Shown here in pieces: positions 1 to 64,000 of a stretch of 64,000 nt of DNA (positions within the stretch are counted from its first letter, which is position 1; each line of letters starts with the position of its first letter). The position numbers and the translations under genes are program-made. The stretch spans positions 1,600,001-1,664,000 of the forward strand of contig CBDCYI010000011.1 of the NCBI GenBank assembly GCA_965224085.1. Reading direction: 5' to 3'. The notes under the pieces are model-generated. The model worked only from the letters and a program-made list of their open reading frames with translations, was not told the DNA's origin and made no database searches. Source of the stretch: Candidatus Marinacidobacterales bacterium (GTDB taxonomy: Bacteria > Acidobacteriota > Vicinamibacteria > Marinacidobacterales > SMYC01).

Positions 1-54
1 CCGCTCGTTTTCTGATACATCGACGGGCGGTAGGTCTTCACCACTCTGAGCGGA

Positions 55-987
55 TCAGCCTTGGGCGAACAACTCGAACGTCACGGTAATGACGCCGTAG
101 GCTTCGATCGGCCGGCCCTCTTTGAGGGCGGGCTTCCACCTCCAGAGTTTGGCATTATCTTTAGCAGCCTCGACGCAATACCGAAGGGATTTCAAGACCC
201 GGACGACTTCGGTGGTCCCGTCGAGCTTCACGAGGACTTCGAGCAACACTTCCCCTCGCACCATCTTTTCGCGGGCAGCGGCCGGATAGTCGGGGCTCGG
301 AGGCTTGAAAACAAGAGCGGGCTCGATATCCCACGCGCCCGGCGAGTAATCGCCGCCGCCGAAACCGCCTCCGCGCCCGGGGCCGACCGCCCAGCCTTCG
401 CCGCTACCCACGCCCGTGCCTTCGCCGCCGCCGACACCGCCATCGGTGCCTGCGCTCGGTCGGTTGTCGAGGCCGCCGAAATCCCGCATGTCATCCAAAG
501 ACAATCCGGGGAACTCTTGCTCATCCGGCGAGAACACCCCAGCGAAAATGATATCCGTATCGGTAGGTAAATCCGGAACGTTCAAGTCGTCGAAACGGAG
601 CTTTGGCGGCTTTCGGGGCGCCACTGGCGCGCGACGCGGCTCCGGCTCCACCTCGGGCTCCGGCGCCTCCGGCGGTGGTCTTGTGCGGATAAAGGCGGAA
701 ATCCGCTCCCCACCCGAGCCGCCACCACCGCCACCGCTCCCGCGCCCACTCCCGCCTGGCTCATAGAAGCGGACGAGCACCCCTCCCGCTTCCATCGGAT
801 CTTGGGACATCCAGCTAGCTATGGGCGGGAGAAGCATGAAGAGGAAGACGAGAACATGCACACCCCCGGCGGCCGAGAGAGATTTTGTGCGTTCGTCCCA
901 ACCGAGCTTTGGCGCACTCTCCTCGGAGAGGCGTTCCATTCCGGAAAAGAACTCCGGACCTTGGCTCATGTCACCCATCCTGGCCAA
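55..987 (-). CDS. TonB family energy transducer
   Basis: N-terminal TM helix, Pro/Gly-rich linker, TonB C-terminal domain (PDYPAAARE..VRGEVLLEVLV..W.WKPA). Confidence 0.85.
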   Translation of the reverse strand: MARMGDMSQGPEFFSGMERLSEESAPKLGWDERTKSLSAAGGVHVLVFLFMLLPPIASWMSQDPMEAGGVLVRFYEPGGSGRGSGGGGGGSGGERISAFIRTRPPPEAPEPEVEPEPRRAPVAPRKPPKLRFDDLNVPDLPTDTDIIFAGVFSPDEQEFPGLSLDDMRDFGGLDNRPSAGTDGGVGGGEGTGVGSGEGWAVGPGRGGGFGGGDYSPGAWDIEPALVFKPPSPDYPAAAREKMVRGEVLLEVLVKLDGTTEVVRVLKSLRYCVEAAKDNAKLWRWKPALKEGRPIEAYGVITVTFELFAQG

Positions 988-1089
988 ATGTTAGCACGGC
1001 GGCCAGGACGACGCCCGTCGCCGGCCATGAACTTGCGTCCTACGGGTCGGCCCCGACGGACCGCGGATTTCCGTCGCCGATTCAAGGGC

Positions 1090-1118
1090 TTGCAAGAAAT
1101 CAAGGGGCGTCATAGATT
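1090..1118 (+). promoter_or_regulatory. sigma70 promoter for leaderless rpiB-deoC
   Basis: TTGCAA(1090)-17 bp-TAGATT(1113), 7 nt before GTG 1126; no SD. Confidence 0.6.
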
Positions 1119-1125
1119 AAGCCGA

Positions 1126-1758
1126 GTGGCCGACGACAAACGCCGCATCCTGACGGGCGAGGATGTCCAATCGATTCCTGAAGGAGGTATTCTCGACATC
1201 ACGCCGGGCACGTTGCTCACCGACATCGCTCGTGAGTGGGTCGACCGGCGCAAGATCCGAATCGTCGAACGCATGCGCTCGGGCGACGACGCCATCGCCG
1301 CAGTGAAGCTCGCGATCGGCTCTGACCATGGCGGCTTCGAAATGAAAAGCGCCCTCAGGGAATACCTCGACGTGCTAAAAGCGAGTTATATCGACTATGG
1401 CACCCGTTCGAAAAGAGCGGTCGACTACCCGGACATCGCCCACGCCGTCGCTCTCTCCGTCGCCCTCGGACAGGCGAAGCAAGGGATCATCATCGACGGC
1501 GCCGGTATCGGCTCAGCCATCGTCGCTAACAAAGTCCCTGGCATTCGCGCAGCAGCGTGCTACGAGGAAGCGGGCGCTATGAACGCACGCGAGCACAACG
1601 ACATCAACGTGCTCACGCTCGGCTCCAACCTGATGCTCCCCGAAAAGCTGCGGCCCATCGTGCGCATCTTCATGAGCGCCGAGCACCGCGAGCCCCGTCA
1701 CAAGAACCGGGTGGCGAAGATCATGGCGGTCGAAAAGAAGTATTATCGACCCGTATGA
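1126..1758 (+). CDS. rpiB: Ribose-5-phosphate isomerase B with N-terminal EutQ/PduM-like extension
   Basis: [26 protein letters not shown] motifs; start placed at GTG 1126 from the promoter. Confidence 0.9.
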
Positions 1759-2588
1759 GCTGGGACCTGGAACGTCTCACAGACGCGGTGACCGAGGCTG
1801 TGCTCTTGGAGCTCGGCGCCGCCGATCGTCCATGCAGCTGCCATCATCTCGATCGCAGCCAGTGTCCCGACGTGATGCAGCCGCTCGTCGATCGCGGCGC
1901 GGAACGGTTTGGCCTAACGGCTTCCGCTCCTCATCGAAGCCTCGCCGCTCTCATCGACCACACGCTTCTCAAACCCGACGCCACCGAAGAGCAGATCCGA
2001 ACGCTGTGCGCCGAAGCGGCCACGCATCGATTCGCGACTGTATGTATTCAGCCAACCTGGGTGCGGCTCGCCGCCCAGCTTCTTCGCGGAACGAGCGTCG
2101 GCGTTTGCACCGTCTCCGGATTTCCGCTTGGCGCCAATAGTCCGGACGTCAAAGCCTACGAGACCCGTCGCGCAATATTCGACGGCGCCAATGAAGTCGA
2201 CATGGTGATCAATATCGGCGCACTCAAGTCGATAGACTACCGCACCGTCGAAGACGACATCCGCGGAGTCGTCGAAGCGTGCCGAGAAGGATCCGCGCTG
2301 AGCAAGGTCATCATAGAGACGGCGCTTCTCACCGAAGACGAGAAAGTCAAAGCATCCACGCTCGTGGCTGCGGCCGGCGCCGACTTCATCAAGACCTCGA
2401 CCGGATTCGGGCCCGGAGGCGCAACCGTCGAAGACGTCGCGCTCATGCGGGACATCGTCGGCCAGAAAATGGGCGTCAAAGCCGCAGGTGGCGTCCGCGA
2501 TCGCGCGACCGCAAAACAGATGGTGGATGCCGGAGCAACCCGGATCGGCGCGAGTGCGGGGATCCGCATCATTCAGGCGAGCGACTAA
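1755..2588 (+). CDS. deoC: Deoxyribose-phosphate aldolase with N-terminal extension
   Basis: [35 protein letters not shown]; ATGA overlap with rpiB. Confidence 0.95.
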
Positions 2589-3216
2589 GAGCCCGACTCG
2601 CTTGCTCGTAGTCCTCTGGCGTATCGATATCGACGCAAACTCCCGGATCCTCGACAGGTATCTCGAGTACTTCGTCGTGGTGGCGCGCGAGCAAAGACTT
2701 CCCGCCCTGATCGCCGACGAGGGTCAGAAACTCCTCGACAAGCTCCGCGACAAAGAGCACAGGATGCCCCTGCTCGCCTCGATAGACCGGATGGGCGATG
2801 CGCGCACCGACTTCGTCGAAGGTGGCCGTGAGCGTGCGGATCGTCTCAGGCTTCACGAGCGGTTTGTCGGCGAGTGCTACGAGCACGATGCGCGTTTCTT
2901 CGGGCAAGCGCTCGAGCCCGCATCGGAGCGAGCTCGCGAGTCCGTCGTTGCTGCCAGGATTTATTACCACCTCGACGCGCTCATCATCTTTAAATAGTTT
3001 GAATGGTTTAAATGGCTTGAATGGTTTATGAGGCTCACAAAGCTCGCTCGGAGACTCGCCAGGCGAAGCGACGACGACGAGAACACGATCAAGCTCGGCG
3101 GCCAACAAATTGCGGAGGCTCCTCGACAGCATCGTCTCGCCGCCGAAAGCGAGATCGAGCTTCGGACGCCCCATTCGGCGCGATGCGCCCGCCGCAAGAA
3201 GTACCGCGACGCGCAC
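2569..3216 (-). CDS. Molybdenum cofactor cytidylyltransferase-like nucleotidyltransferase (MocA/YgfJ family)
   Basis: [32 protein letters not shown]. Confidence 0.85.
2989..3030. repeat. AT-rich 9-bp tandem repeat inside the MocA-like gene
   Basis: TTTAAATAG TTTGAATGG TTTAAATGG CTTGAATGG TTTATG, encoding [14 protein letters not shown]. Confidence 0.85.
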
Positions 3217-3219
3217 CGG

Positions 3220-4005
3220 TCACTCCGCCTCGGGACGCATTCGATAGAAACATTCGGTCGGCTTGATCGCTTCGCCGAAGACAACCTCTGAAACACCTTG
3301 CTGCAATAGGCGCTCTCCGATGCTTTCCGCAGCTTTCAGACGGTAGTCGACGGCCTTGTTCAACAGGACGGTGTGGCGGCTCCCCTTCGGGATCTTAGGA
3401 AGGTAGCCTTTGACGATCGTGGCTGCGATGACGGCGTCGGTGACGTCCATGCCCGGCGACGCTCCCGATAAGCTAGCCACGATCTCGAGTCTATGGACAT
3501 GCTCCCCATCGAGCTTGTGGTCGAGAACGTCGAGGCCGACGAGGATCGCGGTGAGCGTCGTTTCAGCCGGAATCACAGGTTCGTGGCTCGCCGGCGCTTT
3601 CAAGGAACGCCCACGAGCACCGTCGGCCTCGATGACAACACAATCGGCAAGACTTCGGAGCGGGTCCAGCATCACGGGATCTACTCCAGCGAGCTTGTCG
3701 TCCCGTTTCCGATCCTGAATCACGATCACCGAGCCGTAGCGCCGAAGCCGCGCTTTGACCGTAGTGAGCCAATTGTCTTGCTCACCCACGACGACGAGCG
3801 GCGGCATCGTCGTCGCCGTCATAGGCATCTGCATATGGGTCGTCGACGTCGCGACGACGCTCAAGCCCTGGCGCCGGAGCTCCCCCGTGAGCGCGTAGAG
3901 CACGGTGGTCTTGCCGCCCGCGCCCACGAGGCTCACAACGTCACCTTTGCCTATCGATAGCGCGTCGGCGAGCCCAAAACTCGAATCGATCGCGATTTTC
4001 GCCAT
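3220..4005 (-). CDS. yqeC: Selenium-dependent hydroxylase accessory protein YqeC
   Basis: SLVGAGGKTT, TTHM, IEADGARGRSLKAPASHEPVIP; start at ATG 4005. Confidence 0.85.
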   Translation of the reverse strand: MAKIAIDSSFGLADALSIGKGDVVSLVGAGGKTTVLYALTGELRRQGLSVVATSTTHMQMPMTATTMPPLVVVGEQDNWLTTVKARLRRYGSVIVIQDRKRDDKLAGVDPVMLDPLRSLADCVVIEADGARGRSLKAPASHEPVIPAETTLTAILVGLDVLDHKLDGEHVHRLEIVASLSGASPGMDVTDAVIAATIVKGYLPKIPKGSRHTVLLNKAVDYRLKAAESIGERLLQQGVSEVVFGEAIKPTECFYRMRPEAE

Positions 4006-4050
4006 TCGTCGAGAGAGTACTATAGGATACACGGTGAGAGAACTGGAACG

Positions 4051-4755
4051 ATGCGCATTCCCGTCGCGATCCCCGTTGTCCTCATGAGCTTGGCCGCCGC
4101 GCACTGCGCCGGCCAAGAGGACTATGCGGAGGCGCGCCGAACCATGGTGCGCGAGCACCTGCAGGGGCGGGACATCTCCGACCCTCGAGTCCTCGAGGTC
4201 ATGAGCCATGTGCCGCGACACGAGTTCGTGCCCGCCATGTTGCGCTCGCAAGCCTATGCCGATCACGCCCTGCCAATAGCGGAAGGTCAAACGATCTCCC
4301 AACCCTACATCGTTGCGCTGATGACCCAGCTCGCCGAGATCGAGGAGGACCATGCGGTTCTCGAGATCGGGACCGGCTCCGGCTATCAGTCAGCCGTCCT
4401 CGCCGAGATGGTCCGTGAGGTCCATACCATCGAGATCATCCCCGAGCTCGCCGAAAGCGCCCAAGCGAAGCTCGCGGCTCTCGGTTACGAGAACGTGCAT
4501 GGAAAAACCGGAGACGGTTATCTCGGGTGGGCGGAAAAGGCTCCCTACGACGCCATTCTCGTCACCGCGGCAGCCCCTGAAGTGCCGCCGCCTCTCATAG
4601 CACAGCTCGCCCCCGGCGGTATTCTTGTCATCCCCGTCGGCCCTCAATCGCAAGTTCAAAAACTCCTTCGGATCGAAAAAACGAATGACGGCACGACAAC
4701 GACCGAAGAGATAATCCCAGTCGTCTTCGTACCCCTCGTCCGCGAGCGGCGATAA
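4051..4755 (+). CDS. pcm: Protein-L-isoaspartate O-methyltransferase
   Basis: GQTISQPYIVA, LEIGTGSGYQ, GDGYLGW, FVPL. Confidence 0.95.
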   Translation: MRIPVAIPVVLMSLAAAHCAGQEDYAEARRTMVREHLQGRDISDPRVLEVMSHVPRHEFVPAMLRSQAYADHALPIAEGQTISQPYIVALMTQLAEIEEDHAVLEIGTGSGYQSAVLAEMVREVHTIEIIPELAESAQAKLAALGYENVHGKTGDGYLGWAEKAPYDAILVTAAAPEVPPPLIAQLAPGGILVIPVGPQSQVQKLLRIEKTNDGTTTTEEIIPVVFVPLVRERR

Positions 4756-4764
4756 CGAAGAAGG

Positions 4765-5049
4765 CTAGTCTTCGACGCTCACTTCACCCCAAAAGGCCAC
4801 GTAGCCTTCGAAACGCTTGGCAGCGTCCTTGACCTCTGGATAGAACCACGCCGCATCTTTCCCCTCGGTGCCGTCGACGACGACGTTGTAATAACTGGCC
4901 TTCCCCTTCCAGGGGCAAACGGTATGCGTATCACTCGGCTGCAGATATTCCTGCTTTACTGAAGCCGGCGGAAAATAGTGGTTGCCTTCAACCACTTCGG
5001 TCTCCTGCGACTCAGCAATCACGGTTCCATGAAAAACCGCTTTTGACAT
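4765..5049 (-). CDS. DUF427 family protein
   Basis: VEGNHYFP, CPWKGKASYY, DAAWFYP. Confidence 0.9.
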   Translation of the reverse strand: MSKAVFHGTVIAESQETEVVEGNHYFPPASVKQEYLQPSDTHTVCPWKGKASYYNVVVDGTEGKDAAWFYPEVKDAAKRFEGYVAFWGEVSVED

Positions 5050-5118
5050 ATCGTGACTCCTTTTCTTGCTTCCGCTCTTTCCTATTGCTATTGTTACTTT
5101 TCTGACCTGCCATCCGCT

Positions 5119-5643
5119 ATGAAGAATCGCGTCCCGCTGGCCGTCGCACCCCTGCTCGGTTTGTTGGTTTCCTCATGTGGCGGAAGCGGTCCGTCAGGCC
5201 CGACCGCCCCAACCACTCCGCCCACGAGCACTCCCGTGCTCCCGGTATCGCCATTCGAGATTACAACCCTCATTACCGTGTACCAAAACGCCGCGAGCTT
5301 TGCCCAGTTCACCGAAGACACAACATCCGACGAGAACATCGGAAAAGTCCTTCTCGGCGTCGACGAGCTCACCGCCGGGGGCACGCTTCTCGATAACGAG
5401 CTCTTGCGCTTCGATCTGCAACAAGCCATCAATAGGGCCAACGAGCAGTTCTCGGACGCGGACTTCGAAGCCGCGTTCGGTGAAACCAAGGAGAATCTGC
5501 GCCGCTTCTTCAACGACGCCGACAACGACGGCTGGTCCGTCGATGGCCGCCACGGAGAAGGACGTGACTGGCCCCATGACGCCGACGGCAACGACCCCGA
5601 TGGCTGGCTAGCCCAAATGGCCATCACCGTAACTCGCCGATAA
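5119..5643 (+). CDS. Hypothetical lipoprotein
   Basis: Signal peptide ending LVSSC, Pro/Thr linker, acidic domain. Confidence 0.65.
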   Translation: MKNRVPLAVAPLLGLLVSSCGGSGPSGPTAPTTPPTSTPVLPVSPFEITTLITVYQNAASFAQFTEDTTSDENIGKVLLGVDELTAGGTLLDNELLRFDLQQAINRANEQFSDADFEAAFGETKENLRRFFNDADNDGWSVDGRHGEGRDWPHDADGNDPDGWLAQMAITVTRR

Positions 5644-5680
5644 CTACCTTAGCTGATCCGCACCTATCCTGAATGCTGAT

Positions 5681-6457
5681 CTAGGAAACTCCGAGCTCCT
5701 CCAGCTTCTCGACGATCGACTCGAACCAAACTTGGGCCATCGTCTCGTAGCCCAGATTGTTCGGGTGCACGCCGTCGGAGCCTACGCCACGGAAGCGTTT
5801 CGGCGCCGCGACTTCGTGGTCGGCGATCGGGACGTTCTTTCTTTTCCCTTCCTGGCGGATCACGTCGTTGAGACGCGTGATGTTCTCGACCGCGAAGACA
5901 CGGAACCCGTCCGGGTTTACCGGCAGATAGGTTCCGATGATGACGAACTTGCCTCGGAGGATACCGATCCGCATCATCTCGGCGAGATTGGAGCGCACGA
6001 CGGGAAAACGGGCGACGTCGTTATTGACGTCAACGATGCCTTCCAAGATAAGAATCAAATCCGGCTCATGGCGCCTTATCATCGTATCGATACGGTCGAG
6101 GCCTTCTCTCGTGTTCTCGCCGCCAATGCCTTCATTGACTAGCTCGAAACCGGTGCCGAAGCGCTCTTCGAGCAGCCGCCATAGCTTTGGGACATAGCCT
6201 TCGACGGTGGTGAGCACGGGCCGGATCCCGCCCGAGCCGCTATATTGCTGCGTCACGCCGAAAGTCACGCTGTCACCGAAGCAAAGAATTTTCTTGATGG
6301 GGAAGTTTTCGGGAAGGTCCATACGCCGGGCCGAATCGGCTAGTGCGACGGCGCTTTCGCCTGGGACTTCCACGTCCGGCGAGGCAGGTGAGCTATCTGT
6401 TCCGCAGCCAGCCGTGATGAGGATACCAAGAAGACATCCAGCTATCGTTACTCTCAT
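5681..6457 (-). CDS. SGNH/GDSL hydrolase lipoprotein
   Basis: Lipobox ITAGC, FGDSVT, GIGGE, DGVHPN. Confidence 0.85.
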   Translation of the reverse strand: MRVTIAGCLLGILITAGCGTDSSPASPDVEVPGESAVALADSARRMDLPENFPIKKILCFGDSVTFGVTQQYSGSGGIRPVLTTVEGYVPKLWRLLEERFGTGFELVNEGIGGENTREGLDRIDTMIRRHEPDLILILEGIVDVNNDVARFPVVRSNLAEMMRIGILRGKFVIIGTYLPVNPDGFRVFAVENITRLNDVIRQEGKRKNVPIADHEVAAPKRFRGVGSDGVHPNNLGYETMAQVWFESIVEKLEELGVS

Positions 6458-6592
6458 TCTAAAATACGCTCCGAGCGTTCCTTTAAATGCCCGCGCTCTG
6501 GTGCGCGGCTTGTTCAAATTCGAAGAACCTATCATTGCTATACAGAATTATCCGGTTGACAATAACCGTGACGAGCTGGGTGTTTCCGAGCC

Positions 6593-7807
6593 TCATGTCC
6601 CGAAAACACCGCTCTCCCGGAGACGCCGAAGTGCCTCGTTGTCGATGCCAAGCCGCTCGCGCAACACGGACTCCGTGTGCTCGCCGAGTATGGGCGGCGG
6701 CGCGTGGTCGCGTTCGCCCGCCTCGGAGAGCTTGAGGGGGTTACCCGTCAAAAGTAGCTCTCCGAGTTTCGGATGTTGCACATGAAGCTTCATGTTCCGA
6801 CTTTCTATCTGCGGATTCTCAAAAACCTCAGCGACGTTTTGTACACGGCCGACCGGGATGCCGGCTTCATCGAGGAGCGCGACCCAAGCCTCCGTACTCT
6901 TCGACGCGAAGATGGGCTCGAGCAACGCAGAAAGCTCGCGGTAGCGGGCGACACGGTCGGCATTGACTTCAAATTCGGGCACGTCGAGCTCCGGTCTTCC
7001 GACGACGGCGACGAAGCGTTTCCACAAACTGTCGTTACCGACACCGACGATGACGTGACTATCGGCCGTGCGAAACGCCTCGTAGGGCGTCAGCGACGAA
7101 TGCCGATTGCCGAGCCTGTTCGGAAGCTCGCCCGTCATCAGAAAACCCTGCGCCTGATAGCATAGCGTCGAGAGCACGCTATCGAACAAAGACACGTCGA
7201 TGCGCTCACCCGATCCTGTTTTCTCTCGACGATAGAGCGACGCCAAGATTCCCTCGCAGGCCATCATACCTGTCACGATATCGGCGAGCGAGGCGCCGAC
7301 TTTCATCGGCATTCCGTCGGGCTCACCCGTGAGCGCCATCCAGCCGCCTTCTCCCTGTATGACGGCGTCGTAGCCTGGCCGCTCACGAAGAGGTCCCGTC
7401 TGCCCATAGCCCGAGATCGAGCAATAGATGAGAGATGGAAGCTGCTCTTTGAGCGCCGCGTAGCCGAAACCGAGACGGTCCATCGTGCCCGGGCGAAAGT
7501 TCTCGATGAGAATGTCGGCAGTGTCCAGCAATCGAAGCAAAACGTCCTTGCCCCCGTCTTTTTTGAGATCAAGGCAGAGGCTTTTCTTGTTGCGGTTGAC
7601 CGCGAGGAAATAGGAGCTCTCACCATCGAAGAAGGGCGGTCCCCAGTGGCGACAGTCGTCTCCCGTGGGAGGCTCGATTTTGAGGATGTCAGCGCCCATA
7701 TCGCCGAGCATCATCGTGCAATAGGGCCCGGCGAGAATGCGTGAAAAATCGAGAACGGTGACGCCCGCTAGAGGAAGTCGTTTGCCCGCTTCCGAAGAGC
7801 TCATCAA
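6593..7807 (-). CDS. CoA-transferase family III (CaiB/BaiF)
   Basis: AGPYC..LGDMGA, NRNKKS, ENFRPG, GYDAVIQ. Confidence 0.92.
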   Translation of the reverse strand: MMSSSEAGKRLPLAGVTVLDFSRILAGPYCTMMLGDMGADILKIEPPTGDDCRHWGPPFFDGESSYFLAVNRNKKSLCLDLKKDGGKDVLLRLLDTADILIENFRPGTMDRLGFGYAALKEQLPSLIYCSISGYGQTGPLRERPGYDAVIQGEGGWMALTGEPDGMPMKVGASLADIVTGMMACEGILASLYRREKTGSGERIDVSLFDSVLSTLCYQAQGFLMTGELPNRLGNRHSSLTPYEAFRTADSHVIVGVGNDSLWKRFVAVVGRPELDVPEFEVNADRVARYRELSALLEPIFASKSTEAWVALLDEAGIPVGRVQNVAEVFENPQIESRNMKLHVQHPKLGELLLTGNPLKLSEAGERDHAPPPILGEHTESVLRERLGIDNEALRRLRESGVFGT

Positions 7808-8562
7808 GTGTAGCGGATCGCGATCCCCGTCACATTATCCTTCCCGCCGTTCTCGTTAGCGGTCGCGATGAGGCCAGTCACGAGTTCCTCGAGCGAAGGG
7901 CCAGCGTTCAGGATGATTTCCGTGAGCCGCTTTTCGGTCATCATCCCATGCAAGCCGTCGGAGCAGAGCAAGTAGAGGTCATCGCTTTGTAGGCTGTGCT
8001 CATCGACGTCGACGTCGATCTCCTCTTTCGCGCCGATGGCCTTCGTGATGATGTTCTTCATCGGATGGTTCTCGGCCTCCTCCGGTAACAGCACGCCTTC
8101 GTCCACTGCGGCTTGAACCCAGGAGTCATCCACCGTCAACTGGCGAAACTCGCCGTCGCGCAAGCAGTAGGCGCGGCTGTCCCCCGCGCTCACGAAGCTG
8201 ATGCTATGGCTGTTCGTGAGCGCTGCGACGATCGTCGTGCCCATGCCGGTGTAGTCCTGCCGACTATCCGCTTCCTTGAAGACTCTCTTGTTGGCAAGCA
8301 TCACCGCCGTTAGAAGGCGGTTGGAATTGATGGAGAGTTTGGGATCGACACCATAGGGCCAAGTGATCTCGTCCTCTTCGGACGAGCGCTGCACGAAATT
8401 GGCAACGGTTTCGACCGCCAGATGGGATGCGATCTCGCCCGCATTGTGCCCCCCCATCCCATCGGCGACGACGAAAAGCCCAATCGCGCTATCCACGAGA
8501 AGGCTGTCTTCGTTCAGCTTGCGACGAAGCCCTACATCCGTGGCGCCAAAGCTCTCGAACAT
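7804..8562 (-). CDS. PP2C-family Ser/Thr protein phosphatase (Stp1-like)
   Basis: NED, VADGMGGH, GMGTT, GDSRAY, CSDGL, GGKDN. Confidence 0.92.
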   Translation of the reverse strand: MFESFGATDVGLRRKLNEDSLLVDSAIGLFVVADGMGGHNAGEIASHLAVETVANFVQRSSEEDEITWPYGVDPKLSINSNRLLTAVMLANKRVFKEADSRQDYTGMGTTIVAALTNSHSISFVSAGDSRAYCLRDGEFRQLTVDDSWVQAAVDEGVLLPEEAENHPMKNIITKAIGAKEEIDVDVDEHSLQSDDLYLLCSDGLHGMMTEKRLTEIILNAGPSLEELVTGLIATANENGGKDNVTGIAIRYT

Positions 8563-8691
8563 CGTCGTCTCTGGGTTGTATCTTGACGCGATTTCCCGCT
8601 GGTACGCGAATAGGGATGAAGCACGTCTCTGAAAAAGCAGGATAACACTACTATTTACAAGGGTTCAAGGATTGCTCCGAGCCCACCCACG

Positions 8692-8721
8692 TTGACAGTC
8701 CCTCCGGTTGCTTGCTAAATT
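8692..8721 (+). promoter_or_regulatory. sigma70 promoter
   Basis: TTGACA-18 bp-TAAATT with upstream TG. Confidence 0.5.
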
Positions 8722-8758
8722 AAGTCTTGCGCTTCGGAAAAAAACTCGTGGAAACTGG

Positions 8759-9472
8759 ATGTCTCGTTATCGTGTTCTCCTTGTAGAGCCCAACGCCGAA
8801 CTCCGGCGCATTTTTTCCGACCATTTCAAACGCTCCGGCTTGGAAGTGGTCGACGCGATCGACGCAGGAAGCGGGCTCGAGACTTCACGGCGTCACTGCC
8901 CCGACATGATTGCCTGCGAGACGGAGCTCCCGGGCGGCGCGGACGGGCTCGAGCTCGTGCGCGCGTTGCGAGCAGACTCAGACCTCAAGAGCATACCCGT
9001 GCTGATCCTCTCCGGCTCGATTACACCCGAAGAGCGTTGGGAAGCGATTGCCTCGGGAGCGGACGATTATCTCCTGAAGCCTTTCACCATGCGCAAGCTC
9101 ATTTACCGCTGTGAACGGCTCATCAGTTTCTACCGAAGCAACGAGCCCGGAGAGCTATCCGGAGATCTCGCGCGCTTCAAGAGCACGGATATCCTGCAAA
9201 TGCTCGAAGCCAACCAGGCGACGGGTGTCCTCCACATCGACGGCAACCACAAAGGCGAGATACATCTTCTCGACGGCTCCATCTGCGGCTGTTTCTCGAA
9301 CGAGGTCAAAGGCGAAGAAGCGGCCTACCGGCTGATACCGGTGCGCGTTGGCCGGTTTCACTTCGTCCGGGCCAACATCCGGAGCAACATCGAATCCGTT
9401 CGCTCCACCACCGAGTTCATGATGAAAGCTTTCCGCCGTCACGATGAAAGCGAGAAGCAGCCGGCGCAATAG
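8759..9472 (+). CDS. Atypical receiver domain + DUF4388 protein
   Basis: Receiver fold (GADDYLLKPF) followed by LSGDL..DILQML..TGVL. Confidence 0.8.
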   Translation: MSRYRVLLVEPNAELRRIFSDHFKRSGLEVVDAIDAGSGLETSRRHCPDMIACETELPGGADGLELVRALRADSDLKSIPVLILSGSITPEERWEAIASGADDYLLKPFTMRKLIYRCERLISFYRSNEPGELSGDLARFKSTDILQMLEANQATGVLHIDGNHKGEIHLLDGSICGCFSNEVKGEEAAYRLIPVRVGRFHFVRANIRSNIESVRSTTEFMMKAFRRHDESEKQPAQ

Positions 9473-9531
9473 GTTTTTGTTCCGCTATTCGGTGTTTGCC
9501 TCCTACCACTTGGTCCCGCTCATTTCTTGGC

Positions 9532-10599
9532 TCAGAATAGGCTGACCTTGATTCTTAAGTATTTCTTCGGGTCTTCGCGGATGTCGCCGATGAGGCCTTG
9601 GAGCTCGGTCGCGGTCTTGTTTAGGTTCTCGTAGAGCTCGCGGTCGTGGAGGAGCTGACCGGCAGTCCCTTCGCCACGCTCGAGCCGGGACGTTATCGAG
9701 CCGAGGTTCGCCGAGAGCGAGTCGAGCTTGTCATAGAGCTCGCGTTCACGTAGCAACGCGCCGAGGGTTCCCTCTCCTTGATCGAGGCGGTCGGTCGCGC
9801 GGGCGAGGTTCTCGGTCGTCGTCGAGATCTGTCGGCCGATCTCGCGATCGTAGACGAGCCGTCCGATGGCGCCTTCACCACTGTCGATGCGCACCACCAG
9901 ATCTTTCATGCTGACGATGAGCTGATTGAGATTGTCGTAGATCTTCGGGTCGTGGATGAGCTTGCCAAAAGTACCGTCCTGGCGATCGAGGCTCGCAAAA
10001 ACATCCTCGGCCCTCGTTACGAGAACGAGGAGCTGATCGTGCAGCTCTTCTCGTTTGAGTATAGCCCCGAGCGTCCCTTGCCCGTCTTGGATCTCGGCCG
10101 CGAGGTCGCGAATATCTTTCATTGTGCTGGAGGCGTCGAGGATGATGCCCTTGATAGGGTCACCCTCCGCTTCACCGGGAATCTCTCCCCCGTCCTCGAT
10201 GGAATCGCCTCTCAGCTCGCCTGGGTCGACGTCGAGCATCTTTTCTCCCAAGACACCGAGGCTTCCAACGGTCACGAGCGAGGTCGTCGTGATGCGGTCT
10301 TGCACGTCGGTGCGGATCGTCATCGTCACTTTCACGGGCGCCGGCGCATCGGCCCCGGCAAACTCCACCTTCTGGACCGAGCCGACCTCGACTCCCGAAA
10401 GGTGGATCGGCGAGCCGGCTTTCAGGCCGTTCACATCGCGGAGGTAGCTGTAAACCGTGTACTGCCCGCCAAGAAAAGGCAGCCCTCCTTCGCGGGTAAT
10501 GTACATGGTCGCCGCCATCGCGACGATGAGCGCGATAGCCACAACGATGCCGACTCTGAGCTCGGCGTAGGTGATAGATTTTCTGCCTGGCATTTTCAC
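9532..10599 (-). CDS. MCE/MlaD family protein
   Basis: TM helix, GLKAGSPIHLSGVEVG, GEGT.G.L repeats, P..YL C-terminus. Confidence 0.88.
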   Translation of the reverse strand: MKMPGRKSITYAELRVGIVVAIALIVAMAATMYITREGGLPFLGGQYTVYSYLRDVNGLKAGSPIHLSGVEVGSVQKVEFAGADAPAPVKVTMTIRTDVQDRITTTSLVTVGSLGVLGEKMLDVDPGELRGDSIEDGGEIPGEAEGDPIKGIILDASSTMKDIRDLAAEIQDGQGTLGAILKREELHDQLLVLVTRAEDVFASLDRQDGTFGKLIHDPKIYDNLNQLIVSMKDLVVRIDSGEGAIGRLVYDREIGRQISTTTENLARATDRLDQGEGTLGALLRERELYDKLDSLSANLGSITSRLERGEGTAGQLLHDRELYENLNKTATELQGLIGDIREDPKKYLRIKVSLF

Positions 10600-10633
10600 T
10601 CTCCCTCGAAGCGGCTCGCGTTTCTCATTTTTA

Positions 10634-10673
10634 TCGGCTCAATTGGCTCCATTCGCTCAATTCGCTCCATTCA
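10634..10673. repeat. 9-bp tandem repeat at the MlaF-like stop codon
   Basis: TCGGCTCAA TTGGCTCCA TTCGCTCAA TTCGCTCCA TTCA. Confidence 0.8.
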
Positions 10674-11495
10674 CCGGCCCGGTATCTGACCATCCAAGAA
10701 CTTCCTCACATAGGGCTCGTCGGAACGGAAGAGCTCTCTTTGCGGGCCGGCAAAAACGATGCGGCCTTCATTGAGAACGATGAAATCGCTCCCCACGAGT
10801 AGGTCGACATCCTCTATCCGGTTGTAGATGAACTCGCCGTTCTTGCGCATCACGAAGCTTTGCACGACCTGAAAGGCGTCCCGCAATTGATGAGTAACGA
10901 GGACCGACGTCACCCCTTCGAGATCTCGAAGCTTCACGATCAGATCGCAAATCGTCGAGCCGGTGATGGGATCGAGCCCCGTCGTAGGCTCGTCATAAAG
11001 GATGAGTCCCGGGCGATGGGCCATCGCACGCGCTACCGAGACGCGCCGTCTTTGCCCTCCCGAGAGATCCGAGGGCGCCCGCTCATAGAACTCTCCGAGC
11101 CCAACGAATCCGAGCATGCGGCTCACGCGCTCCTCGACCTCTTCATCGTCGAGTTGGTCGTGCTCTCGCAATCGAAAGCCGACATTCTCCGCGACCGAAA
11201 GCGAGTCGAAGAGCGCGCCTTCCTGGAACACCATTCCGATCCCGGCGCGCACCGGCATGAGGGCGGACTCTCTTAGACCAGAGATATCGACGCCACCGAC
11301 TTCGATGACGCCGGATTCCGGCTTGATGAGCCCGAGCACGAGTTTGAGAATCGTCGACTTTCCCGACCCGCTTCCTCCGATAATGATCACGGTGCCGCCC
11401 AACGCGACGTCGAAGCTCACGTCTTTCAACGTGTAGTCTTCGTTGCCGGGATAGGCGTAGTAGACGTTTCGGAACGAGATCGCTAGCGTCGGCAT
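10671..11495 (-). CDS. ABC transporter ATP-binding protein (MlaF-like)
   Basis: GGSGSGKS, FQEGALFDS, LSGGQ, DEPTTGLDP. Confidence 0.9.
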   Translation of the reverse strand: MPTLAISFRNVYYAYPGNEDYTLKDVSFDVALGGTVIIIGGSGSGKSTILKLVLGLIKPESGVIEVGGVDISGLRESALMPVRAGIGMVFQEGALFDSLSVAENVGFRLREHDQLDDEEVEERVSRMLGFVGLGEFYERAPSDLSGGQRRRVSVARAMAHRPGLILYDEPTTGLDPITGSTICDLIVKLRDLEGVTSVLVTHQLRDAFQVVQSFVMRKNGEFIYNRIEDVDLLVGSDFIVLNEGRIVFAGPQRELFRSDEPYVRKFLDGQIPGR

Positions 11496-11498
11496 CGC

Positions 11499-12275
11499 TC
11501 AGGGATACACGAACTTTAGCACCAAGAGATTGAGAAAGTAGTCGGTGGCGAGGATCAATACCGAAGCAACGACCACAGATTGGGTCGTCGACTCGCCCAC
11601 GCCGCGCGTTCCGCCCGTGGTCGTGAGCCCTTGATAACAGCCGACGGCGACGATGATATAGCCGAAGACAAGAGGCTTCACGAGCCCCATGAACAAATCG
11701 TGCAGCTTGATCGCATCGAGCGCCGAATGCCAGTAAAGGCTCGTCGCGAGACGCAGGGTAAACCTGGCGACAAGAAAGCCGCCAACCATGCCGACAGCAT
11801 TGCTCAACACGGTCAGCACCGGCACCATGATGACGCCCGCGATCATGCGCGGCACGACGAGCTTTCGGATGGGATCCGTACCGAGCGAGCGTAAGGCGTC
11901 GATTTGTTGCGTAACAACCATCGAGCCGAGCTCCGCCGCCATTCCAGAACCGACACGGCCGCTCACCATCAGCGCCGTGAGCACTGGTCCGAGCTCACGA
12001 AGCATCGATAGCGACACCATCCGACCTACATAAGGCCGCGCGCCGAACGCATCGAGCGTGGCCGAGCTCTGCACCGTGAGCACCATGCCGGTGAACAGTC
12101 CGGTCAACGTCACGATCGTCAGCGAGCCCACCCCAATCGAGTCCATCTGCTCGAGTGTCTCACGCCAGTATCGAGGCCTCGAGAAGAGACTCACGAAGGC
12201 GTCGAACGAAAGTTTCGAGAACGCCTGCAGAGCCGCGAGCCGCTCTTTGACCCAGTTACTCGCCGCGTTCACCAT
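11499..12275 (-). CDS. ABC transporter permease (MlaE-like)
   Basis: RELGPVLTALMVSGRVGS, QIDAL, GVGESTT; start placed at ATG 12275. Confidence 0.9.
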   Translation of the reverse strand: MVNAASNWVKERLAALQAFSKLSFDAFVSLFSRPRYWRETLEQMDSIGVGSLTIVTLTGLFTGMVLTVQSSATLDAFGARPYVGRMVSLSMLRELGPVLTALMVSGRVGSGMAAELGSMVVTQQIDALRSLGTDPIRKLVVPRMIAGVIMVPVLTVLSNAVGMVGGFLVARFTLRLATSLYWHSALDAIKLHDLFMGLVKPLVFGYIIVAVGCYQGLTTTGGTRGVGESTTQSVVVASVLILATDYFLNLLVLKFVYP

Positions 12276-12276
12276 T

Positions 12277-12495
12277 CTAATGCTCAATGCTCGCTCTCTC
12301 TTGAACTCTGCGCCGAGCTCGCCTGATCTGTCGTCGGCGCATTCGCGCCGGGCTCGCTCCGCTCGCAGCAGAGTGCAGATGACTTTTCAGCACTCTGCTA
12401 ATGCTCAATGCTCGCTCTCTCTTGACCTTGCGCCGAGCTCGCCCGGTGTGCATCGGGCCGAAGGCTGCGAATGTCCATTTTTTAGCAGCCTGCTA
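12277..12495 (-). mobile_element. Two tandem MITE-like units bounded by TAG
   Basis: Minus strand reads TAG|CAGGCTGCTAAAAA...GAGCATTGAGCAT|TAG|CAGAGTGCTGAAAA...GAGCATTGAGCAT|TAG; ~47-bp direct repeat at 12277-12323 and 12398-12443. Confidence 0.6.
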
Positions 12496-14532
12496 GTGGC
12501 GGTCTCCGCCCGTTCGGTCGAACAGCTCGATCTGTTTCAGCTCGCGAATTCGATCCCGGTGCTCCGCGGCTCCTTCGAAGTCGAGATCTTTCGCAGCTTG
12601 CTTCATCTTTCGTGTCACCCGCTCGATCTCGCGCCGAATCTCTTGCGGGCTGCCAAAAAGCAAATCGTCTTCCGCAACACTCCCGGCGTCGCCTTTCTCG
12701 TCTTTTTCACCGTCGCGGATCACGCCGCGGATTGATTTCACAATCGTCTCGGGCGTGATGCCGTGCTCGTCGTTATATTCCTTTTGCAGTCGGCGCCGAC
12801 GTCCGGTCTCGCTAATGGCGCGCTTCATCGAATCGGTTTCTTTGTCTGCATAGAGAAGCGCCATACCGCTCAGGTTACGGGAGGCCCGGCCAATGGTCTG
12901 GATGAGCGAGCCCGCCGAGCGCAAAAAACCCTCTTTGTCGGCGTCGAGGATCGCGACGAGGGAGACTTCAGGCAAGTCGAGCCCCTCGCGCAACAAATTG
13001 ATGCCGATGAGAACGTCGAACTCTCCGAGTCGCAGGTCTCGAAGAATGTTCATACGCTCGAGCGTATCGATGTCGGAGTGCAGATAGCGGCACCGTACGC
13101 CGAGCTCGGTATAGTACTCGGTCAAATCCTCCGCCATCCGTTTCGTCAGCGTCGTCACGAGCACACGCTCGCTCTTGTCGACGCGCTTGCGAATCTCGTC
13201 GAGAAGGTCATCGACCTGGCCACCGACCGGACGCATGTCGATTTCGGGATCCATGAGGCCGGTGGGTCGAATGATCTGCTCGACTACAACGCCACCGCTA
13301 CGCTCGAGCTCGTAGGGGCCGGGCGTGGCGGACACATAGACCGTGTGCCCGATCCGGAACTCGAACTCCTCGAAATTCAAAGGACGGTTGTCGAGCGCCG
13401 ATGGCATGCGAAATCCGTATTCGACGAGGGTCTCTTTCCGGGCGCGATCGCCGTGATACATCCCGCGAACCTGAGGCACCGTTTGATGGGACTCGTCGAT
13501 GATAATGACCGTGTCCTTCGACAAATAGTCCATTAGCGACGGCGGCGGCTGGCCCGGTTTCAGCCCAGTGAAATGGCGTGAGTAGTTCTCGATACCGTGA
13601 CAATAGCCGACCTCTTGCAACATCTCGAGATCGAAGAGCGTTCTTTGCTGGATACGCTGCGCTTCGAGAAGCTTGCCTTCACCGTGCAACTTGCGGTGAA
13701 ACCAATCTAGCTCCTCACGGATCGTATCGATGGCGCGAACCGTTCGCTCGCGGGGCGCGACGTAATGAGTCTTCGGAAAAATCGTGACCCGCTTCATCGG
13801 CCACAGTGTTTTCCCCGTAAGCGGGTCGAATTGTGCAATCGACTCCACTTCATCACCGAAAAGCTCGAGGCGAACACCGAGATCGTCATAGCCCGGAATG
13901 ATCTCGATGACGTCGCCGCGCACGCGAAAGGTGCCACGGCTCAAGTCGTAATCGTTGCGCTCGTATTGGATCTCGACGAGCTTGCGCAACACCGCCGCGC
14001 GATCGATCTCGTCGCCCTGCTCCACGTTTAGGAGCATGCCGTAATAGGCCTCCGGCGAGCCGAGACCGTAGATGCAAGAAACGCTCGCGACGATGAGCAC
14101 GTCTTCGCGCTCGAAAAGAGAACGCGTTGCGGAGAGCCGCATGCGGTCTATCTCGTCATTGATCGTGGCTTCCTTCTCGATAAAGGTGTCGCTCGCCGGC
14201 ACGTAAGCTTCAGGCTGATAGTAGTCGTAGTAGCTTACGAAATACTCGACCGCGTTTTCGGGAAAAAACTCCTTGAACTCCTGATAGAGCTGCGCCGCGA
14301 GCGTCTTGTTGTGCGCGATCACAAGAGCTGGACGGTTGACCGCTTCGATGAGCTTCGCCACCGTGAAGGTCTTGCCCGAGCCGGTCACGCCCAGGAGGAC
14401 CTGGTCTTTTTCGCCCTGCTCGAGACCGCGTGTCAGCTCTTCGAGTGCTCTCGGCTGATCCCCTTCGGGCTCAAAGCTCGAAGAGACGCGGAACTCACCG
14501 GAGCGCCTTGCTGGCAGCGGATGGGTAGCCAT
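12493..14532 (-). CDS. uvrB: Excinuclease ABC subunit B
   Basis: [37 protein letters not shown]-terminal UVR domain. Confidence 0.98.
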
Positions 14533-14641
14533 GAAACGGGCCTATAAGTATATACGAATCCAGAACTTAGCACGTGTGAAGGAACTGGTCAAACCCGAAC
14601 GAAGCCCATTCGGATCGCGGCAACGGATGTGAATGGCTCAG

Positions 14642-14989
14642 CTACGCGAGCGCGCCGCCCTTTTTCTTGTTGTAGGTGCGGTAGTCGAAGCTGCGTTCCT
14701 CGGCCTCGCCGAGACGAAGGCCCTCGTCGTGCTTGAACATATGGATGGCGTCGTAATCGGGCGGGCAAAACTTCGCGCAGAGCTGACAGCCGATGCAAGT
14801 ATCCACGTTGACCTCGCAAACTTCGCCCATCGCGCTGGGCTCAGGGTCGGGCACAAGATAGATACAATCTTGGACCGGGCAGACATGGATGCACATCTCG
14901 CATCCACGACCGAAGCACTTCCCTTTGTCGACGAAGGCCAACATCTTGGGTTGTTTCTTCCGTGGCCCGGTGATCAATTTGTCCTGCAT
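14642..14989 (-). CDS. 2[4Fe-4S] ferredoxin
   Basis: CFGRGCEMCIHVCP and CIGCQLCAKFCP. Confidence 0.85.
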   Translation of the reverse strand: MQDKLITGPRKKQPKMLAFVDKGKCFGRGCEMCIHVCPVQDCIYLVPDPEPSAMGEVCEVNVDTCIGCQLCAKFCPPDYDAIHMFKHDEGLRLGEAEERSFDYRTYNKKKGGALA

Positions 14990-15039
14990 CCGCTTGTGTC
15001 CTCCCTCGCAATGTAATTATATCGAAACCGGTAGACAAA

Positions 15040-15087
15040 ACACCAGATCTGGTGGCTAGGGTCTACGTAAACAACTATACTCGGTTG
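15040..15087. promoter_or_regulatory. NrdR-box-like palindrome with degenerate partner
   Basis: ACACCAGATCTGGTGG (15040-55); CAACTATACTCGGTTG (15072-87) starts 32 bp later and overlaps the ispH -10. Confidence 0.55.
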
Positions 15088-15089
15088 AC

Positions 15090-16304
15090 ATGGCGAGCGT
15101 AGATCCCGAATCCCGGCTTTATCGGAAAGGCCTCGGCCTCAGAGCGCAAGTGCAAGAGCCTCTGAGAAAAGACTATGAGGGCCTCATCGTGGACTTCGCC
15201 CGCGAGCGCGACTTCAAGCTCGTCGCCGGCGAGCTCACCTTCCGGCTCGCCAGGGAGTTCGGATTCTGCTACGGCGTCGATCGCGCGGTGGAGTATGCCT
15301 ACGAGGCGCGTGCACGCTTTCCCGGCAGGAAAATCTTCATTACGGGCGAGATCATCCACAACCCATACGTCAACCGGCGTTTGTCGGAAATGGGGGTCGA
15401 ATTTCTCGATGGCCCCTATGGAACCGACGAGAAGTTTGCCTCCATCACCAACGACGACGTCGTGCTCCTCCCCGCTTTTGGCGTGAGCACCGGCGAGCTC
15501 GAGATTCTGCAGAGAAAGGGCATGGTCCTCGTCGACACGACGTGCGGTTCGGTGATGAACGTGTGGAAAAACGTCGAGCACTATGCGCGGGACGGCTTCA
15601 CATCCGTGGTCCACGGCAAGTGCGGGCACGAAGAGACCAAAGCAACCGTCTCACGCGCAACAAACGGCCATGGGCACTATCTCGTCGTCCGTGACTTGAA
15701 CGAGACCGATATCGTTTGCGACTACATCGAGACATCGCGCGACAAGGCACGTTTCGTCGAGTTTTTCTCGGACGCGGTCTCGCCCGGTTTCGACCCCGAT
15801 AGCCACCTGACCCAAATCGGACTCGCCAACCAAACGACCATGCTCAGCAGCGAGTCGCTCGAGATTGCGGAGCGGCTCCGGCAATCGATGGTGCGCCGCT
15901 ACGGCGAGAGCGAGCTCGAAGCTCGCTTTCGCTCTTTCGATACGATTTGTAGCGCGACCCAGGAAAGACAAGATGCCGTTGTCGAGCTGTGCGAGGAAGG
16001 CGTCGATCTGATGCTCGTCATCGGAGGCTACAACAGTAGCAACACGGCGCATCTCGCCGAGATTTGTTCGGCGAGATTCCCGACCTACCACATCGCAGAT
16101 TCTCACTCCATGGTGTCCCCCGCCCTCATCCGCCACAAACCCCTTCACGATCAGAACGAAGTGGATGCTACCGATTGGCTTCCGGAGGGCACTCTCAAGA
16201 TCGGTGTCACCGCCGGCGCCTCGACGCCCGACGTCAAAGTTGACGAGGTCATCGATCGCGTTCTGGGGTTTCGCGGCCTCACGAGGCACGACGTGACCGC
16301 GTGA
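15090..16304 (+). CDS. ispH: 4-hydroxy-3-methylbut-2-enyl diphosphate reductase (long form)
   Basis: FGFCYGVDRA, IIHNP, DTTC, QTT, DTICSATQERQ, SSN, TAGASTP. Confidence 0.95.
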   Translation: MASVDPESRLYRKGLGLRAQVQEPLRKDYEGLIVDFARERDFKLVAGELTFRLAREFGFCYGVDRAVEYAYEARARFPGRKIFITGEIIHNPYVNRRLSEMGVEFLDGPYGTDEKFASITNDDVVLLPAFGVSTGELEILQRKGMVLVDTTCGSVMNVWKNVEHYARDGFTSVVHGKCGHEETKATVSRATNGHGHYLVVRDLNETDIVCDYIETSRDKARFVEFFSDAVSPGFDPDSHLTQIGLANQTTMLSSESLEIAERLRQSMVRRYGESELEARFRSFDTICSATQERQDAVVELCEEGVDLMLVIGGYNSSNTAHLAEICSARFPTYHIADSHSMVSPALIRHKPLHDQNEVDATDWLPEGTLKIGVTAGASTPDVKVDEVIDRVLGFRGLTRHDVTA

Positions 16305-16452
16305 ATCGCTATTTTCGCGCTCGCACAATTTGCCTACCGGGTGGTAAGCCACCGAGTGGGTCCGTCGCGACCTTTCAGATATAATTGTCTGACTAGCACG
16401 GGGTCTTACAACATCGAACGGGCTTTTCAAGTTCACGTCGATGGAGGTTTGC

Positions 16453-18591
16453 ATGGAGAGCGGAGCGAAGCCACGAGCGGAACCCGTACTTAGTCTGGGA
16501 ACAGAAGTATATGACCGCTATCACGGCCTCACCCGCGAAGAGCTCATCGGCGCTTATCGATGGATGCTCCTCTCCCGAAAAGTCGACGATCGGGAGATTC
16601 AGCTCAAACGCCAAAACAAAGTCTTCTTTCAGATCAACGGTGTTGGCCATGAAGCTGTGCTCGTAGCCGCAGCCATGCATCTTCGGCCCGGCAAAGATTG
16701 GTATTTTCCTTACTACCGCGATCGCGCGCTATGTCTCGCGACGGGCGTGGCACCTGTCGAGCAGTTTCTCGCATCGGTCGCCGCTTTGGAAGATCCCGCC
16801 TCGGCCGGCCGCCAGATGCCATCCCATTGGAGCCATCCGAAGCTCAACATCGTGAGCCAGTCGAGCTGCGTGGCAACTCAGTTTCTCCACGCCACCGGCG
16901 CCGCGGTCGCCGGCCGCTACGCGAACCAAGGATCTTCTTCGGCAGGGAACGCTCCAGGTGAAATCGTCTACGTGTCCGGGGGCGACGGCTCGACGAGTGA
17001 AGGCGAGTTCTGGGAAGCGCTGAACAACGCGTGCCTCCAGAACCTTCCCGTGCTCTTCTTCATCGAAGACAACAGCTATGCGATCTCCGTACCCGTTGAA
17101 ACGCAAACGGCGGGCGGCAACATTTCGAGACTCGTACGGAGCTATCCCGGACTGTTCGTAACCGAGTTCGACGGCACGAGCTTCGTCGATAGCTACGGCC
17201 GGCTCCAAGATGCGGTTGCCTATCTTCGCGAGGGCCACGGACCGGTTCTCGCACACGCGCATGTCGTGCGCCCTTATTCGCACTCGCTATCGGATGACGA
17301 GAGGCTGTACAAGACCAAGAAAGAGCGCGACGACGAGGCGAAGCGCGACCCGCTCATCCGCATGAAAGACTTTCTCATCGCGGAGAATCTCGCGACGAAT
17401 GACCAGCTCCAGACCCTCGAAAAGAGCGTGCACGACGAAGTGACCGAAGCCGCCGACCAAGCGCTTTCGATGCGATGGCCCACCAAAGACAGCTGGCGCA
17501 AGCATCGCTACAGCGAGACCGTTGACCCGGGCTCGAGCGCCTTCTCCACCGAGCCGAGTTTTTCCGGCAAGGACGGCACCGTAGTGGACCTGCTTCACGC
17601 GTGCTTGCGGGACGAGATGGCGCGGGATCCGCGCATCGTCATCTTCGGCCAGGACGTTGCCGATGCGAGCCGCGAAGCTAATCTCGACGAAGTCAAAGGC
17701 AAAGGCGGGGTCTTCAAAGTCACCTTCGGCCTGCAGCGCGAGTTCGGCGGTGAACGCGTGTGGAACAGCACGCTGGCGGAAGCGAGCATCGCCGGCATGG
17801 CCGCCGGGGCCGCCATCCGCGGATTGAAACCGGTCGTCGAGATCCAGTTCTTCGACTATATCTGGCCTGCCTTCATGCAGATCCGAAATGAGATCGCGCC
17901 GATGCGTTGGCGCTCCGGTGGCACTTTCAGCTGCCCGCTCGTCATTCGCGTGCCCATCGGCGGCTATCTGACCGGAGGGGCAATTTATCATTCGCAATCA
18001 GGCGAGGTCTTGTTCGCACATATTCCGGGGCTGCGTGTCGTAATGCCTTCCAACGCCCTCGATGCGAACGGTCTTCTTCGAACGGCGATCCGCTGCGACG
18101 ACCCGGTTATCTTCCTCGAGCACAAGCACCTGTACCGCCAGACCCACAACAAGAGCCGCTATCCCGGCCCGGACTACATGATCCCGTTCGGCAAGGCACG
18201 CACGGTACTCGAAGGTGCGGATCTCACCATCGTGACTTTCGGAGCGCTCGTACGCCGCGCACAGGTCGCCGCACAAAAAGCACAAGCGGAAGGCGTCTCC
18301 GTCGAGATCCTCGATTTGCGCTCCCTGTCGCCCTATGACTGGGAAGCGATTGCGACCTCGGTCACGAAAACGAGCCGCGTCATCGTCGCTTACGAGGATG
18401 GGCGGACGTTCGGCTACGGCGCTGAAATCGCAGCCCGTATCTCGGAGGAGCTCTTCGACGAGCTCGACGCGCCCGTGCGGCGCGTGGCGGCGAAGGATTG
18501 CTGGGTCGCTTATAACCCCGACCTCGAAAACGCAATCCTCCCACAATCCGAAGACCTCTACGGCGCGATTATCGAGCTCGCGCGTTTCTAA
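16453..18591 (+). CDS. 2-oxoacid dehydrogenase E1 alpha/beta fusion (BCKDH-like)
   Basis: [23 protein letters not shown] motif, EIQFFDY, HSQ; GGAGG SD before ATG 16453. Confidence 0.92.
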
Positions 18592-18609
18592 CGATTTACT
18601 AATTGCGAT

Positions 18610-19806
18610 ATGAGTACCGACGTCGAAACCCGTTTGCCGGAGAAAACAGCCGCCCTCACCGAGCTTTCGGCCGACGAAGAGCTCTTTCGGAGCATGGTGC
18701 GTGAGTTCGCCGAGAAAGAGATCGGGCCGCTCGTCCGGAAGATGGACCAGGACGCCAAGATCGATCCGGCCCTCCTACAGAAGTTCTTCGAGCTCGGCCT
18801 CATGGGTATCGAAATCCCCGAAAGCTACGGAGGCTCGGGCGCGAGCTTTTTCATGGCCGCACTCGCTGTCGAGGAAGTTTCCCGCGTCGACGCCTCGCTC
18901 GGGGTTTGTATCGACGTCCAAAACACGCTCGTCAACAACGCCGTCATGCGCTTTGGCAATGGCGAGCAGAAAAAACGCTACTTGCCTCGCCTTGCCCTGG
19001 ACACCATCGGCGCCTACGCTCTCTCGGAGCCCGATTCTGGAAGCGACGCTTTCGCGCTCACGTGCCGCGCCGTCGAGCACGACGATGGCGACGCGAAAGC
19101 GTACCGTCTGACCGGCACCAAACTCTGGATCACGAATGGAGCGGAGGCGGGACTTTTCATCGTCTTTGCAAGCGTAGACCTGAGCGCAGGCTACAAGGGC
19201 GTCACCGCCTTTCTCGTCGAGCGCGACTTCGAAGGCTTCACCGTCGGAAAAAAGGAAGACAAGCTCGGCATCCGCGCCTCGAGCACGACGGAGCTCGTCC
19301 TGGAAGACTGCGTCGTCCCGAAGTCGAATGTGCTCGGTGAAGTCGGCAAAGGCTACAAAATCGCCATCGAAACGCTGAACGAAGGCCGCATCGGGATCGG
19401 TGCTCAGATGATCGGGGTAGCGGCAGGAGCGCTCGAGCACGCGATGACCTATACGAAAGACCGCAAAGCGTTCGGGAAGTCCGTCGCCGAGTTTCAGGGC
19501 GTCCAGTTCCAGCACGCGCAATGCGCGACCGAGCTCGAAGCGGCGCGGCTTCTCGTCTATAACGCATCCCGGCTGCGCGACGCCAAGAAGCCCTACCTCG
19601 TCCAGGCGGCGATGGCCAAGCTCTTTTCATCGCAAGTCGCCGAGCGGGTGACCTCGCAAGCCATCGAGCACTATGGCGGCTACGGCTACAGCAAGGACTT
19701 CCCTGTCGAGAAATTTTGGCGCGACGCCAAGATCGGCACGATCTACGAGGGAACGTCCAACATGCAGCTCCAAACGATAGCAAAATATCTGCTCAAAGAC
19801 GGTTAG
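18610..19806 (+). CDS. Acyl-CoA dehydrogenase (short/branched-chain type)
   Basis: ALSEPDSGSD, KLWITN, GRIGIGAQ, IYEGTSN. Confidence 0.93.
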   Translation: MSTDVETRLPEKTAALTELSADEELFRSMVREFAEKEIGPLVRKMDQDAKIDPALLQKFFELGLMGIEIPESYGGSGASFFMAALAVEEVSRVDASLGVCIDVQNTLVNNAVMRFGNGEQKKRYLPRLALDTIGAYALSEPDSGSDAFALTCRAVEHDDGDAKAYRLTGTKLWITNGAEAGLFIVFASVDLSAGYKGVTAFLVERDFEGFTVGKKEDKLGIRASSTTELVLEDCVVPKSNVLGEVGKGYKIAIETLNEGRIGIGAQMIGVAAGALEHAMTYTKDRKAFGKSVAEFQGVQFQHAQCATELEAARLLVYNASRLRDAKKPYLVQAAMAKLFSSQVAERVTSQAIEHYGGYGYSKDFPVEKFWRDAKIGTIYEGTSNMQLQTIAKYLLKDG

Positions 19807-19879
19807 AATCCCTCTCCTAGATTCGCAGATTCACGGATTCGTCTTGCGACTCTGAGCGCTCTTTTTCTCGCCCTTGTCA

Positions 19880-19990
19880 CGCTTCCGTCATCGTGGTCGT
19901 TCACGAGCGACGTTCAACAACCGCGACACGACGCGGCGGCAGCGGCGGAGCTTCTCGACGAGCTCGGCTGGCGCGACCGCACTGGGTCTG
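19880..19990 (+). pseudogene. Possible fragment of a peptide ABC transporter substrate-binding protein
   Basis: Unannotated frame reads PSSWSFTSDVQQPRHDAAAAAELLDELGWRD, resembling SBP family 5; no start. Confidence 0.4.
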
Positions 19991-20017
19991 ATTGCTGAAT
20001 GCTGTAATGTAGGCGTT

Positions 20018-20506
20018 GTGACAATAATACTAGAAACAGAACGACTCTTCCTTCGAGAGCTATTGCTCAACGACGTCGAGCCATTGACGGCTCTCTTATC
20101 GAGCCCCGAGGTCACACGCTTCACCGGCGGGCCGCGCGATGCGAACGCCGTGCGGCGTTTCGTACAGGCCCAGCAAGAAAGCTATCGCGAGCATCGCTAC
20201 GGCTGCTGGGCCGTCGTGCATCGGGATTCTGGAACCCTCGTGGGACAAGCCGGTATCACATCGGCGTCGAGCCCAACGCTCGGATGTGAGCTCGACGCTG
20301 CCTACTGGGGACACGGCCTCGGGAAAGAAGTCGCGGCGGCCCTTCGGGACTATGCCTTCGATCAGCTGAGCCTCGACCGCATCGCCGCCTCGGTGGATCG
20401 CAAAGACAAAGCCGGACGCAAGCTCGCCGAAGCCATCGGGATGGAGCTTCTGAGCGACGACGACCCTCTCGTCATCGTTTATGGGATCCGCAAGGAGCAG
20501 AAGTGA
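20018..20506 (+). CDS. GNAT N-acetyltransferase (RimJ/RimL-like)
   Basis: ILETERLFLR, YWGHGLGKE; GTG start. Confidence 0.85.
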   Translation: MTIILETERLFLRELLLNDVEPLTALLSSPEVTRFTGGPRDANAVRRFVQAQQESYREHRYGCWAVVHRDSGTLVGQAGITSASSPTLGCELDAAYWGHGLGKEVAAALRDYAFDQLSLDRIAASVDRKDKAGRKLAEAIGMELLSDDDPLVIVYGIRKEQK

Positions 20507-21933
20507 AGAGCTATCATATGACGGCGGACGAATTTCGCCGCTGCGGCCACGAGCTCGTCGACTGGATCGCAGATTACCGCAGCCGCGTCGAAGACCTTCC
20601 CGTGCTCTCGCTATCGAAGCCGGGCGAGCTCAGAGCAGCGCTTCCGGAGCATGCCCCCGACAAAGGCGAATCTTTCGATGACATCCTCGCCGATATCGAT
20701 CGCTTGATCGTTCCCGGAATCACCCATTGGCAATCGCCCAATTTCTTCGCCTATTTCCCTTCCAACTCATCGGAGCCCGGGGTCCTCGGCGACCTCCTCT
20801 CGGCGGGACTGGGCGTACAAGGGATGATCTGGGCAACGAGCCCCGCATGCACCGAGCTCGAGACCCACGTCCTCGACTGGCTCGTCGAGATGCTCGGGCT
20901 TCCGGATTTCTTCAAATCCTCGAGCACGGGCGGCGGTGTTATCCAAGATACAGCGTCGAGCTCGGCCTTGTGCGCTCTTTTAGCCGCGCGTGAGCGCGCC
21001 AGCAACCTCGCGACCAACCGCGTCGGGATCCGAGGAACGATGGTCGCCTATACATCCACGCAAACCCATTCGTCGATCGAGAAAGCCGCGAAGATCGCAG
21101 GGATCGGCTCGGAAAACCTCCGGCTCATCGAAGTGGACGAGGCCTTCGCGATGCAACCCGAAGCGCTCGCACAGCAGATCGCCGCCGACCGCAACGAGGG
21201 GCTCACGCCTTTCTTCGTTTGCGCCACCATCGGGACGACATCGTCGAACGCGATAGACCCGCTTCCTGCAATTGGCCGTATTTGCCGCGCAGAAGACCTC
21301 TGGCTGCATGTCGACGCGGCGATGTCCGGCCCCGCCGCGCTCTCACCAGAATACCGCTTCATCCATGAAGGAATCGAGCACACCGATAGCTATTGCTTCA
21401 ACCCCCATAAATGGATGTTCACAACCTTCGATTGTGACTGTTTCTACGTGAAGAGCCGCAAGGATCTCATCGACACACTGAGCATTCTTCCCGAATATCT
21501 TCGCAACGAAGCCACCGAGTCCGGTGCGGTCATCGACTACCGTGATTGGCACATCCCGCTCGGGCGCCGCTTCCGCGCTCTCAAGCTGTGGTTCGTCATT
21601 CGCCATTACGGCATCGAAGGCCTGAGACACCACGTCTCGCGACACATCGAGCTAGCGCAGCAGTTCGCGAGCTGGATCGAAGCCGATGAGCGATTCGAGC
21701 TCGCCGCACCAGCGCCTTTGAACCTCGTGTGTTTTCGCCATCTGGGCGGCGACGCCGTGAACGAAGCTCTCATGAACCGCTTGAACGGGAGCGGCAAAGT
21801 CTACCTGACCCACACCAAGCTCGACGCTCGCTTCGCTCTCCGCATGGCCATTGGACAGACGATGACCGAAGAGCGCCACGTCCGCGCCGCCTGGAATTTG
21901 ATCCGCGAGTTCGCGCCGCCCAAGCCGGTCTAG
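20503..21933 (+). CDS. PLP-dependent aromatic L-amino acid decarboxylase family
   Basis: THWQSPNFFAYF, SPACTELE, HVDAA, NPHKW, GRRFRALKLW. Confidence 0.92.
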   Translation: MKSYHMTADEFRRCGHELVDWIADYRSRVEDLPVLSLSKPGELRAALPEHAPDKGESFDDILADIDRLIVPGITHWQSPNFFAYFPSNSSEPGVLGDLLSAGLGVQGMIWATSPACTELETHVLDWLVEMLGLPDFFKSSSTGGGVIQDTASSSALCALLAARERASNLATNRVGIRGTMVAYTSTQTHSSIEKAAKIAGIGSENLRLIEVDEAFAMQPEALAQQIAADRNEGLTPFFVCATIGTTSSNAIDPLPAIGRICRAEDLWLHVDAAMSGPAALSPEYRFIHEGIEHTDSYCFNPHKWMFTTFDCDCFYVKSRKDLIDTLSILPEYLRNEATESGAVIDYRDWHIPLGRRFRALKLWFVIRHYGIEGLRHHVSRHIELAQQFASWIEADERFELAAPAPLNLVCFRHLGGDAVNEALMNRLNGSGKVYLTHTKLDARFALRMAIGQTMTEERHVRAAWNLIREFAPPKPV

Positions 21934-22075
21934 TTTTGGCTCGAAGGCGTTGGATTGCCGATATCGAGGACGACCTTCCACTCACCATCGGTGTTGCGGC
22001 GGAAAATCGTCACGTAGCGGCCCGTTTCGACCACCGTGTTACCTTCGGATCGACGCGTTCACGCCGATAGTTCAT
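21930..22075 (-). pseudogene. NTF2-like/DUF4440 gene relic (internal deletion)
   Basis: C-terminal GRYVTIFRRNTDGEWKVVLDIGN* retained; ATG 22075 overlapping the NUDIX stop is out of frame. Confidence 0.6.
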
Positions 22076-22620
22076 AAGAGTCCCTCGAGTTGGAACAGCC
22101 AAAAGAAACCAACAACGACGAGCGCGTGCGAGATGCGTCCCTCACGCAGAAGACGCGGGACCTCCTCGCGCGGATAACAGACGACTTCGATGTCCTCGGT
22201 CTCGTCGGGCCGAGGCGGCCCCGCGAGATACGCGTCTTTGGCGAGATAGGTAAAGCACCGATTGCCCTGCAGCGCGGGGTTCGGATGGACGACACCGAGC
22301 TCCACGAGCTCGGGAGACGTATAGCCCGTCTCCTCCATAAGCTCGCGCAGCCCCGCGGCCATCGGAGACGCGTCGCCTGGATCGATCATGCCGCCTGGGA
22401 TCTCAAGGCTCGTTTCATCGGACCCGTGCCGGTGCAGCTCTATGAAAACGATCTCGTCATCCGGTGTCAGCGGGATCACATTGACCCAGTCCACGGAGTC
22501 GATGACGTAGAAGTCGTGAGAGGTTGCCGAGCCGCGGCGTTGTTTGCGGTCCCGGCGTAGCGAGAACACCGGCGTCTCGAAAACGATCTCGCGCGCGGAG
22601 GTACGCCAATTCTTCCTCAA
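22072..22620 (-). CDS. NUDIX hydrolase
   Basis: EIPGGMID..AGLRELMEETGY Nudix box. Confidence 0.9.
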   Translation of the reverse strand: MRKNWRTSAREIVFETPVFSLRRDRKQRRGSATSHDFYVIDSVDWVNVIPLTPDDEIVFIELHRHGSDETSLEIPGGMIDPGDASPMAAGLRELMEETGYTSPELVELGVVHPNPALQGNRCFTYLAKDAYLAGPPRPDETEDIEVVCYPREEVPRLLREGRISHALVVVGFFWLFQLEGLL

Positions 22621-22623
22621 GAT

Positions 22624-25521
22624 TCAAGAGCCGAGGCGCGACCTGGCGTCCCCGACCATCTCGAGCTTCCAATCGGCCGCGCCCCAGAGGTCGAGGAATC
22701 TCCGGAGCAGTCGCCGCCCTTCCTCCGCTCGTCCCTGTTCTAGCTCGAGAACACCGAGACGGTAGAGCGTGCTCGCGTAGATGACCGGATGGTCCAGCCG
22801 CTCGGCGCCGCTCGAAAGAATAGTTAGAAACGTCTCCTTGGCCCGCCGGGTGTCCCCGCTCGCGAGATAGCTGCGCGCAAGCCCGTCACGAATCGCGGCG
22901 CCTGCGCTCGAGCACGTCGAAGCCCAATCGAGCATGAGCGAGGCGGACGTGGCGCGCTCGAAACTCAATATTGCGTGCTCCACATCCCCGGAGTAAAGCG
23001 CAAGCTCTCCCGACAGCGCCTCGTGATAAACGCGCGCCGAAGTGCTCGACTCGGTGGCGGGAAGATCCGCGAGCGTTTCGAGGTAGCGGGCCGCGGCCTC
23101 GACATCGTCGTCGAACTGCGCCATCCGTCCTGCCATGTAGAGGCCGCGAAAGCTTTCGGGCTGCATGGAGAGCGCCCGCTCGACCTCGATACGAGCTGCG
23201 CCGCTTTCACCGTTCAAGTAGTAGAGCTCGGCCATGCCATGAAGCGCGCTCGCGGGAACCCCCCCGCTTCCACCTTCATGCGTTCTGAGACCGCTCGCCA
23301 TGCCCGCTTGTCGAAGAAAATCCACGGCGCTTTCGAATTCGCCCACGTAAGCGTGAAAGACGCCACGGTTGCGCAGAGCCCAGGCACGTAAGTGATCGGA
23401 ACGCCACTCGTCGGGATTTTGCTCGACGAATCGGCGCGCGATATCCCAGCGCGACGCCATAATGGCAGCGGAAGACTGAAAGAGCGGCCCTTCGATCCAC
23501 GAGAAAACTTGATCGAAGCCGAGCGCTTCTTCCGGCTGGCCTTCGAGCGTCGCTAGGATAGCTCGAAGACCCATGACTTTGTCTGGACGGCTCGACTCCC
23601 ACTCCGCCATTCGCTCACGCGCGCTCTCCGGCTCTCCCCGAAAGGCGTAGCTCAAGGCGAGGCGGTCATAGACCTGGTGAAAGGATGGGTCGAGCGCAAG
23701 GAGCCGCTCCATGTGCTCGATCGCGAGATCGGTATCGCCGTCGCGTAGCGAGTGGACATAAATCTGGCTGAGAATGTAGAGCGCCTCTTTCTGCTCCGCG
23801 TCGCGGGCGAGCACGTTCTCGAGAAGGGGTATCGCCTGCGCGAAGGCACCGTCCTGATAGAGCGCATTGGCCTCGATGATCCCGCGCAGATGCGCTGGCG
23901 CTTGCTCGACGAGCGCCGAGGCGCGCCGCGCCGCTTGATGCGCCAATGGGCCGTCAGAGAGCCAGCGCGCCGTCATGCTCAGGCGATGGTGCGCGAGCGC
24001 GAATCCAGGATCGACTCGCACCGCCTCTGAGAACGATTCGACCGCGTCGTCGAGCTCCGAAGCGTGCAGATAGAGCTCCCCCTCGACATATCGTCGATAG
24101 GCTTCGATCGACGTTGGCTCGGTTGTGTCCCACACGCGCTCGTGAGCAGTTTCACCGAGCTGGGCCCGCACTTGCTCTCCGAGTGAGTCCGCGAGCACGA
24201 AGATATCCTCGGCGCTCGCCCCACTCGCCCGTTGAGAGGCGAGAGATCGTCCCGAGGCTACGTCGACGAGCTCTGTTGTCGCGACCATTCGGCCACCGGC
24301 CGAAACGAGCTGTCCCACGACCATGGTGCGAACGCCAGCCGCTTCGGCCACGGAGGTTGCTACGGAGCGATCGACGTCGATCAGTTTGCTAGCCTGACCC
24401 CGAAGACTCGCGGCAACATCGTGAATGCGCTGGCGGCTCACGACATGGAGCTCTTCGAACGACGAGAGCTCGCTCGTCAACAGATGCGTCAGCATGCGTC
24501 CGAGCTGCTGGCCATCCTCCGGGTCCGACAGGTTGTCGAAGTACATGACGGCGACCGCGTCCGTTTCAGGTGGCGACACTCCGCTCGGAACGAGGAAGAA
24601 GAGTGCGGTGGCCACCAAGACTCCGACGGCTGCCAACCACATCGGTTTCTTCCTACGAATAGGAGCCGTAGCGAGTGATTTCGAGCGAGCGTCATCTCTG
24701 AGCGCCGCTTCGAGTTCGCCCATGCTTTGGTAGCGTTCGTTCGGATCTTTGCGAAGACACCTCGCGACCACGCGCGCAAGCTCAGCGGATACATCGCCCT
24801 TTATCCCGTCGAGAGGCGTGGGCTCGTCGTGGAGGAGCCGATCGAGAAGCTGGGTCGCGGTCATCCCCGAGAACGGCGGCTTGCCCGCGAGCATCTCGTA
24901 CAGAAGGCAGCCAAACGAGAACACGTCACTTCTTGCATCGACGTGCTGTCCCAATGCCTGCTCGGGCGCCATATAGGCCATCGTCCCCACGATCATCCCG
25001 GCTTGGGTCAGCCGCAGCATCGTTTCCGTCTCGGGCTCCACCGATGAAACGATCGTTTTCGCGAGACCGAAGTCCAGGATTTTGGGAATGCCGAGATGCG
25101 AGAGAACGAGGTTCGCCGGCTTTAAGTCCCGATGCAAGATGCCGCGCTCGTGCGCATAGGCAAGCGCACCCGCCAAAGGAAGGGCGAGCTCGAGAACATG
25201 CTCTGGCCTAAGGCACCCCTCGCGTTCGAGGATGCGTTCGAGCGTCTCGCCGTCGACGAACTCGAACGCGATGTAGTGGAGACCGTCGGCCTCGCCGATC
25301 TCGTGAATCGTAGTGATATTGGGATGGTTCAGCGCCGAACAGGATCGTGCTTCGGAAACGAAACGCTCGCGAAATTCCGGCTGGCGCGCGAGCTCGGGCG
25401 AGAGTACTTTGAGCGCGACGTCGCGCGACAAGCGCGGGTCATGCGCCAAGTAAACCGAGCCCATTGCTCCGCGTCCCAGCAAACGTTTCATCTGGTAAAC
25501 GCCGAGGATGTCTTCGTCCAT
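22624..25521 (-). CDS. Hanks-type Ser/Thr kinase with TM, TolB-like and TPR regions
   Basis: GRGAMG, VALK, HRDLKPAN, DFG, YMAPE, DVFSFG; TM helix then helical repeats. Confidence 0.92.
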   Translation of the reverse strand: MDEDILGVYQMKRLLGRGAMGSVYLAHDPRLSRDVALKVLSPELARQPEFRERFVSEARSCSALNHPNITTIHEIGEADGLHYIAFEFVDGETLERILEREGCLRPEHVLELALPLAGALAYAHERGILHRDLKPANLVLSHLGIPKILDFGLAKTIVSSVEPETETMLRLTQAGMIVGTMAYMAPEQALGQHVDARSDVFSFGCLLYEMLAGKPPFSGMTATQLLDRLLHDEPTPLDGIKGDVSAELARVVARCLRKDPNERYQSMGELEAALRDDARSKSLATAPIRRKKPMWLAAVGVLVATALFFLVPSGVSPPETDAVAVMYFDNLSDPEDGQQLGRMLTHLLTSELSSFEELHVVSRQRIHDVAASLRGQASKLIDVDRSVATSVAEAAGVRTMVVGQLVSAGGRMVATTELVDVASGRSLASQRASGASAEDIFVLADSLGEQVRAQLGETAHERVWDTTEPTSIEAYRRYVEGELYLHASELDDAVESFSEAVRVDPGFALAHHRLSMTARWLSDGPLAHQAARRASALVEQAPAHLRGIIEANALYQDGAFAQAIPLLENVLARDAEQKEALYILSQIYVHSLRDGDTDLAIEHMERLLALDPSFHQVYDRLALSYAFRGEPESARERMAEWESSRPDKVMGLRAILATLEGQPEEALGFDQVFSWIEGPLFQSSAAIMASRWDIARRFVEQNPDEWRSDHLRAWALRNRGVFHAYVGEFESAVDFLRQAGMASGLRTHEGGSGGVPASALHGMAELYYLNGESGAARIEVERALSMQPESFRGLYMAGRMAQFDDDVEAAARYLETLADLPATESSTSARVYHEALSGELALYSGDVEHAILSFERATSASLMLDWASTCSSAGAAIRDGLARSYLASGDTRRAKETFLTILSSGAERLDHPVIYASTLYRLGVLELEQGRAEEGRRLLRRFLDLWGAADWKLEMVGDARSRLGS

Positions 25522-25640
25522 CGCCCCTCCGAGCCGACCTACCTTTTTGAGATCCTAACATCAAGACACGTGAACGGCTATAACGTATAAAATGCTCAGC
25601 CCATGAGACAGATCGCCGGTATGGGCTACGACGCGCTAGA

Positions 25641-26606
25641 GTGATGACTCTCGCACCGAATCGACAGGACATCGACGAGGCGCGCACGCGCATCGATGGG
25701 CTCGTGCACCGAACGCCGCTCCTGTCTTCCCGCGCTCTCGGCGTGCGATCCGGGCTCGAGGTGTTCGTGAAAGCCGAGAATCTGCAGAAGACCGGTAGCT
25801 TCAAGCCGCGCGGCGCGTTCAACAAGGTTTTGAGTCTCACGGCGGACGAGCGCGCCAAAGGGATCATCACCGCGTCCGCGGGGAATAACGGCCAAGCCGT
25901 GGCTTTCGTGGCTGCTCACCAACGCGTTCCCGGCTGGGTCGTCATGCCCGAGGCGGCCAACCGCAGCAAGGTCGCCGCCGTCCGGGAATATGGCGCCGAG
26001 GCCGTTCTTCATGGCGCCGTTTGGGACGACGCTTATGCCCGCTCCGTCGAGATCGCCAGAGAGCAAGGCCTCAGCTACGTTCACCCCTTCAAGGACCGGC
26101 ACATCATGGCAGGACAAGCGACGATCGCGCTCGAGATCCTCGAAGACTTGCCCGATGTGGAAGCCGTGCTCGCACCGATCGGAGGCGGCGGTCTCATCGT
26201 GGGTATGGCAAGTGCCTTCAAGCTGATCGCACCAAACGTAAACGTGATAGGCGTCGAGCCGGAAGGTGCGGCGAATATGGCGAAAAGCCGGGAAGCGGGC
26301 AGACCGGTGGAACTCGACGCGGTCGAGACGATCGCCGACGGCCTCGCGACAAAAAAAACCGACCCCGAAGTGTGGGAGGCCATCGCACCGAACGTGGAGA
26401 CCTTCGTGACGGTCAGCGATGAAGAGATGCTGACTGCCATCCGGTTTCTGCTCGAGCGCGCCAAGCTTCTCACCGAAGTATCCGGAGCCGCCACAACGGC
26501 CGCTCTTTTGTCCGGCAAGTTGAATCTACCCGCGGGAACCAAGACTGTCGCCGTACTCTCCGGAGGGAATTTCGACGTCTCGGGCAAGCTCGAGCTTCGA
26601 GCTTGA
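25641..26606 (+). CDS. Threonine/serine ammonia-lyase (PLP)
   Basis: KAENLQKTGSFK, SAGN, PIGGGGL, TIADG, SGGN. Confidence 0.9.
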   Translation: MMTLAPNRQDIDEARTRIDGLVHRTPLLSSRALGVRSGLEVFVKAENLQKTGSFKPRGAFNKVLSLTADERAKGIITASAGNNGQAVAFVAAHQRVPGWVVMPEAANRSKVAAVREYGAEAVLHGAVWDDAYARSVEIAREQGLSYVHPFKDRHIMAGQATIALEILEDLPDVEAVLAPIGGGGLIVGMASAFKLIAPNVNVIGVEPEGAANMAKSREAGRPVELDAVETIADGLATKKTDPEVWEAIAPNVETFVTVSDEEMLTAIRFLLERAKLLTEVSGAATTAALLSGKLNLPAGTKTVAVLSGGNFDVSGKLELRA

Positions 26607-26711
26607 AACAACGGACGCCCCTCATCGACCGGGTCGTCTCCGCGCGTAGCGTGATAGTGGCGTCATCGAAGCTCCCTTGACCCACACCGATTTTCGCGTT
26701 AGATCAGCGCG

Positions 26712-27979
26712 ATGGCCGTAACTCGCGAACAAATTGCGCGACGACAATTGGAGAAGCTGAATCGGCCTGACTCCGGACTCGCGCTCTTGAGAAAAAAAAC
26801 GCGTTTTATAGGAAAAAGCTCGAAAGCGTCACGCTCCCCATTTCGGCGCTCGACGTTTTTCTCGGCATGCCGTTTACCACCAAGCAGGAGCTAGTCGACG
26901 ATCAGGCGGACTACCCGCCCTATGGAACGAATCTCACGTTCGAGCAAGACGCCTACACTCGCATTCACGCTACCTCGGGCACGACTGGGAGGCGCCTTAC
27001 ATGTCTCGACACCAACGAGAGCTGGGCGTGGTTCACATTTTGTTGGCAAGAGATTTATCGCGCCATCGGCATCAATCGTGAGGACCGCATCTTCGCCGCG
27101 TTCGGTTTCGGCCCGTTCGTGGGTTTTTGGGCGGGCTATGAGGCGGCACAGCAGATCGGCGCGCTTGCAATCCCCGGCGGGGCACAAAGCTCCGAGCAAA
27201 GGCTTCATTGGCTCATGGAAGCGCAAGCCACCGTTCTTCTCTCGACGCCGACCTATGCACTCCGGCTTATCGAAGTCGCGCGGGAAAAGGATATAGATCT
27301 TCGAACGAGCGCCATCCGCCATACGATTCACGCCGGCGAGCCGGGAGCCAATGTGCCGTCCATTCGTGAGCAAATCGAGTCCGCTTGGGGTGCGCGCTGC
27401 TGGGACCACGCCGGGATGAGCGAGGTCGGGGCCTGGGGCTATCCGTGTCCGGACGATCAAGGGCTGCACTTGCTGGAATCAGAGTTCATCGCCGAAGTCG
27501 TCTCGGTGAAGACCGGGGAGCCCGTCGCTGAGGGAGAGACGGGCGAGCTCATCTTGACGAATCTCGGCCGGTGGGCGATGCCCGCGTTGCGCTACCGCAC
27601 TGGGGACGTCGTCAAACGGGTGTCAACGCCGTGCACATGTGGGAGCCCGTTCATACGCTTTCCTGGCGGCGTTCTGGGCAGGGTCGACGACATGATCCAA
27701 GTGCGTGGCGTCAACGTCTACCCGAGCGCGGTCGAGTCGATCATCCGCGAGGAGCCCGCGGTGGTCGAGTTTCAAGTCGATATCTCAAAAGAGCGTGGCA
27801 TGTGGGAGCTCCACATCGTGGTGGAGGTCGCCCCGGGCGCTGACTCAGAGGCGATCCGAGTGGGCGTCGCCGAAGCCCTAAGAAACCGGCTCGGGATCAG
27901 CGCGACGGTTGAGATCGCCGCACCATCTAGCCTTCCCCGCTACGAGCTCAAAGCGCGCCGATTCCGTTTCAAGACGTAA
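26712..27979 (+). CDS. Phenylacetate-CoA ligase family, frameshift at A8 run ~26792
   Basis: MAVTREQIARRQL joins NAFYRKKL..PFTTKQEL if one A is added; TSGTTG, GEPG, RYRTGD. Confidence 0.85.
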
Positions 27980-28211
27980 CGACGTTGATTTCGAGCTCGT
28001 AGTCGAAACCCCACATTCGCCGCCGACCAACAGTGGGGAACTCCCCGCAGCTTTCCCATGACCGGACAGTAGACTCGCGCCCTTCCCCAGCTGGTCGTAC
28101 ATAGCTTATCTACTGCTGTTGCTCCACTTAAGTTCAAGAGCTGACGTTTTTGTGCGCGGCGTCACGCATCTGGAACGCATCTTGTAAAGGGTTCCGGGAA
28201 GGAGACCCACC

Positions 28212-28784
28212 ATGCCTGCGGTACAAGGCCACATCTACGATATTTTTAAGCAATATTCTCGGCTCTACCAGCAGCGAAACCGAGTCGACGGGCAGCTCAC
28301 TCCCGAGCAGCAAAAGGAATGGGTCGAGGTCACGTTCACGCTCGACAGCATCTTCTCGGGTCTCTACCGGCCCGAAGTGCCGATGGAAGACTTGCCCACC
28401 ACTTCAGCGGAGATGTTGAGGCACAAAGTCCCCGTGGATTTTTTGCGCATCCCCGCCGACGCGGATGTTTTGTGCGAGACGCGCAACAACTTCTTCTCCG
28501 GCAAGCTCCAGGACATCAGCGTGGGTGGCGCGTATGTCCATTCACCGATTCCCTTCCGTGTGGACAGCACCGTCCGGCTGACTTTCTGCACGTTTCGCGA
28601 GCGTCAACCTCTCGAGGTGGAAGGGCGGATCGCGTGGAGCAACCCGGGCGGCGTCCGGAAGAACGACTTTCCCGAGGGCGCCGGCATTCAGTTCACGAAT
28701 TGCGACCAAACCCGAACGGCGCAGATTCAAGACTACGTGTACGAGCTTGTCGAAGAGACGCTCTCGCGGGCGCATCTCATCTGA
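28212..28784 (+). CDS. PilZ domain protein
   Basis: DISVGGAY, GRIAW, GAGIQF; GGAG SD. Confidence 0.8.
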   Translation: MPAVQGHIYDIFKQYSRLYQQRNRVDGQLTPEQQKEWVEVTFTLDSIFSGLYRPEVPMEDLPTTSAEMLRHKVPVDFLRIPADADVLCETRNNFFSGKLQDISVGGAYVHSPIPFRVDSTVRLTFCTFRERQPLEVEGRIAWSNPGGVRKNDFPEGAGIQFTNCDQTRTAQIQDYVYELVEETLSRAHLI

Positions 28785-28879
28785 CGTCCACGATAGACTT
28801 CAGACCTCAGTTCCGCCTTCGACGAAGACCGGGCAGCAGAGTGCATCCCGCTTGTTAACACCCTGCTAGAATGGGCCGC

Positions 28880-29365
28880 ATGGCGCCCGGCGCAGTGCTC
28901 GCTCTCGTCTTCGTCTTGATGCTCGCGGGTATTTTGGGCTCGTTTCTGCCCATGATTCCGGGAACACCTCTCATTCTTTTGGGCGCTGTTGTGTACGCAC
29001 TCGCCACTGACTTTCAGCCCGTCGACACCTGGCGACTCGTCTTTCTCGTCGCGCTCGCCGGGGTCGCTTACGCGCTCGACTATCTCGCCGCGGCGCTCGG
29101 AACGAGGAAGCTGGGCGGAAGCCGGTGGGCGATGCTCGGCGCAGTGCTCGGAGGTGTCGCCGGGCTTTTCTTCGGACCGATTGGAATCCTCGTCGGCCCC
29201 ATCCTCGGTGCGATTGGTGTCGAGCTCATTCACAGGAAGGATGTCAACATTGCGCTCAAGAGCGGGCTCGGCGCGGTCGTGGGCGTTTTTCTGGGAGTGG
29301 TTGCCAAGCTCTCCATTTCCGTGATGATGGTCGGGCTTTTCACGTTCTGGGTGATACAAGGGTGA
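28880..29365 (+). CDS. DUF456 membrane protein
   Basis: P.IPG, GGSRWA..GA..G, GPILGA; TAGAAT 7 nt before ATG 28880. Confidence 0.85.
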   Translation: MAPGAVLALVFVLMLAGILGSFLPMIPGTPLILLGAVVYALATDFQPVDTWRLVFLVALAGVAYALDYLAAALGTRKLGGSRWAMLGAVLGGVAGLFFGPIGILVGPILGAIGVELIHRKDVNIALKSGLGAVVGVFLGVVAKLSISVMMVGLFTFWVIQG

Positions 29366-29811
29366 GTGACGAGCGCTTTCGGACCTGGCTCACGTCAGCC
29401 GTCGAGCAAGCGGAGAAGTCATGGAGCGAAGGAGGCATCCCCATCGGCGCCGTGCTGGTCGCCCCCGGCGGCGAGATCGTGGCGCGGGGACACAACGAAC
29501 GTGTGCAAACGGGCGACCCCACCGCGCACGCCGAGATGGTCGCCATCCGCCGCGCTGGCCGACGCCGCGATTTCTCGAAGCTCACTCTCGTCTCTACCTT
29601 AAGCCCATGCCCAATGTGCTCGGGCACGGCGATCCTCTACCGCATCCCTACCGTCGTCATCGGCGAGAACAAGACGTTCATGGGCGCGGAGGACTGGATG
29701 CGCCAAAACGGGACCACGCTTCACGTTCTTCAGGACTCGCGTGCGATCGCGCTCATGGAACGACTCCAAAGAGAAAACCCCGACCTTTGGGCGGAAGATA
29801 TCGGCGAATGA
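29362..29811 (+). CDS. Zn-dependent nucleoside/cytosine deaminase
   Basis: PIGAVL, HAE, SPCPMC. Confidence 0.88.
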   Translation: MSDERFRTWLTSAVEQAEKSWSEGGIPIGAVLVAPGGEIVARGHNERVQTGDPTAHAEMVAIRRAGRRRDFSKLTLVSTLSPCPMCSGTAILYRIPTVVIGENKTFMGAEDWMRQNGTTLHVLQDSRAIALMERLQRENPDLWAEDIGE

Positions 29812-29846
29812 GGTAAACTGCGCACCGCAAGAATTGGAGAGTCGAC

Positions 29847-30536
29847 ATGGCTAGCCGAGCACACATCACTCCGGAGCTTTTCAAGTTCTTTCGTGAATTG
29901 AAGCGGAAAAACAACCGCGAGTGGTTCCAGAAGAACAAGTCGCGCTACGAAGAGATCGTCCGCAACCCGCTTCTCGAGTTCATTTCCGAATTCGCGCCCA
30001 AGCTTCACAAACTGAGCCCCCATTTCATCGCGGATCCTCGTCCCGTAGGTGGGTCGTTGTTTCGCATCTACCGCGACGTGCGTTTTTCGAAGGACAAGAC
30101 CCCCTACAAGACAGCCGCGGGCGTGCACTTCCGCCACGAAGATTGCAAGAACGTGCACGCTCCGGGCTACTATTTGCATCTCGAGCCTGGGATGGTTTTC
30201 GCCGGTGCCGGGATCTGGCGCCCGGAATCGAGAACCCTTCACAAAGTGCGGGAGGCGCTCGTCGCGGACCCGAAAGGCTGGAAACGCGCTGTTTCTGGAA
30301 AGGCGTTCACGACAGAGTGCAAGCTCGATGGAGAATCGCTCAAACGTCCTCCGAAGGGATACGACCCGGAGCACCCGCTCATCGACGATCTCAAGAGAAA
30401 AGACTTCACCGCCTCGGTCAAGTTCACAGAGAAACAGGCTTGTGAGAAAGACTTCATGAAAACACTCGCGGCGTCCTACAAGACGATGGCGCCCTTCAAC
30501 CGGTATTTGACCCGCGCCGTAGGTGCCCCATGGTAA
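29847..30536 (+). CDS. DUF2461 family protein
   Basis: NNREWF, RIYRDVRFSKDKTPYK, LKRPPKG. Confidence 0.92.
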   Translation: MASRAHITPELFKFFRELKRKNNREWFQKNKSRYEEIVRNPLLEFISEFAPKLHKLSPHFIADPRPVGGSLFRIYRDVRFSKDKTPYKTAAGVHFRHEDCKNVHAPGYYLHLEPGMVFAGAGIWRPESRTLHKVREALVADPKGWKRAVSGKAFTTECKLDGESLKRPPKGYDPEHPLIDDLKRKDFTASVKFTEKQACEKDFMKTLAASYKTMAPFNRYLTRAVGAPW

Positions 30537-31135
30537 CGATGCCCCTTCTACTTTTGGCGGCGACGCTGTCCGCAGCCGAAATGCTGGAGCGCTCGATCGG
30601 CTATCACGATTCCGATGGACGGTTCGCGACGTCCGCCGTCGCGATGGAGCTTTCGGAGTCACGCGCCGAGGGACGCGTTCGCAAAACGAGCATTGTCATC
30701 GACAACCGCCACAGTCGTTTCGAGATGCGACGCATCGCGGACGACGAGGGGGAGGTCTACTTCTCGATTGAAGGAGACAACGTCAAAGTCTATCTCGACG
30801 GCTCGACTAACTTTTCGAAAGAAGAGGCGGGGCAATACCGGCTCGCGCCCGAGCAAGCCAAACGAACGAGGAACTACTACATTTATCTCTATGGGCTCCC
30901 GATGAAGCTCCTCGATCCCGGCACGCGGCTCGATCCCAAGACCCGTGAAAAAGAATATCAAGGCCACGCGGTGTACGAGCTCAAAGTCACCTACGACGAA
31001 GAGGTCGGACAGGACACTTGGTATTTCTATCTCGATCGCGAGACCTATGCGCTCGTCGGCTACCGCTTCTACCACGATGAGGGCAAGAATGACGGCGAGT
31101 ACATCGTGCTCGAGGGCGAAGCGAACGGTGCCGGA

Positions 31136-31722
31136 CTGAGCGGGTGCGCTCCATCGCCTAAAGGCGATGGGTTCGCGGGCGACTAAAGTCGCCTAAAGGC
31201 GCACGGCGGAGGATTACTCGCTTACCCTGAACGACTCGTCGTCTTCCGGCAGCTCTCCTTGCAGCTCGATGTACTTGGCCACAACCTCATCGGTCACGTT
31301 TCCGCTCGTCGCTACAAAATAGCCGCGCGCCCACAGGTGCCGACCCCAAAACTTCTTGCGGATCGCTCGAAAATCACGCATCAGCTTGTGCGATGTCTTC
31401 CCCTTGATCGCCTGCATTACTCGGCTCGGCGACAGCCGTGGCGGCACGCTCAGCAACAGATGAACGTGCTCTGGCCGTACATGGCCCTTCAGTATTTCTA
31501 TGTGGTGCGTCGCACAGATCTCTCTTATCAACTCCCGCAGGCGAAGTGCTACATCTCCTCTCAATACCGGCTTGCGGTACTTCGGGATGAATACGAAATG
31601 GTAGTTTAATTGATACGTCGTGTGCGATGATTTCCGATATCCTTTCATCCGGGGATCGTACCGCAAGCCTCCTAAAGGCTTCGCCTGAAGGCGAGGGGTT
31701 TCAACCATCCCCGAGTGAGACA
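31136..31722 (-). mobile_element. IS200/IS605-family element, tnpA only, 587 bp
   Basis: Inserted 3' of TTAG with no target duplication; subterminal hairpins at both ends; ends in TCAG. Confidence 0.92.
31214..31648 (-). CDS. tnpA: Y1 HUH transposase
   Basis: YHFVFIPKYRK, HVH, KGKTS, FWGRHLWARGY, KYIE. Confidence 0.95.
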   Translation of the reverse strand: MKGYRKSSHTTYQLNYHFVFIPKYRKPVLRGDVALRLRELIREICATHHIEILKGHVRPEHVHLLLSVPPRLSPSRVMQAIKGKTSHKLMRDFRAIRKKFWGRHLWARGYFVATSGNVTDEVVAKYIELQGELPEDDESFRVSE

Positions 31723-31786
31723 CTAAAGTTACCCAAAACTCGCAAATGGTACCGGCACACAGATGACGGGTTTTTAGGGACGGACA

Positions 31787-32182
31787 CTATCGAGTCGATG
31801 CGTCGCCCGTAAGCGGGTGATGCACGATCAAGTGCTCCTCCACGATCTCGCCCCCGATGAGGTGGCGCTTCAGGATCTGCTCGAGAACGTCGGGATGGCA
31901 CCCTCCATACCACGCCCCTTCGGGATAGACCACCGCAATCGGACCGCCCTCACAAATACGTAGGCAGTTAGCCTTCGTGCGTGCGACGCCTCCTGCTTCG
32001 GATAGTCCGAGCTCTTTCAAGCGCTTCTTGAGATAGGACCACGCCTCGAGCGAGACGTCCCTGTCGCAGCACTTGGGTTTCGTCTGGTCACAACAAAGGA
32101 AGATGTGCCGTCGCGCCGAAGGGATCCCAACGGCGCTCGCGGCGAGCTGTCGTCTTTCTCGCACGTCTCTGTCGTCCATCAT
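31787..32182 (-). CDS. Thioredoxin-like [2Fe-2S] ferredoxin
   Basis: [29 protein letters not shown]. Confidence 0.88.
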
Positions 32183-32215
32183 CTAAGAGCGCACCGCGTC
32201 AGAGCATAACGCAAT

Positions 32216-33019
32216 TCAACCGGCGCGCGCTTCGGCCGCTCGAGATTCCCGTTTCGTCGAGCGACGCAAGAGCTTTGCTAGCCTTTGCGCGTTCGCCACG
32301 GCATGACCTCCGCGATGATTGTTGAAGAAAACGAACGTCTCGCGCGTGTGGCGTGCGATCTCGCGGATGCGCGGAAGCCAGGAAACGAGCTCGCGCTGCC
32401 GATAACGATAATCGTATCGGCGTCCGTCACCGGCCCACCAAGCGGCCCCGTTGCGCCCGTGAAACCGCACGTAGCCGAACTCGCCCGTGACCCTCACCGA
32501 GGGTCGAGCGAAGCCGCCAATCGGAGGCGCATCGATGGTCGCAAAACCAATCCCCCAACCTCTCAAGAAGTTGAACGTTTCCGGCTCGAGCCACGTTGCG
32601 TTTCGAAGCTCGACCACGAGCGGCAGATCGAGCGCTGCGCGCAGCCGGCACAAATAGGCGCGGCTATAGGGATAGTTCACGAACGAGAACGGAAACTGCG
32701 CAAGCACTGCCGCGAGCCGACCGGAGTCGAGGAGGGGCTTCATCGAAGCGGCGAAACGGCGCGCGATACTCAGATCCGGCTCGCGCTCGTGGGTCAGTTG
32801 ACGGTGCAGCTTGGCCGTGAAGCGAAAGGACTCCGGGACGTCGCCAGCAAGGCGCTCCATGCTGCGACCCGAGGGCAACTCGAAGAACGTATCGTTGAGC
32901 TCACAACAGGAAAAAGCCGACGCGTAATGCTTCAAGAAAGCTTCGTAGCAAAGTCCCGCTGGGTAGAACTCCGGGGTCCACGCGTGGTAGCCGTAGCCGC
33001 TCGTCCCGACTCGAATCAT
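32216..33019 (-). CDS. DUF72 family protein
   Basis: VGTSGY.Y..W, FYP, ELN.TF, QFP.SF, YVRFHGRN, FFNNH. Confidence 0.92.
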   Translation of the reverse strand: MIRVGTSGYGYHAWTPEFYPAGLCYEAFLKHYASAFSCCELNDTFFELPSGRSMERLAGDVPESFRFTAKLHRQLTHEREPDLSIARRFAASMKPLLDSGRLAAVLAQFPFSFVNYPYSRAYLCRLRAALDLPLVVELRNATWLEPETFNFLRGWGIGFATIDAPPIGGFARPSVRVTGEFGYVRFHGRNGAAWWAGDGRRYDYRYRQRELVSWLPRIREIARHTRETFVFFNNHRGGHAVANAQRLAKLLRRSTKRESRAAEARAG

Positions 33020-33102
33020 CGTTGAGACACACCTCCGCAGTCAAATCGACGTCCTACTCTTCAAAATGGACGAAGACCGGAAATAAGGTCTTGCGCGTGG
33101 TT

Positions 33103-33360
33103 CTACCGGGCGCGCATCGCCCGGCTCTCCTCTACAATTTGTTCTTGAAGACGTTGTTGGTCGCCAAGCTCGGCCTCGAGTCGCGCCAATCGATCGACGA
33201 GCCGGTGGCGCGCCGAAACGGCAGCGTCGCCATAGTGAATCTCGACGGCATGCCCGATGAGCTCGGACACCGAGCGCTCATGCAAGAGTGACAACCGCTT
33301 CAGCTCGCGATAAAGCTCCAAGGGTACCGTGATGTTCATTGTCGCTTCCCGCATGCGCAT
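33103..33360 (-). CDS. Small protein, ribbon-helix-helix-like
   Basis: MNITVPLELYRELKRLS...SVSELI pattern; directly downstream of lexA. Confidence 0.6.
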   Translation of the reverse strand: MRMREATMNITVPLELYRELKRLSLLHERSVSELIGHAVEIHYGDAAVSARHRLVDRLARLEAELGDQQRLQEQIVEESRAMRAR

Positions 33361-33375
33361 GTCGAATCAAACCCA

Positions 33376-34014
33376 TCAGGCAAAGGTTCGCATGAGCCCG
33401 ACGACGACGCCACGCAGCTCCACGGATTCCGCATCCACGATGATGGACTCATAGCGTTCGTTCGCTGGACGGAGCTCGACTTTGACTTCGTTCGGCGACG
33501 GCCCACGAGGCCCTTGAGGCCCTTGAGGATAGAAACGCTTGACCGTCGCTTCTCCATCCACAACCGCCACGACGGTCGCCCCCGCTTGCGCGGTCGAACT
33601 TTGCTGAACGACGAGCACGTCGCCTTCGCAGATGCCGTCGTCGATCATGCTATCCCCGGTGACCCGCAGGGCGAAGTGTTCTCCGCGCTTGAGGAGTGAT
33701 TCCGGAACGTCAATGCTGTCCGGAATCTCTTCCGCTTCCACGGGTGCGCCAGCCACGACCGTCCCAAGCAACGGCAGCGTCGCCGCCCGTGGGGGCTCTT
33801 CCCGCTCGATGATCTCTAGCGCGCGCTTCTGGTTCTTCCATGGTGACCGGATGAATCCCTTGCGGTGGAGCTGCAACAGATGTTTGCGGGCCGAGTTCAA
33901 GGAGGCGAACCCGAACTCCTGCCGGATCTCTTCGTAGGACGGGGGCATGCCGTGCTCCCGCCGATAGTCTTTGAGAAACTGCCAAACCGCTCGTTGCTTA
34001 GGTGTTAAATCCAT
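33376..34014 (-). CDS. lexA: SOS repressor LexA
   Basis: LTPKQ, PPSYEEI, A-G cleavage site (VAGAP), GDSM, TVKR. Confidence 0.95.
   Translation of the reverse strand: MDLTPKQRAVWQFLKDYRREHGMPPSYEEIRQEFGFASLNSARKHLLQLHRKGFIRSPWKNQKRALEIIEREEPPRAATLPLLGTVVAGAPVEAEEIPDSIDVPESLLKRGEHFALRVTGDSMIDDGICEGDVLVVQQSSTAQAGATVVAVVDGEATVKRFYPQGPQGPRGPSPNEVKVELRPANERYESIIVDAESVELRGVVVGLMRTFA
33500..33529. repeat. In-frame 9-bp tandem repeat in lexA
   Basis: GGCCCACGA GGCCCTTGA GGCCCTTGA, encoding PQGPQGPRGP. Confidence 0.75.
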
Positions 34015-34052
34015 GATGACACCAGGATAGGTGAAAGTAGAGTATAGCCCAA

Positions 34053-34099
34053 CTACTAAATGTAGTACCTAATTTATACATAACCCCAACATATTGTGT
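34053..34099 (-). promoter_or_regulatory. Tandem NrdR-like boxes flanking a DnaA-like box upstream of lexA
   Basis: CTACTAAATGTAGTAC (34053-68) and CCCCAACATATTGTGT (34084-99), 31 bp apart; TTATACATA (34074-82); minus-strand -10 TATACT at 34041-46. Confidence 0.65.
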
Positions 34100-34143
34100 T
34101 TATTGTTGCTGGAATTATTTCCTACACCTTGGGTATACCCCTC

Positions 34144-34968
34144 ATGCAACAGCAGCGGGATCCACGCATCTATCAAATCGCGACGTTGGCGGCACTGGTC
34201 GCCTACGGCGCCGTAAGCCTCGATCTCGAGATTCAACTTGCCGCCGCCGCCGTCATCGTCGCCACCGCTCTCGCCACGCAGTTTCTCTGCACAAAGCTCG
34301 TCTCACTTCCTCGCTTCGATCCGAATAGCGCACTCATTTCGTCGTTGTCACTTTGCCTGCTGCTCCGCACGGGCTCGATGAGCCTCGTCGTGGCCACGAC
34401 CGTGATAGCGATCGCGAGCAAGTTCTTCCTGAGAGTCGATGGCCGTCACGTGTTCAACCCGACCAATTTCGGCCTCGTCGCCGTGATGGCTTCGGTAGGC
34501 GGGATTTGGGTGTCGCCCGGCCAATGGGGGACCGGTGCCTTTTTCGCGTTCCTGCTCGTTGGTATCGGCGGGCTCGTTATCCATCGCGCTTCGAGGAGCG
34601 ACGTGACCTACGCCTTCGTCGCCTTCTACGCCGCGCTCGTTGTTGGCCGCGCGCTCTGGCTCGGAGACCCGCTCGCGATTCCGCTGCACCACCTCCAAAA
34701 CGGCGCTTTTCTTCTCTTCGCGTTTTTCATGATTTCCGATCCCAAGACAACGCCCGATTCCCGGGCGGGCCGGATCCTCTTCGCACTGATGGTCGCCCTC
34801 GGCGCCGGGTTCGTGCACTTCGTGCTCTTCGAGCCGAACGGTTTTCTCTGGTCTCTCGTTCTCTCCGCCCCGACAACGCCTCTAATCAACCGGCTGCTTC
34901 CGGGTGAGCGCTATGAATGGAGCCGCCGCCGCCCGAGCATGCGGCTATCTCAAAGGAGCTACGCATGA
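34144..34968 (+). CDS. Stand-alone NqrB/RnfD-family membrane protein
   Basis: DPRIYQI, ASKF, HVFNPTNFG, FMISDPKTTP. Confidence 0.85.
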   Translation: MQQQRDPRIYQIATLAALVAYGAVSLDLEIQLAAAAVIVATALATQFLCTKLVSLPRFDPNSALISSLSLCLLLRTGSMSLVVATTVIAIASKFFLRVDGRHVFNPTNFGLVAVMASVGGIWVSPGQWGTGAFFAFLLVGIGGLVIHRASRSDVTYAFVAFYAALVVGRALWLGDPLAIPLHHLQNGAFLLFAFFMISDPKTTPDSRAGRILFALMVALGAGFVHFVLFEPNGFLWSLVLSAPTTPLINRLLPGERYEWSRRRPSMRLSQRSYA

Positions 34969-36466
34969 AACGCTCGATGACCCTTCTCGGAATCTCTCTC
35001 GTTCTCGCAACGTGCTGGTCGAGCCCGACCGTGCGCGCCTTTTGCGGCTTCTACGTCGCCAAAGCCGACGCCAAGCTTTTCAACAAGGCGTCACAAGTCG
35101 TGCTCGTGCGCCACGACGACAAAACCGTCATCACGATGGCGAACGACTTCCAGGGCGACCCCACGGAGTTCGCCGTCGTCATCCCCGTGCCGACCTTCAT
35201 CGAGCGCGGACAGATCCACGTCACGAACAAAGCGCTCATCGATCACCTCGACGCCTTCACGGCGCCGCGGCTCGTCGAATATTTCGATCAAGATCCGTGC
35301 ATGCGCTTCGAACTTATGGAGCGCGCTATACCCTCAGCGGCTCAGATGCCGGGTGAAGCGGGACGCCGCAGCCGCGCGAAAGCGCTCGGCGTGAGCATCG
35401 AAGCTTCCTACACGGTCGGCGAGTACGACATCGTCATCCTCTCAGCGGAGCAATCCGACGGACTCTCGACTTGGCTAACAGACAACGGCTACCGCCTACC
35501 GCCCGGCGCGTCGCGTGTGCTCGCTAGCTATATCCGCCAGAACGTTCGTTTCTTCGTCGCCAAAGTCAATCTCGAAGAGCAGTCGCGCCTCGGGTTCAAC
35601 TATTTACGCCCGATACAAGTCGCTTTTGAGTCTCCGAAGTTCATGCTGCCCATCCGCCTCGGTACCCTCAACGCGAACGGGCCCCAGGATCTCCTCGTCT
35701 TCGCGCTCACGCAGAACGGACGCGTTGAGACGACCAACTATCGAACCGTCAAGCTTCCGAGCGGGATGGATCTGCCCGTCTTCGTGAAGCAAGAGTTCGG
35801 CGATTTCTACAAGGCCATGTTCACCGAGCAAGTGCGCAAGGAGAACATGCGCAGCGTGTTTCTCGAATATGCCTGGGACATGTCCTGGTGCGATCCGTGC
35901 GCCGCCGATCCTCTATCGGCGAACGAGCTCCGCGAGCTCGGTGTTTTCTGGCTCGACGGCGACAGAGGACGCGCTGTCAAGCGCGGTGCGCAAAACACGT
36001 TCGTGACGCGCCTCCACGTGCGCTACGACGGTGAGCACTTTCCTGAAGACCTCGTCTTCCAGGAGACGGCCGACCGGACCAACTTTCAAGGACGCTACGT
36101 TCTGCGCCACGCTTATGAAGGCGAGATTCGCTGCGAGCACGGTGGGACCTATCGACAAGAGCTCGCCACGCGTCACGAACGTGAAGCGCAAACCCTCGCC
36201 TCCATCACCGGCTGGGACATCCAGGACATCCGCCGAAAATGGACCTCGGCGGCAACGCACCCGAGCCCGGAAGCTGGTGGGAACGGCTGTGGAAGAAGAA
36301 TCGAAGGTACCCGGAGGCTCCGGCCCGGTCATCGCGCCGGAGCCGGACGGAATCTCCAGAGTTCTTTTCTCACCGGAAGGGGCTTCGCCAGGGCCACGAC
36401 GCGCCCTGCGGGGTCCCATCCGACCTAAAGACATGCCCGTATCGGGCGGATCGAGGTATGTCGTGA
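34965..36466 (+). CDS. DUF2330 secreted protein, frameshift near C-terminus (~36238)
   Basis: AFCGFYVAKAD, CDPC, TRLHVRY, NFQGRY; WWERLW tail lies in the shifted frame; true stop uncertain. Confidence 0.8.
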
Positions 36467-36510
36467 TCGGGCCCTAGGGCCGGCCGGGTTCGAGCTTGAT
36501 TGGCCGCTAG

Positions 36511-37812
36511 TTATGTGCGGATTCCTCCGCCAGGTGATCCGCGGGATGGCTTCGGATCGGAGGTTTCCAGGTGTTGGGCCCGCGGGTCGGTGCTCGCCTC
36601 AGTGAACACGTGTGCACTGGAGCCGGGTCCGGGATAGCGTCTCGCTCGTCTATTCCGTGATCGTGCTCCTAACTTGAGTGCTTCCTGTTGGTCGCACCAA
36701 TTGGAGAGCCAGTCAGCGAAGCCGCTCTCCGGTTTGGGTGGCTTCGGAGACGGCGGACGGTCGAAGATATCGGCGATGACTTCATCGCGCCAAGATTCGT
36801 CATTGTCGCCGCCGTCGCCGTGATTCTTGTCGCCGTCGTCTGGCCCGGTCACGATTTCGTGTGGAACTTCCTCCTCGACATCGTCGACATCCAAAGACTC
36901 AACGGGCTCGGGCTCGGGCTCGGGCTCCGGCTCGCTTACCAAGCGCGGCCGCTCGAACTTCAGATCGATGCCAACGGTGCCCGACATCGAGCAGACCTCC
37001 CGGTGGATGAGCCCGTGATGGATGCGGCATAGAGAAATCAAATTTCCCATCTCGTCGCTTCCCCGGTGGCTTCGATACTCGATGTGATGCACGTCGAGCA
37101 TCTTCCGCATCGTGCACGCTGGAAATTTGCACGCCCACCCGTCGCGATCGAGCACGGCGTTGCGCACCGACGCCGGAAGCCCTTTTTCGTCCTCCGTCTC
37201 ATGCGTCGAAGCGCCATTCTCGTTCGCTATGGGAAGGTGCGTGCCGAGGAGTTCCGCGAGGCACGCCTCCAGCACCTGCCACTTCTCGAGCTCGGCACCG
37301 CTCACACGTTCCGCGACCTCATAGGCGTCGTGCCACATCTCCAAAATCTCGACCGGCATCGAGATCGTGACCGAGGCGAACCCGCCGGATCCGCGTCCAT
37401 CATGACGCCGCACTTCCTTCTCGAGGTCACGATTCGACAGCACGCGAGCTTTCTCGAGCCACTCCTCCTCCGTGTCCGGAGTCGCCACCGCAACAATCTC
37501 CCTCGCCTTCGTCCAGCTCAGCTTACCGGCATCGAACTCCGCACGAATGGCCGGCAAGTTCTCGAGTCGCTCGGCGATGAAGACCAGGTACCAAGCCTTG
37601 CGCGGCTTGATGCCGACGAGCTCCATCGCGTAGTCACCCAAAGACGAAAACCCGCGTGTTCTATAAAGCCCCCGCCGATCGATCTCGAGCAACCAATAAG
37701 CGATGTTCCGCTCCTCGAGATGGTGGCGGGTGGCTGCTTCGATGAGATGGGACTCGATTTGTTCGACGGAAAGAGCGCGCTCGTGCCTGACCGATTGAGA
37801 GAGAGCGCTCAT
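36511..37812 (-). CDS. HNH endonuclease with DUF222-like N-terminal domain
   Basis: RDGWACKFPAC, HHI..SHRG.D..NLISLCRIHH; G.LSWTKAREI; acidic Pro-rich tail. Confidence 0.85.
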   Translation of the reverse strand: MSALSQSVRHERALSVEQIESHLIEAATRHHLEERNIAYWLLEIDRRGLYRTRGFSSLGDYAMELVGIKPRKAWYLVFIAERLENLPAIRAEFDAGKLSWTKAREIVAVATPDTEEEWLEKARVLSNRDLEKEVRRHDGRGSGGFASVTISMPVEILEMWHDAYEVAERVSGAELEKWQVLEACLAELLGTHLPIANENGASTHETEDEKGLPASVRNAVLDRDGWACKFPACTMRKMLDVHHIEYRSHRGSDEMGNLISLCRIHHGLIHREVCSMSGTVGIDLKFERPRLVSEPEPEPEPEPVESLDVDDVEEEVPHEIVTGPDDGDKNHGDGGDNDESWRDEVIADIFDRPPSPKPPKPESGFADWLSNWCDQQEALKLGARSRNRRARRYPGPGSSAHVFTEASTDPRAQHLETSDPKPSRGSPGGGIRT

Positions 37813-37891
37813 GAAAATTCCTCCTGGAATGCGGATTTGGGAGGACAGCGCACGCGGGTCCTGGAACAACTGACTCGCTATCCTAAGTGAA

Positions 37892-37920
37892 ACTATAGTG
37901 TATGTATAGAGCGTAGTCAA
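37892..37920 (-). promoter_or_regulatory. Near-consensus sigma70 promoter of the HNH gene
   Basis: TTGACT-17 bp-TATAGT on the minus strand. Confidence 0.7.
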
Positions 37921-38041
37921 GCAAGAAGCCCCTTTTTTTGCAGTTATTTCGGGTCGAAAGAGGTTTCTCGATAGTCGCTCGCTGAGACCCTCAAATCCGC
38001 CCGGTTTGCTCGTGGAAGACAGCTAGGCAGCCTAGTCAAGG

Positions 38042-38860
38042 CTAGTCCGCGTCGAAGATGACCCAGTATTTTCGGATGTACTCGTCCTGCTTCCACTGAT
38101 AGCGCATGCCCTTGGGGACGAGCACGACGTCGCCTGCTTTGACGAGCTCTTTGTTTCCAGCATCGTCGATGATCCTCACCGAGCCTTCGAGGATGCACAT
38201 CAGCTCGGTATACTCGGGCGCGTGGAATCGGTCGCTCGTCGACGGATCCGCTTCCCACACCCCGGCGGATAGCTTCTCGCTCCGCGCGGCGTAATACATG
38301 TGCTCGCGCGTTCGCCCCTCGCCGGTGAGCTTGCCCGCTGGCCCGTGCGACTCGAAACGGATAAACGAGCCAGCCGCGGTACGGTCGTACCAATCGTCGG
38401 GCTCGCCTTCGTCGAAGATCGCCCAGTACTTGCGGATGACCTCCGACTGCTTCCAATAATGCGTCACGCCGCGCGGTATGAACATCGCGTCTCCCGCCTC
38501 GAACGTTTCTTCCCGGCCGTGCGCGTCGACGAGCGTCACCGAGCCTTCGATGATGTACATGAACTCGGAATAGCCGGGGAGGTCGGGGCCCGACTCGTAG
38601 GGGTCGGCTTCCCAGACCCCGGCCGAGACCCAATCGCTCGTGGGCGCCCTGTAGTACATGTATTCGCGCTCGCCTTCGGCCCCCGCACTTTTGAGACCGA
38701 CGCCTTCGGGCCCTTCCGGCGAAAGGTGAATGAGTGTTTTCGGCGGCGCGACATCCGTGTCCGCCGAAGCCTTTTCGGTGGCCGCCTCCGCAGGTGGCTC
38801 CGCCGGTTGGCAAGCGAGCACTATCGAAACGACAATGAGTAGCGACAATCTCATGAACAT
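38042..38860 (-). CDS. Lipoprotein with two cupin (DUF861-like) domains
   Basis: Lipobox VLAC; duplicated SAGVWEADP..E.M.I.EGSV..GD...P.G. Confidence 0.85.
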   Translation of the reverse strand: MFMRLSLLIVVSIVLACQPAEPPAEAATEKASADTDVAPPKTLIHLSPEGPEGVGLKSAGAEGEREYMYYRAPTSDWVSAGVWEADPYESGPDLPGYSEFMYIIEGSVTLVDAHGREETFEAGDAMFIPRGVTHYWKQSEVIRKYWAIFDEGEPDDWYDRTAAGSFIRFESHGPAGKLTGEGRTREHMYYAARSEKLSAGVWEADPSTSDRFHAPEYTELMCILEGSVRIIDDAGNKELVKAGDVVLVPKGMRYQWKQDEYIRKYWVIFDAD

Positions 38861-38952
38861 AAAGGCCTATTTCTTGAAGGCTCGAAGAGCGCTCATTCTA
38901 TCCGATAGGGCTCCTTCTTGACCTCTTCGAGCGTCTCGATTCTAATGGCCCC

Positions 38953-40638
38953 ATGATGAAACGATGCTTCTCCGTCCTCGTCGCGGTGCTAGCGCAAGGG
39001 CTTCCGGCCGCCGCGCAATCCGTCGCTCCCGGAAACGAAACGATTCTCGAGCAAGAGCTCCGGGCCGATCTTTTCTTTCTCGCCTCAGACGAGCTACAGG
39101 GCCGCCTCAGCGAAACGCCCGAGAACCGGACCGCAGCGGCGTTCATCCGCTCGCGCTTCGAGCGCCTCGGGCTCGAGCCGATGGGTCCCGAAGGCTCCTA
39201 TTACCAGCCCTATCGTTTGATGCGCGCGCGCCTCGGAGGCGAGAACGAGCTCGAGCTGATGCGCGAGAACAGCACGACCCTCAGAGGCCAGCTCGGTGAG
39301 AGTTTCTTCCCGCAGACGTTTAGTGCGAGCGGGAGCGTAGAAGCCGAGCTCGTCTTCGCGGGCTACGGGATCAGCGCTCCCAAACTGTCACACAGCGACT
39401 ATGGGTCGCGTGCGCTCGGTGGCCTGATCGTGCTCGTTTTGGATCACGAGCCCGGCGAGCGGGACCCCGAAAGCATGTTCGACGGTGTCGTGACTTCGGA
39501 ATACTCGCGCAATTTGCGCAAAGCTCTGTACGCTCAACGCGCGGGCGCCGCGGGAATTCTCTTCGTCACCGACACCCACAACCATCCGGGCCCTTCCAAT
39601 TTCTCGCGCCTCGCTCTTAGAAGCTGGCCGGATCCACCGCGGCGGATTCCACGATACACGCTCGCGAGCTGGGCGGAAGCGGTGCGCATCCCGGCGCTTC
39701 AGATTTCGACTTCGCTCGCCGAAGCGCTCGTGAACAGCACGGGGCGCTCGCTCGACGAGCTCGCGCGCGAGTCCGAGACGGCGGGAGGCATCGAGCCCAT
39801 CCCGGTACCTTCGCTTCTCCTTCGGCTTACCACGAGCGTCGAGCGCCAGAGCGTCGACGACCGCAACGTCGTCGCCGGAATCGTTGGATCCGATCTACGG
39901 CTGAAGAACGAATGGGTCATCGTGTGCGCCCATTACGACCACGACGGCGCCGATTCTGCGCGTGTGTTCAACGGCGCGGATGACGACGGCTCGGGCACGG
40001 TAGCGCTCCTCGAAATCGCCGAAGCCTACGCGCTCGCCGCCCGAAACGGCGAGCGTCCGAAACGAAGCGTGCTCTTTGCAGCCTGGAACTCGGAAGAGCG
40101 CGGCCTTCTCGGTGCTTGGGCCTATGCGGAGAACCCGCTCGTCCCGCTCGAGCAGACCGTCGCTACGCTCAACATGGACATGATCGGCCGCAACGAAGAA
40201 GTGCGCGTGGGTGGTGGGCGACGTTTCCGCGGCCTCGAGCTGCAAACGGCCGAATCGAACAAGAACGCGGTCAACATCATGGGCTATAGCTACAGCGCCG
40301 ATTTGAAACGCGCGGCCGAGGAAGCGAATCGCGGCTCGGAGCTCGAGCTCAAGATGCGCTACGACAACAACCCTTCCAACCTGCTACGCCGCAGCGACCA
40401 GTGGCCGTTTCTCCAAAAGGCTGTCCCGTCTCTTTTTTTCCACACGGGCCTTCACCCCGACTATCACACCGAGTTCGACGTCCCCGAGCGCATCGAATAC
40501 TCAAAGCTCGAGCGCATCGCCCGCCTCGTTCACCAAATGAGCTGGGATCTCGCTAACGACGAAAGCCGTCCGGGATTCGACAAACTCGACCAGGCTGCGG
40601 CCACCGCCGATCCGCAAACCGATCCGGATCACTACTAA
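38953..40638 (+). CDS. M28 family peptidase with PA domain
   Basis: AHYDH, GADDDGSG, EERGLLG, NMDMIGR, RSDQ, DYH. Confidence 0.92.
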   Translation: MMKRCFSVLVAVLAQGLPAAAQSVAPGNETILEQELRADLFFLASDELQGRLSETPENRTAAAFIRSRFERLGLEPMGPEGSYYQPYRLMRARLGGENELELMRENSTTLRGQLGESFFPQTFSASGSVEAELVFAGYGISAPKLSHSDYGSRALGGLIVLVLDHEPGERDPESMFDGVVTSEYSRNLRKALYAQRAGAAGILFVTDTHNHPGPSNFSRLALRSWPDPPRRIPRYTLASWAEAVRIPALQISTSLAEALVNSTGRSLDELARESETAGGIEPIPVPSLLLRLTTSVERQSVDDRNVVAGIVGSDLRLKNEWVIVCAHYDHDGADSARVFNGADDDGSGTVALLEIAEAYALAARNGERPKRSVLFAAWNSEERGLLGAWAYAENPLVPLEQTVATLNMDMIGRNEEVRVGGGRRFRGLELQTAESNKNAVNIMGYSYSADLKRAAEEANRGSELELKMRYDNNPSNLLRRSDQWPFLQKAVPSLFFHTGLHPDYHTEFDVPERIEYSKLERIARLVHQMSWDLANDESRPGFDKLDQAAATADPQTDPDHY

Positions 40639-40753
40639 CAACGCCTGGGCGCACCAAAGTCGCAAAAACGCGATAAGAAAAAAGCACGATCAGAGGTCTC
40701 TTTTCTTTCTTTGTTTCTCTTGCCCTTTAGGGTTGGCCCGCTTCAACCTTCAA

Positions 40754-40842
40754 ACATCCACAGCTCCTGCGGATAAGATGTGGAGAACCTGTGAATTCGT
40801 TGTTGACAACGAGAACACACAATATCTTGGGCCTGTGGATGA
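40754..40842. promoter_or_regulatory. Phased DnaA-box array
   Basis: TGTGGATAA-like 9-mers at 40768, 40779, 40790, 40801 and 40834 (11-bp register); one inverted box at 40754. Confidence 0.7.
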
Positions 40843-40889
40843 AAAAGCCACAAAAAGTAGTTGACCGCTTATTGCGGGGATGGCAGTAT
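40817..40889 (+). promoter_or_regulatory. Tandem NrdR-like boxes overlapping a sigma70 promoter
   Basis: ACACAATATCTTGGGC (40817) and CCACAAAAAGTAGTTG (40848), 31 bp apart; TTGACC(40861)-17 bp-CAGTAT. Confidence 0.65.
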
Positions 40890-40895
40890 TTTGTT

Positions 40896-41050
40896 CTCAA
40901 CGGATACCCAGACTTTGCGTTCGACGGAGGTGCGGCACTCATGAAGACGAACGGCATCCTTTGGGTATAGGGGACGGCGTCACGGCCGTTCAACTTCAAT
41001 GAGGCCCGATGGTTCCCCCCCATCGGACCGAGCTTAACTTCCTCCTCACG
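40896..41050 (+). ncRNA. Candidate structured RNA containing a 9-codon ORF (MKTNGILWV, 40941-40970)
   Basis: GGAGG SD at 40926; nested complementary segments; own promoter; boundaries inferred. Confidence 0.4.
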
Positions 41051-41086
41051 GCTTCTGTCCTGGACTTATAATGTCTCTTCAGACGC

Positions 41087-43120
41087 ATGCACGTCATCCA
41101 GCCAGCCAAAACCAAGCGCACTACCCCGTCGAGCCGGTCCGGAGCCCACGCTCTGAATGCTTCTGCCGACTCGAAAAGCCAGCTGAGAGGTAGAGCCCTC
41201 ATCTTCTGGGACCCCAAGCGGCCCGAACAAAAACTCGACGCCATCGATACCGACCAGATCACGCCTGCTACGGACTGCGTTTCGGAAAGCCTCGACTCGC
41301 TCGACGAGAAGTGGAAAATGGGCGCATTCCGTTACTTGATGCCGGATTTCCGCAAACGGGTGCACGCGGGCGAGACGTTCGTCGTCGCCGGCGCCCGTTT
41401 CGCCATCGGCTCCTCGCGCGAGATGAGCCCCGCCGGCCTCAACGCCGTTGCTGAAGAGGTCGGCCTTGAGATGGTCATCGTCTGCGGCGACAACATGGGT
41501 GACATCTTCCGACGCAACGCGTTCAATCTCGGGCTCGAAGTTGTGCAATCCCCCGAAGCCGTTGACGACGCGCGCGACGGGGACGAGCTTTCTTACGATC
41601 GCGAGACGCGTGAGCTCGTGAACATTACCCAAAAAAAGACCTACACACCGCTCCCGCTGACGGCGAAGGAAGACGAGATCCGCCGCTCCGGAGGGATCTT
41701 TGCCGTCGGCCGCCGCGAGTTCCCAGAATCGGTGCAGCGCCAACCGGTAATCGTTTGGCCCGACGAAGAGACCGCGCACGGGCTCACGACGACTGAGCAG
41801 ATCGTGTGGGCGCACCGCTTCGACAAAGACGCCAAGGTCGAGCCGGGTGAGACGTTGCGCGTCTATGCCGATCTTCTCCCTGCATCGGACGGCACCGCGC
41901 CGTTCGCGATCCATACCTTCAACCAAATCACGGGTGGCGACGCTATCTACCCGCGCCAGGCCGCCGTGGCCAATGATCATTTCGTCTTTACCGGTCGCGA
42001 TTCAGACGACAAGCAGACCTCGATCGGTCGCGCGTTCGCAAAGCTCCAAGGAATGGAGAAGCCCTATTACGCGACGCCAGGCGACGGGATCTTTCACTTC
42101 TACTTTCCCGAGCAAGGCCTAATTCTTCCCGGTCAGTTCGTTCCCGGCGCCGATTCACATAGCCGCGCCTATGGAGCCTATGGAGCGATTGGGATTGGGG
42201 TCGGCTCGACGACGCTCGGCTTCGGTTGGTCGACGGGTTACATCTATTTCACACTCGCGCGCGCGCGTCGCATCGCGTTTAAAGGCAAGCTTCAGCCTTG
42301 GGTCAGCGGGAAGGACATCGTGCTCGCGCTCCTCGCGCGTTGGGGCGCTGAGCAGTCTCAGGGCATGTCCGTCGAGTTCGTCGACGCAAACTTGGAGCTT
42401 CCTATCGCCTATCGCAACACGATCTGCAACATGATGGCGGAAGCCGAAGCGCAAAACGGTATCTTCGCGCCGGACGAGCTCACCTATGCGTGGTACCGCG
42501 ACCAAGGCGGGAGGACCGATCTCCCCTATCCGCCGATCCGTCCCGGTACTGACGCACATTACGCGATCGACGAGACGCTCGACCTCTCCGAGATCGTGCC
42601 CATGATTGCGAAACCTTATTCGCCTGGAAACGCCTTCGCCGCCGAGGACGTCGCGGGCGAGCGGCTCGCGTTCGACAAAGCCTACATCGGCTCATGCACA
42701 AACGGGAGCTATCAGGACCTCTTGCAGGCCGCGCTCGTGCTCTATATGGCGAGGCGGAACGGACGCGATCGCGCGGCGTGCGATTTCATCATCTTTCCGG
42801 GCTCGGGTGGTGTGAAACAGCAGATCGAGCGGCCCGAGCCTCGCCTCGGCGGAGAGTCGATCGCCGAGGTCTTGCGCGCTGCGGGAGGTCAGATCCGAGA
42901 CTCGTGGTGCGGCCCCTGCTTCGGCCAGGGCCCCGACGCTCTGACAGAGGGCGAAACGGCGATCACGTCGTTCAATCGGAACTGGCAAAATCGCATGGGC
43001 CTCGGCGGTCGGGGCTATCTCGCGAGCCCGGCCATCGTCGCCGCCTCGGCACTTCTCGGCTATATGGGCCCACCGAGCGAGCTCGGCCTCACGTGGAGCC
43101 CCGAAGAGTTTGGTTTGTGA
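41087..43120 (+). CDS. Aconitase/isopropylmalate-isomerase family enzyme, swivel domain first (LeuD-LeuC-like fusion)
   Basis: IDTDQITP, GSSRE, IF.RNA.N.G then DH, GIFH, DSH, GSCTNG, CGPCFG, NRN..RMG, YLASP. Confidence 0.88.
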   Translation: MHVIQPAKTKRTTPSSRSGAHALNASADSKSQLRGRALIFWDPKRPEQKLDAIDTDQITPATDCVSESLDSLDEKWKMGAFRYLMPDFRKRVHAGETFVVAGARFAIGSSREMSPAGLNAVAEEVGLEMVIVCGDNMGDIFRRNAFNLGLEVVQSPEAVDDARDGDELSYDRETRELVNITQKKTYTPLPLTAKEDEIRRSGGIFAVGRREFPESVQRQPVIVWPDEETAHGLTTTEQIVWAHRFDKDAKVEPGETLRVYADLLPASDGTAPFAIHTFNQITGGDAIYPRQAAVANDHFVFTGRDSDDKQTSIGRAFAKLQGMEKPYYATPGDGIFHFYFPEQGLILPGQFVPGADSHSRAYGAYGAIGIGVGSTTLGFGWSTGYIYFTLARARRIAFKGKLQPWVSGKDIVLALLARWGAEQSQGMSVEFVDANLELPIAYRNTICNMMAEAEAQNGIFAPDELTYAWYRDQGGRTDLPYPPIRPGTDAHYAIDETLDLSEIVPMIAKPYSPGNAFAAEDVAGERLAFDKAYIGSCTNGSYQDLLQAALVLYMARRNGRDRAACDFIIFPGSGGVKQQIERPEPRLGGESIAEVLRAAGGQIRDSWCGPCFGQGPDALTEGETAITSFNRNWQNRMGLGGRGYLASPAIVAASALLGYMGPPSELGLTWSPEEFGL

Positions 43121-44766
43121 TGTCGAGCTCTTTCGTACCTCGTAACTACCAACCGTCGCTCCCAGCGGACGAGCTGATCCGCGAGGAGAAGCCTGGTGAT
43201 GAAGCCGTCCCGATGGATGTGGTCTTCGTCGGCGGCGGGCCCGCGGGTCTCGCCGGCGCCATCGAGCTCGCGAAGCTCGTTAGCAAAGATGGAGAACTCG
43301 GTGAAATCGAGATCGGCGTTCTCGAGAAGTCGGAAGAGCTAGGACAGCATTGCCTCTCCGGAGCGGTCGTGAACCCTATCGCCTTCCGAGATCTCTTTCC
43401 CGATCTTTCCGACAGCGACTTCCCGTTTCGCGCGAGAGTGCACGACGAGCGCGTCTATTTCGTGACGGAACGCAGCTCCATGCGCCTCCCAACCCCGCCG
43501 ACGATGCGAAACGAAGGCAACTTCGTCGCATCGATCTCGGAGTTCGTGCGCTGGCTCGGCGAAAAGGCCGAGGGGCTCGGCGTCAATTTGTTCACCGGCT
43601 TTCCCGCGGACGCGCTCCTCGTGGAAGGCTCGCGCGTCACGGGCGTACGGACGACGCCCGGCGGTTTGACAAAAGACGGCAAGCCCGGCGGCAACTACAT
43701 GCCGCCCACCGACGTGACCGCGCAAGTCACTGTGCTCTCCGAAGGCACGCGCGGACCACTCACCCAAGCCTATCTGGGCTGGCAGAGGATCGCGTCACCG
43801 AACCCGCAGATATACGCGCTCGGGGTGAAAGAGCTCTGGGAAACGAAGCGCCCCCTCGACGCGGTCATCCACACGCTCGGTTGGCCGCTCCCACGCGACG
43901 CGTTCGGCGGGAGTTTCTTCTACCCGTTCACCAAAAACCTTGCCGCCATCGGCCTCGTCATCGGCCTCGACTACAAAGAGTCCTCGCTCGACGTGCACGC
44001 CCTCTTGCAGGACATGAAGCAGCACCCCCTCTTCCGTCCCTACCTCGAAGGCGGCGAAATGCTCGAGTGGGGCGCAAAAACGATCCCGGAGGGCGGTTAC
44101 TATTCGCTCCCCGAACGGCTTCACGGAGACGGGCTCGTCATGGTCGGCGACGCGGTCGGCTTCGTCGACGTGCCCTCTCTCAAAGGCGTCCACTACGCGA
44201 TGAAGTCAGGCATGCTCGCCGCGCGCACGATCTACGAGGCGCTCAAGAAAGGCGACACAAAAGCCGCGACGCTCGCGAGCTACGACCAAGCCGTTCACGC
44301 GAGCTTCATCCGCAAGGATCTTCACCGCACGCGCAACATGCGGCTCGGTTTCAAATCAGGCTTTTACGTCGGCGGCTTCAAAGCCGGCCTCATGACGGTG
44401 ACAGGCGGCGCCGCGTTCGGTTCGAAGATCGACGTCGAAGAGGACGCCGCCGATCGCAAGACGGTCACAGAGTCGAAAGAGCTCAAACCCGACGGCTCGC
44501 TGACGTTCAGCAAGCTCGACGCGGTATTCCGCTCCGGCAACAATACTCGCGACGACATGCCGTCCCACCTCACGGTGTCTAGCGATATCCCGCCCGAAGT
44601 CGCGCGCTTCTACGAGCACATATGCCCCGCCGCCGTCTACGAGCGGCAAGGTGACGAGCTCGTCGTCAATTTTTCCAATTGCGTCGATTGCAAGACGACC
44701 GACGTGCTCGGACCCCGGTGGCGCCCGCGCGAGGGTGGAGCGGGGACTAAATATAAGAGGATGTGA
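43120..44766 (+). CDS. Electron transfer flavoprotein-quinone oxidoreductase
   Basis: GGGPAG, LSGAV, GVKELW, AKTIPEGG, KGVHYAMKSG, C-terminal Fe-S region. Confidence 0.9.
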   Translation: MSSSFVPRNYQPSLPADELIREEKPGDEAVPMDVVFVGGGPAGLAGAIELAKLVSKDGELGEIEIGVLEKSEELGQHCLSGAVVNPIAFRDLFPDLSDSDFPFRARVHDERVYFVTERSSMRLPTPPTMRNEGNFVASISEFVRWLGEKAEGLGVNLFTGFPADALLVEGSRVTGVRTTPGGLTKDGKPGGNYMPPTDVTAQVTVLSEGTRGPLTQAYLGWQRIASPNPQIYALGVKELWETKRPLDAVIHTLGWPLPRDAFGGSFFYPFTKNLAAIGLVIGLDYKESSLDVHALLQDMKQHPLFRPYLEGGEMLEWGAKTIPEGGYYSLPERLHGDGLVMVGDAVGFVDVPSLKGVHYAMKSGMLAARTIYEALKKGDTKAATLASYDQAVHASFIRKDLHRTRNMRLGFKSGFYVGGFKAGLMTVTGGAAFGSKIDVEEDAADRKTVTESKELKPDGSLTFSKLDAVFRSGNNTRDDMPSHLTVSSDIPPEVARFYEHICPAAVYERQGDELVVNFSNCVDCKTTDVLGPRWRPREGGAGTKYKRM

Positions 44767-45155
44767 TTTTGGTAGCGATTAGCAATCGGCATTCAGCACT
44801 CACGGGCTTGCTTTCAGGCATTGCCGTCCTTTTGGGGGTTGTGCTCGTTGGGACGGGCTCGGGTCAAGAAGGCGAGTTGGGGTGGCCCCGGGAGATTGAT
44901 GATCCTCGCGCTCGGATTCTCATCTATCAGCCTCAAGTCGATTCACTCGTTCAGAACGATTTGAAGGCGCGGGCGGCGCTTTCGGTCACGACTCCGGGCT
45001 CGGAGCAGCCGGTTTTCGGCGCGGCTTGGATCGAGTCTCGGATATCGACGGACCGCGACGATCGGACGGTGACGATACTCGAGACCAAAGTGCCGCGCGT
45101 GCGGTTTCCCGACGCGACGCAACAGCAGCAGGAGGCGCTCGCCGCAATCCTGGTG
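44763..45155 (+). pseudogene. 5' fragment of a larger secreted protein, apparently truncated
   Basis: Signal peptide, GWPRE..IYQPQVD..PVFGA; runs into the promoter of the next gene. Confidence 0.5.
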
Positions 45156-45195
45156 GAAAATATCTCGAACCAAGACACCATGGTAAAATTGATGG

Positions 45196-45435
45196 GTGAT
45201 CGAGAGCGGGATTGAGACGTTCGTCTCACGCGAGTGGGACGCTGCGCGGAAAGCGAAAGACGAGTATTGGGCCGAGCGCATCGCACGTCTCGGGCCGGTC
45301 GAAAGCTTTCGAATCTCGGAAGAGCTGCGGCAACAGGCCATGCTCCAACATCCGGGATGGCCGCATCCGTCGGATCGTAGCGAGGACATACTCGCTCACC
45401 AGCGGCTCGCTGAGCTCCTGCGCCGTGCCGGTTGA
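45196..45435 (+). CDS. Small protein, putative partner/antitoxin of the nucleotidyltransferase
   Basis: 79 aa, overlaps next gene; TAAAAT 6 nt before GTG. Confidence 0.65.
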   Translation: MIESGIETFVSREWDAARKAKDEYWAERIARLGPVESFRISEELRQQAMLQHPGWPHPSDRSEDILAHQRLAELLRRAG

Positions 45436-45988
45436 GCCCGCTGCCATAGAGTTGTTAGCGGACCTGTCGAAGGTCCTAGCCAATTGGGGTCGCTGGTACG
45501 TTTTCGGCGCCCAGGCTGTTACCGCCTACGGCGTCCCGAGATTGAGCGCAGACGTAGACGTTACCATCTGGCTAGTTCCCCAAGAGCCGGAGCGGTTCGC
45601 GAGCGACATGAAGGCAGCGGGATTCGCCCTCCGTGTCGAGGATCCCGACTTCGTACGTCGCACCAGCGTGATGCCGTTCGTTCACCTCGCTACCGCCATG
45701 CCCGTCGACGTCGTGCTTGCGGCGTCGGGCCTCGAGGACGAGTTTCTCAATCGAGCAAAGGAGATGGATTTCGGCGGTACCCGCGTACCCATAATCGACA
45801 TGGAGGACTTGGTGATCGCAAAGGTGCTAGCGGGCCGTCCCAAGGATCTCGAGGACGCGCGAAACCTCTGGCGGATTCATGGACAAGAGCTGGATACAGA
45901 GCGAATCCGCCGTACGTTGCGACTTCTCGAAGAAGCGTTGAGCCAAAACGATCTCGTTCCCACCTTTGAATCGATCCAGCAAAGCTAG
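45425..45988 (+). CDS. Nucleotidyltransferase (AbiEii/DUF6036-like)
   Basis: FGAQAV..YG.PR.SADVD, EDLVIAK..AGRPKDLED. Confidence 0.8.
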   Translation: MPVEPAAIELLADLSKVLANWGRWYVFGAQAVTAYGVPRLSADVDVTIWLVPQEPERFASDMKAAGFALRVEDPDFVRRTSVMPFVHLATAMPVDVVLAASGLEDEFLNRAKEMDFGGTRVPIIDMEDLVIAKVLAGRPKDLEDARNLWRIHGQELDTERIRRTLRLLEEALSQNDLVPTFESIQQS

Positions 45989-45989
45989 A

Positions 45990-46420
45990 GTGCCGCGAGT
46001 AACCGTCGTGAGTTATTCCGTCCGAACGGCGCGCTTCAACCGCGCTCGCACGACTCAGACTTACGAAATCACTCGAGGGAGTGAAGAGCTCCTCCGAGCT
46101 CCAGACGCGTCGATCCCCAAAATGTTGCGCCCCGACTTTCTCGAACTCCTCTTCCGACATAAGATGCTCGCCTTGCTCCGCGCCCACGGGCTCATTTCCC
46201 AACAGCGCATCGACCTGTTTTGGCGTCCATAACCGAACCACCGTTTACCCCTCCGACTCCGAGGGCCTGCACAAGTTGGCCTGCAACCTCATGCGGGCGC
46301 CGGTCAACCTTTCCCGACTGAGATTCGACCGCAGCTCCGGACTCATCGTCTACGAGCCCAAAGCTGGACACGGCGTCGACCTAGCCGAGCTCACCGACCC
46401 GCTCGAGTTTCTCGCCCCCG
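45990..46420 (+). pseudogene. IS91-family transposase relic
   Basis: Frameshifted FRHKMLALL..G.I, then VH..LA...RAPVNLSRL..DPLEFLA. Confidence 0.65.
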
Positions 46421-46526
46421 AAGGGCGTAGGCGGATGAACCTATCGCCCCCTTCCGCAGTACTACCCAGTGACATGGATGAAGCGACTAAAACTTGCCCT
46501 TTTTGCGCCGAGCCAGCGAGGACGGC

Positions 46527-46850
46527 ATGAGCACAAAGACTTGCCCATACTGCGCGGAAGAGATTAAGGAAGCCGCGATCAAGTGCCGCTACTGCGGCAG
46601 CATGCTCGGGCCGCGCAAGGCCGCGGGCGAGTGGTATCGGGATCTCGAGAACAAGATTCTCGGAGGGGTCTGCGCCGGCCTGGAAGCTCAGTTCGGCTTG
46701 TCAGTGACCGCGCTTCGGATAGCCTTTGTGATCGGCGCGTTTATCGGGGGTTGGGGGCTTCTCATCTATTTGGCGCTCTGGGTGATCATGCCGGCGGCCA
46801 AAAGAGACGAACCGCCGAGCAAGCCTGTGCCCGAGCTTCCGAAAGAGTAG
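46527..46850 (+). CDS. Zinc-ribbon + PspC domain protein
   Basis: CPYCAEEI..AAIKCRYCG; YR...KILGGVCAG..YLALWVIMP. Confidence 0.88.
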   Translation: MSTKTCPYCAEEIKEAAIKCRYCGSMLGPRKAAGEWYRDLENKILGGVCAGLEAQFGLSVTALRIAFVIGAFIGGWGLLIYLALWVIMPAAKRDEPPSKPVPELPKE

Positions 46851-46956
46851 CTCGCCCCGCGCTCACCTCCCCACGTCGCACGGAAACTCTCTGGTATAAG
46901 CGGCACCGTTGCGATATCGTGCTGCGAGGAAAACTGACTGCTTCAGGGAGTTGCGC

Positions 46957-48510
46957 ATGCCTGTCGTCGGTGAAAATTGGAATCAATTCAAGCTTCTCGA
47001 ACCACTCGGCAAGGGGGGGATGGGCCGCGTCTTCCTTGCAGAAGACACCGCGCTGAACCGAAAAGTGGCGCTCAAGTTCCTGCCCGAGTCGCTGGAGGAG
47101 GATCCGGAGGCGCGCGAGCGCTTCTTGACGGAAGCCAAATCGGTGGCCGCTCTCGATCATCCGTATATCTGCAAGATCTACGAAATCGGCGAAGTCAATG
47201 GCAGAGCGTTCTTCGCGATGGAGTACATCGAAGGCGTCACACTCGCGGAGAAGCTCTTGGCAGGACCTCTACGTGTCCCCCACATTCTCGAGCTCGGTGT
47301 CGAGCTCACCGATGCCTTGGAGGCCGCTCACAAAAAGGGCATCGTGCATCGGGACATCAAGACGTCGAATATCATCGTGACACCCGATGGCCACGTCAAA
47401 ATTCTCGATTTCGGCGTCGCCAAGAGAGTCGCGATGGATGAGCTATCGAGCAGTAAAGTCGATACGTATTCGGGCCGCCTCTCATCGAGCAGCGGAACAC
47501 CGGGCACGGTCATCTACATGTCGCCAGAACAGGTTCGGGGCGAGGCCGTCGACGGGCGCACCGACATCTTCTCTCTAGGCATCGTGCTTTATGAAATGGC
47601 AACGGGCACCATCCCCTATCAGGGAGCGACGTCCGGACTCATCTACGACGCGATCTTGAACCTCGGAGCCCACCACGAACCTACAACCCCAATCTGCCCG
47701 AAGGTCTCGAGCGCCTCATCCTGAAGTCTCTCGAAAAAAATAGAGACCACCGGTTCCAGTCCGCCAAAGACTTGATGGTGGAGCTCAAGCAGATGAAGCG
47801 CGACACCGATAGCGGCGCCGGGATCCCGACCGTCGTCGTCCCCGAGGAAGCCGCGACATCAGGGAACAAGGCCTTGCTCTGGGCGCTTTTCGGCCTCGCT
47901 CTGCTTCTCGTGATCGGCCTCGCGATTTTCCGGGCGTTCTCGGGCACCCCGACGGGCATGATCGGCTCCCTCGCGGTTCTGCCTTTCGAGAACACGCAGA
48001 ACGATCCCGAGATCGACTACCTCGGGGACGGTATCGCCGAGACCCTCATCAATCGTCTTTCACCGCTTCCTCAGCTCGCGGTCATGGCGCGCAGCACCGC
48101 GTTCCGCTACCGCGAGAGCAACGTCGACCCTCGAGCAGTCGGGCGTGAGCTCGGTGTCGGTGCGGTGCTCACGGGACGCATCGTGCGCCAGGGCGAGAAC
48201 TTGAACGTTCAAGCCGAGCTCGTCGATGTCGCCAACGGCACACAAATCTGGGGTGAACAGTACAACCGTGCTTTCGCGGACATCGTGACCGTCCAGAACG
48301 AGATCGCGCGGCAGATCTCGCAGGCGCTGCGACTCGAGCTCGCCGAAGAGGAAGCGGCCCGGATCGCGGTGCCCCTAACCGCGGACAGCGAAGCGTACCA
48401 AGCCTACTGGCGGGGCCGCTTTCATTGGAATCGCCGCACGGTCGCGGATCTCGAGAAAGCCATCGAGCTCTTCGAGGAGGCGAAAGCGGCCGATCCCGAA
48501 TTCGCGCTGG
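46957..48510 (+). pseudogene. Ser/Thr kinase-TolB-TPR gene, frameshifted (~47670) and 3'-truncated
   Basis: GKGGMG, HRDIK, DFG, YMSPE; resumes NPNLPEGLERLI in another frame; SLAVLPFEN; stops at DPEFAL. Confidence 0.8.
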
Positions 48511-48885
48511 AAGCCTGCCCCGGTGTGGGCCTGTGGTTACGCTCGAATTTCTGCCACCTTTTGTCTCCGCGTAGGAAGCCGACCACGCCCTTCCAGCGAG
48601 CCAAAAAAATCAGCGGGCGGTAGAACAAGTATTCCAGAGCTCCAAGCGTGATGAAACTCAAGTGCGCGCGCCGGCGATAGCGGTACGATGCCACAACTCC
48701 GGTTGTGAGTCGATGGCGAGTAGACTCGTGACGGCGACGACCGAGGCCAGGTTCTTCAGCGCCAGTCGCATCGACTGGAGCAGCGCCTTCGAGTCGTACA
48801 TGCTGTCGGCGTCGACGCAGCAAAGGTAGCGATAGCGCGCGAAATTGACGGCACAGTTCAGGGACAAGAGAGCGAGCTCGCGTGA
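48511..48885 (-). pseudogene. Glycosyltransferase family 2 relic
   Basis: LNCAVNFARYRYLCCVDADS and YRPLIFLARWKGVVGFLRGDKRW in different frames. Confidence 0.65.
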
Positions 48886-48960
48886 TCCGTGTCGCGAGCC
48901 ACACGGCCATCGTACAAGCTTTCGCCAAGCGCCCAGAGAGGAAGAGTATACTAGCCACCC

Positions 48961-49748
48961 GTGACCAAACGATTGTTCGTGGCGTGGTTGCTCCTGGGAG
49001 GGTGCCGCGTAGTCCCTTCCGAAGAACATCCGCCGCCGCCATCGTCGACGACGAGCTACGTGTTTCAAATGAAGACGATCGAGCAAACGCTCGACGGATG
49101 CATCGCGGGCGCGGAAGACTGCACTTATTTACGGCTCGACTTTCCCATGGTCACCGACGCCGTCGACGGCGTTGCCGTCGACGCGATCACGAATGCCGTC
49201 CACGGGTTCATCACCGAGCCGCTCCAGCCCGACGGCGCGGGCATCACGGCCAAAGAGCTCATCGACGAATTCTTTGCAAGCTACGCGGAGCTGCGGCGAG
49301 CTGTGGCGGACTACCAGCTCCCTTGGTTTCTCGAACGCAAAGCCTTCGTCGTGAACAACGCGCCCGATATTTGTGCCTCAGTTTCGCGTCACGCTCGTTC
49401 ATGGGCGGAGCCCACGGGAACACCACGATCAGGTTCGAGAACTTCAACCCGCGGACGGGCGAGCGCGTCGAGCTTGCGGATTTGTTCGTGAGCGGCTACG
49501 AAGCGAAGCTCCTCCCGCTAGCCCAGGACCGTTTCCGCGAAGTGCGCGCGATCGAAGAGGGCGTTACCCTCGCCGATGCAGGTTTCAGCTTTTCCGAGAA
49601 CGTAGCCTTCACCCTTTCCGACAACTTCGCGGTCGAGAAAGACGGTCTCACGTTCTACTACAACCCTTATGAGGTCGCCCCTTACGCGTTGGGCGCCACC
49701 GAGTTGACGTTGAGCTACGAAGAGCTCGACGGTCTCCTGAAGGAGTGA
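48961..49748 (+). CDS. DUF4163/DUF3298 (RsiV/PdaC-like) lipoprotein, frameshift ~49370
   Basis: Lipobox LGGC; GGAHG, YNPYEVAPYALG; adding one T at ATTTG restores the frame. Confidence 0.8.
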
Positions 49749-49751
49749 GCC

Positions 49752-50828
49752 ATGGAACGCAGAGATTGGTTGAAGATGGCGGGGCTCGGTGCGCTCGGCG
49801 CAAGCTGCCGGAGCGCCGGCGGCTCCAAGCTCGCGAAAGTCGACGTCTCGCCCGAGCGGGTCATTCGAACGACCGTCGGTCTCAGGCCCTTTCGCCCATC
49901 GGGGTTCCGGGTCGAGAAAGAGACCCTCGAAGGCAAGACCGTCGTTCATAACTACGGCCACGGAGGCGGCGGGATGTCCCTTTCGTGGGGCTCTTCGTAT
50001 TTGGCGGTGGAGCAAGCGCTGGCAACGGGCGAGACGCGCTTCGCGATCATCGGCTGCGGCGTAATGGGGCTTTCGACCGCGCGGCTTCTGCAAAAACACG
50101 GGATGGACGTGACCATCTATTCGAAGGACATCCCTCCCAACACAACCTCCAACATGTCCGCGGCATGGTGGAGCCCCGGCTCGACCGTCGACCCGAGCGA
50201 GCGGACCGAAGCTTACGACCAGCAATTCGTCAGAGCGGCGCGATTCGCCAATCGCTACTATCAGAACTATGTCGGTCTGGAATACGGCGTCCGGTGGCGC
50301 CCGCGCTACAACGTCTCCGAAGACCCGCCCGAGCCCGGTCGGCGCGATCTGATCGCCGATCTCTTTCCTGAAGGCAAAAACCTCGAGCCCGGAGATCATC
50401 CTTTTCCGTGGCCCTACGTTCACCGCAGCTGGACGATGCTCATCGAACCGCCAACCTACATGCGTGCGCTCTTGCGGGACTACCGCATTGCCGGCGGGGA
50501 CGTCGTGCTACGCGCGTTCGAGAATCTCGACGAGGTCCTTGCCCTCGATGAGGCTGTCATCATGAATTGCAGCGGGCTCGGCGCCCGGGATCTCTTCGGC
50601 GACGAGACTCTGACGCCCATCAAAGGTCAGCTCACGGTCCTGCTGCCCCAACCCGAGCTCGACTACATCATGGTGGGAGGCGGCCTCTACATGATCCCGC
50701 GGCGCGATGGGGTTGCGCTCGGAACGACGCACGAGCGCGGCGATTGGTCGCTCGAGCCAAGCCGAACCGAGATGCACCGCGTAATGGAAGGCCACACCGG
50801 GTTCTGGAGTCAAATGGACTCCGCGTGA
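49752..50828 (+). CDS. D-amino-acid oxidase-family flavoprotein, permuted, Tat lipoprotein signal
   Basis: ERRDWLK..GASC; GLRP and HNYGHGGGG precede IIGCGVMG; NCSGLGA, PIKGQ. Confidence 0.85.
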   Translation: MERRDWLKMAGLGALGASCRSAGGSKLAKVDVSPERVIRTTVGLRPFRPSGFRVEKETLEGKTVVHNYGHGGGGMSLSWGSSYLAVEQALATGETRFAIIGCGVMGLSTARLLQKHGMDVTIYSKDIPPNTTSNMSAAWWSPGSTVDPSERTEAYDQQFVRAARFANRYYQNYVGLEYGVRWRPRYNVSEDPPEPGRRDLIADLFPEGKNLEPGDHPFPWPYVHRSWTMLIEPPTYMRALLRDYRIAGGDVVLRAFENLDEVLALDEAVIMNCSGLGARDLFGDETLTPIKGQLTVLLPQPELDYIMVGGGLYMIPRRDGVALGTTHERGDWSLEPSRTEMHRVMEGHTGFWSQMDSA

Positions 50829-51502
50829 GAGGGCTCTTAGCACTCGTAGCCCTCGCCGCCGGCGGAGTCTTGACGCGCGCGCTCCTGATGCCTCCCGACT
50901 ACGGCCGCGCTCCGAGGCTCGCGGCTGTCGTCGACGGCGGCAAGATGGAAGAGTTCCTGCAAAGCGCCGCCGAGACGGAGGTCGTCCTTCGCTGGGTCGC
51001 GGATGGCGCACCAGGGAAAAGCTGGCCGGAAGTACGTGCCGTTCTCGAACGGCGCTGCGTGTCTTGTCACTACACCGACGCTGACGCTTTCGAGATCTTG
51101 CCTCTCGACGCCTACGGGCCGGCCGCGCGCGCCGCCAAGGTCGAGCCTATCCTGCGGGAGAAAATCACGGGCGGAACGATGGGCGAATACCTGGAGAGCC
51201 CGAAAGCGCAGCAGGCCCTTCTCGCTTGGATCGACGGGGGCGCACGCGAGGCAACGTGGCCCGAGGCGAGAGAAGTCTTGAGCGAGCACTGTGTGCATTG
51301 CCACAACCCCGAAGGCGTTCAAGGCATCCCGAGGCTCGATGTCTATCGTCCCGCGGCGCGACTCGCGACGATGCCCGAGCCCGCGCCCCGTCCGTTCCTG
51401 ATCCCCGCGATCGTGCTCGCCGGAGCGAGCCTCGGGCTCTCCGTTTACGGACGCTTCCGCAAGTCTCCCGGCATGGCTACGGAAAGCTCTCGTACACTCT
51501 GA
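50825..51502 (+). CDS. Diheme c-type cytochrome, membrane anchored
   Basis: CVSCH and CVHCH in duplicated units; hydrophobic N- and C-termini. Confidence 0.75.
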   Translation: MRGLLALVALAAGGVLTRALLMPPDYGRAPRLAAVVDGGKMEEFLQSAAETEVVLRWVADGAPGKSWPEVRAVLERRCVSCHYTDADAFEILPLDAYGPAARAAKVEPILREKITGGTMGEYLESPKAQQALLAWIDGGAREATWPEAREVLSEHCVHCHNPEGVQGIPRLDVYRPAARLATMPEPAPRPFLIPAIVLAGASLGLSVYGRFRKSPGMATESSRTL

Positions 51503-52494
51503 AAGTCCTTATCCGCAGTGGCCATCACCTCGAGCCCGGCCTCGAGGGCCGTGGAGGCCATGAGTGAGCCGTCCATCATGAGGCCAAATTCGAATCTCAA
51601 TTCCGAAGTACGCCAAAGTATCTTGAGGTCGAGCGGGACAACCTCCACCCCCATAAGGGGAATCTTCTGAACGTTCTCATGATACGTACTGAGCTTCTTG
51701 ACGACGCCAGGTTTCTTCCTTAGTGTCTCTTCCGGGGATGGTCGAAACCCCTCGCCTTTAGGCGAAGAGAAGATCGTGGTATTGTGGTCGCGTGCGTCAC
51801 TACAGGCACGGAGCGCACACGAAAACGGACCTAAAAGCGCACATCGTTTGGATACCGAAATATCGTAAAAAGGTTTTGATCGGTCCAGTAGCGGTTCGTG
51901 TGCGCGATCTGATTCGTCAGATCGCGATGGAACATGAGCTGCACATAATCTCGGGTAAGGTTGCACGCGACCACGTCCACGTGTTCGTATCCTACCGACC
52001 ACACCAGGACCTGAGTACGATCGTGCAGTGGCTAAAAGGAATAAGCTCCCGAGTACTCCTTCAGGAGTTTGCTCACCTGAGGAAGAAGTTTTGGGGCCGG
52101 CACTTCTGGGCCCGAGGATATCTGGCGGTGAGTTCAGGAAGCATAACGGACGAGATGGTAAAGGAGTACATAGACTCCCAGGATGGCGAGCCTCTTCACG
52201 ACGACAGTCAATTTCCAATTGACAGCCCTTGAAGCCACCGCCTTCTAGGCGGTGGTTGTTCACTTTCTTCGCGACGTTGCCGGACGAGACCAATCCGAGC
52301 GAAACCGCCTCCAGCATCATCAGTCGGTGCGAAACTTCGACGAGCGCGGCCGCCGACGTAACCGCCTTCAACTGTCCGCTCTCACAGCGCTCTAGGAACC
52401 TACGGCACGGAAGTGATGAGCCGGAGAAGTGGTACACAAAGACGGTCGCGTCGACAAAGACCGAGAGTCCAGCAGGGATCTCGTCAAGAGTCAA
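51445..52494 (-). CDS. PIN-domain (VapC-like) toxin carrying an in-frame IS insertion
   Basis: FVDAT, LVEV, MDGS, TADKDF; 169 aa once 51724-52263 is removed. Confidence 0.85.
   Translation of the reverse strand: MTLDEIPAGLSVFVDATVFVYHFSGSSLPCRRFLERCESGQLKAVTSAAALVEVSHRLMMLEAVSLGLVSSGNVAKKVNNHRLEGGGFKGCQLEIDCRREEARHPGSLCTPLPSRPLCFLNSPPDILGPRSAGPKTSSSGEQTPEGVLGSLFLLATARSYSGPGVVGRIRTRGRGRVQPYPRLCAAHVPSRSDESDRAHEPLLDRSKPFYDISVSKRCALLGPFSCALRACSDARDHNTTIFSSPKGEGFRPSPEETLRKKPGVVKKLSTYHENVQKIPLMGVEVVPLDLKILWRTSELRFEFGLMMDGSLMASTALEAGLEVMATADKDFQSVRELSVAMPGDLRKRP
51724..52263 (+). mobile_element. IS200/IS605-family element, tnpA only, 540 bp
   Basis: Inserted 3' of TTAG with no duplication; left hairpin CTCGCCTTTAGGCGAAG; right hairpin CCACCGCC/GGCGGTGG; ends in TCAC. 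Confidence 0.92.
51792..52232 (+). CDS. tnpA: Y1 HUH transposase
   Basis: HIVWIPKYRK, DHVH, KGISS, FWGRHFWARGY, EYID. Confidence 0.95.
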   Translation: MRHYRHGAHTKTDLKAHIVWIPKYRKKVLIGPVAVRVRDLIRQIAMEHELHIISGKVARDHVHVFVSYRPHQDLSTIVQWLKGISSRVLLQEFAHLRKKFWGRHFWARGYLAVSSGSITDEMVKEYIDSQDGEPLHDDSQFPIDSP

Positions 52495-52696
52495 TCCAGT
52501 CCTCTTCGGCCATGATCTTGCGGAGCTCTGACGCCGGAAGTGTCAAGGACCCCCAAGTCTCGGCGACCACCCCCAAGCCTCGGCCCGGTACATCGCGCTC
52601 GTCGAGATACTTCTGAAGCGCCTCGCCGATGATTTCACTGATCTGCTTCCCGCGCACGACGGACTCCAGCTTTGCGCGCCGATAGAGGCGCTCACG
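52484..52696 (-). pseudogene. RHH-type antitoxin lacking its 5' end
   Basis: RERLYRRAKLESVVRGKQISEIIGEALQKYL...VVAETWG...EEDWIDS*; overlaps PIN start; no credible start. Confidence 0.65.
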
Positions 52697-53037
52697 AAGA
52701 AGCCATGGGTACGGCGATTGTCGTTGAAGCGCGTGTCCCCGGTCGACGCCGTCGGCTTGTAGAGATAACGGCGGATCACGACAGGGTCACCCGTCGCATC
52801 AGCGCTCTCGGGACCGGGCTCGGATGACATGAAGGCAATGGAGCTCGAGTCCGGCGACCACGCGAGCCGCTCTCCCGAAGATGGCAACGGATGATTCGTT
52901 CCCGAGATTGGCGCGAGAAAGCGCTCGCTCCCTCCGGAAGCGTCAAACAGCAGAAGGCGCGAAAGCTCCGGAACGATATCATCCAAATCGACCAAAGTCT
53001 TCTTTCGGCCGATCAAAAGAGTTGCATCAAGGACCAC
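52697..53037 (-). pseudogene. Chimeric relic: S9 peptidase propeller fragment + phytase-like esterase fragment
   Basis: LAWSPDSSSIAF..DPVVIRRYLYK; LVDLDDIVPELS resembles LLDLDDIVPELS at ~54720. Confidence 0.55.
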
Positions 53038-53089
53038 GGATGGAAGATCATGCGTCTTTCCCAGAGCACCCTACAGGAGGAGTTCAGAG

Positions 53090-53986
53090 ATGCGAAAACA
53101 GCTTCCGATCGCGATGATCGCTGTCGCGATCGCGGCCGTTGTCTCTTTTTACTCGTTCGCCACAACCCGAGCCATCCAGGACCCGGAGTACCGGGCGCCG
53201 CGGACGGCGGATGGTAAACCCGACCTGAACGGGATCTGGCAAGCTATCGGCTCGGCCCACTGGGACGTCGAACCGCATGCCGCGCGCATGGGACCCGTCG
53301 TCGAGCTCGCCGCGCTTGGAGCCATGCCCGGAGGGCTCGGCATCGTAGAGGGTGGCGGCGAGATACCCTACACTCCCGAGGCGCGAGCGAAGCAGCAAGA
53401 CAATCTCGAGCACTGGCTCGCGCGCGACCCTGCCGTGAAGTGCTACATGCCAGGGGTGCCGCGCGCCACCTATATGCCGTACCCGTTCCAGATCGTCCAG
53501 ACGCCCGACACCATTCTGATCTCCTACGAGTTCGCGAGCTCAAGCCGGATCGTTTACATGAACCGTCCGGATTTCGAGGCGCCCGTCGAAGCGTGGATGG
53601 GACACTCGCGGGCTCTCTGGGAGGGTGAGACGCTGGTCGTCGACGTGACGTCGAACGTAGGCGATACGTGGCTCGATAGCTCCGGAAACCACCATAGCGA
53701 CAAGCTCCACGTCGTCGAGCGCTACACCGCCATCAGCCCGAACAACTTGATGTACGAGGCGACGCTCGAAGATCCCGAGACTTATACGCGACCCTGGACG
53801 ATCCGAGTGCCGCTCTATCGGCGTATCGATGAGAGCATGCAACTCTTGGAGTTCAAGTGTGTGGAGTTCGCCGAAGAGCTGATGTATGGACACCTGCGCA
53901 AGAATCCGGACCTTACGCCGGTCTATCGAGCCACCGGTGTCGGGTCGGCCCGAGAAGCCGCATCCGGTGAAGGAGGTAATCCATGA
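53090..53986 (+). CDS. Conserved secreted hypothetical protein
   Basis: PRTADGKPDLNGIW, DP..KC..PGVPR, WMGHS, LEFKC; GGAGG SD. Confidence 0.85.
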   Translation: MRKQLPIAMIAVAIAAVVSFYSFATTRAIQDPEYRAPRTADGKPDLNGIWQAIGSAHWDVEPHAARMGPVVELAALGAMPGGLGIVEGGGEIPYTPEARAKQQDNLEHWLARDPAVKCYMPGVPRATYMPYPFQIVQTPDTILISYEFASSSRIVYMNRPDFEAPVEAWMGHSRALWEGETLVVDVTSNVGDTWLDSSGNHHSDKLHVVERYTAISPNNLMYEATLEDPETYTRPWTIRVPLYRRIDESMQLLEFKCVEFAEELMYGHLRKNPDLTPVYRATGVGSAREAASGEGGNP

Positions 53987-54447
53987 GGAAGGAGATTCCA
54001 ATACGAGTGAAGCTAGCATTTGCGGTGGCTGGTCTAGCGCTCATGATAGCCGCGGTGCCGGTAGTGGCCCATCATGCATTTTCGGCCGAGTTCGACGCGA
54101 CGCGGCCACTCAAGCTCGAAGGCGCGGTCGTCAAGGTGGAGTGGATCAATCCCCATGCTTGGATCCATATCGAAGTCGCGCAAGAGGAGGGCGCGAAAGA
54201 AGTGTGGGCGATCGAGGGTGGCACTCCGAACACGTTGTTCCGGCGCGGTTTCAAGAAGGACTCGCTCATGCCCGGCACGGATATCGTGGTCGACGGCTAT
54301 CAAGCCAAGGACGGGTCGAACAAGATGAACGGCCGGAACCTGACGCTCCCCAACGGCGATAGTCTGTTCTTGGGCTCGTCCGGGACCGGCGCGCCGCGGG
54401 ATGGCGCGGATCCGAGAGAGCGACCACGGAAAAAGCCGAAAAAGTAG
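53983..54447 (+). CDS. DUF6152 family protein
   Basis: AHHAFSAEFD, WINPHAWI, W.IE. Confidence 0.88.
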   Translation: MRKEIPIRVKLAFAVAGLALMIAAVPVVAHHAFSAEFDATRPLKLEGAVVKVEWINPHAWIHIEVAQEEGAKEVWAIEGGTPNTLFRRGFKKDSLMPGTDIVVDGYQAKDGSNKMNGRNLTLPNGDSLFLGSSGTGAPRDGADPRERPRKKPKK

Positions 54448-54567
54448 CTCGTACTCTGGATTGTGTCTACCAAGACGCGTGCCACGAAGAGAATCGGAGC
54501 ATGACGGTGGTCCTCGAGGTCGCTCGCGCTGAGGCGCGCGCCGAAGCCGAGCGGAACGGACCGGCAG

Positions 54568-55692
54568 TCAGGTCAAACGAAACAGCAAAAAGACGGTGCG
54601 TTGCGAATCTTCGAAATTGTCGTCGCTAACCAGGAGAAGGCTTTGGCCCCCATCCGGCAGCACGGGACCGAGACCCATCGCCTCGAAGTTGTCGAGGCTC
54701 TGATAGCCCGGCGAGAGTTCCGGAACGATATCGTCCAAATCGAGCAAGAGCTCTTTTTGGACGGGCCGCCAGTCGCCATTTTGAAGCGTCGAGAGAGCCG
54801 TGACGTCCGAAGCGTCCTCTAGGTCGACCACGAAAATCCGGCCGCGGCTGACGCTTCTCCTGTCGCCTTTTTTATCGCGGATGTAATCGCGCTCGAGGGC
54901 GAGAAGGCGCGTTGTCGAAAGAGCAACGAGCTCCACGAGGCCCGATTCCCCGTCGGCATCGCCGAAGCCCGCGACCGATGCGAGAGGTCCAATAGGATAG
55001 ACGTACTCGCCGCCCCGAACGAGCTCACGGCCAGAAATCTCATATTCGAAGATACGTATGAACCCCGGCCTGTCGAACGACGCTTCGTGACCGTCTTGCA
55101 GAAGAGGCCACTCGGTGCCGACGTACAGGCGTCCTCCGTCCGGAGAGAGCGTCAAGCTTTCGAAGCCGCGATTGTGCCGTACGCCTTTGTCCCGAGACTC
55201 GCCCTCGACGACACACTTGGGTGGAATAGTGAAACCACGCGCCAGACGCCCAGCGCGATCGAACTCGAGCAGCTTCGCTTGCTCGACGGGTTCCGGTCGA
55301 AAGTCCGCCTCCGTCGATACGAGAAGCGTGCCCCAAGGTGTCGCCACAAGGCCCTCTGGGTCGAGCCTCCTATTAGCGAAGCTATCGCCTCCCGTTTTTA
55401 CGAGGAAGGTCGCCCCCACCGGCTCGACGATTAGCTCCCCATCCTTGAACGAAGTCGCGACCGTGAACAAGCGCGAGCGACGTCTCGCATCCGACAAGAC
55501 TAGCCAACTTTCCGACGCGCCGTTGTAGGCGACGGCCGAGATCCCTCCTATCGCCACGCCCGCATAGCGCGTATTTGACGGCAAGTTGAAATCCGCGAGA
55601 AAGTCGAGCTCTAGAGGCTCCGGCGCTCGGCCCACGTCTTCCGCGCAGCTCGCAAAAGCCACGAGGAGGAGTGCAGAGAAGAGCCTCCTCAC
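54568..55692 (-). CDS. Phytase-like esterase family lipoprotein
   Basis: Lipobox FASC, GGIS, DPEG, NRGFES, DNFE, SDDNF. Confidence 0.88.
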   Translation of the reverse strand: MRRLFSALLLVAFASCAEDVGRAPEPLELDFLADFNLPSNTRYAGVAIGGISAVAYNGASESWLVLSDARRRSRLFTVATSFKDGELIVEPVGATFLVKTGGDSFANRRLDPEGLVATPWGTLLVSTEADFRPEPVEQAKLLEFDRAGRLARGFTIPPKCVVEGESRDKGVRHNRGFESLTLSPDGGRLYVGTEWPLLQDGHEASFDRPGFIRIFEYEISGRELVRGGEYVYPIGPLASVAGFGDADGESGLVELVALSTTRLLALERDYIRDKKGDRRSVSRGRIFVVDLEDASDVTALSTLQNGDWRPVQKELLLDLDDIVPELSPGYQSLDNFEAMGLGPVLPDGGQSLLLVSDDNFEDSQRTVFLLFRLT

Positions 55693-55702
55693 GCCAAGGC
55701 GC

Positions 55703-57094
55703 CTAGGCCGGCTGCTCGGCGAGAAAGCTGATGAGGTCGATTTTGGTGAAAATGCCGCTGACGGAGTCCTCGTCGAGTACCACCGCGATGTGACCGCGGT
55801 TAAAAACTTCCGCAAGCGCCTCGAGCGAGTTCCGCGGGGAGACGACTTCCATTTGTTCCGTGTTAACGAGCGGGGCAATCGGATCCTTCGCGCCCGCGTT
55901 CGCCTGGACCATGCGATCGAGAATCGCAAACTCGGTGATCATACCCGAGAGCTTACCGTCATCGACCACTGGAAGCTGCGAGATATTGTGCTCCTTCATC
56001 ACACGCACGACATCAGCCATGGACGCGTTCGAATCGACCGTGATGACGGTCTGGATACGTTTCGACACAAGCAGGTCCGAGACCGTGCTCTCTCCGAGAT
56101 CGGTCTCCATGAAGCGATTTTGCCGCATCCAATCGTCGTTGAAGAATTTCGACAAGTAGCGCGAGCCGGAGTCCGGCAACAGCACGACCACGACCTTGTC
56201 TGCGGGAAGGTCGCGCGCGTAACGAAGTGCGGCCGCAGCCGCTGTGCCGCACGAGCCGCCCACGAAGAGCCCTTCTTCCCTTCCAAGACGGCGTGCGATA
56301 ACGAAGGATTCCTTGTCGCCGACCTGGAAAACGTCGTCGACGACGTCGAAGTTCATCGTCGAGGGCAGAAAATCTTCTCCGACACCTTCGACCTTGTAGG
56401 AATGCGCCGCGCCGAGATTGCCCGTCTTGAAATATTCGTAATAGAGCGAGCCCACCGGATCGGCGCCAATGATCTTGATATCCTGGTTCTTTTCCTTCAG
56501 ATATTTGCCCATACCGGAAATCGTCCCCCCGGTGCCCATACCAACAACGAGCGCGTCAATCTTGCCGCCTGTCTGCTCCCAGACTTCGGGCCCGGTCGAA
56601 TCGTAATGCGCCTGCGGGTTCACCGGATTGTGGTACTGATTCGCGTAGAGGCAGTTCGGCGTCTCCTCGGAAAGCTTACGAGAGACGCAGTAATAGCTCC
56701 GCGGGTCCTCCGGCTCCACCGCTATGGGACAAACGACCACTTTGGCCCCGAGAGCTTCGAGCGCGCGGATCTTCTCGTCGCTCATCTTGTCGGGCATGAC
56801 GAAGATGGCCTTGTAGCCCTTGATGGAGGCTGCGAGCGCGAGCCCCATTCCTGTATTGCCCGACGTGGCCTCGACGATCGTACCGCCTGGCTTGAGCAGC
56901 CCTTTCTTCTCGGCATCTTCGATGATGGCGATCCCGATACGGTCCTTAACCGATCCGCCGGGGTTGAAAAATTCCAGTTTCGCGAGCACGGTGGCCTTGA
57001 TGCCGCGCGTAACGTTGGTGAGCTTGACGAGAGGCGTATTGCCAATCGTTTCGAGGACGTTCTCAGCGATCCTAGGAAGAGGGCCTTTCGACAT
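55703..57094 (-). CDS. Cystathionine beta-synthase with CBS domains
   Basis: NPGGSVKDR, TSGNTG, GMGTGGT, VEGVGED, C-terminal CBS pair. Confidence 0.92.
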   Translation of the reverse strand: MSKGPLPRIAENVLETIGNTPLVKLTNVTRGIKATVLAKLEFFNPGGSVKDRIGIAIIEDAEKKGLLKPGGTIVEATSGNTGMGLALAASIKGYKAIFVMPDKMSDEKIRALEALGAKVVVCPIAVEPEDPRSYYCVSRKLSEETPNCLYANQYHNPVNPQAHYDSTGPEVWEQTGGKIDALVVGMGTGGTISGMGKYLKEKNQDIKIIGADPVGSLYYEYFKTGNLGAAHSYKVEGVGEDFLPSTMNFDVVDDVFQVGDKESFVIARRLGREEGLFVGGSCGTAAAAALRYARDLPADKVVVVLLPDSGSRYLSKFFNDDWMRQNRFMETDLGESTVSDLLVSKRIQTVITVDSNASMADVVRVMKEHNISQLPVVDDGKLSGMITEFAILDRMVQANAGAKDPIAPLVNTEQMEVVSPRNSLEALAEVFNRGHIAVVLDEDSVSGIFTKIDLISFLAEQPA

Positions 57095-57149
57095 TATTAA
57101 GATTCTACTTCCCGAAGCGCCGTCCCACAACGTCGGAGGAAGGGGAGGA

Positions 57150-58751
57150 TCAAGGACGCAGGACCCTGCCGGCAAGCACACCTCGCCCGGTGCGCTTGCC
57201 GTTCACGACGACGTGCGCCACCCCCTCCGCCAGGTGGTGCGGGTCTTTATAAGTCGCCCGATCCTCGATGGTCTCTAGATCGAACACGACGATGTCGGCC
57301 CACGCACCGGGACGCAGCTGTCCGCGGTCGGCGAGACCGAAAACCGTGGCGGGAAGACTGGTCATCGAGCGGATCGCGTGCGGCAGCGTAACGACGCCGC
57401 GCTCCCGCACGTAGCGTGCGATCTTCCGCGGAAACGTGCCGTAGTAACGAGGATGCGGCTTCCCTTCGCCCATCGCCACGAGCCCGCCATCCGAGCACGT
57501 CATCGTAAAGTCCTGACGCATGATGTGCGCAATGTCGTCTTCCGACATATTGAACGAAACGAGACCCGCCCCGCCTGCCTCGAGCAGCTCGAGCGCCAAG
57601 TCGATGGCCGCGACCCGGCGCTGTTCAGCCAGCTCCTGGAGCGTGCGCCCCTCGATTGAAGGATCGGCGCGGTGGCGGGACACTTGAAGTGTCTCCGGCC
57701 CGCCGCGTCGGCGCAAGTTGACGATCATTACTTCTTTCAAACGCGCGCGCTCACGCGGATTCGCGAGGCGTTGCTCCAGCGGTGACGGTTGGCCGGGCAT
57801 CGTCTCCCCCGCTTGCGCCCAACGCGGCACGAGGGCTCCAGTGATGCCCGTGCCGGAAGCTTCGTACGGATATTGGTCCGCCCATACGGACACGCCGCGG
57901 GCTCGCGCACGCTCGATCCTCAGGCAGGCCGCAACCGCTTTCCCCCAGTTGTCAGGCCCGAGCGCTTTCATATGGGTCACGATCCCGGAAACGTCGGCTT
58001 CGTCCGCAATCCGAATCACTTCTTCGACCGCGGCAAGAAGACCCACCGTGTAGTCGCTTTCGTCCCGGATATGACTCGTATAGACCCCGATGGGATGAAC
58101 TTCTTTCGTAAGGGCTATGACCTCTTCGGTGCTCGCGTAGCTCCCGGGCGCGTAATAGAGCCCGCTCGACAACCCGAACGCACCCGCGGCCATCCCTTCC
58201 CGCACCATGGCCTTCATCCGCTCGAGCTCCTCGTCCGTGGGTGGACGGTCCTCGAGCCCCATGACCTCGCGGCGCAAGCGACCGTGGCCCACCATCAACG
58301 CGGCATTGACGCCGATCCCTTGCGCTTCGTAGGTCGCACGTTGCTCGGAAAGCGGCCAAGGACCACCGCCGTCGGGATTCAACACGACGGTCGTGACACC
58401 TTGGGCGAGAATGGGGGCCGCATCTTTGAGCTCCTCGCTCGAGAGCCCGCCGGCCGCATGCGAGTGCACGTCGATGAAGCCGGGCGCGACGTAGAGTCCA
58501 GTGGCATCGATGACGGTTTCGGCCGTCCCATCGTGGAGTCGTCCCATCTCCACGATGCGTCCGTCCCGGATCCCGATATCCGCCGCGTACCAAGGGTTGC
58601 CGGTTCCGTCGAGAACGCGGCCGCTTTTAATTAGAATGTCGTAGGCATCGGCGCCGGCGCCCATTGAGGCTAACGCGCCCGTTGTAGCTATGGCGGCCAT
58701 GACGACCATGGCAGCCAACGTCAAGCCGAATAGGAGGATCGCCCGGCGCAT
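57150..58751 (-). CDS. N-acyl-D-amino-acid deacylase family
   Basis: DGTGNP, PGFIDVHSH, SHIRDE, DQYPY, HPRYYGTFPR. Confidence 0.92.
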   Translation of the reverse strand: MRRAILLFGLTLAAMVVMAAIATTGALASMGAGADAYDILIKSGRVLDGTGNPWYAADIGIRDGRIVEMGRLHDGTAETVIDATGLYVAPGFIDVHSHAAGGLSSEELKDAAPILAQGVTTVVLNPDGGGPWPLSEQRATYEAQGIGVNAALMVGHGRLRREVMGLEDRPPTDEELERMKAMVREGMAAGAFGLSSGLYYAPGSYASTEEVIALTKEVHPIGVYTSHIRDESDYTVGLLAAVEEVIRIADEADVSGIVTHMKALGPDNWGKAVAACLRIERARARGVSVWADQYPYEASGTGITGALVPRWAQAGETMPGQPSPLEQRLANPRERARLKEVMIVNLRRRGGPETLQVSRHRADPSIEGRTLQELAEQRRVAAIDLALELLEAGGAGLVSFNMSEDDIAHIMRQDFTMTCSDGGLVAMGEGKPHPRYYGTFPRKIARYVRERGVVTLPHAIRSMTSLPATVFGLADRGQLRPGAWADIVVFDLETIEDRATYKDPHHLAEGVAHVVVNGKRTGRGVLAGRVLRP

Positions 58752-58889
58752 CGGCCCAAGCCTATCACCGATTTCGGCGAGACGTGTCTGCATCTGCTCC
58801 ATCGAAATCACTTGCTGATATGAACCGGCGCCAGGAAGGGTACGCGTTTGAGGGCGGTTTCATCGTGGTCCCAAGCTATCCGGATCGGC

Positions 58890-59276
58890 CTAAGCTTCGG
58901 TCTTGGCTTCTATCGGACCGCCTTCGTCCACCCGCTCTTCGCCCATTTTGCCGGTGTTATCCCAGCACATGTGGCGTCCCGCCTCTTCCTTCCATTTCTT
59001 CCGCTCTTCCGGGCTCATCTTCGCTACCTTGGATTCCCAGCGCTCGCGCCAATGCCCGCGCCGGCGCCAGCCGAAGCCGTGCCTGCCCCTGCCACCCACC
59101 AGAATGCGGGCCAGAATCAAAAGGCCCAGCGCCTGTATCCAGGTGATTCGCCCTACGTCAAAGATCGTGGGGATCAGGGCATTCCAGAGAAGCATCACCG
59201 CGACGCCAGCAAGCAGGACCAACCCCACGAAGAGGATTATCATTTTCGCGACTTTGAACAACCAGTATCGTTTCAT
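58890..59276 (-). CDS. Membrane protein paired with ECF sigma factor
   Basis: VMLLWNALIP..I.W.QALGLLILARIL, MSPEER. Confidence 0.8.
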   Translation of the reverse strand: MKRYWLFKVAKMIILFVGLVLLAGVAVMLLWNALIPTIFDVGRITWIQALGLLILARILVGGRGRHGFGWRRRGHWRERWESKVAKMSPEERKKWKEEAGRHMCWDNTGKMGEERVDEGGPIEAKTEA

Positions 59277-59289
59277 TTTTTCTCCTGTT

Positions 59290-59862
59290 TCAGATTACTT
59301 CGTACAAGGACTTCAGACGCGCGCGGAGTGAGCGCAGCGCATAGTGCTTCCGCAGGCGCAACGCATTCTCCGTATCGCCCGTGAGCTCCGACATGTCCGT
59401 GAAGCTCATCCCCTCGAATTCGTGCCAGATGAAAACATCTCGTTGCGGCTGAGGCAGTTCTTCCACGGCAATTTCGATTTCGTTCCAGATGACGTCGCGG
59501 ATGTACAGCTCCTCTGGGCTTTCCGACAAGTCCGCAAGGATATCTTGGAGGTTCATTTCCGTTCCGTCTTCGCGCTCCGCTTTCGTTTGGAGCATGGCTT
59601 CGGGCTTCTTGCTGCGGTAAGTGTCCGCGATCTTATTGCGCGCCACTTGGAACAACCAAGAGGTCACACGTTCGATCGTTTCCAATCTCCGATACGCGTG
59701 GATCAGCTGCCAAAAGACGTCCTGCAGAATGTCCTGGGCGTCGTCGTCGTGGCGCACCCGTTTCCGGATGAAGTTGAAGAGTCGGCCGCGTTCCTGCCGG
59801 ACCGTCCTTTCAATCTCGGCATTTTGCTGTTCGGCCATCGTGTCACTGACTACGGCGTCCAT
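59290..59862 (-). CDS. ECF RNA polymerase sigma factor
   Basis: DILQDVF, WLFQVARN, LPQPQRDVF..EGMS. Confidence 0.9.
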   Translation of the reverse strand: MDAVVSDTMAEQQNAEIERTVRQERGRLFNFIRKRVRHDDDAQDILQDVFWQLIHAYRRLETIERVTSWLFQVARNKIADTYRSKKPEAMLQTKAEREDGTEMNLQDILADLSESPEELYIRDVIWNEIEIAVEELPQPQRDVFIWHEFEGMSFTDMSELTGDTENALRLRKHYALRSLRARLKSLYEVI

Positions 59863-60125
59863 CTAACCTGTAGTCGGTCTGGGAGGGAAAATATTTCGAG
59901 GAAAGTGACTTTTTGGGGGAATAAGCGGAAGCTGTGTCATTGGTCACACGGGGCCGAGCCTAAATTGAAGCACTCACCGACAACTGCTTTCGTCACTAAA
60001 GTGGTTCAGCGCTAACACCGTCGGCCCCCGCGTCACCCATCAGTGCGTCGGATGGCAGTTGAGCGTCACGAAGTATAGTCCCAATCCTGGACGTACGCCG
60101 ATTTCGGCTATACTGCAATGTACAG

Positions 60126-60854
60126 ATGCGAAATGTCGTCATAATTCCAGCTTTGGACGAAGAGAAATCGATAGCCAAAGTACTTGCTGAGATCCCGAGG
60201 GATTTGATCGCAGAAGTGTTCGTCGTCGATAACGGCAGCCGCGATCGTACCGCGGAAGTCGCTCGGCAAGCCGGTGCGACGGTGCTCTACGAGCCTCGCG
60301 CAGGCTATGGCCAAGCCTGCCTGACCGGGATCGCCGCTCTTGCACAAAACCCTCCCGACGTCGTCGTTTTCGTCGACGGCGATTACAGTGACCGCCCGTC
60401 GGAAATGACGGGGCTCGTTGAGCCTATTCTCGATGGCACGGCGGATTTCGTCATCGGCTCGCGTATTCTCGGAAAGCGGGAGCTGGGCGCTCTCGCACCA
60501 CAGGCACGATGGGGTAATTGGCTCGCAACGTGGATGATCCGCGTTCTCTACAACACCACGTTTACCGATCTCGGACCGTTTCGAGCCATTCGCTATGACA
60601 AATTGAAGTCGCTGAACATGTGCGATCGCGACTACGGTTGGACCGCGGAGATGCAAGCCAAGGCCGCCCGCGTGGGCGTCCGGACGAAGGAAGTTCCCGT
60701 CAGCTACCATCGCCGCATCGGGCGATCGAAAATTACCGGCACGGTCAAGGGCACCGTCCTTGCCGGGTGGAAAATCATAACGACTATTCTGAAGTTCCGA
60801 TTTACCCGTCCGCCCAACATGGCGCGGGCAGAATCGAAAATCCCCCTCGGCTGA
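60126..60854 (+). CDS. Glycosyltransferase family 2
   Basis: IIPA.DEE, VVDNGSRD, GYG, DGD, TDLGPFRAI. Confidence 0.92.
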   Translation: MRNVVIIPALDEEKSIAKVLAEIPRDLIAEVFVVDNGSRDRTAEVARQAGATVLYEPRAGYGQACLTGIAALAQNPPDVVVFVDGDYSDRPSEMTGLVEPILDGTADFVIGSRILGKRELGALAPQARWGNWLATWMIRVLYNTTFTDLGPFRAIRYDKLKSLNMCDRDYGWTAEMQAKAARVGVRTKEVPVSYHRRIGRSKITGTVKGTVLAGWKIITTILKFRFTRPPNMARAESKIPLG

Positions 60855-60856
60855 AT

Positions 60857-62280
60857 ATGCGGAAAACAAAAATCGTCGCGACTCTGGGCCCGGCCTCTTC
60901 CTCGCCAGACATGGTGGAAAAGCTCGTCGACGCCGGCGTGGATGTTGCCCGTCTCAATTTCTCCCACGGCACGCACGAGGAGCACGAGCGTAATATCGAA
61001 ACCGTTCACGCGATCAGCGAGCGCGTCCACCGCCCGGTAGCTTGTCTTCAGGATTTGTCGGGTCCGAAGATCCGTACCGGCAAAATCGCTGCGGAAGGCG
61101 GCGTGCAGCTCGAAGACGGCGCGCGTTTTGTGCTGACGACCGACGACGTGCCCGGTGATGCGGATCGGGTCTCGACAAACTACAAGCAGCTCCCTCGCGA
61201 CCTCAAGAAAGGCGACCGCATCGTTGTCGACGACGGCCGCATCGCGCTCGCCGTTCAGAAGGTCGAAGGTGAAGAGATCGAGACCGAAGTCGTCAACGGC
61301 GGCATCCTGAAATCGAACAAAGGCATCAATCTGCCCGGAGTCTTCATCTCGACGCCCGCGCTCACGGACAAAGATCGACGCGACGTCGTCCACGGCCTGA
61401 AGCTCGACGTCGACTTCATGGCGATGTCCTTTGTCCAACGCAAGGGAGATATCGAACAGCTTCGCGCTCTTCTGCGCGAGAGCGGGCGCGAAGATCTCCA
61501 GATCATCGCCAAGATCGAGCGGCCGAAAGCCGTAGAGAATCTGTTCGAAATCCTGTCCGTGGCGGATGGCGTCATGGTTGCACGCGGGGATCTCGGCGTG
61601 GAGCTGGCTCCAGAGCAGGTGCCCACGATCCAAAAAAAATCATCCTCGAAGCGAACCAGCGAGGTCGGACGGTGATCACGGCCACCCAAATGCTCGAGTC
61701 CATGGTTCACGAATCCGTCCCGACGCGGGCCGAAGCCTCGGACGTCGCCAACGCGATTCTGGATGGGACCGATGCGCTCATGCTCTCGGCGGAAACGGCG
61801 AGCGGTGCGCACCCGGTCGAGGCGGTCGAGACCATGGCGCGCATAGCCGAACACACCGAAGCGCACATGGGCAACTCGCCCACCCGGCGCCGCACGGCGG
61901 ATTTCCCACTCATGGACGGCTCTCCCGTCACACGCGCGGTCGCGCTCGCGGCACGGCGCGCCGCGGAGGAGCTCAACGCAAAATATATCGTCGCGTTCAC
62001 CGAGTCCGGCTCGACTGTCCGGCTCGTGAGCTACTCGCGACCGAAGAACCACATTCTCGGCTTTACGCCTTCAGAGCGCGTCTATCGACGGCTCGCGCTG
62101 CGGTGGGGTGTGACGCCGTTGCACGGCGAGCGTTTCGACACCACCGACGCTATGCTCGAGGTCGCGATGAAATTCCTCAAGCGAAAAGGTTTCGTCGAAG
62201 AAGGCAACGTCGTGGTCACCGTGTGCGGACACACGACGCTCCCCGGCGCCACCAACATGATGAAGGTGTTGAAGTTCTGA
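60857..62280 (+). CDS. pyk: Pyruvate kinase, frameshift at A8 run 61632-61639
   Basis: RKTKIVATLGP, ARLNFSHG, AKIE, MVARGDLG, TATQMLESM; adding one A restores QKKIILEAN. Confidence 0.93.
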
Positions 62281-62289
62281 CGATCGCTC

Positions 62290-64000
62290 TTGGCAAAGAA
62301 GAGACGTAAGAAAAAAACGCGGAAATATTCGAAGCGCCGCGTTCGTGTCGTTGTCGCGCTCTTGAGCTCCTCCGCGATCCTTCTCTTCGCCGCGGCCGTC
62401 GTCCTCATCTACCATACGCTCAAATTCACCGCGCTCGTCGACGCAAGGCTCCAAAAGGAAGAAAGCCAACGGGAGGCCTGGGTTTACGCGAGGCCTTTCG
62501 AGCTCCGCGACGGCCAGAGGCTCACTCGAGACGAGCTCGTCACTCTCTTGAACGACTTGGGATATGCGGAAAGGAGCGCGCTCGCGGACGAGCCCGCGAC
62601 GTTCAGCATCTCTGGCGAGGACGACGTTCATATCTTTCGGCGCGGCGAGTTTCGCGTCCCGGTCTCCGTGAGCTTCGACGAATACTGGGTCTCGGCCATC
62701 CACGAGCTTCGCGGCAAAAGCCAACTGGACCGTGTCTCATTCGGCAGCGTCCCTGTGACAACACTCTTTGGAGCCGATCGTGCAAAGAGCCGTTGGGTGT
62801 TTCTCGAGGAAATCCCGGAGCACGTAACCCAAGCAGTTTTGGCCACGGAAGACCAGCGCTTTTACTCCCATACAGGCTTAGACCCGCTCGGGATTGCACG
62901 CGCTCTCGTTGCAGACCTCATGAGCGGCGAGCTCCGTCAAGGCGGCAGCACGCTCACCCAACAGTTGGTCAAGAACTACTTCTTGACGCCGGAGCGCACG
63001 TGGCGCCGCAAAATCCTCGAGGCCTACCTCTCCGTCATCCTAGAGAGCCGGGCGGAAAAGGACGACATCCTGGAGCTCTATCTCAACGACGTCTATTTCG
63101 GCCAGCGCGGCTCGTTCGGCATCAACGGTGTGGAGCAGGCGTCTCACATTTTTTTTGGGAAGAGTGTTAAAAACCTCACGGTCTCCCAGGGCGCGCTTCT
63201 CGCCGCCGTCATCCGCTCGCCCAACGCAAGCTCCCCTTTCCGCTATCCGAGCGAGAGTCGAGAGCGCCGCGACATCGTCATCAAGCAGATGGTCCGCTCG
63301 GGTTTCCTCGACGACACCCAGGGCGCTGAGGCAGCGTCTCAACGGCTAGGGCTCGTCGAAGGCACCGTGGATCGTGGCGAGGCGCCGTATTTCGTCGACA
63401 CGCTCCGAAGAGAGCTCTTGGCGAGCCACGACGCGAATCAGCTTCAGACGCGAGGCCTCGTCATCCGATCGACGATGGATCGACATCTGCAAAACGCAGC
63501 GCAGAAAGCGGTCGTCGACGGACTGGAAGAAGTCCGCGCCAAGCTCCCAAAAAGTGCGAAAGAGCTCCCTCAAGCCGCACTCGTCGCACTCGTTCCATCG
63601 ACCGGCGATGTCGTTGCGCTCGTCGGCGCAAAGAGCTATGGCACGAGCCAGTTCAACCGCGCGGTCGACGCGCACCGCCAGCCGGGAAGCGCCTTCAAGC
63701 CGTTCGTCTATCTGGCGGCTTTCGAGAGCAACCCAGCACGATTACCGACGACGATGGTCGTCGACGAGCCGACGACGTTTCGACAGCGCGGCAGGAGCTG
63801 GACGCCTCAGAACTATAACCGCCGTTTCGAAGGACGCGTGAGCTATCGCCGCGCGCTCGCTCTGTCTTTGAACGTCGCCACAGCGCGCGTGGGCCAGGAT
63901 ACCGGTTTCGAGAACGTCGTCGACTTGTGGGAGTCGATGGGGATGTCGAGTCGTCTCGAGCCCTATCCCTCACTCGTTCTGGGATCGTTCGAGGTCTCCC
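62290..64000 (+). CDS. Class A penicillin-binding protein (PBP1B-like), runs off the window
   Basis: Basic N-terminus + TM, EDQRFY.H.G, GGSTLTQQLVKN, RK..E, RQPGSAFKP, SLN. Confidence 0.9.
   Translation, partial: MAKKRRKKKTRKYSKRRVRVVVALLSSSAILLFAAAVVLIYHTLKFTALVDARLQKEESQREAWVYARPFELRDGQRLTRDELVTLLNDLGYAERSALADEPATFSISGEDDVHIFRRGEFRVPVSVSFDEYWVSAIHELRGKSQLDRVSFGSVPVTTLFGADRAKSRWVFLEEIPEHVTQAVLATEDQRFYSHTGLDPLGIARALVADLMSGELRQGGSTLTQQLVKNYFLTPERTWRRKILEAYLSVILESRAEKDDILELYLNDVYFGQRGSFGINGVEQASHIFFGKSVKNLTVSQGALLAAVIRSPNASSPFRYPSESRERRDIVIKQMVRSGFLDDTQGAEAASQRLGLVEGTVDRGEAPYFVDTLRRELLASHDANQLQTRGLVIRSTMDRHLQNAAQKAVVDGLEEVRAKLPKSAKELPQAALVALVPSTGDVVALVGAKSYGTSQFNRAVDAHRQPGSAFKPFVYLAAFESNPARLPTTMVVDEPTTFRQRGRSWTPQNYNRRFEGRVSYRRALALSLNVATARVGQDTGFENVVDLWESMGMSSRLEPYPSLVLGSFEVS

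What the first reader, a model, noticed from the sequence alone, without database searches (positions are those of the whole stretch)
34041..34099. Composite NrdR-DnaA-NrdR operator in front of lexA, with geometry identical to the site at 40817
Seen, reading toward lexA: 16-bp box (34099-34084), 1 bp, TATGTATAA (one mismatch to TGTGNATAA), 5 bp, 16-bp box (34068-34053), then -10 TATACT. At 40817-40863 the layout is the same: box, 1 bp, TGTGGATGA, 5 bp, box, promoter. The two sites are not simple sequence duplicates, so the shared geometry suggests selection. Known: NrdR binds tandem acaCwAtATaTwGtg boxes about 31-32 bp apart, and NrdR and DnaA both act at E. coli nrdAB. Inference: a regulon placing the SOS repressor under dNTP-pool and replication-initiator control. 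I know of no description of this. The site could instead regulate the divergent RnfD-like operon.
Basis: partly seen in the sequence, partly recalled or inferred. Interest (0 to 1): 0.85.

Follow-up and report, generated by a model that had tools for sequence, protein, structure and literature searches.

The report
NrdR operator on a lexA promoter
Two binding boxes for NrdR, the repressor known for controlling DNA-building-block synthesis, sit against the promoter of a lexA gene in this soil/marine acidobacterium and its relatives, which suggests NrdR controls more than its textbook targets; the DnaA site proposed between the boxes is not supported.

Summary
Window 34053-34099 holds two 16-bp NrdR-type boxes with cores 31 bp apart (15-bp spacer), read toward lexA (33376-34014, minus strand). 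A matrix trained only on boxes upstream of the ribonucleotide reductase gene nrdJ in 29 relatives ranks the lexA boxes 5th and 8th of 6.87 million genome positions. The pair scores 37.5 bits; nrdJ's own pair scores 38.0. A pair of at least 17 bits sits at the same place in 15 of 22 lexA orthologues. nrdR is present in 31 of 31 genomes.

The middle "DnaA box" has 2 mismatches here and 3-5 in the other 14 orthologues, so it is not supported. The "twin" at 40817 precedes an aconitase-family gene, not nrd. There TGTGGATAA is kept only in two genera.

The comparative -35 and -10 are TTGGGC and TATCCT.

The same box pairs stand before OMP-icd-mdh, a BFN-nuclease gene and, more weakly, recA.

Best reading: a canonical NrdR operator recruited to non-RNR promoters in two acidobacterial families. 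No binding or expression data exist.

The parts
34084..34099 (-). NrdR box 1 (distal from lexA), ACACAATATGTTGGGG
   Evidence: 19.4 bits on the nrdJ-trained matrix, rank 5 of 6.87 M positions. Conserved in orthologues.
34069..34083 (-). 15-bp spacer between the boxes.
   Evidence: Spacer length is canonical for NrdR (PMC12051234 passages). Its sequence is not conserved: 2 mismatches to the DnaA 9-mer here, 3-5 in the 14 other orthologues.
34053..34068 (-). NrdR box 2 (proximal), GTACTACATTTAGTAG. It abuts the -35.
   Evidence: 18.1 bits, rank 8. It shares the core CTACATTTAG with nrdJ box 1. It is the best-conserved box in the alignment.
34047..34052 (-). Inferred -35 hexamer TTGGGC of the lexA promoter
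   Evidence: TTG is invariant at this place in 21 aligned orthologues. Not called by the consensus scan.
34030..34046 (-). Conserved direct repeat TATACT-N5-TTCACC filling the -35/-10 spacer; candidate LexA operator
   Evidence: Nearly invariant in 21 orthologues, including those without NrdR boxes. The pattern has 3 hits in the genome, one of them at the second lexA promoter. A 50%-identical lexA elsewhere has TTTCACCTA twice at an 11-bp period in the same place.
34024..34029 (-). Inferred -10 hexamer TATCCT. The ATG follows 9 nt later, so the mRNA is leaderless or nearly so.
   Evidence: TAnnnT is kept in all 21 aligned orthologues, with 6-11 nt to the ATG and no Shine-Dalgarno sequence. This is an inference; no transcript data.
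33376..34014 (-). lexA paralogue 1 (212 aa)
   Evidence: Pfam LexA_DNA_bind plus Peptidase_S24. NCBIfam lexA 183.8 bits against a cut-off of 110.95. Ala-Gly site, GDSM and Lys are visible in the translation.
34123..34137 (+). Imperfect palindrome TACACCTTGGGTATA just before the divergent gene; possible second LexA-type site
   Evidence: One of 2 genome sites for this pattern. Conserved in genera g1 and g7. Function inferred only.
34144..34968 (+). Divergent RnfD-like membrane protein gene, followed by DUF2330 (34917-36428)
   Evidence: Pfam NQR2_RnfD_RnfE and DUF2330. The divergent arrangement, with a 118-143 bp gap, holds in 15 of 17 f1 loci.
40817..40863 (+). Second NrdR box pair (31 bp) with TGTGGATGA in its spacer. 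Box 2 overlaps the -35 TTGACC (40861-40866); extended -10 TGGCAGTAT (40881-40889).
   Evidence: 28.2 bits, the 5th best pair in the genome. A pair of at least 17 bits in 16 of 29 usable orthologous loci. The promoter is inferred from conservation and was not called by the scan.
41087..43120 (+). Aconitase/IPM-dehydratase-family gene (fused small and large domains) downstream of the 40817 site
   Evidence: Pfam Aconitase. Below every NCBIfam equivalog cut-off.

Best explanation
Window 34053-34099 is a canonical two-box NrdR operator, with 16-bp boxes and a 15-bp spacer, placed directly against the -35 of the promoter of a lexA paralogue.

By analogy with characterised NrdR proteins, the dATP/ATP-loaded NrdR tetramer would bind both boxes and hinder RNA polymerase. 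When dNTP levels fall, NrdR would leave the DNA, and lexA would be derepressed together with nrdJ.

A second, independent operator lies between -35 and -10. It is a direct repeat, TATACT-N5-TTCACC, with an 11-bp period. It most likely serves LexA autoregulation, so the promoter would integrate two repressors.

The DnaA-like 9-mer in the spacer is not a functional part at lexA.

The site is one member of an enlarged NrdR regulon in two acidobacterial (Vicinamibacteria-type) families. This regulon also covers an aconitase-family gene, an OMP-icd-mdh operon, a BFN-nuclease gene and, more weakly, recA.

Shown: the sequence, its statistics, conservation, and co-occurrence with nrdR and with the nrdJ boxes. 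Inferred: binding by NrdR, repression, the effector logic, and the promoter and transcript start.
For: 1. Identity of the boxes. nrdJ is the only RNR gene found. It carries two boxes upstream in 29 of 30 relatives' loci, 26 of them at 32 bp. A matrix from those 39 distinct boxes ranks the lexA pair second in the genome, at 37.5 bits against 38.0 for nrdJ itself. The single boxes rank 5th and 8th of 6.87 M positions.

2. Spacing. The strict core pattern has 486 single hits. Pairs occur only at 31 bp (3) and 32 bp (1), plus one each at 25 and 36 bp, over the range 15-49 bp. PMC12051234 (passages read) reports binding to 14-17 bp spacers.

3. Conservation. A pair of at least 17 bits is found in 15 of 22 lexA orthologues, with box 1 starting 84-87 nt before the ATG in most of them, and box 2 always abuts TTG. 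The spacer sequence is free to vary, as expected for a two-box site.

4. Regulator. nrdR scores over its cut-off in 31 of 31 genomes.

5. Specificity across genomes. The strict pattern gives 36 hits against 4 for the reversed control in 31 genomes. 26 of the 36 lie at nrdJ, lexA, acn or the OMP operon. The others examined precede guaA, a phosphoribosyltransferase gene, tgt, and a TonB receptor. guaA and the phosphoribosyltransferase gene are nucleotide-related.

6. The boxes follow lexA where no RnfD-like gene is found in the locus (L024, 27.3 bits).
Against: There is no binding, footprint, transcript-start or expression evidence. No usable RNA run was found.

The simple sigma-70 scan did not call the proposed promoter, so the -35 and -10 rest on comparative alignment only.

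7 of 22 orthologues lack a pair of at least 17 bits. Two have nothing at all (genus g5), and three f2 loci keep only the proximal box well.

In family f1 the site lies in a 118-143 bp divergent region, so the RnfD-like operon could be the target or a co-target.

Relatives are not independent, so counts overstate the support.

Repressing a repressor gene at high dNTP has no obvious physiological logic.

Published work calls NrdR RNR-specific (PMC9110341 abstract and passages).
Confidence: 0.78

Rival explanations
1. Composite NrdR-DnaA-NrdR operator: DnaA binds the 9-mer between the boxes, so lexA would answer to both the dNTP pool and the replication initiator.
For: TATGTATAA lies 1 bp after box 1 and 5 bp before box 2, the same layout as TGTGGATGA at 40834-40842. 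At the aconitase site the 9-mer is within 1 mismatch in 6 of 6 loci of genera g1 and g6, and further DnaA-like words upstream are conserved there.
Against: At lexA the 9-mer has 2 mismatches to the strict consensus. None of the 14 other orthologues with a box pair comes closer than 3 mismatches, including the four same-genus genomes. At the aconitase site 0 of 10 loci outside g1 and g6 keep it. The shared layout follows from the fixed 15-bp NrdR spacer.
Confidence: 0.04
2. The box pair mainly controls the divergent RnfD-like/DUF2330 operon, and its closeness to lexA is incidental.
For: Box 1 ends 45 nt before the RnfD-like ATG. The divergent pairing with a short gap is conserved in 15 of 17 f1 loci.
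Against: The distance from the boxes to lexA is fixed and box 2 always abuts the lexA -35, while the distance to the other gene varies. L024 keeps a 27.3-bit pair with no RnfD-like gene in the locus. In L021 and L022 that gene is 840-1044 bp away, yet the proximal box stays at lexA. Genus g5 keeps the divergent gene without any boxes.
Confidence: 0.1
3. The boxes are bound by a protein other than NrdR, for example LexA itself or an unknown factor that also acts at nrdJ.
For: No binding data exist. Most targets are not RNR genes, which is unusual for NrdR.
Against: The boxes fit the NrdR box consensus quoted in the finding and the 15-16 bp spacer rule. They occur upstream of nrdJ in all three families, including f3, whose LexA-type gene is different and carries a different palindrome in its promoter. 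A separate LexA-type direct repeat occupies the lexA -35/-10 spacer. One nrdR per genome scores over the cut-off.
Confidence: 0.06
4. Chance resemblance in an AT-rich intergenic region.
For: The region is AT-rich (GC about 0.38) and the motif is AT-rich.
Against: 5000 shuffles of the region reached at most 17.4 bits against 37.5 observed. About 5e-5 such pairs are expected genome-wide. The site is conserved in position across two families.
Confidence: 0.01

Closest known systems
NrdR operators of ribonucleotide reductase operons (Streptomyces coelicolor, E. coli, Listeria; Rozman Grinberg et al. 2022, PMC9110341; PMC12051234)
   Same: Two partially palindromic 16-bp boxes, a 15-16 bp spacer, a position at or overlapping the promoter, nrdR present, and the same boxes at the genome's own RNR gene.
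   Different: The gene served is lexA, not an RNR. The operator is combined with a second, LexA-type operator inside the same promoter.
NrdR and topA in Pseudomonas aeruginosa (Crespo et al. 2015, PMC4409342)
   Same: A non-RNR gene proposed as a direct NrdR target (passages read).
   Different: topA has a single box and NrdR appears to activate it. Later authors doubt the mechanism because NrdR needs two boxes (PMC12051234 passage). Here there are two full boxes at canonical spacing, and the pair is conserved in position in 15 of 22 lexA orthologues.
E. coli nrdAB promoter with DnaA boxes plus NrdR boxes
   Same: The idea of DnaA and NrdR sites in one control region. The aconitase site in genera g1 and g6 has conserved DnaA-like words near and inside the NrdR pair.
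   Different: At lexA the DnaA-like word is not conserved. Neither site here belongs to an nrd gene.
Direct-repeat LexA boxes of the GTTC-N7-GTTC type (Alphaproteobacteria, Acidobacterium capsulatum; recalled from Mazon et al. 2006, not read)
   Same: An 11-bp-period direct repeat inside the lexA promoter. Two class relatives with 46-47% identical LexA carry GTTCGCC-N4-GTTTGC at that place.
   Different: The repeat words here are TAYACY and TWCACC, not GTTC. The regulon is undefined: the relaxed pattern is not enriched over other spacings.

Membership tests
NrdR operator (NrdR box pair) | 16-bp partially palindromic boxes like those upstream of the organism's RNR genes | tested here: met
   A matrix built from 39 nrdJ-upstream boxes scores the lexA boxes 19.4 and 18.1 bits, ranks 5 and 8 genome-wide.
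NrdR operator (NrdR box pair) | Two boxes separated by a 14-17 bp spacer (or 24-27 bp) | tested here: met
   15-bp spacer, 31 bp core to core. The rule is taken from PMC12051234 passages.
NrdR operator (NrdR box pair) | nrdR gene present in the genome | tested here: met
   TIGR00244 scores 191.9-194.5 bits against a cut-off of 124.65, full length. Present in 31 of 31 relatives.
NrdR operator (NrdR box pair) | Position at or overlapping the promoter | tested here: inconclusive
   Box 2 abuts a conserved TTG, and 17-18 bp further on there is a conserved TAnnnT. The consensus scan did not call this promoter, and there are no transcript data.
NrdR operator (NrdR box pair) | Conserved upstream of orthologous genes | tested here: met
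   15 of 22 lexA orthologues have a pair of at least 17 bits at the same place: 13 of 17 in f1 and 2 of 5 in f2.
NrdR operator (NrdR box pair) | The regulated gene encodes a ribonucleotide reductase (NrdR is described as RNR-specific) | tested here: not met
   The gene is lexA. This is the respect in which the site departs from the described family.
NrdR operator (NrdR box pair) | Binding by dATP/ATP-loaded NrdR and repression | not testable with these tools
   Needs EMSA, footprinting or reporter assays.
DnaA box | 9-mer within 1 mismatch of the strict consensus | tested here: not met
   The lexA spacer has 2 mismatches. The aconitase site has 1 mismatch.
DnaA box | Conserved in orthologous regions | tested here: not met
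   lexA: 0 of 14 other orthologues within 2 mismatches. Aconitase site: 6 of 6 in g1 and g6, and 0 of 10 elsewhere.
LexA operator (direct-repeat type) | Repeat element inside the lexA promoter, shared with other LexA-controlled genes | tested here: inconclusive
   The element is present and conserved at lexA1 and at the lexA2 promoter. A similar word lies before an HNH gene at window 37887. The relaxed pattern gives 8 hits, no more than at other spacings, and the recA promoter shows no clear copy.

The most novel reading that the evidence does not exclude
In two families of Vicinamibacteria-type Acidobacteriota, NrdR is no longer an RNR-specific repressor. It would be a small global regulator that couples the dNTP pool to several functions: the SOS master genes (a lexA paralogue and recA), the NADPH-yielding aconitase and isocitrate dehydrogenase steps, a nuclease/ParA operon and, in single lineages, purine salvage, GMP synthesis and a TonB-receptor gene behind a possible B12-riboswitch leader (not tested against Rfam). 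All of these would use canonical two-box operators.
Probability: 0.45. Interest if true: 0.75.

Novelty: new variant of a known kind. Interest (0 to 1): 0.62.

Why it matters
NrdR is treated in the literature I read as a repressor dedicated to ribonucleotide reductase genes. I read the abstract and passages of PMC9110341, and passages of PMC4409342 and PMC12051234. The one proposed exception, topA, has a single box and is disputed.

A clade with full two-box operators at conserved positions before lexA, and before central-metabolism and DNA-metabolism genes, would show that the NrdR nucleotide sensor can be rewired into a wider regulon. It would also give a direct, testable link between dNTP supply and the DNA-damage circuit.

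I found no paper describing this. Searches gave no listed title or abstract reporting NrdR boxes at lexA, recA or TCA genes. Only listings were seen for most hits. Rodionov and Gelfand 2005 and the RegPrecise tables could not be read, and supplements are closed.

Tried and rejected
oriC idea for the DnaA-like cluster at 40746-40842: rejected. The cumulative GC skew of contig C11 peaks at 1.199 Mb and shows no switch at the window (1.600-1.664 Mb). No cluster of four or more DnaA boxes (up to 1 mismatch) within 300 bp exists anywhere in the genome.

Rfam: no family reached its gathering score in the whole window, so no known riboswitch explains the long aconitase leader.

The full 19-nt lexA spacer element has no other close copy in the genome. 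The nearest is a repeated 4-mismatch sequence in 4 copies. The relaxed direct-repeat pattern is not enriched over other spacings, so I could not define a LexA regulon.

High-scoring NrdR-like pairs at non-canonical distances (C4:904191 at 25 bp, C5:1980379 at 36 bp, C4:1208723 at 34 bp) lie in low-GC or transposase-associated DNA. By the published spacer rule they should bind poorly, so I did not count them. C9:107178 sits inside an inverted-repeat insertion.

RNA evidence: the look-up of sequencing runs found only contig-level holders and small-share metatranscriptome runs. Contigs cannot show transcript starts.

The consensus promoter scans did not call the promoters I propose.

The protein database searches (search for homologous proteins, the search of protein representatives), structure prediction and complex prediction were not used, because the question concerns DNA sites.

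Full report
Organism and setting. The window is contig C11:1600001-1664000 of a 6.87-Mb, 60% GC genome. Close relatives found with the LexA protein are MAGs titled Acidobacteria/Acidobacteriota, Vicinamibacteria or Candidatus Marinacidobacterales. The gene at 33376-34014 (minus strand) is a LexA: it has Pfam LexA_DNA_bind plus Peptidase_S24, it exceeds the NCBIfam lexA cut-off, and the Ala-Gly, GDSM and Lys motifs are visible. It diverges from an RnfD-like gene (34144-34968) followed by DUF2330. The genome has a second LexA (C9:246281-246877, 38-39% identical), which also exceeds the lexA cut-off. That gene heads a DUF3467 gene and a Y-family-polymerase gene. The window's LexA type was found only in families f1 and f2, plus two 46-47% identical matches in f9, among 121 genomes sampled from the class.

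The observation. The sequence is exactly as described. There are two 16-bp boxes at 34099-34084 and 34068-34053, with cores 31 bp apart. The 15-bp spacer contains TATGTATAA. The same layout occurs at 40817-40863.

What the boxes are. The genome has nrdR. It has a single RNR gene, a 954-aa nrdJ-like ORF on C4; no nrdB or nrdD was found. Upstream of nrdJ lie two boxes 32 bp apart, and the first shares the core CTACATTTAG with the proximal lexA box. This pair is conserved in 29 of 30 relatives' loci in all three families, 26 of them at 32 bp; the one failure had only 227 nt of upstream sequence.

I built a symmetrised matrix from the 39 distinct nrdJ boxes only. No lexA, aconitase or other sites were used. 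I then scanned the whole genome with it. The best pair is nrdJ (38.0 bits), the second is lexA (37.5 bits, 31 bp), and the aconitase site is fifth (28.2 bits). The lexA boxes rank 5th and 8th among 6.87 million positions. Only 9 positions reach 18 bits, which gives about 5e-5 expected pairs at 30-33 bp. 5000 shuffles of the intergenic region reached at most 17.4 bits. A strict core pattern derived from the sites gave pairs only at 31 bp (3) and 32 bp (1), plus one each at 25 and 36 bp, across all distances from 15 to 49 bp. The 15-16 bp spacer is the canonical NrdR arrangement (PMC12051234 and PMC13584703, abstracts and passages).

Conservation. Among 22 lexA orthologues (57-91% protein identity by tblastn), 15 have a pair of at least 17 bits: 13 of 17 in f1 and 2 of 5 in f2. 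In most of these box 1 starts 84-87 nt before the ATG. Two loci of genus g5 have no boxes. L017 keeps one strong box. L018 and three f2 loci score 11.6-14.5 bits, with the proximal box better kept.

An alignment of 21 orthologues was made; L019 was left out because its match starts at residue 20 and the gene has an internal TGA. The alignment shows these conserved columns in order: the proximal box core, TTG, a nearly invariant TATACYCTACTTTCACC, TAnnnT, and then the ATG 6-11 nt later. I therefore read TTGGGC (34052-34047) as the -35 and TATCCT (34029-34024) as the -10, with a leaderless or near-leaderless mRNA. The consensus scan did not call this promoter, so the assignment is comparative inference. 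nrdR is present in 31 of 31 genomes.

The DnaA proposal. At lexA the 9-mer is 2 mismatches from the strict consensus. In the other 14 orthologues with a box pair, the best match in the spacer has 3-5 mismatches. The four same-genus genomes have completely different spacers, which also shows that unconstrained sequence has diverged at this depth.

At the aconitase site the picture differs. TGTGGATAA is within 1 mismatch in 6 of 6 loci of genera g1 and g6, although box 1 itself varies among them, and in 0 of 10 other loci. Further DnaA-like words upstream (40746-40788) are conserved in those genera. The region is not at a GC-skew switch. So a DnaA-like element may be real at the aconitase promoter in two genera, but it is not part of the lexA site.

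Which gene is controlled. In f1 the lexA/RnfD-like gap is 118-143 bp in 15 of 17 loci, so both promoters are within reach. The boxes keep a fixed register with the lexA promoter. In L024 a 27.3-bit pair persists with no RnfD-like gene in the locus. In L021 and L022 that gene is 840-1044 bp away while the proximal box stays at lexA. lexA is thus the primary target, and co-control of the divergent operon in f1 remains possible.

LexA's own site. The direct repeat TAYACY-N5-TWCACC has three genome hits: lexA1, the promoter of lexA2 (again directly before a TAnnnT), and one unexplained site. A 50%-identical lexA in a MAG labelled Deltaproteobacteria carries TTTCACCTA twice at an 11-bp period between its -35 and -10. 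Two f9 genomes carry a GTTC-type direct repeat at that place. This resembles the direct-repeat LexA box recalled for Alphaproteobacteria and Acidobacterium capsulatum; that paper was not read. Family f3 LexA-type genes have a different palindrome, yet f3 nrdJ keeps NrdR boxes. Together these points argue that LexA does not bind the NrdR-type boxes.

A wider regulon. The same two-box architecture, with a box overlapping the -35 and/or the -10, is found at several other promoters:
- Aconitase-family gene at 41087: 16 of 29 usable loci reach at least 17 bits, 15 of 18 in f1 and 0 of 6 in f3.
- OMP/NADP-isocitrate dehydrogenase/malate dehydrogenase operon at C5:958318: 13 of 21 usable loci reach at least 17 bits. 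The proximal box ends in a -35-like TTGAC/TTGAG (once CCTGAC) in 19 of 21, which lowers matrix scores. L118 and L128 are the same site.
- BFN-nuclease gene followed by a ParA-type gene at C11:1280269: 21 of 23 f1 and f2 loci, and 0 of 6 in f3.
- recA, more weakly: 12.5 bits in this genome; 10 of 22 f1 and f2 loci reach at least 17 bits; 0 of 6 in f3. The position relative to the promoter is conserved in a 21-locus alignment, from which L176 and L188 were left out.

In 31 genomes the strict pattern gave 36 sites against 4 for the reversed control. 26 of the 36 lie at nrdJ, lexA, acn or the OMP operon. Seven of the remaining ten were fetched. They precede tgt (two genomes), a phosphoribosyltransferase gene (two genomes; the ORF looks disrupted in one, G021), guaA, a HARE-HTH protein gene, and a TonB-dependent receptor whose leader looks riboswitch-like by eye but was not tested. 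The nucleotide-related members (guaA, the phosphoribosyltransferase gene) fit NrdR as the regulator.

One possible logic, which is inference only: aconitase and NADP-isocitrate dehydrogenase supply NADPH, the ultimate reductant for ribonucleotide reduction, and RecA and LexA are needed when forks stall for lack of dNTPs.

Comparison with what is known. The site works like, and meets the sequence-level criteria of, an NrdR operator. It departs from the described family in its target. The papers I read call NrdR RNR-specific (PMC9110341). Crespo et al. state that all described targets were RNR genes before topA (PMC4409342). The topA case has one box and is questioned (PMC12051234). In P. aeruginosa, lexA and recA changed in an nrdR mutant, but those authors attributed this to indirect effects because no boxes were present. 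Searches listed no paper that reports NrdR boxes at lexA, recA or TCA genes. Supplements, RegPrecise tables and the 2005 Trends in Genetics paper could not be read, so an earlier prediction for another taxon cannot be excluded.

Verdict. The best explanation is a canonical NrdR operator recruited to a lexA promoter, next to a LexA-type operator, as part of an enlarged clade-specific NrdR regulon (confidence about 0.78). The DnaA component at lexA is rejected. All functional statements are inferences from sequence and comparative evidence.

Noticed in passing
window 40746-40842: Array of DnaA-box-like words (ATCCACA, TGCGGATAA, TGTGGAGAA, TGTGAATTC, TGTGGATGA) upstream of and inside the aconitase NrdR pair. 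It is conserved in genera g1 and g6 only, and it is not at a GC-skew switch.
   Followed up: partly
window 40941-40970: A 9-codon upstream ORF (MKTNGILWV) with a GGAGG 8-9 nt before it, in the roughly 190-nt aconitase leader. The peptide is kept as MxTNGILWV in 5 of 6 aligned g1/g6 loci; in one the stop is lost. No Rfam family matched the leader.
   Followed up: partly
window 37887-37902 (minus strand): TACACTATAGTTTCAC, close to the lexA spacer repeat, lies in a promoter-like context before an HNH-domain gene (36511-37812). It is a possible LexA target. A near-identical word lies at G000 C4:1495866, with no ORF of 80 aa or more starting in the next 400-500 nt.
   Followed up: partly
G000 C4, about 785790-785840 (upstream of recA): Weak NrdR-like box pair at 31 bp flanking the recA -35 and overlapping its extended -10. 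Its position is conserved in f1 and f2 and it is absent in f3.
   Followed up: partly
G000 C11:1280269-1280316: NrdR-type pair at 32 bp coinciding with the -35 and -10 of a BFN-nuclease gene that is followed by a ParA-type ATPase gene. 21 of 23 f1/f2 loci keep it.
   Followed up: yes
G000 C5:958318-958358: NrdR-type pair at 31 bp before an outer-membrane-protein gene followed by NADP-isocitrate dehydrogenase and malate dehydrogenase genes. Conserved in f1 and f2.
   Followed up: yes
L159, L165 (tgt); L160, L164 (phosphoribosyltransferase); L163 (guaA); L162 (TonB receptor): Lineage-specific strict NrdR pairs in relatives before nucleotide-related genes. One precedes a TonB receptor whose leader looks riboswitch-like by eye (not tested against Rfam).
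   Followed up: partly
L028-L032 (family f3 LexA-type genes): A palindrome CAGACAnATGTCTG overlaps the -10 of a third LexA type. It is a different candidate LexA box within the same order.
   Followed up: no
G000, 14 copies (e.g. C4:5318, C5:227915, C11:182604): A repeated element of about 110 bp whose two ends score as weak NrdR-like boxes 79 bp apart. It is probably a small mobile or repeated element, not an operator.
   Followed up: no
G000 C4:904191 and C5:1980379: Very high-scoring NrdR-like box pairs at non-canonical distances (25 and 36 bp) in low-GC, foreign-looking DNA. The first precedes a small ORF.
   Followed up: partly
window 34123-34137: Imperfect palindrome TACACCTTGGGTATA directly before the RnfD-like gene, built from the same half-site words as the lexA direct repeat. 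Conserved in g1 and g7.
   Followed up: partly

Follow-up and report, generated by a model that had tools for sequence, protein, structure and literature searches.

A nine-codon reading frame behind an NrdR/DnaA-type promoter

The window, the whole stretch of 64,000 nucleotides analysed here (contig CBDCYI010000011.1 of the Candidatus Marinacidobacterales assembly GCA_965224085.1), contains a short intergenic segment in which predicted DnaA boxes, a predicted NrdR operator, a promoter, a nine-codon open reading frame (ORF) and two hairpins precede a gene for a fused LeuD-LeuC-type hydro-lyase. Every motif named in the original prediction was found where it had been placed. The features are, in window coordinates:

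40754-40762, predicted DnaA box, ACATCCACA, 7/9 matches
40768-40776, predicted DnaA box, TGCGGATAA, 8/9 matches
40779-40787, predicted DnaA box, TGTGGAGAA, 8/9 matches
40788-40816, nearly invariant block of the alignment, beginning CTGTGAATTCGTTGTTGAC
40817-40832, predicted NrdR box 1, ACACAATATCTTGGGC, 6/6 key positions (C4 A6 A8 T9 T11 G13)
40834-40842, predicted DnaA box, TGTGGATGA, 8/9 matches, within the 15-bp NrdR linker
40848-40863, predicted NrdR box 2, CCACAAAAAGTAGTTG, 5/6 key positions, middle AA (T9 replaced by A), overlapping the -35
40861-40889, + strand, promoter: -35 TTGACC (40861-40866), 17-nt spacer, TG (40881-40882), -10 CAGTAT (40884-40889)
40904-40912, + strand, 5'UTR arm ATACCCAGA, paired with TTTGGGTAT of the ORF in minimum-energy folds
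40904-40910 and 40962-40968, + strand, complementary motifs ATACCCA and TGGGTAT
40917-40923, + strand, 5'UTR arm GCGTTCG, paired with CGAACGG of the ORF in minimum-energy folds
40926-40930, + strand, Shine-Dalgarno (SD) sequence GGAGG, 10 nt 5' of the ATG
40938-40946 and 40994-41003, + strand, partners of a long pairing, CTCATGAAG and CTTCAATGAG
40941-40970, + strand, nine-codon ORF, ATG at 40941, TAG at 40968-40970, MKTNGILWV
40949-40955 and 40985-40991, + strand, pairing partners GAACGGC and GCCGTTC
40972-40991, + strand, hairpin H2 (GGACGGC, loop, GCCGTTC), directly after the stop codon
41003-41029, + strand, GC-rich hairpin T, in whose core CCGATGG (41006-41012) pairs with CCATCGG (41020-41026)
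41041-41045, + strand, CCTCC, complementary to the SD sequence
41067-41072, + strand, TATAAT, -10 box belonging to the downstream gene, 14 nt 5' of its ATG
41087-43120, + strand, fused LeuD-LeuC-type hydro-lyase of the aconitase family, 677 aa, a neighbour outside the unit

NrdR and DnaA sites at the promoter

An NrdR operator consists of two partially palindromic 16-bp boxes lying 15-16 bp apart, with 14-17 bp tolerated (PMC13584703, PMC12051234), and the key positions of each box are C4, A6, A8, T9, T11 and G13 (PMC13584703). Measured against this definition, as set out in the parts of those papers drawn upon here, the two boxes and their 15-bp linker qualify as an operator pair; the middle AA of box 2 also occurs in box 2 of the Streptomyces coelicolor nrdRJ operator (PMC13584703). 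Together with the cluster of DnaA boxes, the pair bears out the NrdR/DnaA type of promoter that had been proposed. Among 24 loci, 19 show 11/12 key positions with a 15-16-bp linker and three show 10/12. The linker is 15 or 16 bp long in 22 of the 24; it measures 14 bp in G003, which scores 8 if 15-16 bp is imposed, and G008 scores 7. Variation across loci sits at non-key positions of the boxes and in the sequence of the linker, and the alignments retain the promoter elements TTGAC and TGGCA across relatives. Applied to the whole genome, the pair criterion is loose, giving 33 sites against 13.05 in shuffled sequence. Many of the genome-wide 11/12 matches belong to copies of a repeat element that has inverted ends, so that the criterion alone constitutes no evidence and the case for an operator depends on the pattern of conservation.

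The operator does not belong to the promoter of a ribonucleotide reductase (RNR) operon: what follows is the nine-codon ORF and then the LeuD-LeuC-like gene. The expectation that no nrd gene would stand behind this promoter was confirmed in the 24 related loci examined, none of which carries an nrd or a dnaA gene there. The sole RNR large-subunit gene of the genome, of the nrdJ type (G000:C4:729721), has an NrdR pair of its own with 12/12 key positions. A single ATP-cone ORF of 170 aa (G000:C11:927450), assigned by size and domain only, is the candidate NrdR gene. The lexA region and the gene for a FadL/TodX-like outer-membrane protein are further candidate NrdR targets in this genome.

Transcription from the promoter would start near 40896. 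A consensus scan for sigma-70 promoters and terminators listed neither promoter of the locus, because CAGTAT matches at 3/6 positions and the TATAAT at 41067 lacks a -35; the only terminator-like site that it reported lies within the next gene, on the minus strand.

DnaA boxes were scored against the Escherichia coli consensus, TTATCCACA. By this measure no other 180-nt stretch of the 6.87-Mb assembly has three or more boxes that score 8/9 or better; the background is 0.012 matches per 180 nt. The positions of the boxes are maintained in relatives. The box inside the NrdR linker is a 9/9 match (TGTGGATAA) in G001, G002, G004 and G009 and is absent from genus g2. That the locus might be oriC was considered and rejected on the strength of GC skew and the positions of dnaA. 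Cumulative GC skew declines steadily through the window with no turn; turns are seen at C11:1.198 Mb and at C5:1.65 Mb, with dnaA at C5:1830322. The distance to dnaA is 4.15 Mb in the 9.2-Mb genome of G002 and 4.16 Mb in the 10.2-Mb genome of G003.

Coding selection on the nine-codon ORF

A GGAGG- or GAGG-type motif is found at most 20 nt from the ATG in nearly all loci, and the peptide follows the consensus M-x-T-N-G-I-L-W-V. The conserved part consists of the last seven codons (T-N-G-I-L-W-V), followed by the stop. Across codons 3-9 of 23 distinct loci, departures from the consensus number 2, 2 and 36 at codon positions 1, 2 and 3, respectively, while columns flanking the ORF average about eight varying cells. 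The glycine codon appears as GGC, GGG, GGA or GGT, and all three stop codons (TAG, TGA, TAA) are used. The length of nine codons is kept in 21 of the 23 loci. The same seven residues are under purifying selection in eight genera and in eight further metagenome variants. The leucine codon is CTT in 21 of the 23 ORFs, although CTT accounts for 13.8% of leucine codons in long ORFs, a preference that would fit a pairing constraint.

The nine-codon ORF that had been predicted is thus real and conserved and, judging from its 2/2/36 codon-position pattern, is under coding selection. We take the selected product to be the peptide, or the act of making exactly that peptide; the conserved object would be foremost an apparently translated ORF and not a non-coding small RNA (sRNA). 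A longer in-frame ORF (40791-40970, 59 aa) was considered and discarded: in G016, G006 and L080 the frame is closed by stops at 5, 12 and 13 codons, respectively, upstream of the ATG, and indels break the frame between genera. The product of a minus-strand ORF at 40727-41023 matched no Pfam family.

Hairpins and pairing in the predicted transcript

Folding of the single sequence from 40895 to 41060 gave -56.1 kcal/mol against -52.8 +/- 4.2 for shuffled sequences (z -0.77; 38/200 shuffles as good); the weight of the evidence lies in comparison across loci. The hairpins were compared in an alignment (A2) that omits G011, G021 and G012, whose RNAs differ. Hairpins H2 and T together have 90% of their cells paired, against 33-49% in slid controls, and show changes on both sides in 10 pairs, against 4.2 in shuffles (0/500). 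Changes on both sides affect three of the eight pairs of H2, in which 87.4% of cells are paired; in T, compensatory changes affect seven of ten pairs, in agreement with the CCGATGG/CCATCGG hairpin that had been predicted. In g2, g10, G006 and L078, hairpin T has a stability of -21 to -27 kcal/mol and is followed by 6-8 U within 10 nt, and g6-type loci have 4-5 U after the hairpin. For the window's version the values are -9.6 kcal/mol and 2 U within 10 nt. Hairpin T is a predicted intrinsic terminator in most genera that is weakened, and devoid of a U tract, in the genus of the window. This decay makes read-through into the next gene likely there.

Duplexes were compared with 300 mononucleotide shuffles of one partner. 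The 5'UTR:ORF duplex has -22.0 kcal/mol in the window (z -3.8) and z of -2 or lower in 17/22 loci, falling short of significance in G001, G006, G016, G011 and G021. The original prediction had offered the ATACCCA:TGGGTAT part of this duplex as an alternative pairing; the motifs are predicted to pair, but the label "alternative" does not suit a helix kept across genera. Only a single compensatory case was seen in its arms; covariation is thin because the ORF side is fixed and allows little change. The long pairing of the 5' part of the ORF with the downstream stretch, also predicted, is strong in the window (-24.3 kcal/mol, z -5.6) but beats shuffles in just 5/22 loci. Nor did the GAACGGC:GCCGTTC pairing hold up as a main one: it shows no compensatory change across loci and competes with the local post-stop hairpin. 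The proposed GGAGG:CCTCC pairing has both partners in place but is confined to the window's genus. A survey of terminators and antiterminators (omitting G008, G011 and G021, and picking the wrong hairpin for G004) found pairing of the post-stop segment with the 5' arm of T to be no stronger than that of shuffles in 20/20 loci (z -0.85 to +1.44).

No Rfam model matched anywhere in the window at the gathering score, and at E <= 10 the segment 40600-41200 gave a single match, of 17.3 bits, to a eukaryotic lncRNA model, which is attributable to chance. A tRNA/tmRNA search found none. Of 22 runs listed, two RNA runs, the likely source run and one run from the same sample were compared with the locus; the RNA contigs reached only 41196-41345, in the neighbour gene, and 41012-41057, the latter in a 46-nt piece that continued into diverging sequence, and X22 yielded no match.

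Distribution and losses

The ORF pattern occurs in 15 of the 55 genomes of the order (reversed-pattern control, 0) and in 15 of the 19 genomes of one Acidobacteriota family. The module is also present in one genome of a sister family (G021), and 11 of 14 metagenome matches bear it whole; none was found in 400 other sampled genomes of the phylum. Nine pattern matches fell outside the Acidobacteriota, with about 13 expected by chance in 596 Gb. The intergenic DNA is 83-89% identical in all four congeners, and two of its blocks are retained in seven further genomes of the family. In G012 the promoter is retained and the ORF, although diverged (MSCHGLLWI), still has nine codons. The module is dispensable: G010, most of f2 and all of f3 lack it, as does genus g5 at this site; a search with a loose peptide pattern yielded no credible copy in G015, G010 or G007. 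A copy in G008 (MNGILWV) lies on another contig in a different context, with an SD sequence and a start codon and without NrdR boxes. It was kept out of alignments A1 and A2 and is counted only as a possible second-context copy.

Relation to the LeuD-LeuC-like gene

The LeuD-LeuC-like gene is present in 53 of the 55 genomes of the order, and the module precedes it in 24 of 25 cases, a constancy that makes a role in cis possible. In 22 loci, including six that lack the module, a perfect TATAAT stands 6-20 nt before the start of this gene, which upholds the proposal that the gene has a -10 box of its own; in f3, a TATACT lies 7 nt before its GTG start. L078 has an insertion of 150 nt between hairpin T and the neighbour's TATAAT, and G010 has lost the module and retained the gene. 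From such separations we take it that the module is not a leader on which the LeuD-LeuC-like gene depends.

Discussion

Whether the segment 40754-41029 is a self-contained micro-gene, with an NrdR/DnaA-type promoter and a nine-codon ORF whose product is a regulatory micropeptide or nascent peptide, seems to us an evenly balanced question, and this is the reading we prefer. According to it, the NrdR operator would cover the promoter, with box 2 on the -35, and DnaA boxes would flank it, including one within the NrdR linker. Because these sites lie on the promoter, the latter is predicted to be shut when NrdR carries dATP and ATP and to be modulated by DnaA; it would fire on a change in dNTP supply or replication status, in keeping with how an nrd promoter works. 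This connection with replication and dNTP status is a prediction from the operator sites. The transcript would be about 135-150 nt long and comprise a 45-nt 5'UTR, the SD sequence, the ORF, a hairpin 0-5 nt after the stop and then the GC-rich hairpin, a putative intrinsic terminator in most genera. In free RNA, the 5'UTR would pair with codons 3-9, leaving SD and AUG in the loop, and a ribosome would have to open both this helix and the post-stop hairpin. The product would be a regulatory micropeptide, or nascent peptide, controlled by dNTP and replication status. One can go further and suppose that NrdR and DnaA jointly control a gene for a free peptide of nine residues (x-x-T-N-G-I-L-W-V), which acts in trans when dNTPs are short, its target being the machinery of replication or dNTP supply or else another regulator. 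This extension is speculative and probably wrong. We know of no precedent for an unprocessed bacterial peptide of nine residues acting in trans; the known conserved bacterial ORFs of fewer than ten codons are, to our knowledge, all cis-acting leaders.

The latter circumstance favors control of the LeuD-LeuC-like gene by a leader peptide, which we hold to be unlikely. Translation of the ORF, or a stall at its stop or at a codon for Ile, Leu, Trp or Val, would set transcription or translation downstream, as in the trp/leu/ilv attenuators or short arrest-peptide leaders. The parts are arranged as in a textbook case, from promoter through SD, short ORF and hairpins to terminator and gene, a short ORF with SD lying upstream of a putative terminator, with the U tract missing in the window. 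Wherever a contig reaches the gene, including those of G012 and of G021 from the other family, the module is directly upstream and co-oriented. The closest solved relatives of the enzyme are isopropylmalate/citramalate isomerases, which serve the synthesis of Leu and Ile. Conserved amino acids with free third positions would also suit codon or tRNA sensing, and read-through is to be expected in the window's genus, G011 and G021, where the U tract is missing. In the single genome G011, the stretch next to the stop can, on our reading, pair with post-stop sequence or with the region of the gene start. Against these points, no antiterminator emerged from the survey; the ORF has a single codon for each of I, L, W and V, not runs, and conservation is just as strong at T, N and G. 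The gene has a TATAAT of its own across the order, also in the six genomes without the module (as judged by sequence), G010 and genus g5 have the gene and not the module, the genome contains a canonical LeuC-type gene at another place, and there is no obvious reason for such an enzyme to be under NrdR/DnaA control. The attenuator suggested in the original prediction is for these reasons weak.

We hold the other explanations to be less probable. The locus could be chiefly a binding site that titrates DnaA or alters its nucleotide state, in the manner of datA or DARS of E. coli, with promoter and micro-ORF as accessories (transcription, for example, modulating DnaA binding). Its near-consensus cluster of three boxes is the only one in the assembly, a forward box and two tandem reverse boxes 2 bp apart are kept in g2 and related contigs, and the locus is not oriC. 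We nevertheless judge this improbable: coding selection on the peptide and the NrdR operator would be left unexplained, and G006, G013, G016, G011, G021 and others retain a single match of at least 8/9. The consensus used is moreover that of E. coli, and in an assembly of 12 contigs oriC may itself be unassembled, so that the uniqueness of the cluster carries less weight. Slightly more improbable still is an sRNA or riboswitch-like element with an incidental ORF. The covarying, conserved hairpins T and H2, the conserved 5'UTR:ORF complementarity and the invariance of CTTTGGGT at the nucleotide level beyond coding needs speak for RNA function, but the spread over codon positions, three interchangeable stops and a conserved ATG and SD tell against the sRNA that had been envisaged. 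So do G012 and G021, with conservative residue changes and most of the RNA pairings lost, and the lack of an Rfam family. By far the least credible is a chance ORF or the decaying stump of a former gene, such as nrd, behind its promoter, another suggestion of the original prediction. The absence of a stop codon and the 14-bp NrdR linker in G003, the weakened terminator hairpin in the window and the loss of the module from several lineages would suit decay. This is contradicted by purifying selection on seven residues in eight genera and eight metagenome variants, by the nearly fixed nine-codon length and by the fact that a longer gene stands here in none of the relatives. The original prediction as a whole was thus sound with regard to promoter type, ORF, hairpin and the neighbour's TATAAT, and less so with regard to sRNA, main pairing, attenuator and stump.

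If the preferred micro-gene reading is correct, its target is an unusual one for a repressor thought to be limited to ribonucleotide reductases. NrdR is called RNR-specific in the parts of PMC12051234 and PMC13584703 drawn upon here, and a conserved operator before a non-RNR target, a micro-ORF, would widen its regulon, relative to those accounts, in a little-studied phylum. Full-text literature searches returned 0 papers with the peptide motif, and none on NrdR with a leader peptide, small ORF or Acidobacteria that describes the module. With its own promoter, its own putative terminator and clear coding selection, the ORF indicates that frames far below annotation thresholds can be selected, and the question of whether the peptide acts inside the ribosome or after release becomes testable. 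Should it act in trans, no shorter unprocessed ribosomal peptide with a signalling or regulatory role would be known in bacteria, and the NrdR/DnaA circuit would gain a new output.

The locus resembles several known systems in part. The promoter region of E. coli nrdAB is controlled by both DnaA and NrdR. The likeness lies in paired 16-bp NrdR boxes with a 15-16-bp linker on the core promoter, in the adjoining DnaA boxes and in the expected response to dATP/ATP and DnaA status; unlike nrdAB, the locus has no RNR gene in 24 loci but a nine-codon ORF ending in a terminator-type hairpin, and the real RNR of the genome (nrdJ type) has its own 12/12 operator elsewhere. With the ribosome-mediated attenuators of the trp, leu and ilv operons and their leader peptides, it shares an SD and short ORF with Ile, Leu, Trp and Val codons, a LeuCD-like gene downstream, alternative hairpins with common segments and, in most genera, a GC hairpin with U tract. 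It differs from them in lacking regulatory codon runs and an antiterminator, in the downstream gene's own promoter and in the equal conservation of T, N and G, which sense nothing obvious. Short leader peptides of the arrest or sensor kind, 5-10 codons long (the leaders of erm, cat and msr, toiL, TnaC), are similar in length, in the conservation of the exact peptide, in a hydrophobic C-terminal part, in the fixed place of the stop and in an RNA structure opened by the ribosome at the stop; in contrast to these, neither a controlled drug-resistance or catabolic gene nor an alternative structure linking a stalled ribosome to a downstream ribosome-binding site or terminator was seen at the locus.

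PatS of Anabaena, a product of 13-17 residues with an active C-terminal penta- or hexapeptide, and the short hydrophobic signalling peptides SHP/XIP are likewise very small ribosomal peptides with their own regulated promoters, and here too activity would reside in the 5-7 conserved residues at the C terminus. Their precursors are longer, however, and some are processed and exported; an unprocessed product of nine residues would be shorter than any. Finally, tisB and dinQ, LexA-controlled genes for small peptides with 5'UTR-ORF pairing, also combine a promoter of DNA-stress type with a tiny ORF, and their mRNA is likewise short and structured, its 5'UTR pairing with coding sequence. Their products, unlike the one predicted here, are membrane toxins of 27-29 residues paired with antisense RNAs, whereas nine residues are too short to span the membrane.

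Setting of the module

The module (40754-41029) comprises DnaA boxes, an NrdR box pair, a promoter, a 5'UTR with a Shine-Dalgarno sequence, the nine-codon ORF MKTNGILWV and two hairpins, H2 just 3' of the stop codon and T, a GC-rich terminator-type hairpin. It occupies part of the 448 nt that separate an M28-family peptidase gene upstream from an aconitase-family gene downstream. The window corresponds to G000:C11:1600001-1664000, G000 being its own assembly (6.87 Mb, 12 contigs). All motifs named in the original prediction were read from the window sequence at the positions assigned to them. An Rfam search gave no match for the module region, a consensus promoter scan listed none at the module, and a single-sequence fold of 40895-41060 was not distinctive (z -0.77 against dinucleotide shuffles).

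Features of the module region
38953-40638, plus strand: M28-family peptidase gene
40817-40832: NrdR box 1, ACACAATATCTTGGGC, 6/6 key positions
40848-40863: NrdR box 2, CCACAAAAAGTAGTTG, 5/6 key positions; overlies the -35
41087-43120, plus strand: aconitase-family gene, 677 residues, LeuD-like part N-terminal to LeuC-like part

The nearest solved relatives of the 677-residue protein are isopropylmalate/citramalate isomerase and homoaconitase large subunits. An ETF-ubiquinone oxidoreductase gene (43117-44766) lies 3' of this LeuD-LeuC-like gene; since their frames overlap or abut, the two may share an operon.

A predicted NrdR operator

According to the relevant section of PMC13584703, an NrdR site consists of a pair of 16-bp boxes with 15-16 bp between them; C4, A6, A8, T9, T11 and G13 are highly conserved, and middle AA variants occur among natural boxes. 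The corresponding section of PMC12051234 reports NrdR binding to sites with 14-17 bp spacers and describes the protein as RNR-specific. With its 15-bp linker, the window's predicted pair fits the published definition. Among 24 loci scanned, 19 score 11/12 at the key positions with a 15- or 16-bp linker and three score 10/12; the linker is 14 bp in G003, and no site is present in G008. In G013 and G016 the highest score falls in a shifted register; by alignment reading, the orthologous register scores equally there. Across loci the key positions are constant while non-key positions and linker sequence change, the signature of a protein-binding site, which the predicted boxes at the module carry. 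The score criterion alone is loose: G000 holds 33 sites of at least 11/12 versus a mean of 13.05 in 20 shuffles, and several of the 33 belong to a repeated element bounded by inverted ends. G000 encodes an ATP-cone ORF the size of NrdR.

The block 40788-40816 (CTGTGAATTCGTTGTTGAC; TTAC in other genera), which separates the DnaA boxes from NrdR box 1, is near-invariant family-wide. Its version in the window's genus includes a perfect TTGACA, for which there is no matching -10.

Distribution among relatives

The module's intergenic DNA is 83-89% identical across ~340 nt in 4/4 same-genus genomes. Two blocks of it are retained in 7 further family genomes, and no match was found in 22 genomes sampled from two other families. 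Allowing at most two mismatches, the ORF pattern occurs in 15/19 family genomes, with 3 hits for the reversed-pattern control across the same 19; at most one mismatch gives 15/55 genomes of the order (control, 0), including the sister-family genome G021. None of 400 further genomes sampled from the phylum had it. Among 185,579 species genomes a scan picked up 17 stretches, 8 labelled Acidobacteria or Acidobacteriota; we take the remaining 9, from unrelated taxa, as presumed chance matches. Of 14 metagenome stretches recovered, 11 carry the whole module (3 of them identical to genome loci) and 3 do not. The alignment used below, A1, takes in 23 distinct loci from genomes and metagenome stretches. 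G027, flagged unpublished, was counted in the intergenic-DNA comparison and the 55-genome tallies; no other claim depends on it.

Coding selection on the nine-codon ORF

In codons 3-9 of A1, departures from consensus number 2/2/36, and variable columns 2/2/6, at codon positions 1/2/3, a pattern that marks the predicted ORF as being under coding selection. Synonymous variety is seen for Gly (GGC/GGG/GGA/GGT), Ile (ATC/ATT), Val (GTA/GTC/GTT) and Asn (AAC/AAT), and the stop codon may be TAG, TGA or TAA. The four changes at positions 1 and 2 amount to one replacement in G018 (N to S) and two in G021 (T to Q, L to I). Far more variation is seen in the flanks, with 220 variable cells across 26 columns of the 5'UTR. 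Codon 2 is unconstrained (K, N, T, M or S), so that the conserved unit is T-N-G-I-L-W-V plus stop. Nearly all loci have a GGAGG- or GAGG-type motif no more than 20 nt from the ATG. In G012 the same promoter precedes a nine-codon ORF, MSCHGLLWI, with conservative replacements; G003 has lost the stop codon. A longer frame of 59 residues, open in the window, was ruled out by in-frame stops 5, 12 and 13 codons 5' of the ORF in G016, G006 and the locus L080, respectively. The Leu codon is CTT in 21/23 ORFs despite its 13.8% share of Leu codons in 490 long G000 ORFs, which points to an extra constraint at the RNA level.

In G008 a micro-ORF copy, MNGILWV, with AAGGAGG 7 nt upstream, occurs in a second context (L122, G008:C748, 5449-5472), 3' of a 571-residue substrate-binding-protein-like ORF and with no NrdR boxes at L122. 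Next, at 5536-5625, comes an ORF of 28-33 residues whose front part is acidic and helical (MEQEVQEIVELTVEELEERTAPGVIVAF).

Hairpins and alternative pairings

RNAalifold and pair counts support both hairpins. H2 begins 0-5 nt past the stop, with 87.4% of cells paired and 3/8 pairs changing on both sides; the figures for T are 92.1% and 7/10. Jointly they show 10 both-side changes versus 4.2 in shuffles (0/500 as high), and slid controls are 33-49% paired. The 10 nt after T contain 6-8 U in genera g2 and g10, G006 and L078, 4-5 in g6-type loci and 1-5 in the window's genus; the window itself has 2, with a hairpin of -9.6 kcal/mol. Read-through from the module is thus likely in lineages without a U tract, the window's included.

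In most minimum-energy folds the 5'UTR (ACCCRAR, GCGUUCG) pairs with codons 3-9, leaving the Shine-Dalgarno sequence and AUG in a loop. In 17/22 loci the duplex outscores shuffles (z <= -2); the exceptions are G001, G006, G016, G011 and G021. The main pairing originally proposed, between the 5' part of the ORF and the sequence following H2, is a strong one in the window (z -5.6), yet only 5/22 loci do better with it than shuffles. It competes with H2, and its core, GAACGGC:GCCGTTC, is 87% paired with zero compensatory changes and cannot be told from shuffles.

The LeuD-LeuC-like gene

This gene is found in 53/55 genomes of the order. The TATAAT of its own that had been ascribed to it is borne out, being perfect and 6-20 nt 5' of the start in the 22 loci where the motif finder placed the start. 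Among those 22 are G010, G008, G015, G033, G025 and G019, which lack the module, and in family f3 a TATACT lies 7 nt before the gene's GTG start. G010 has lost the module by deletion and keeps TATAAT and the stretch directly 3' of T; in L078 a ~150-nt insertion splits T from TATAAT, which stays gene-side. No antiterminator-type pairing with the 5' arm of T exceeded chance (20/20 loci). Together these observations suggest that the gene is independent of the module and make the attenuator put forward as an alternative in the original prediction unlikely.

At the gene start (41067-41089; loci L093-L117) there is no Shine-Dalgarno site, with TATAAT/TATACT 6-20 nt from ATG/GTG, and the gene appears leaderless or nearly so order-wide. 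The first residues of the protein (H-x-I-Q/E-P-A) are conserved; the next ~30 are not. At G018:C19:35699-37673 the match to the gene is divided in two by an internal TGA or frame break; this is a pseudogene or else, in a genome 74% complete, an assembly error.

What the module may be

DnaA boxes were scored against the E. coli consensus. At a threshold of at least 8/9, G000 has 462 (0.012 per 180 nt), and the module holds its sole 180-nt stretch with at least three. Box positions are conserved in relatives, and in genera g1 and g6 one of the boxes sits within the NrdR linker. An origin of replication was rejected, as cumulative GC skew is unbroken through the locus and dnaA is distant: the skew turns at C11:1.198 Mb and C5:1.65 Mb, dnaA is at C5:1830322, and in G002 and G003, relatives assembled as single contigs, ~4.15 Mb separates dnaA from the module, which is on the terminus side.

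From its architecture, we give about even odds to the best-supported reading, that the module is an independent unit, a self-contained micro-gene with an nrd-type promoter and the peptide as its selected product. A leader or arrest peptide acting in cis is a good deal less probable; it stays alive because, to our knowledge, conserved ORFs as short as nine codons are cis-acting leaders. That the locus is primarily a DnaA site is improbable, that it acts purely as RNA marginally more so, and that it is a gene stump very improbable indeed; all three explain less. Full-text searches turned up the peptide motif in no paper, and no description of an NrdR-controlled small ORF or of NrdR in Acidobacteria. 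Each component is of a known kind; their combination and the ORF size are new.

Other NrdR-type sites

Only three 12/12 sites occur in G000: upstream of the RNR large-subunit gene, upstream of a FadL/TodX-like gene and in the lexA region. At G000:C4:728821-729700 (locus L017) the single RNR large-subunit gene, a 969-aa open frame, has its operator with a TTGACA/TATAAA-type promoter; its leader (~380 nt) matched no Rfam family at E <= 0.01, and the NrdR-size ORF is the only place in G000 where an ATP-cone was found. The C5:958315-958361 pair, outside the window, lies 66-106 bp 5' of a 411-residue signal-peptide gene, whose product weakly matches FadL/TodX (PF03349; E 0.0031, first 60 residues); one of its boxes is identical to the core of micro-gene box 1. 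The third is a tandem pair in the window at 34053-34099 (CTACTAAATGTAGTAC, 15 bp, CCCCAACATATTGTGT). From its place between the two genes below, the SOS repressor or its RnfD-like neighbour may receive input from NrdR:

33376-34014, minus strand: lexA, divergent
34096-34968, plus strand: RnfD-like membrane-protein gene

The repeated element (~130 nt; inverted ends GGTATTGTCAAGTTGAG ... CTCAACTTGACAATACC) resembles a miniature inverted-repeat transposable element and mimics the NrdR key positions by chance. Copies lie at C5:718178, C5:1984245, C9:576893, C9:506635, C9:107178, C11:614757 and C4:495522.
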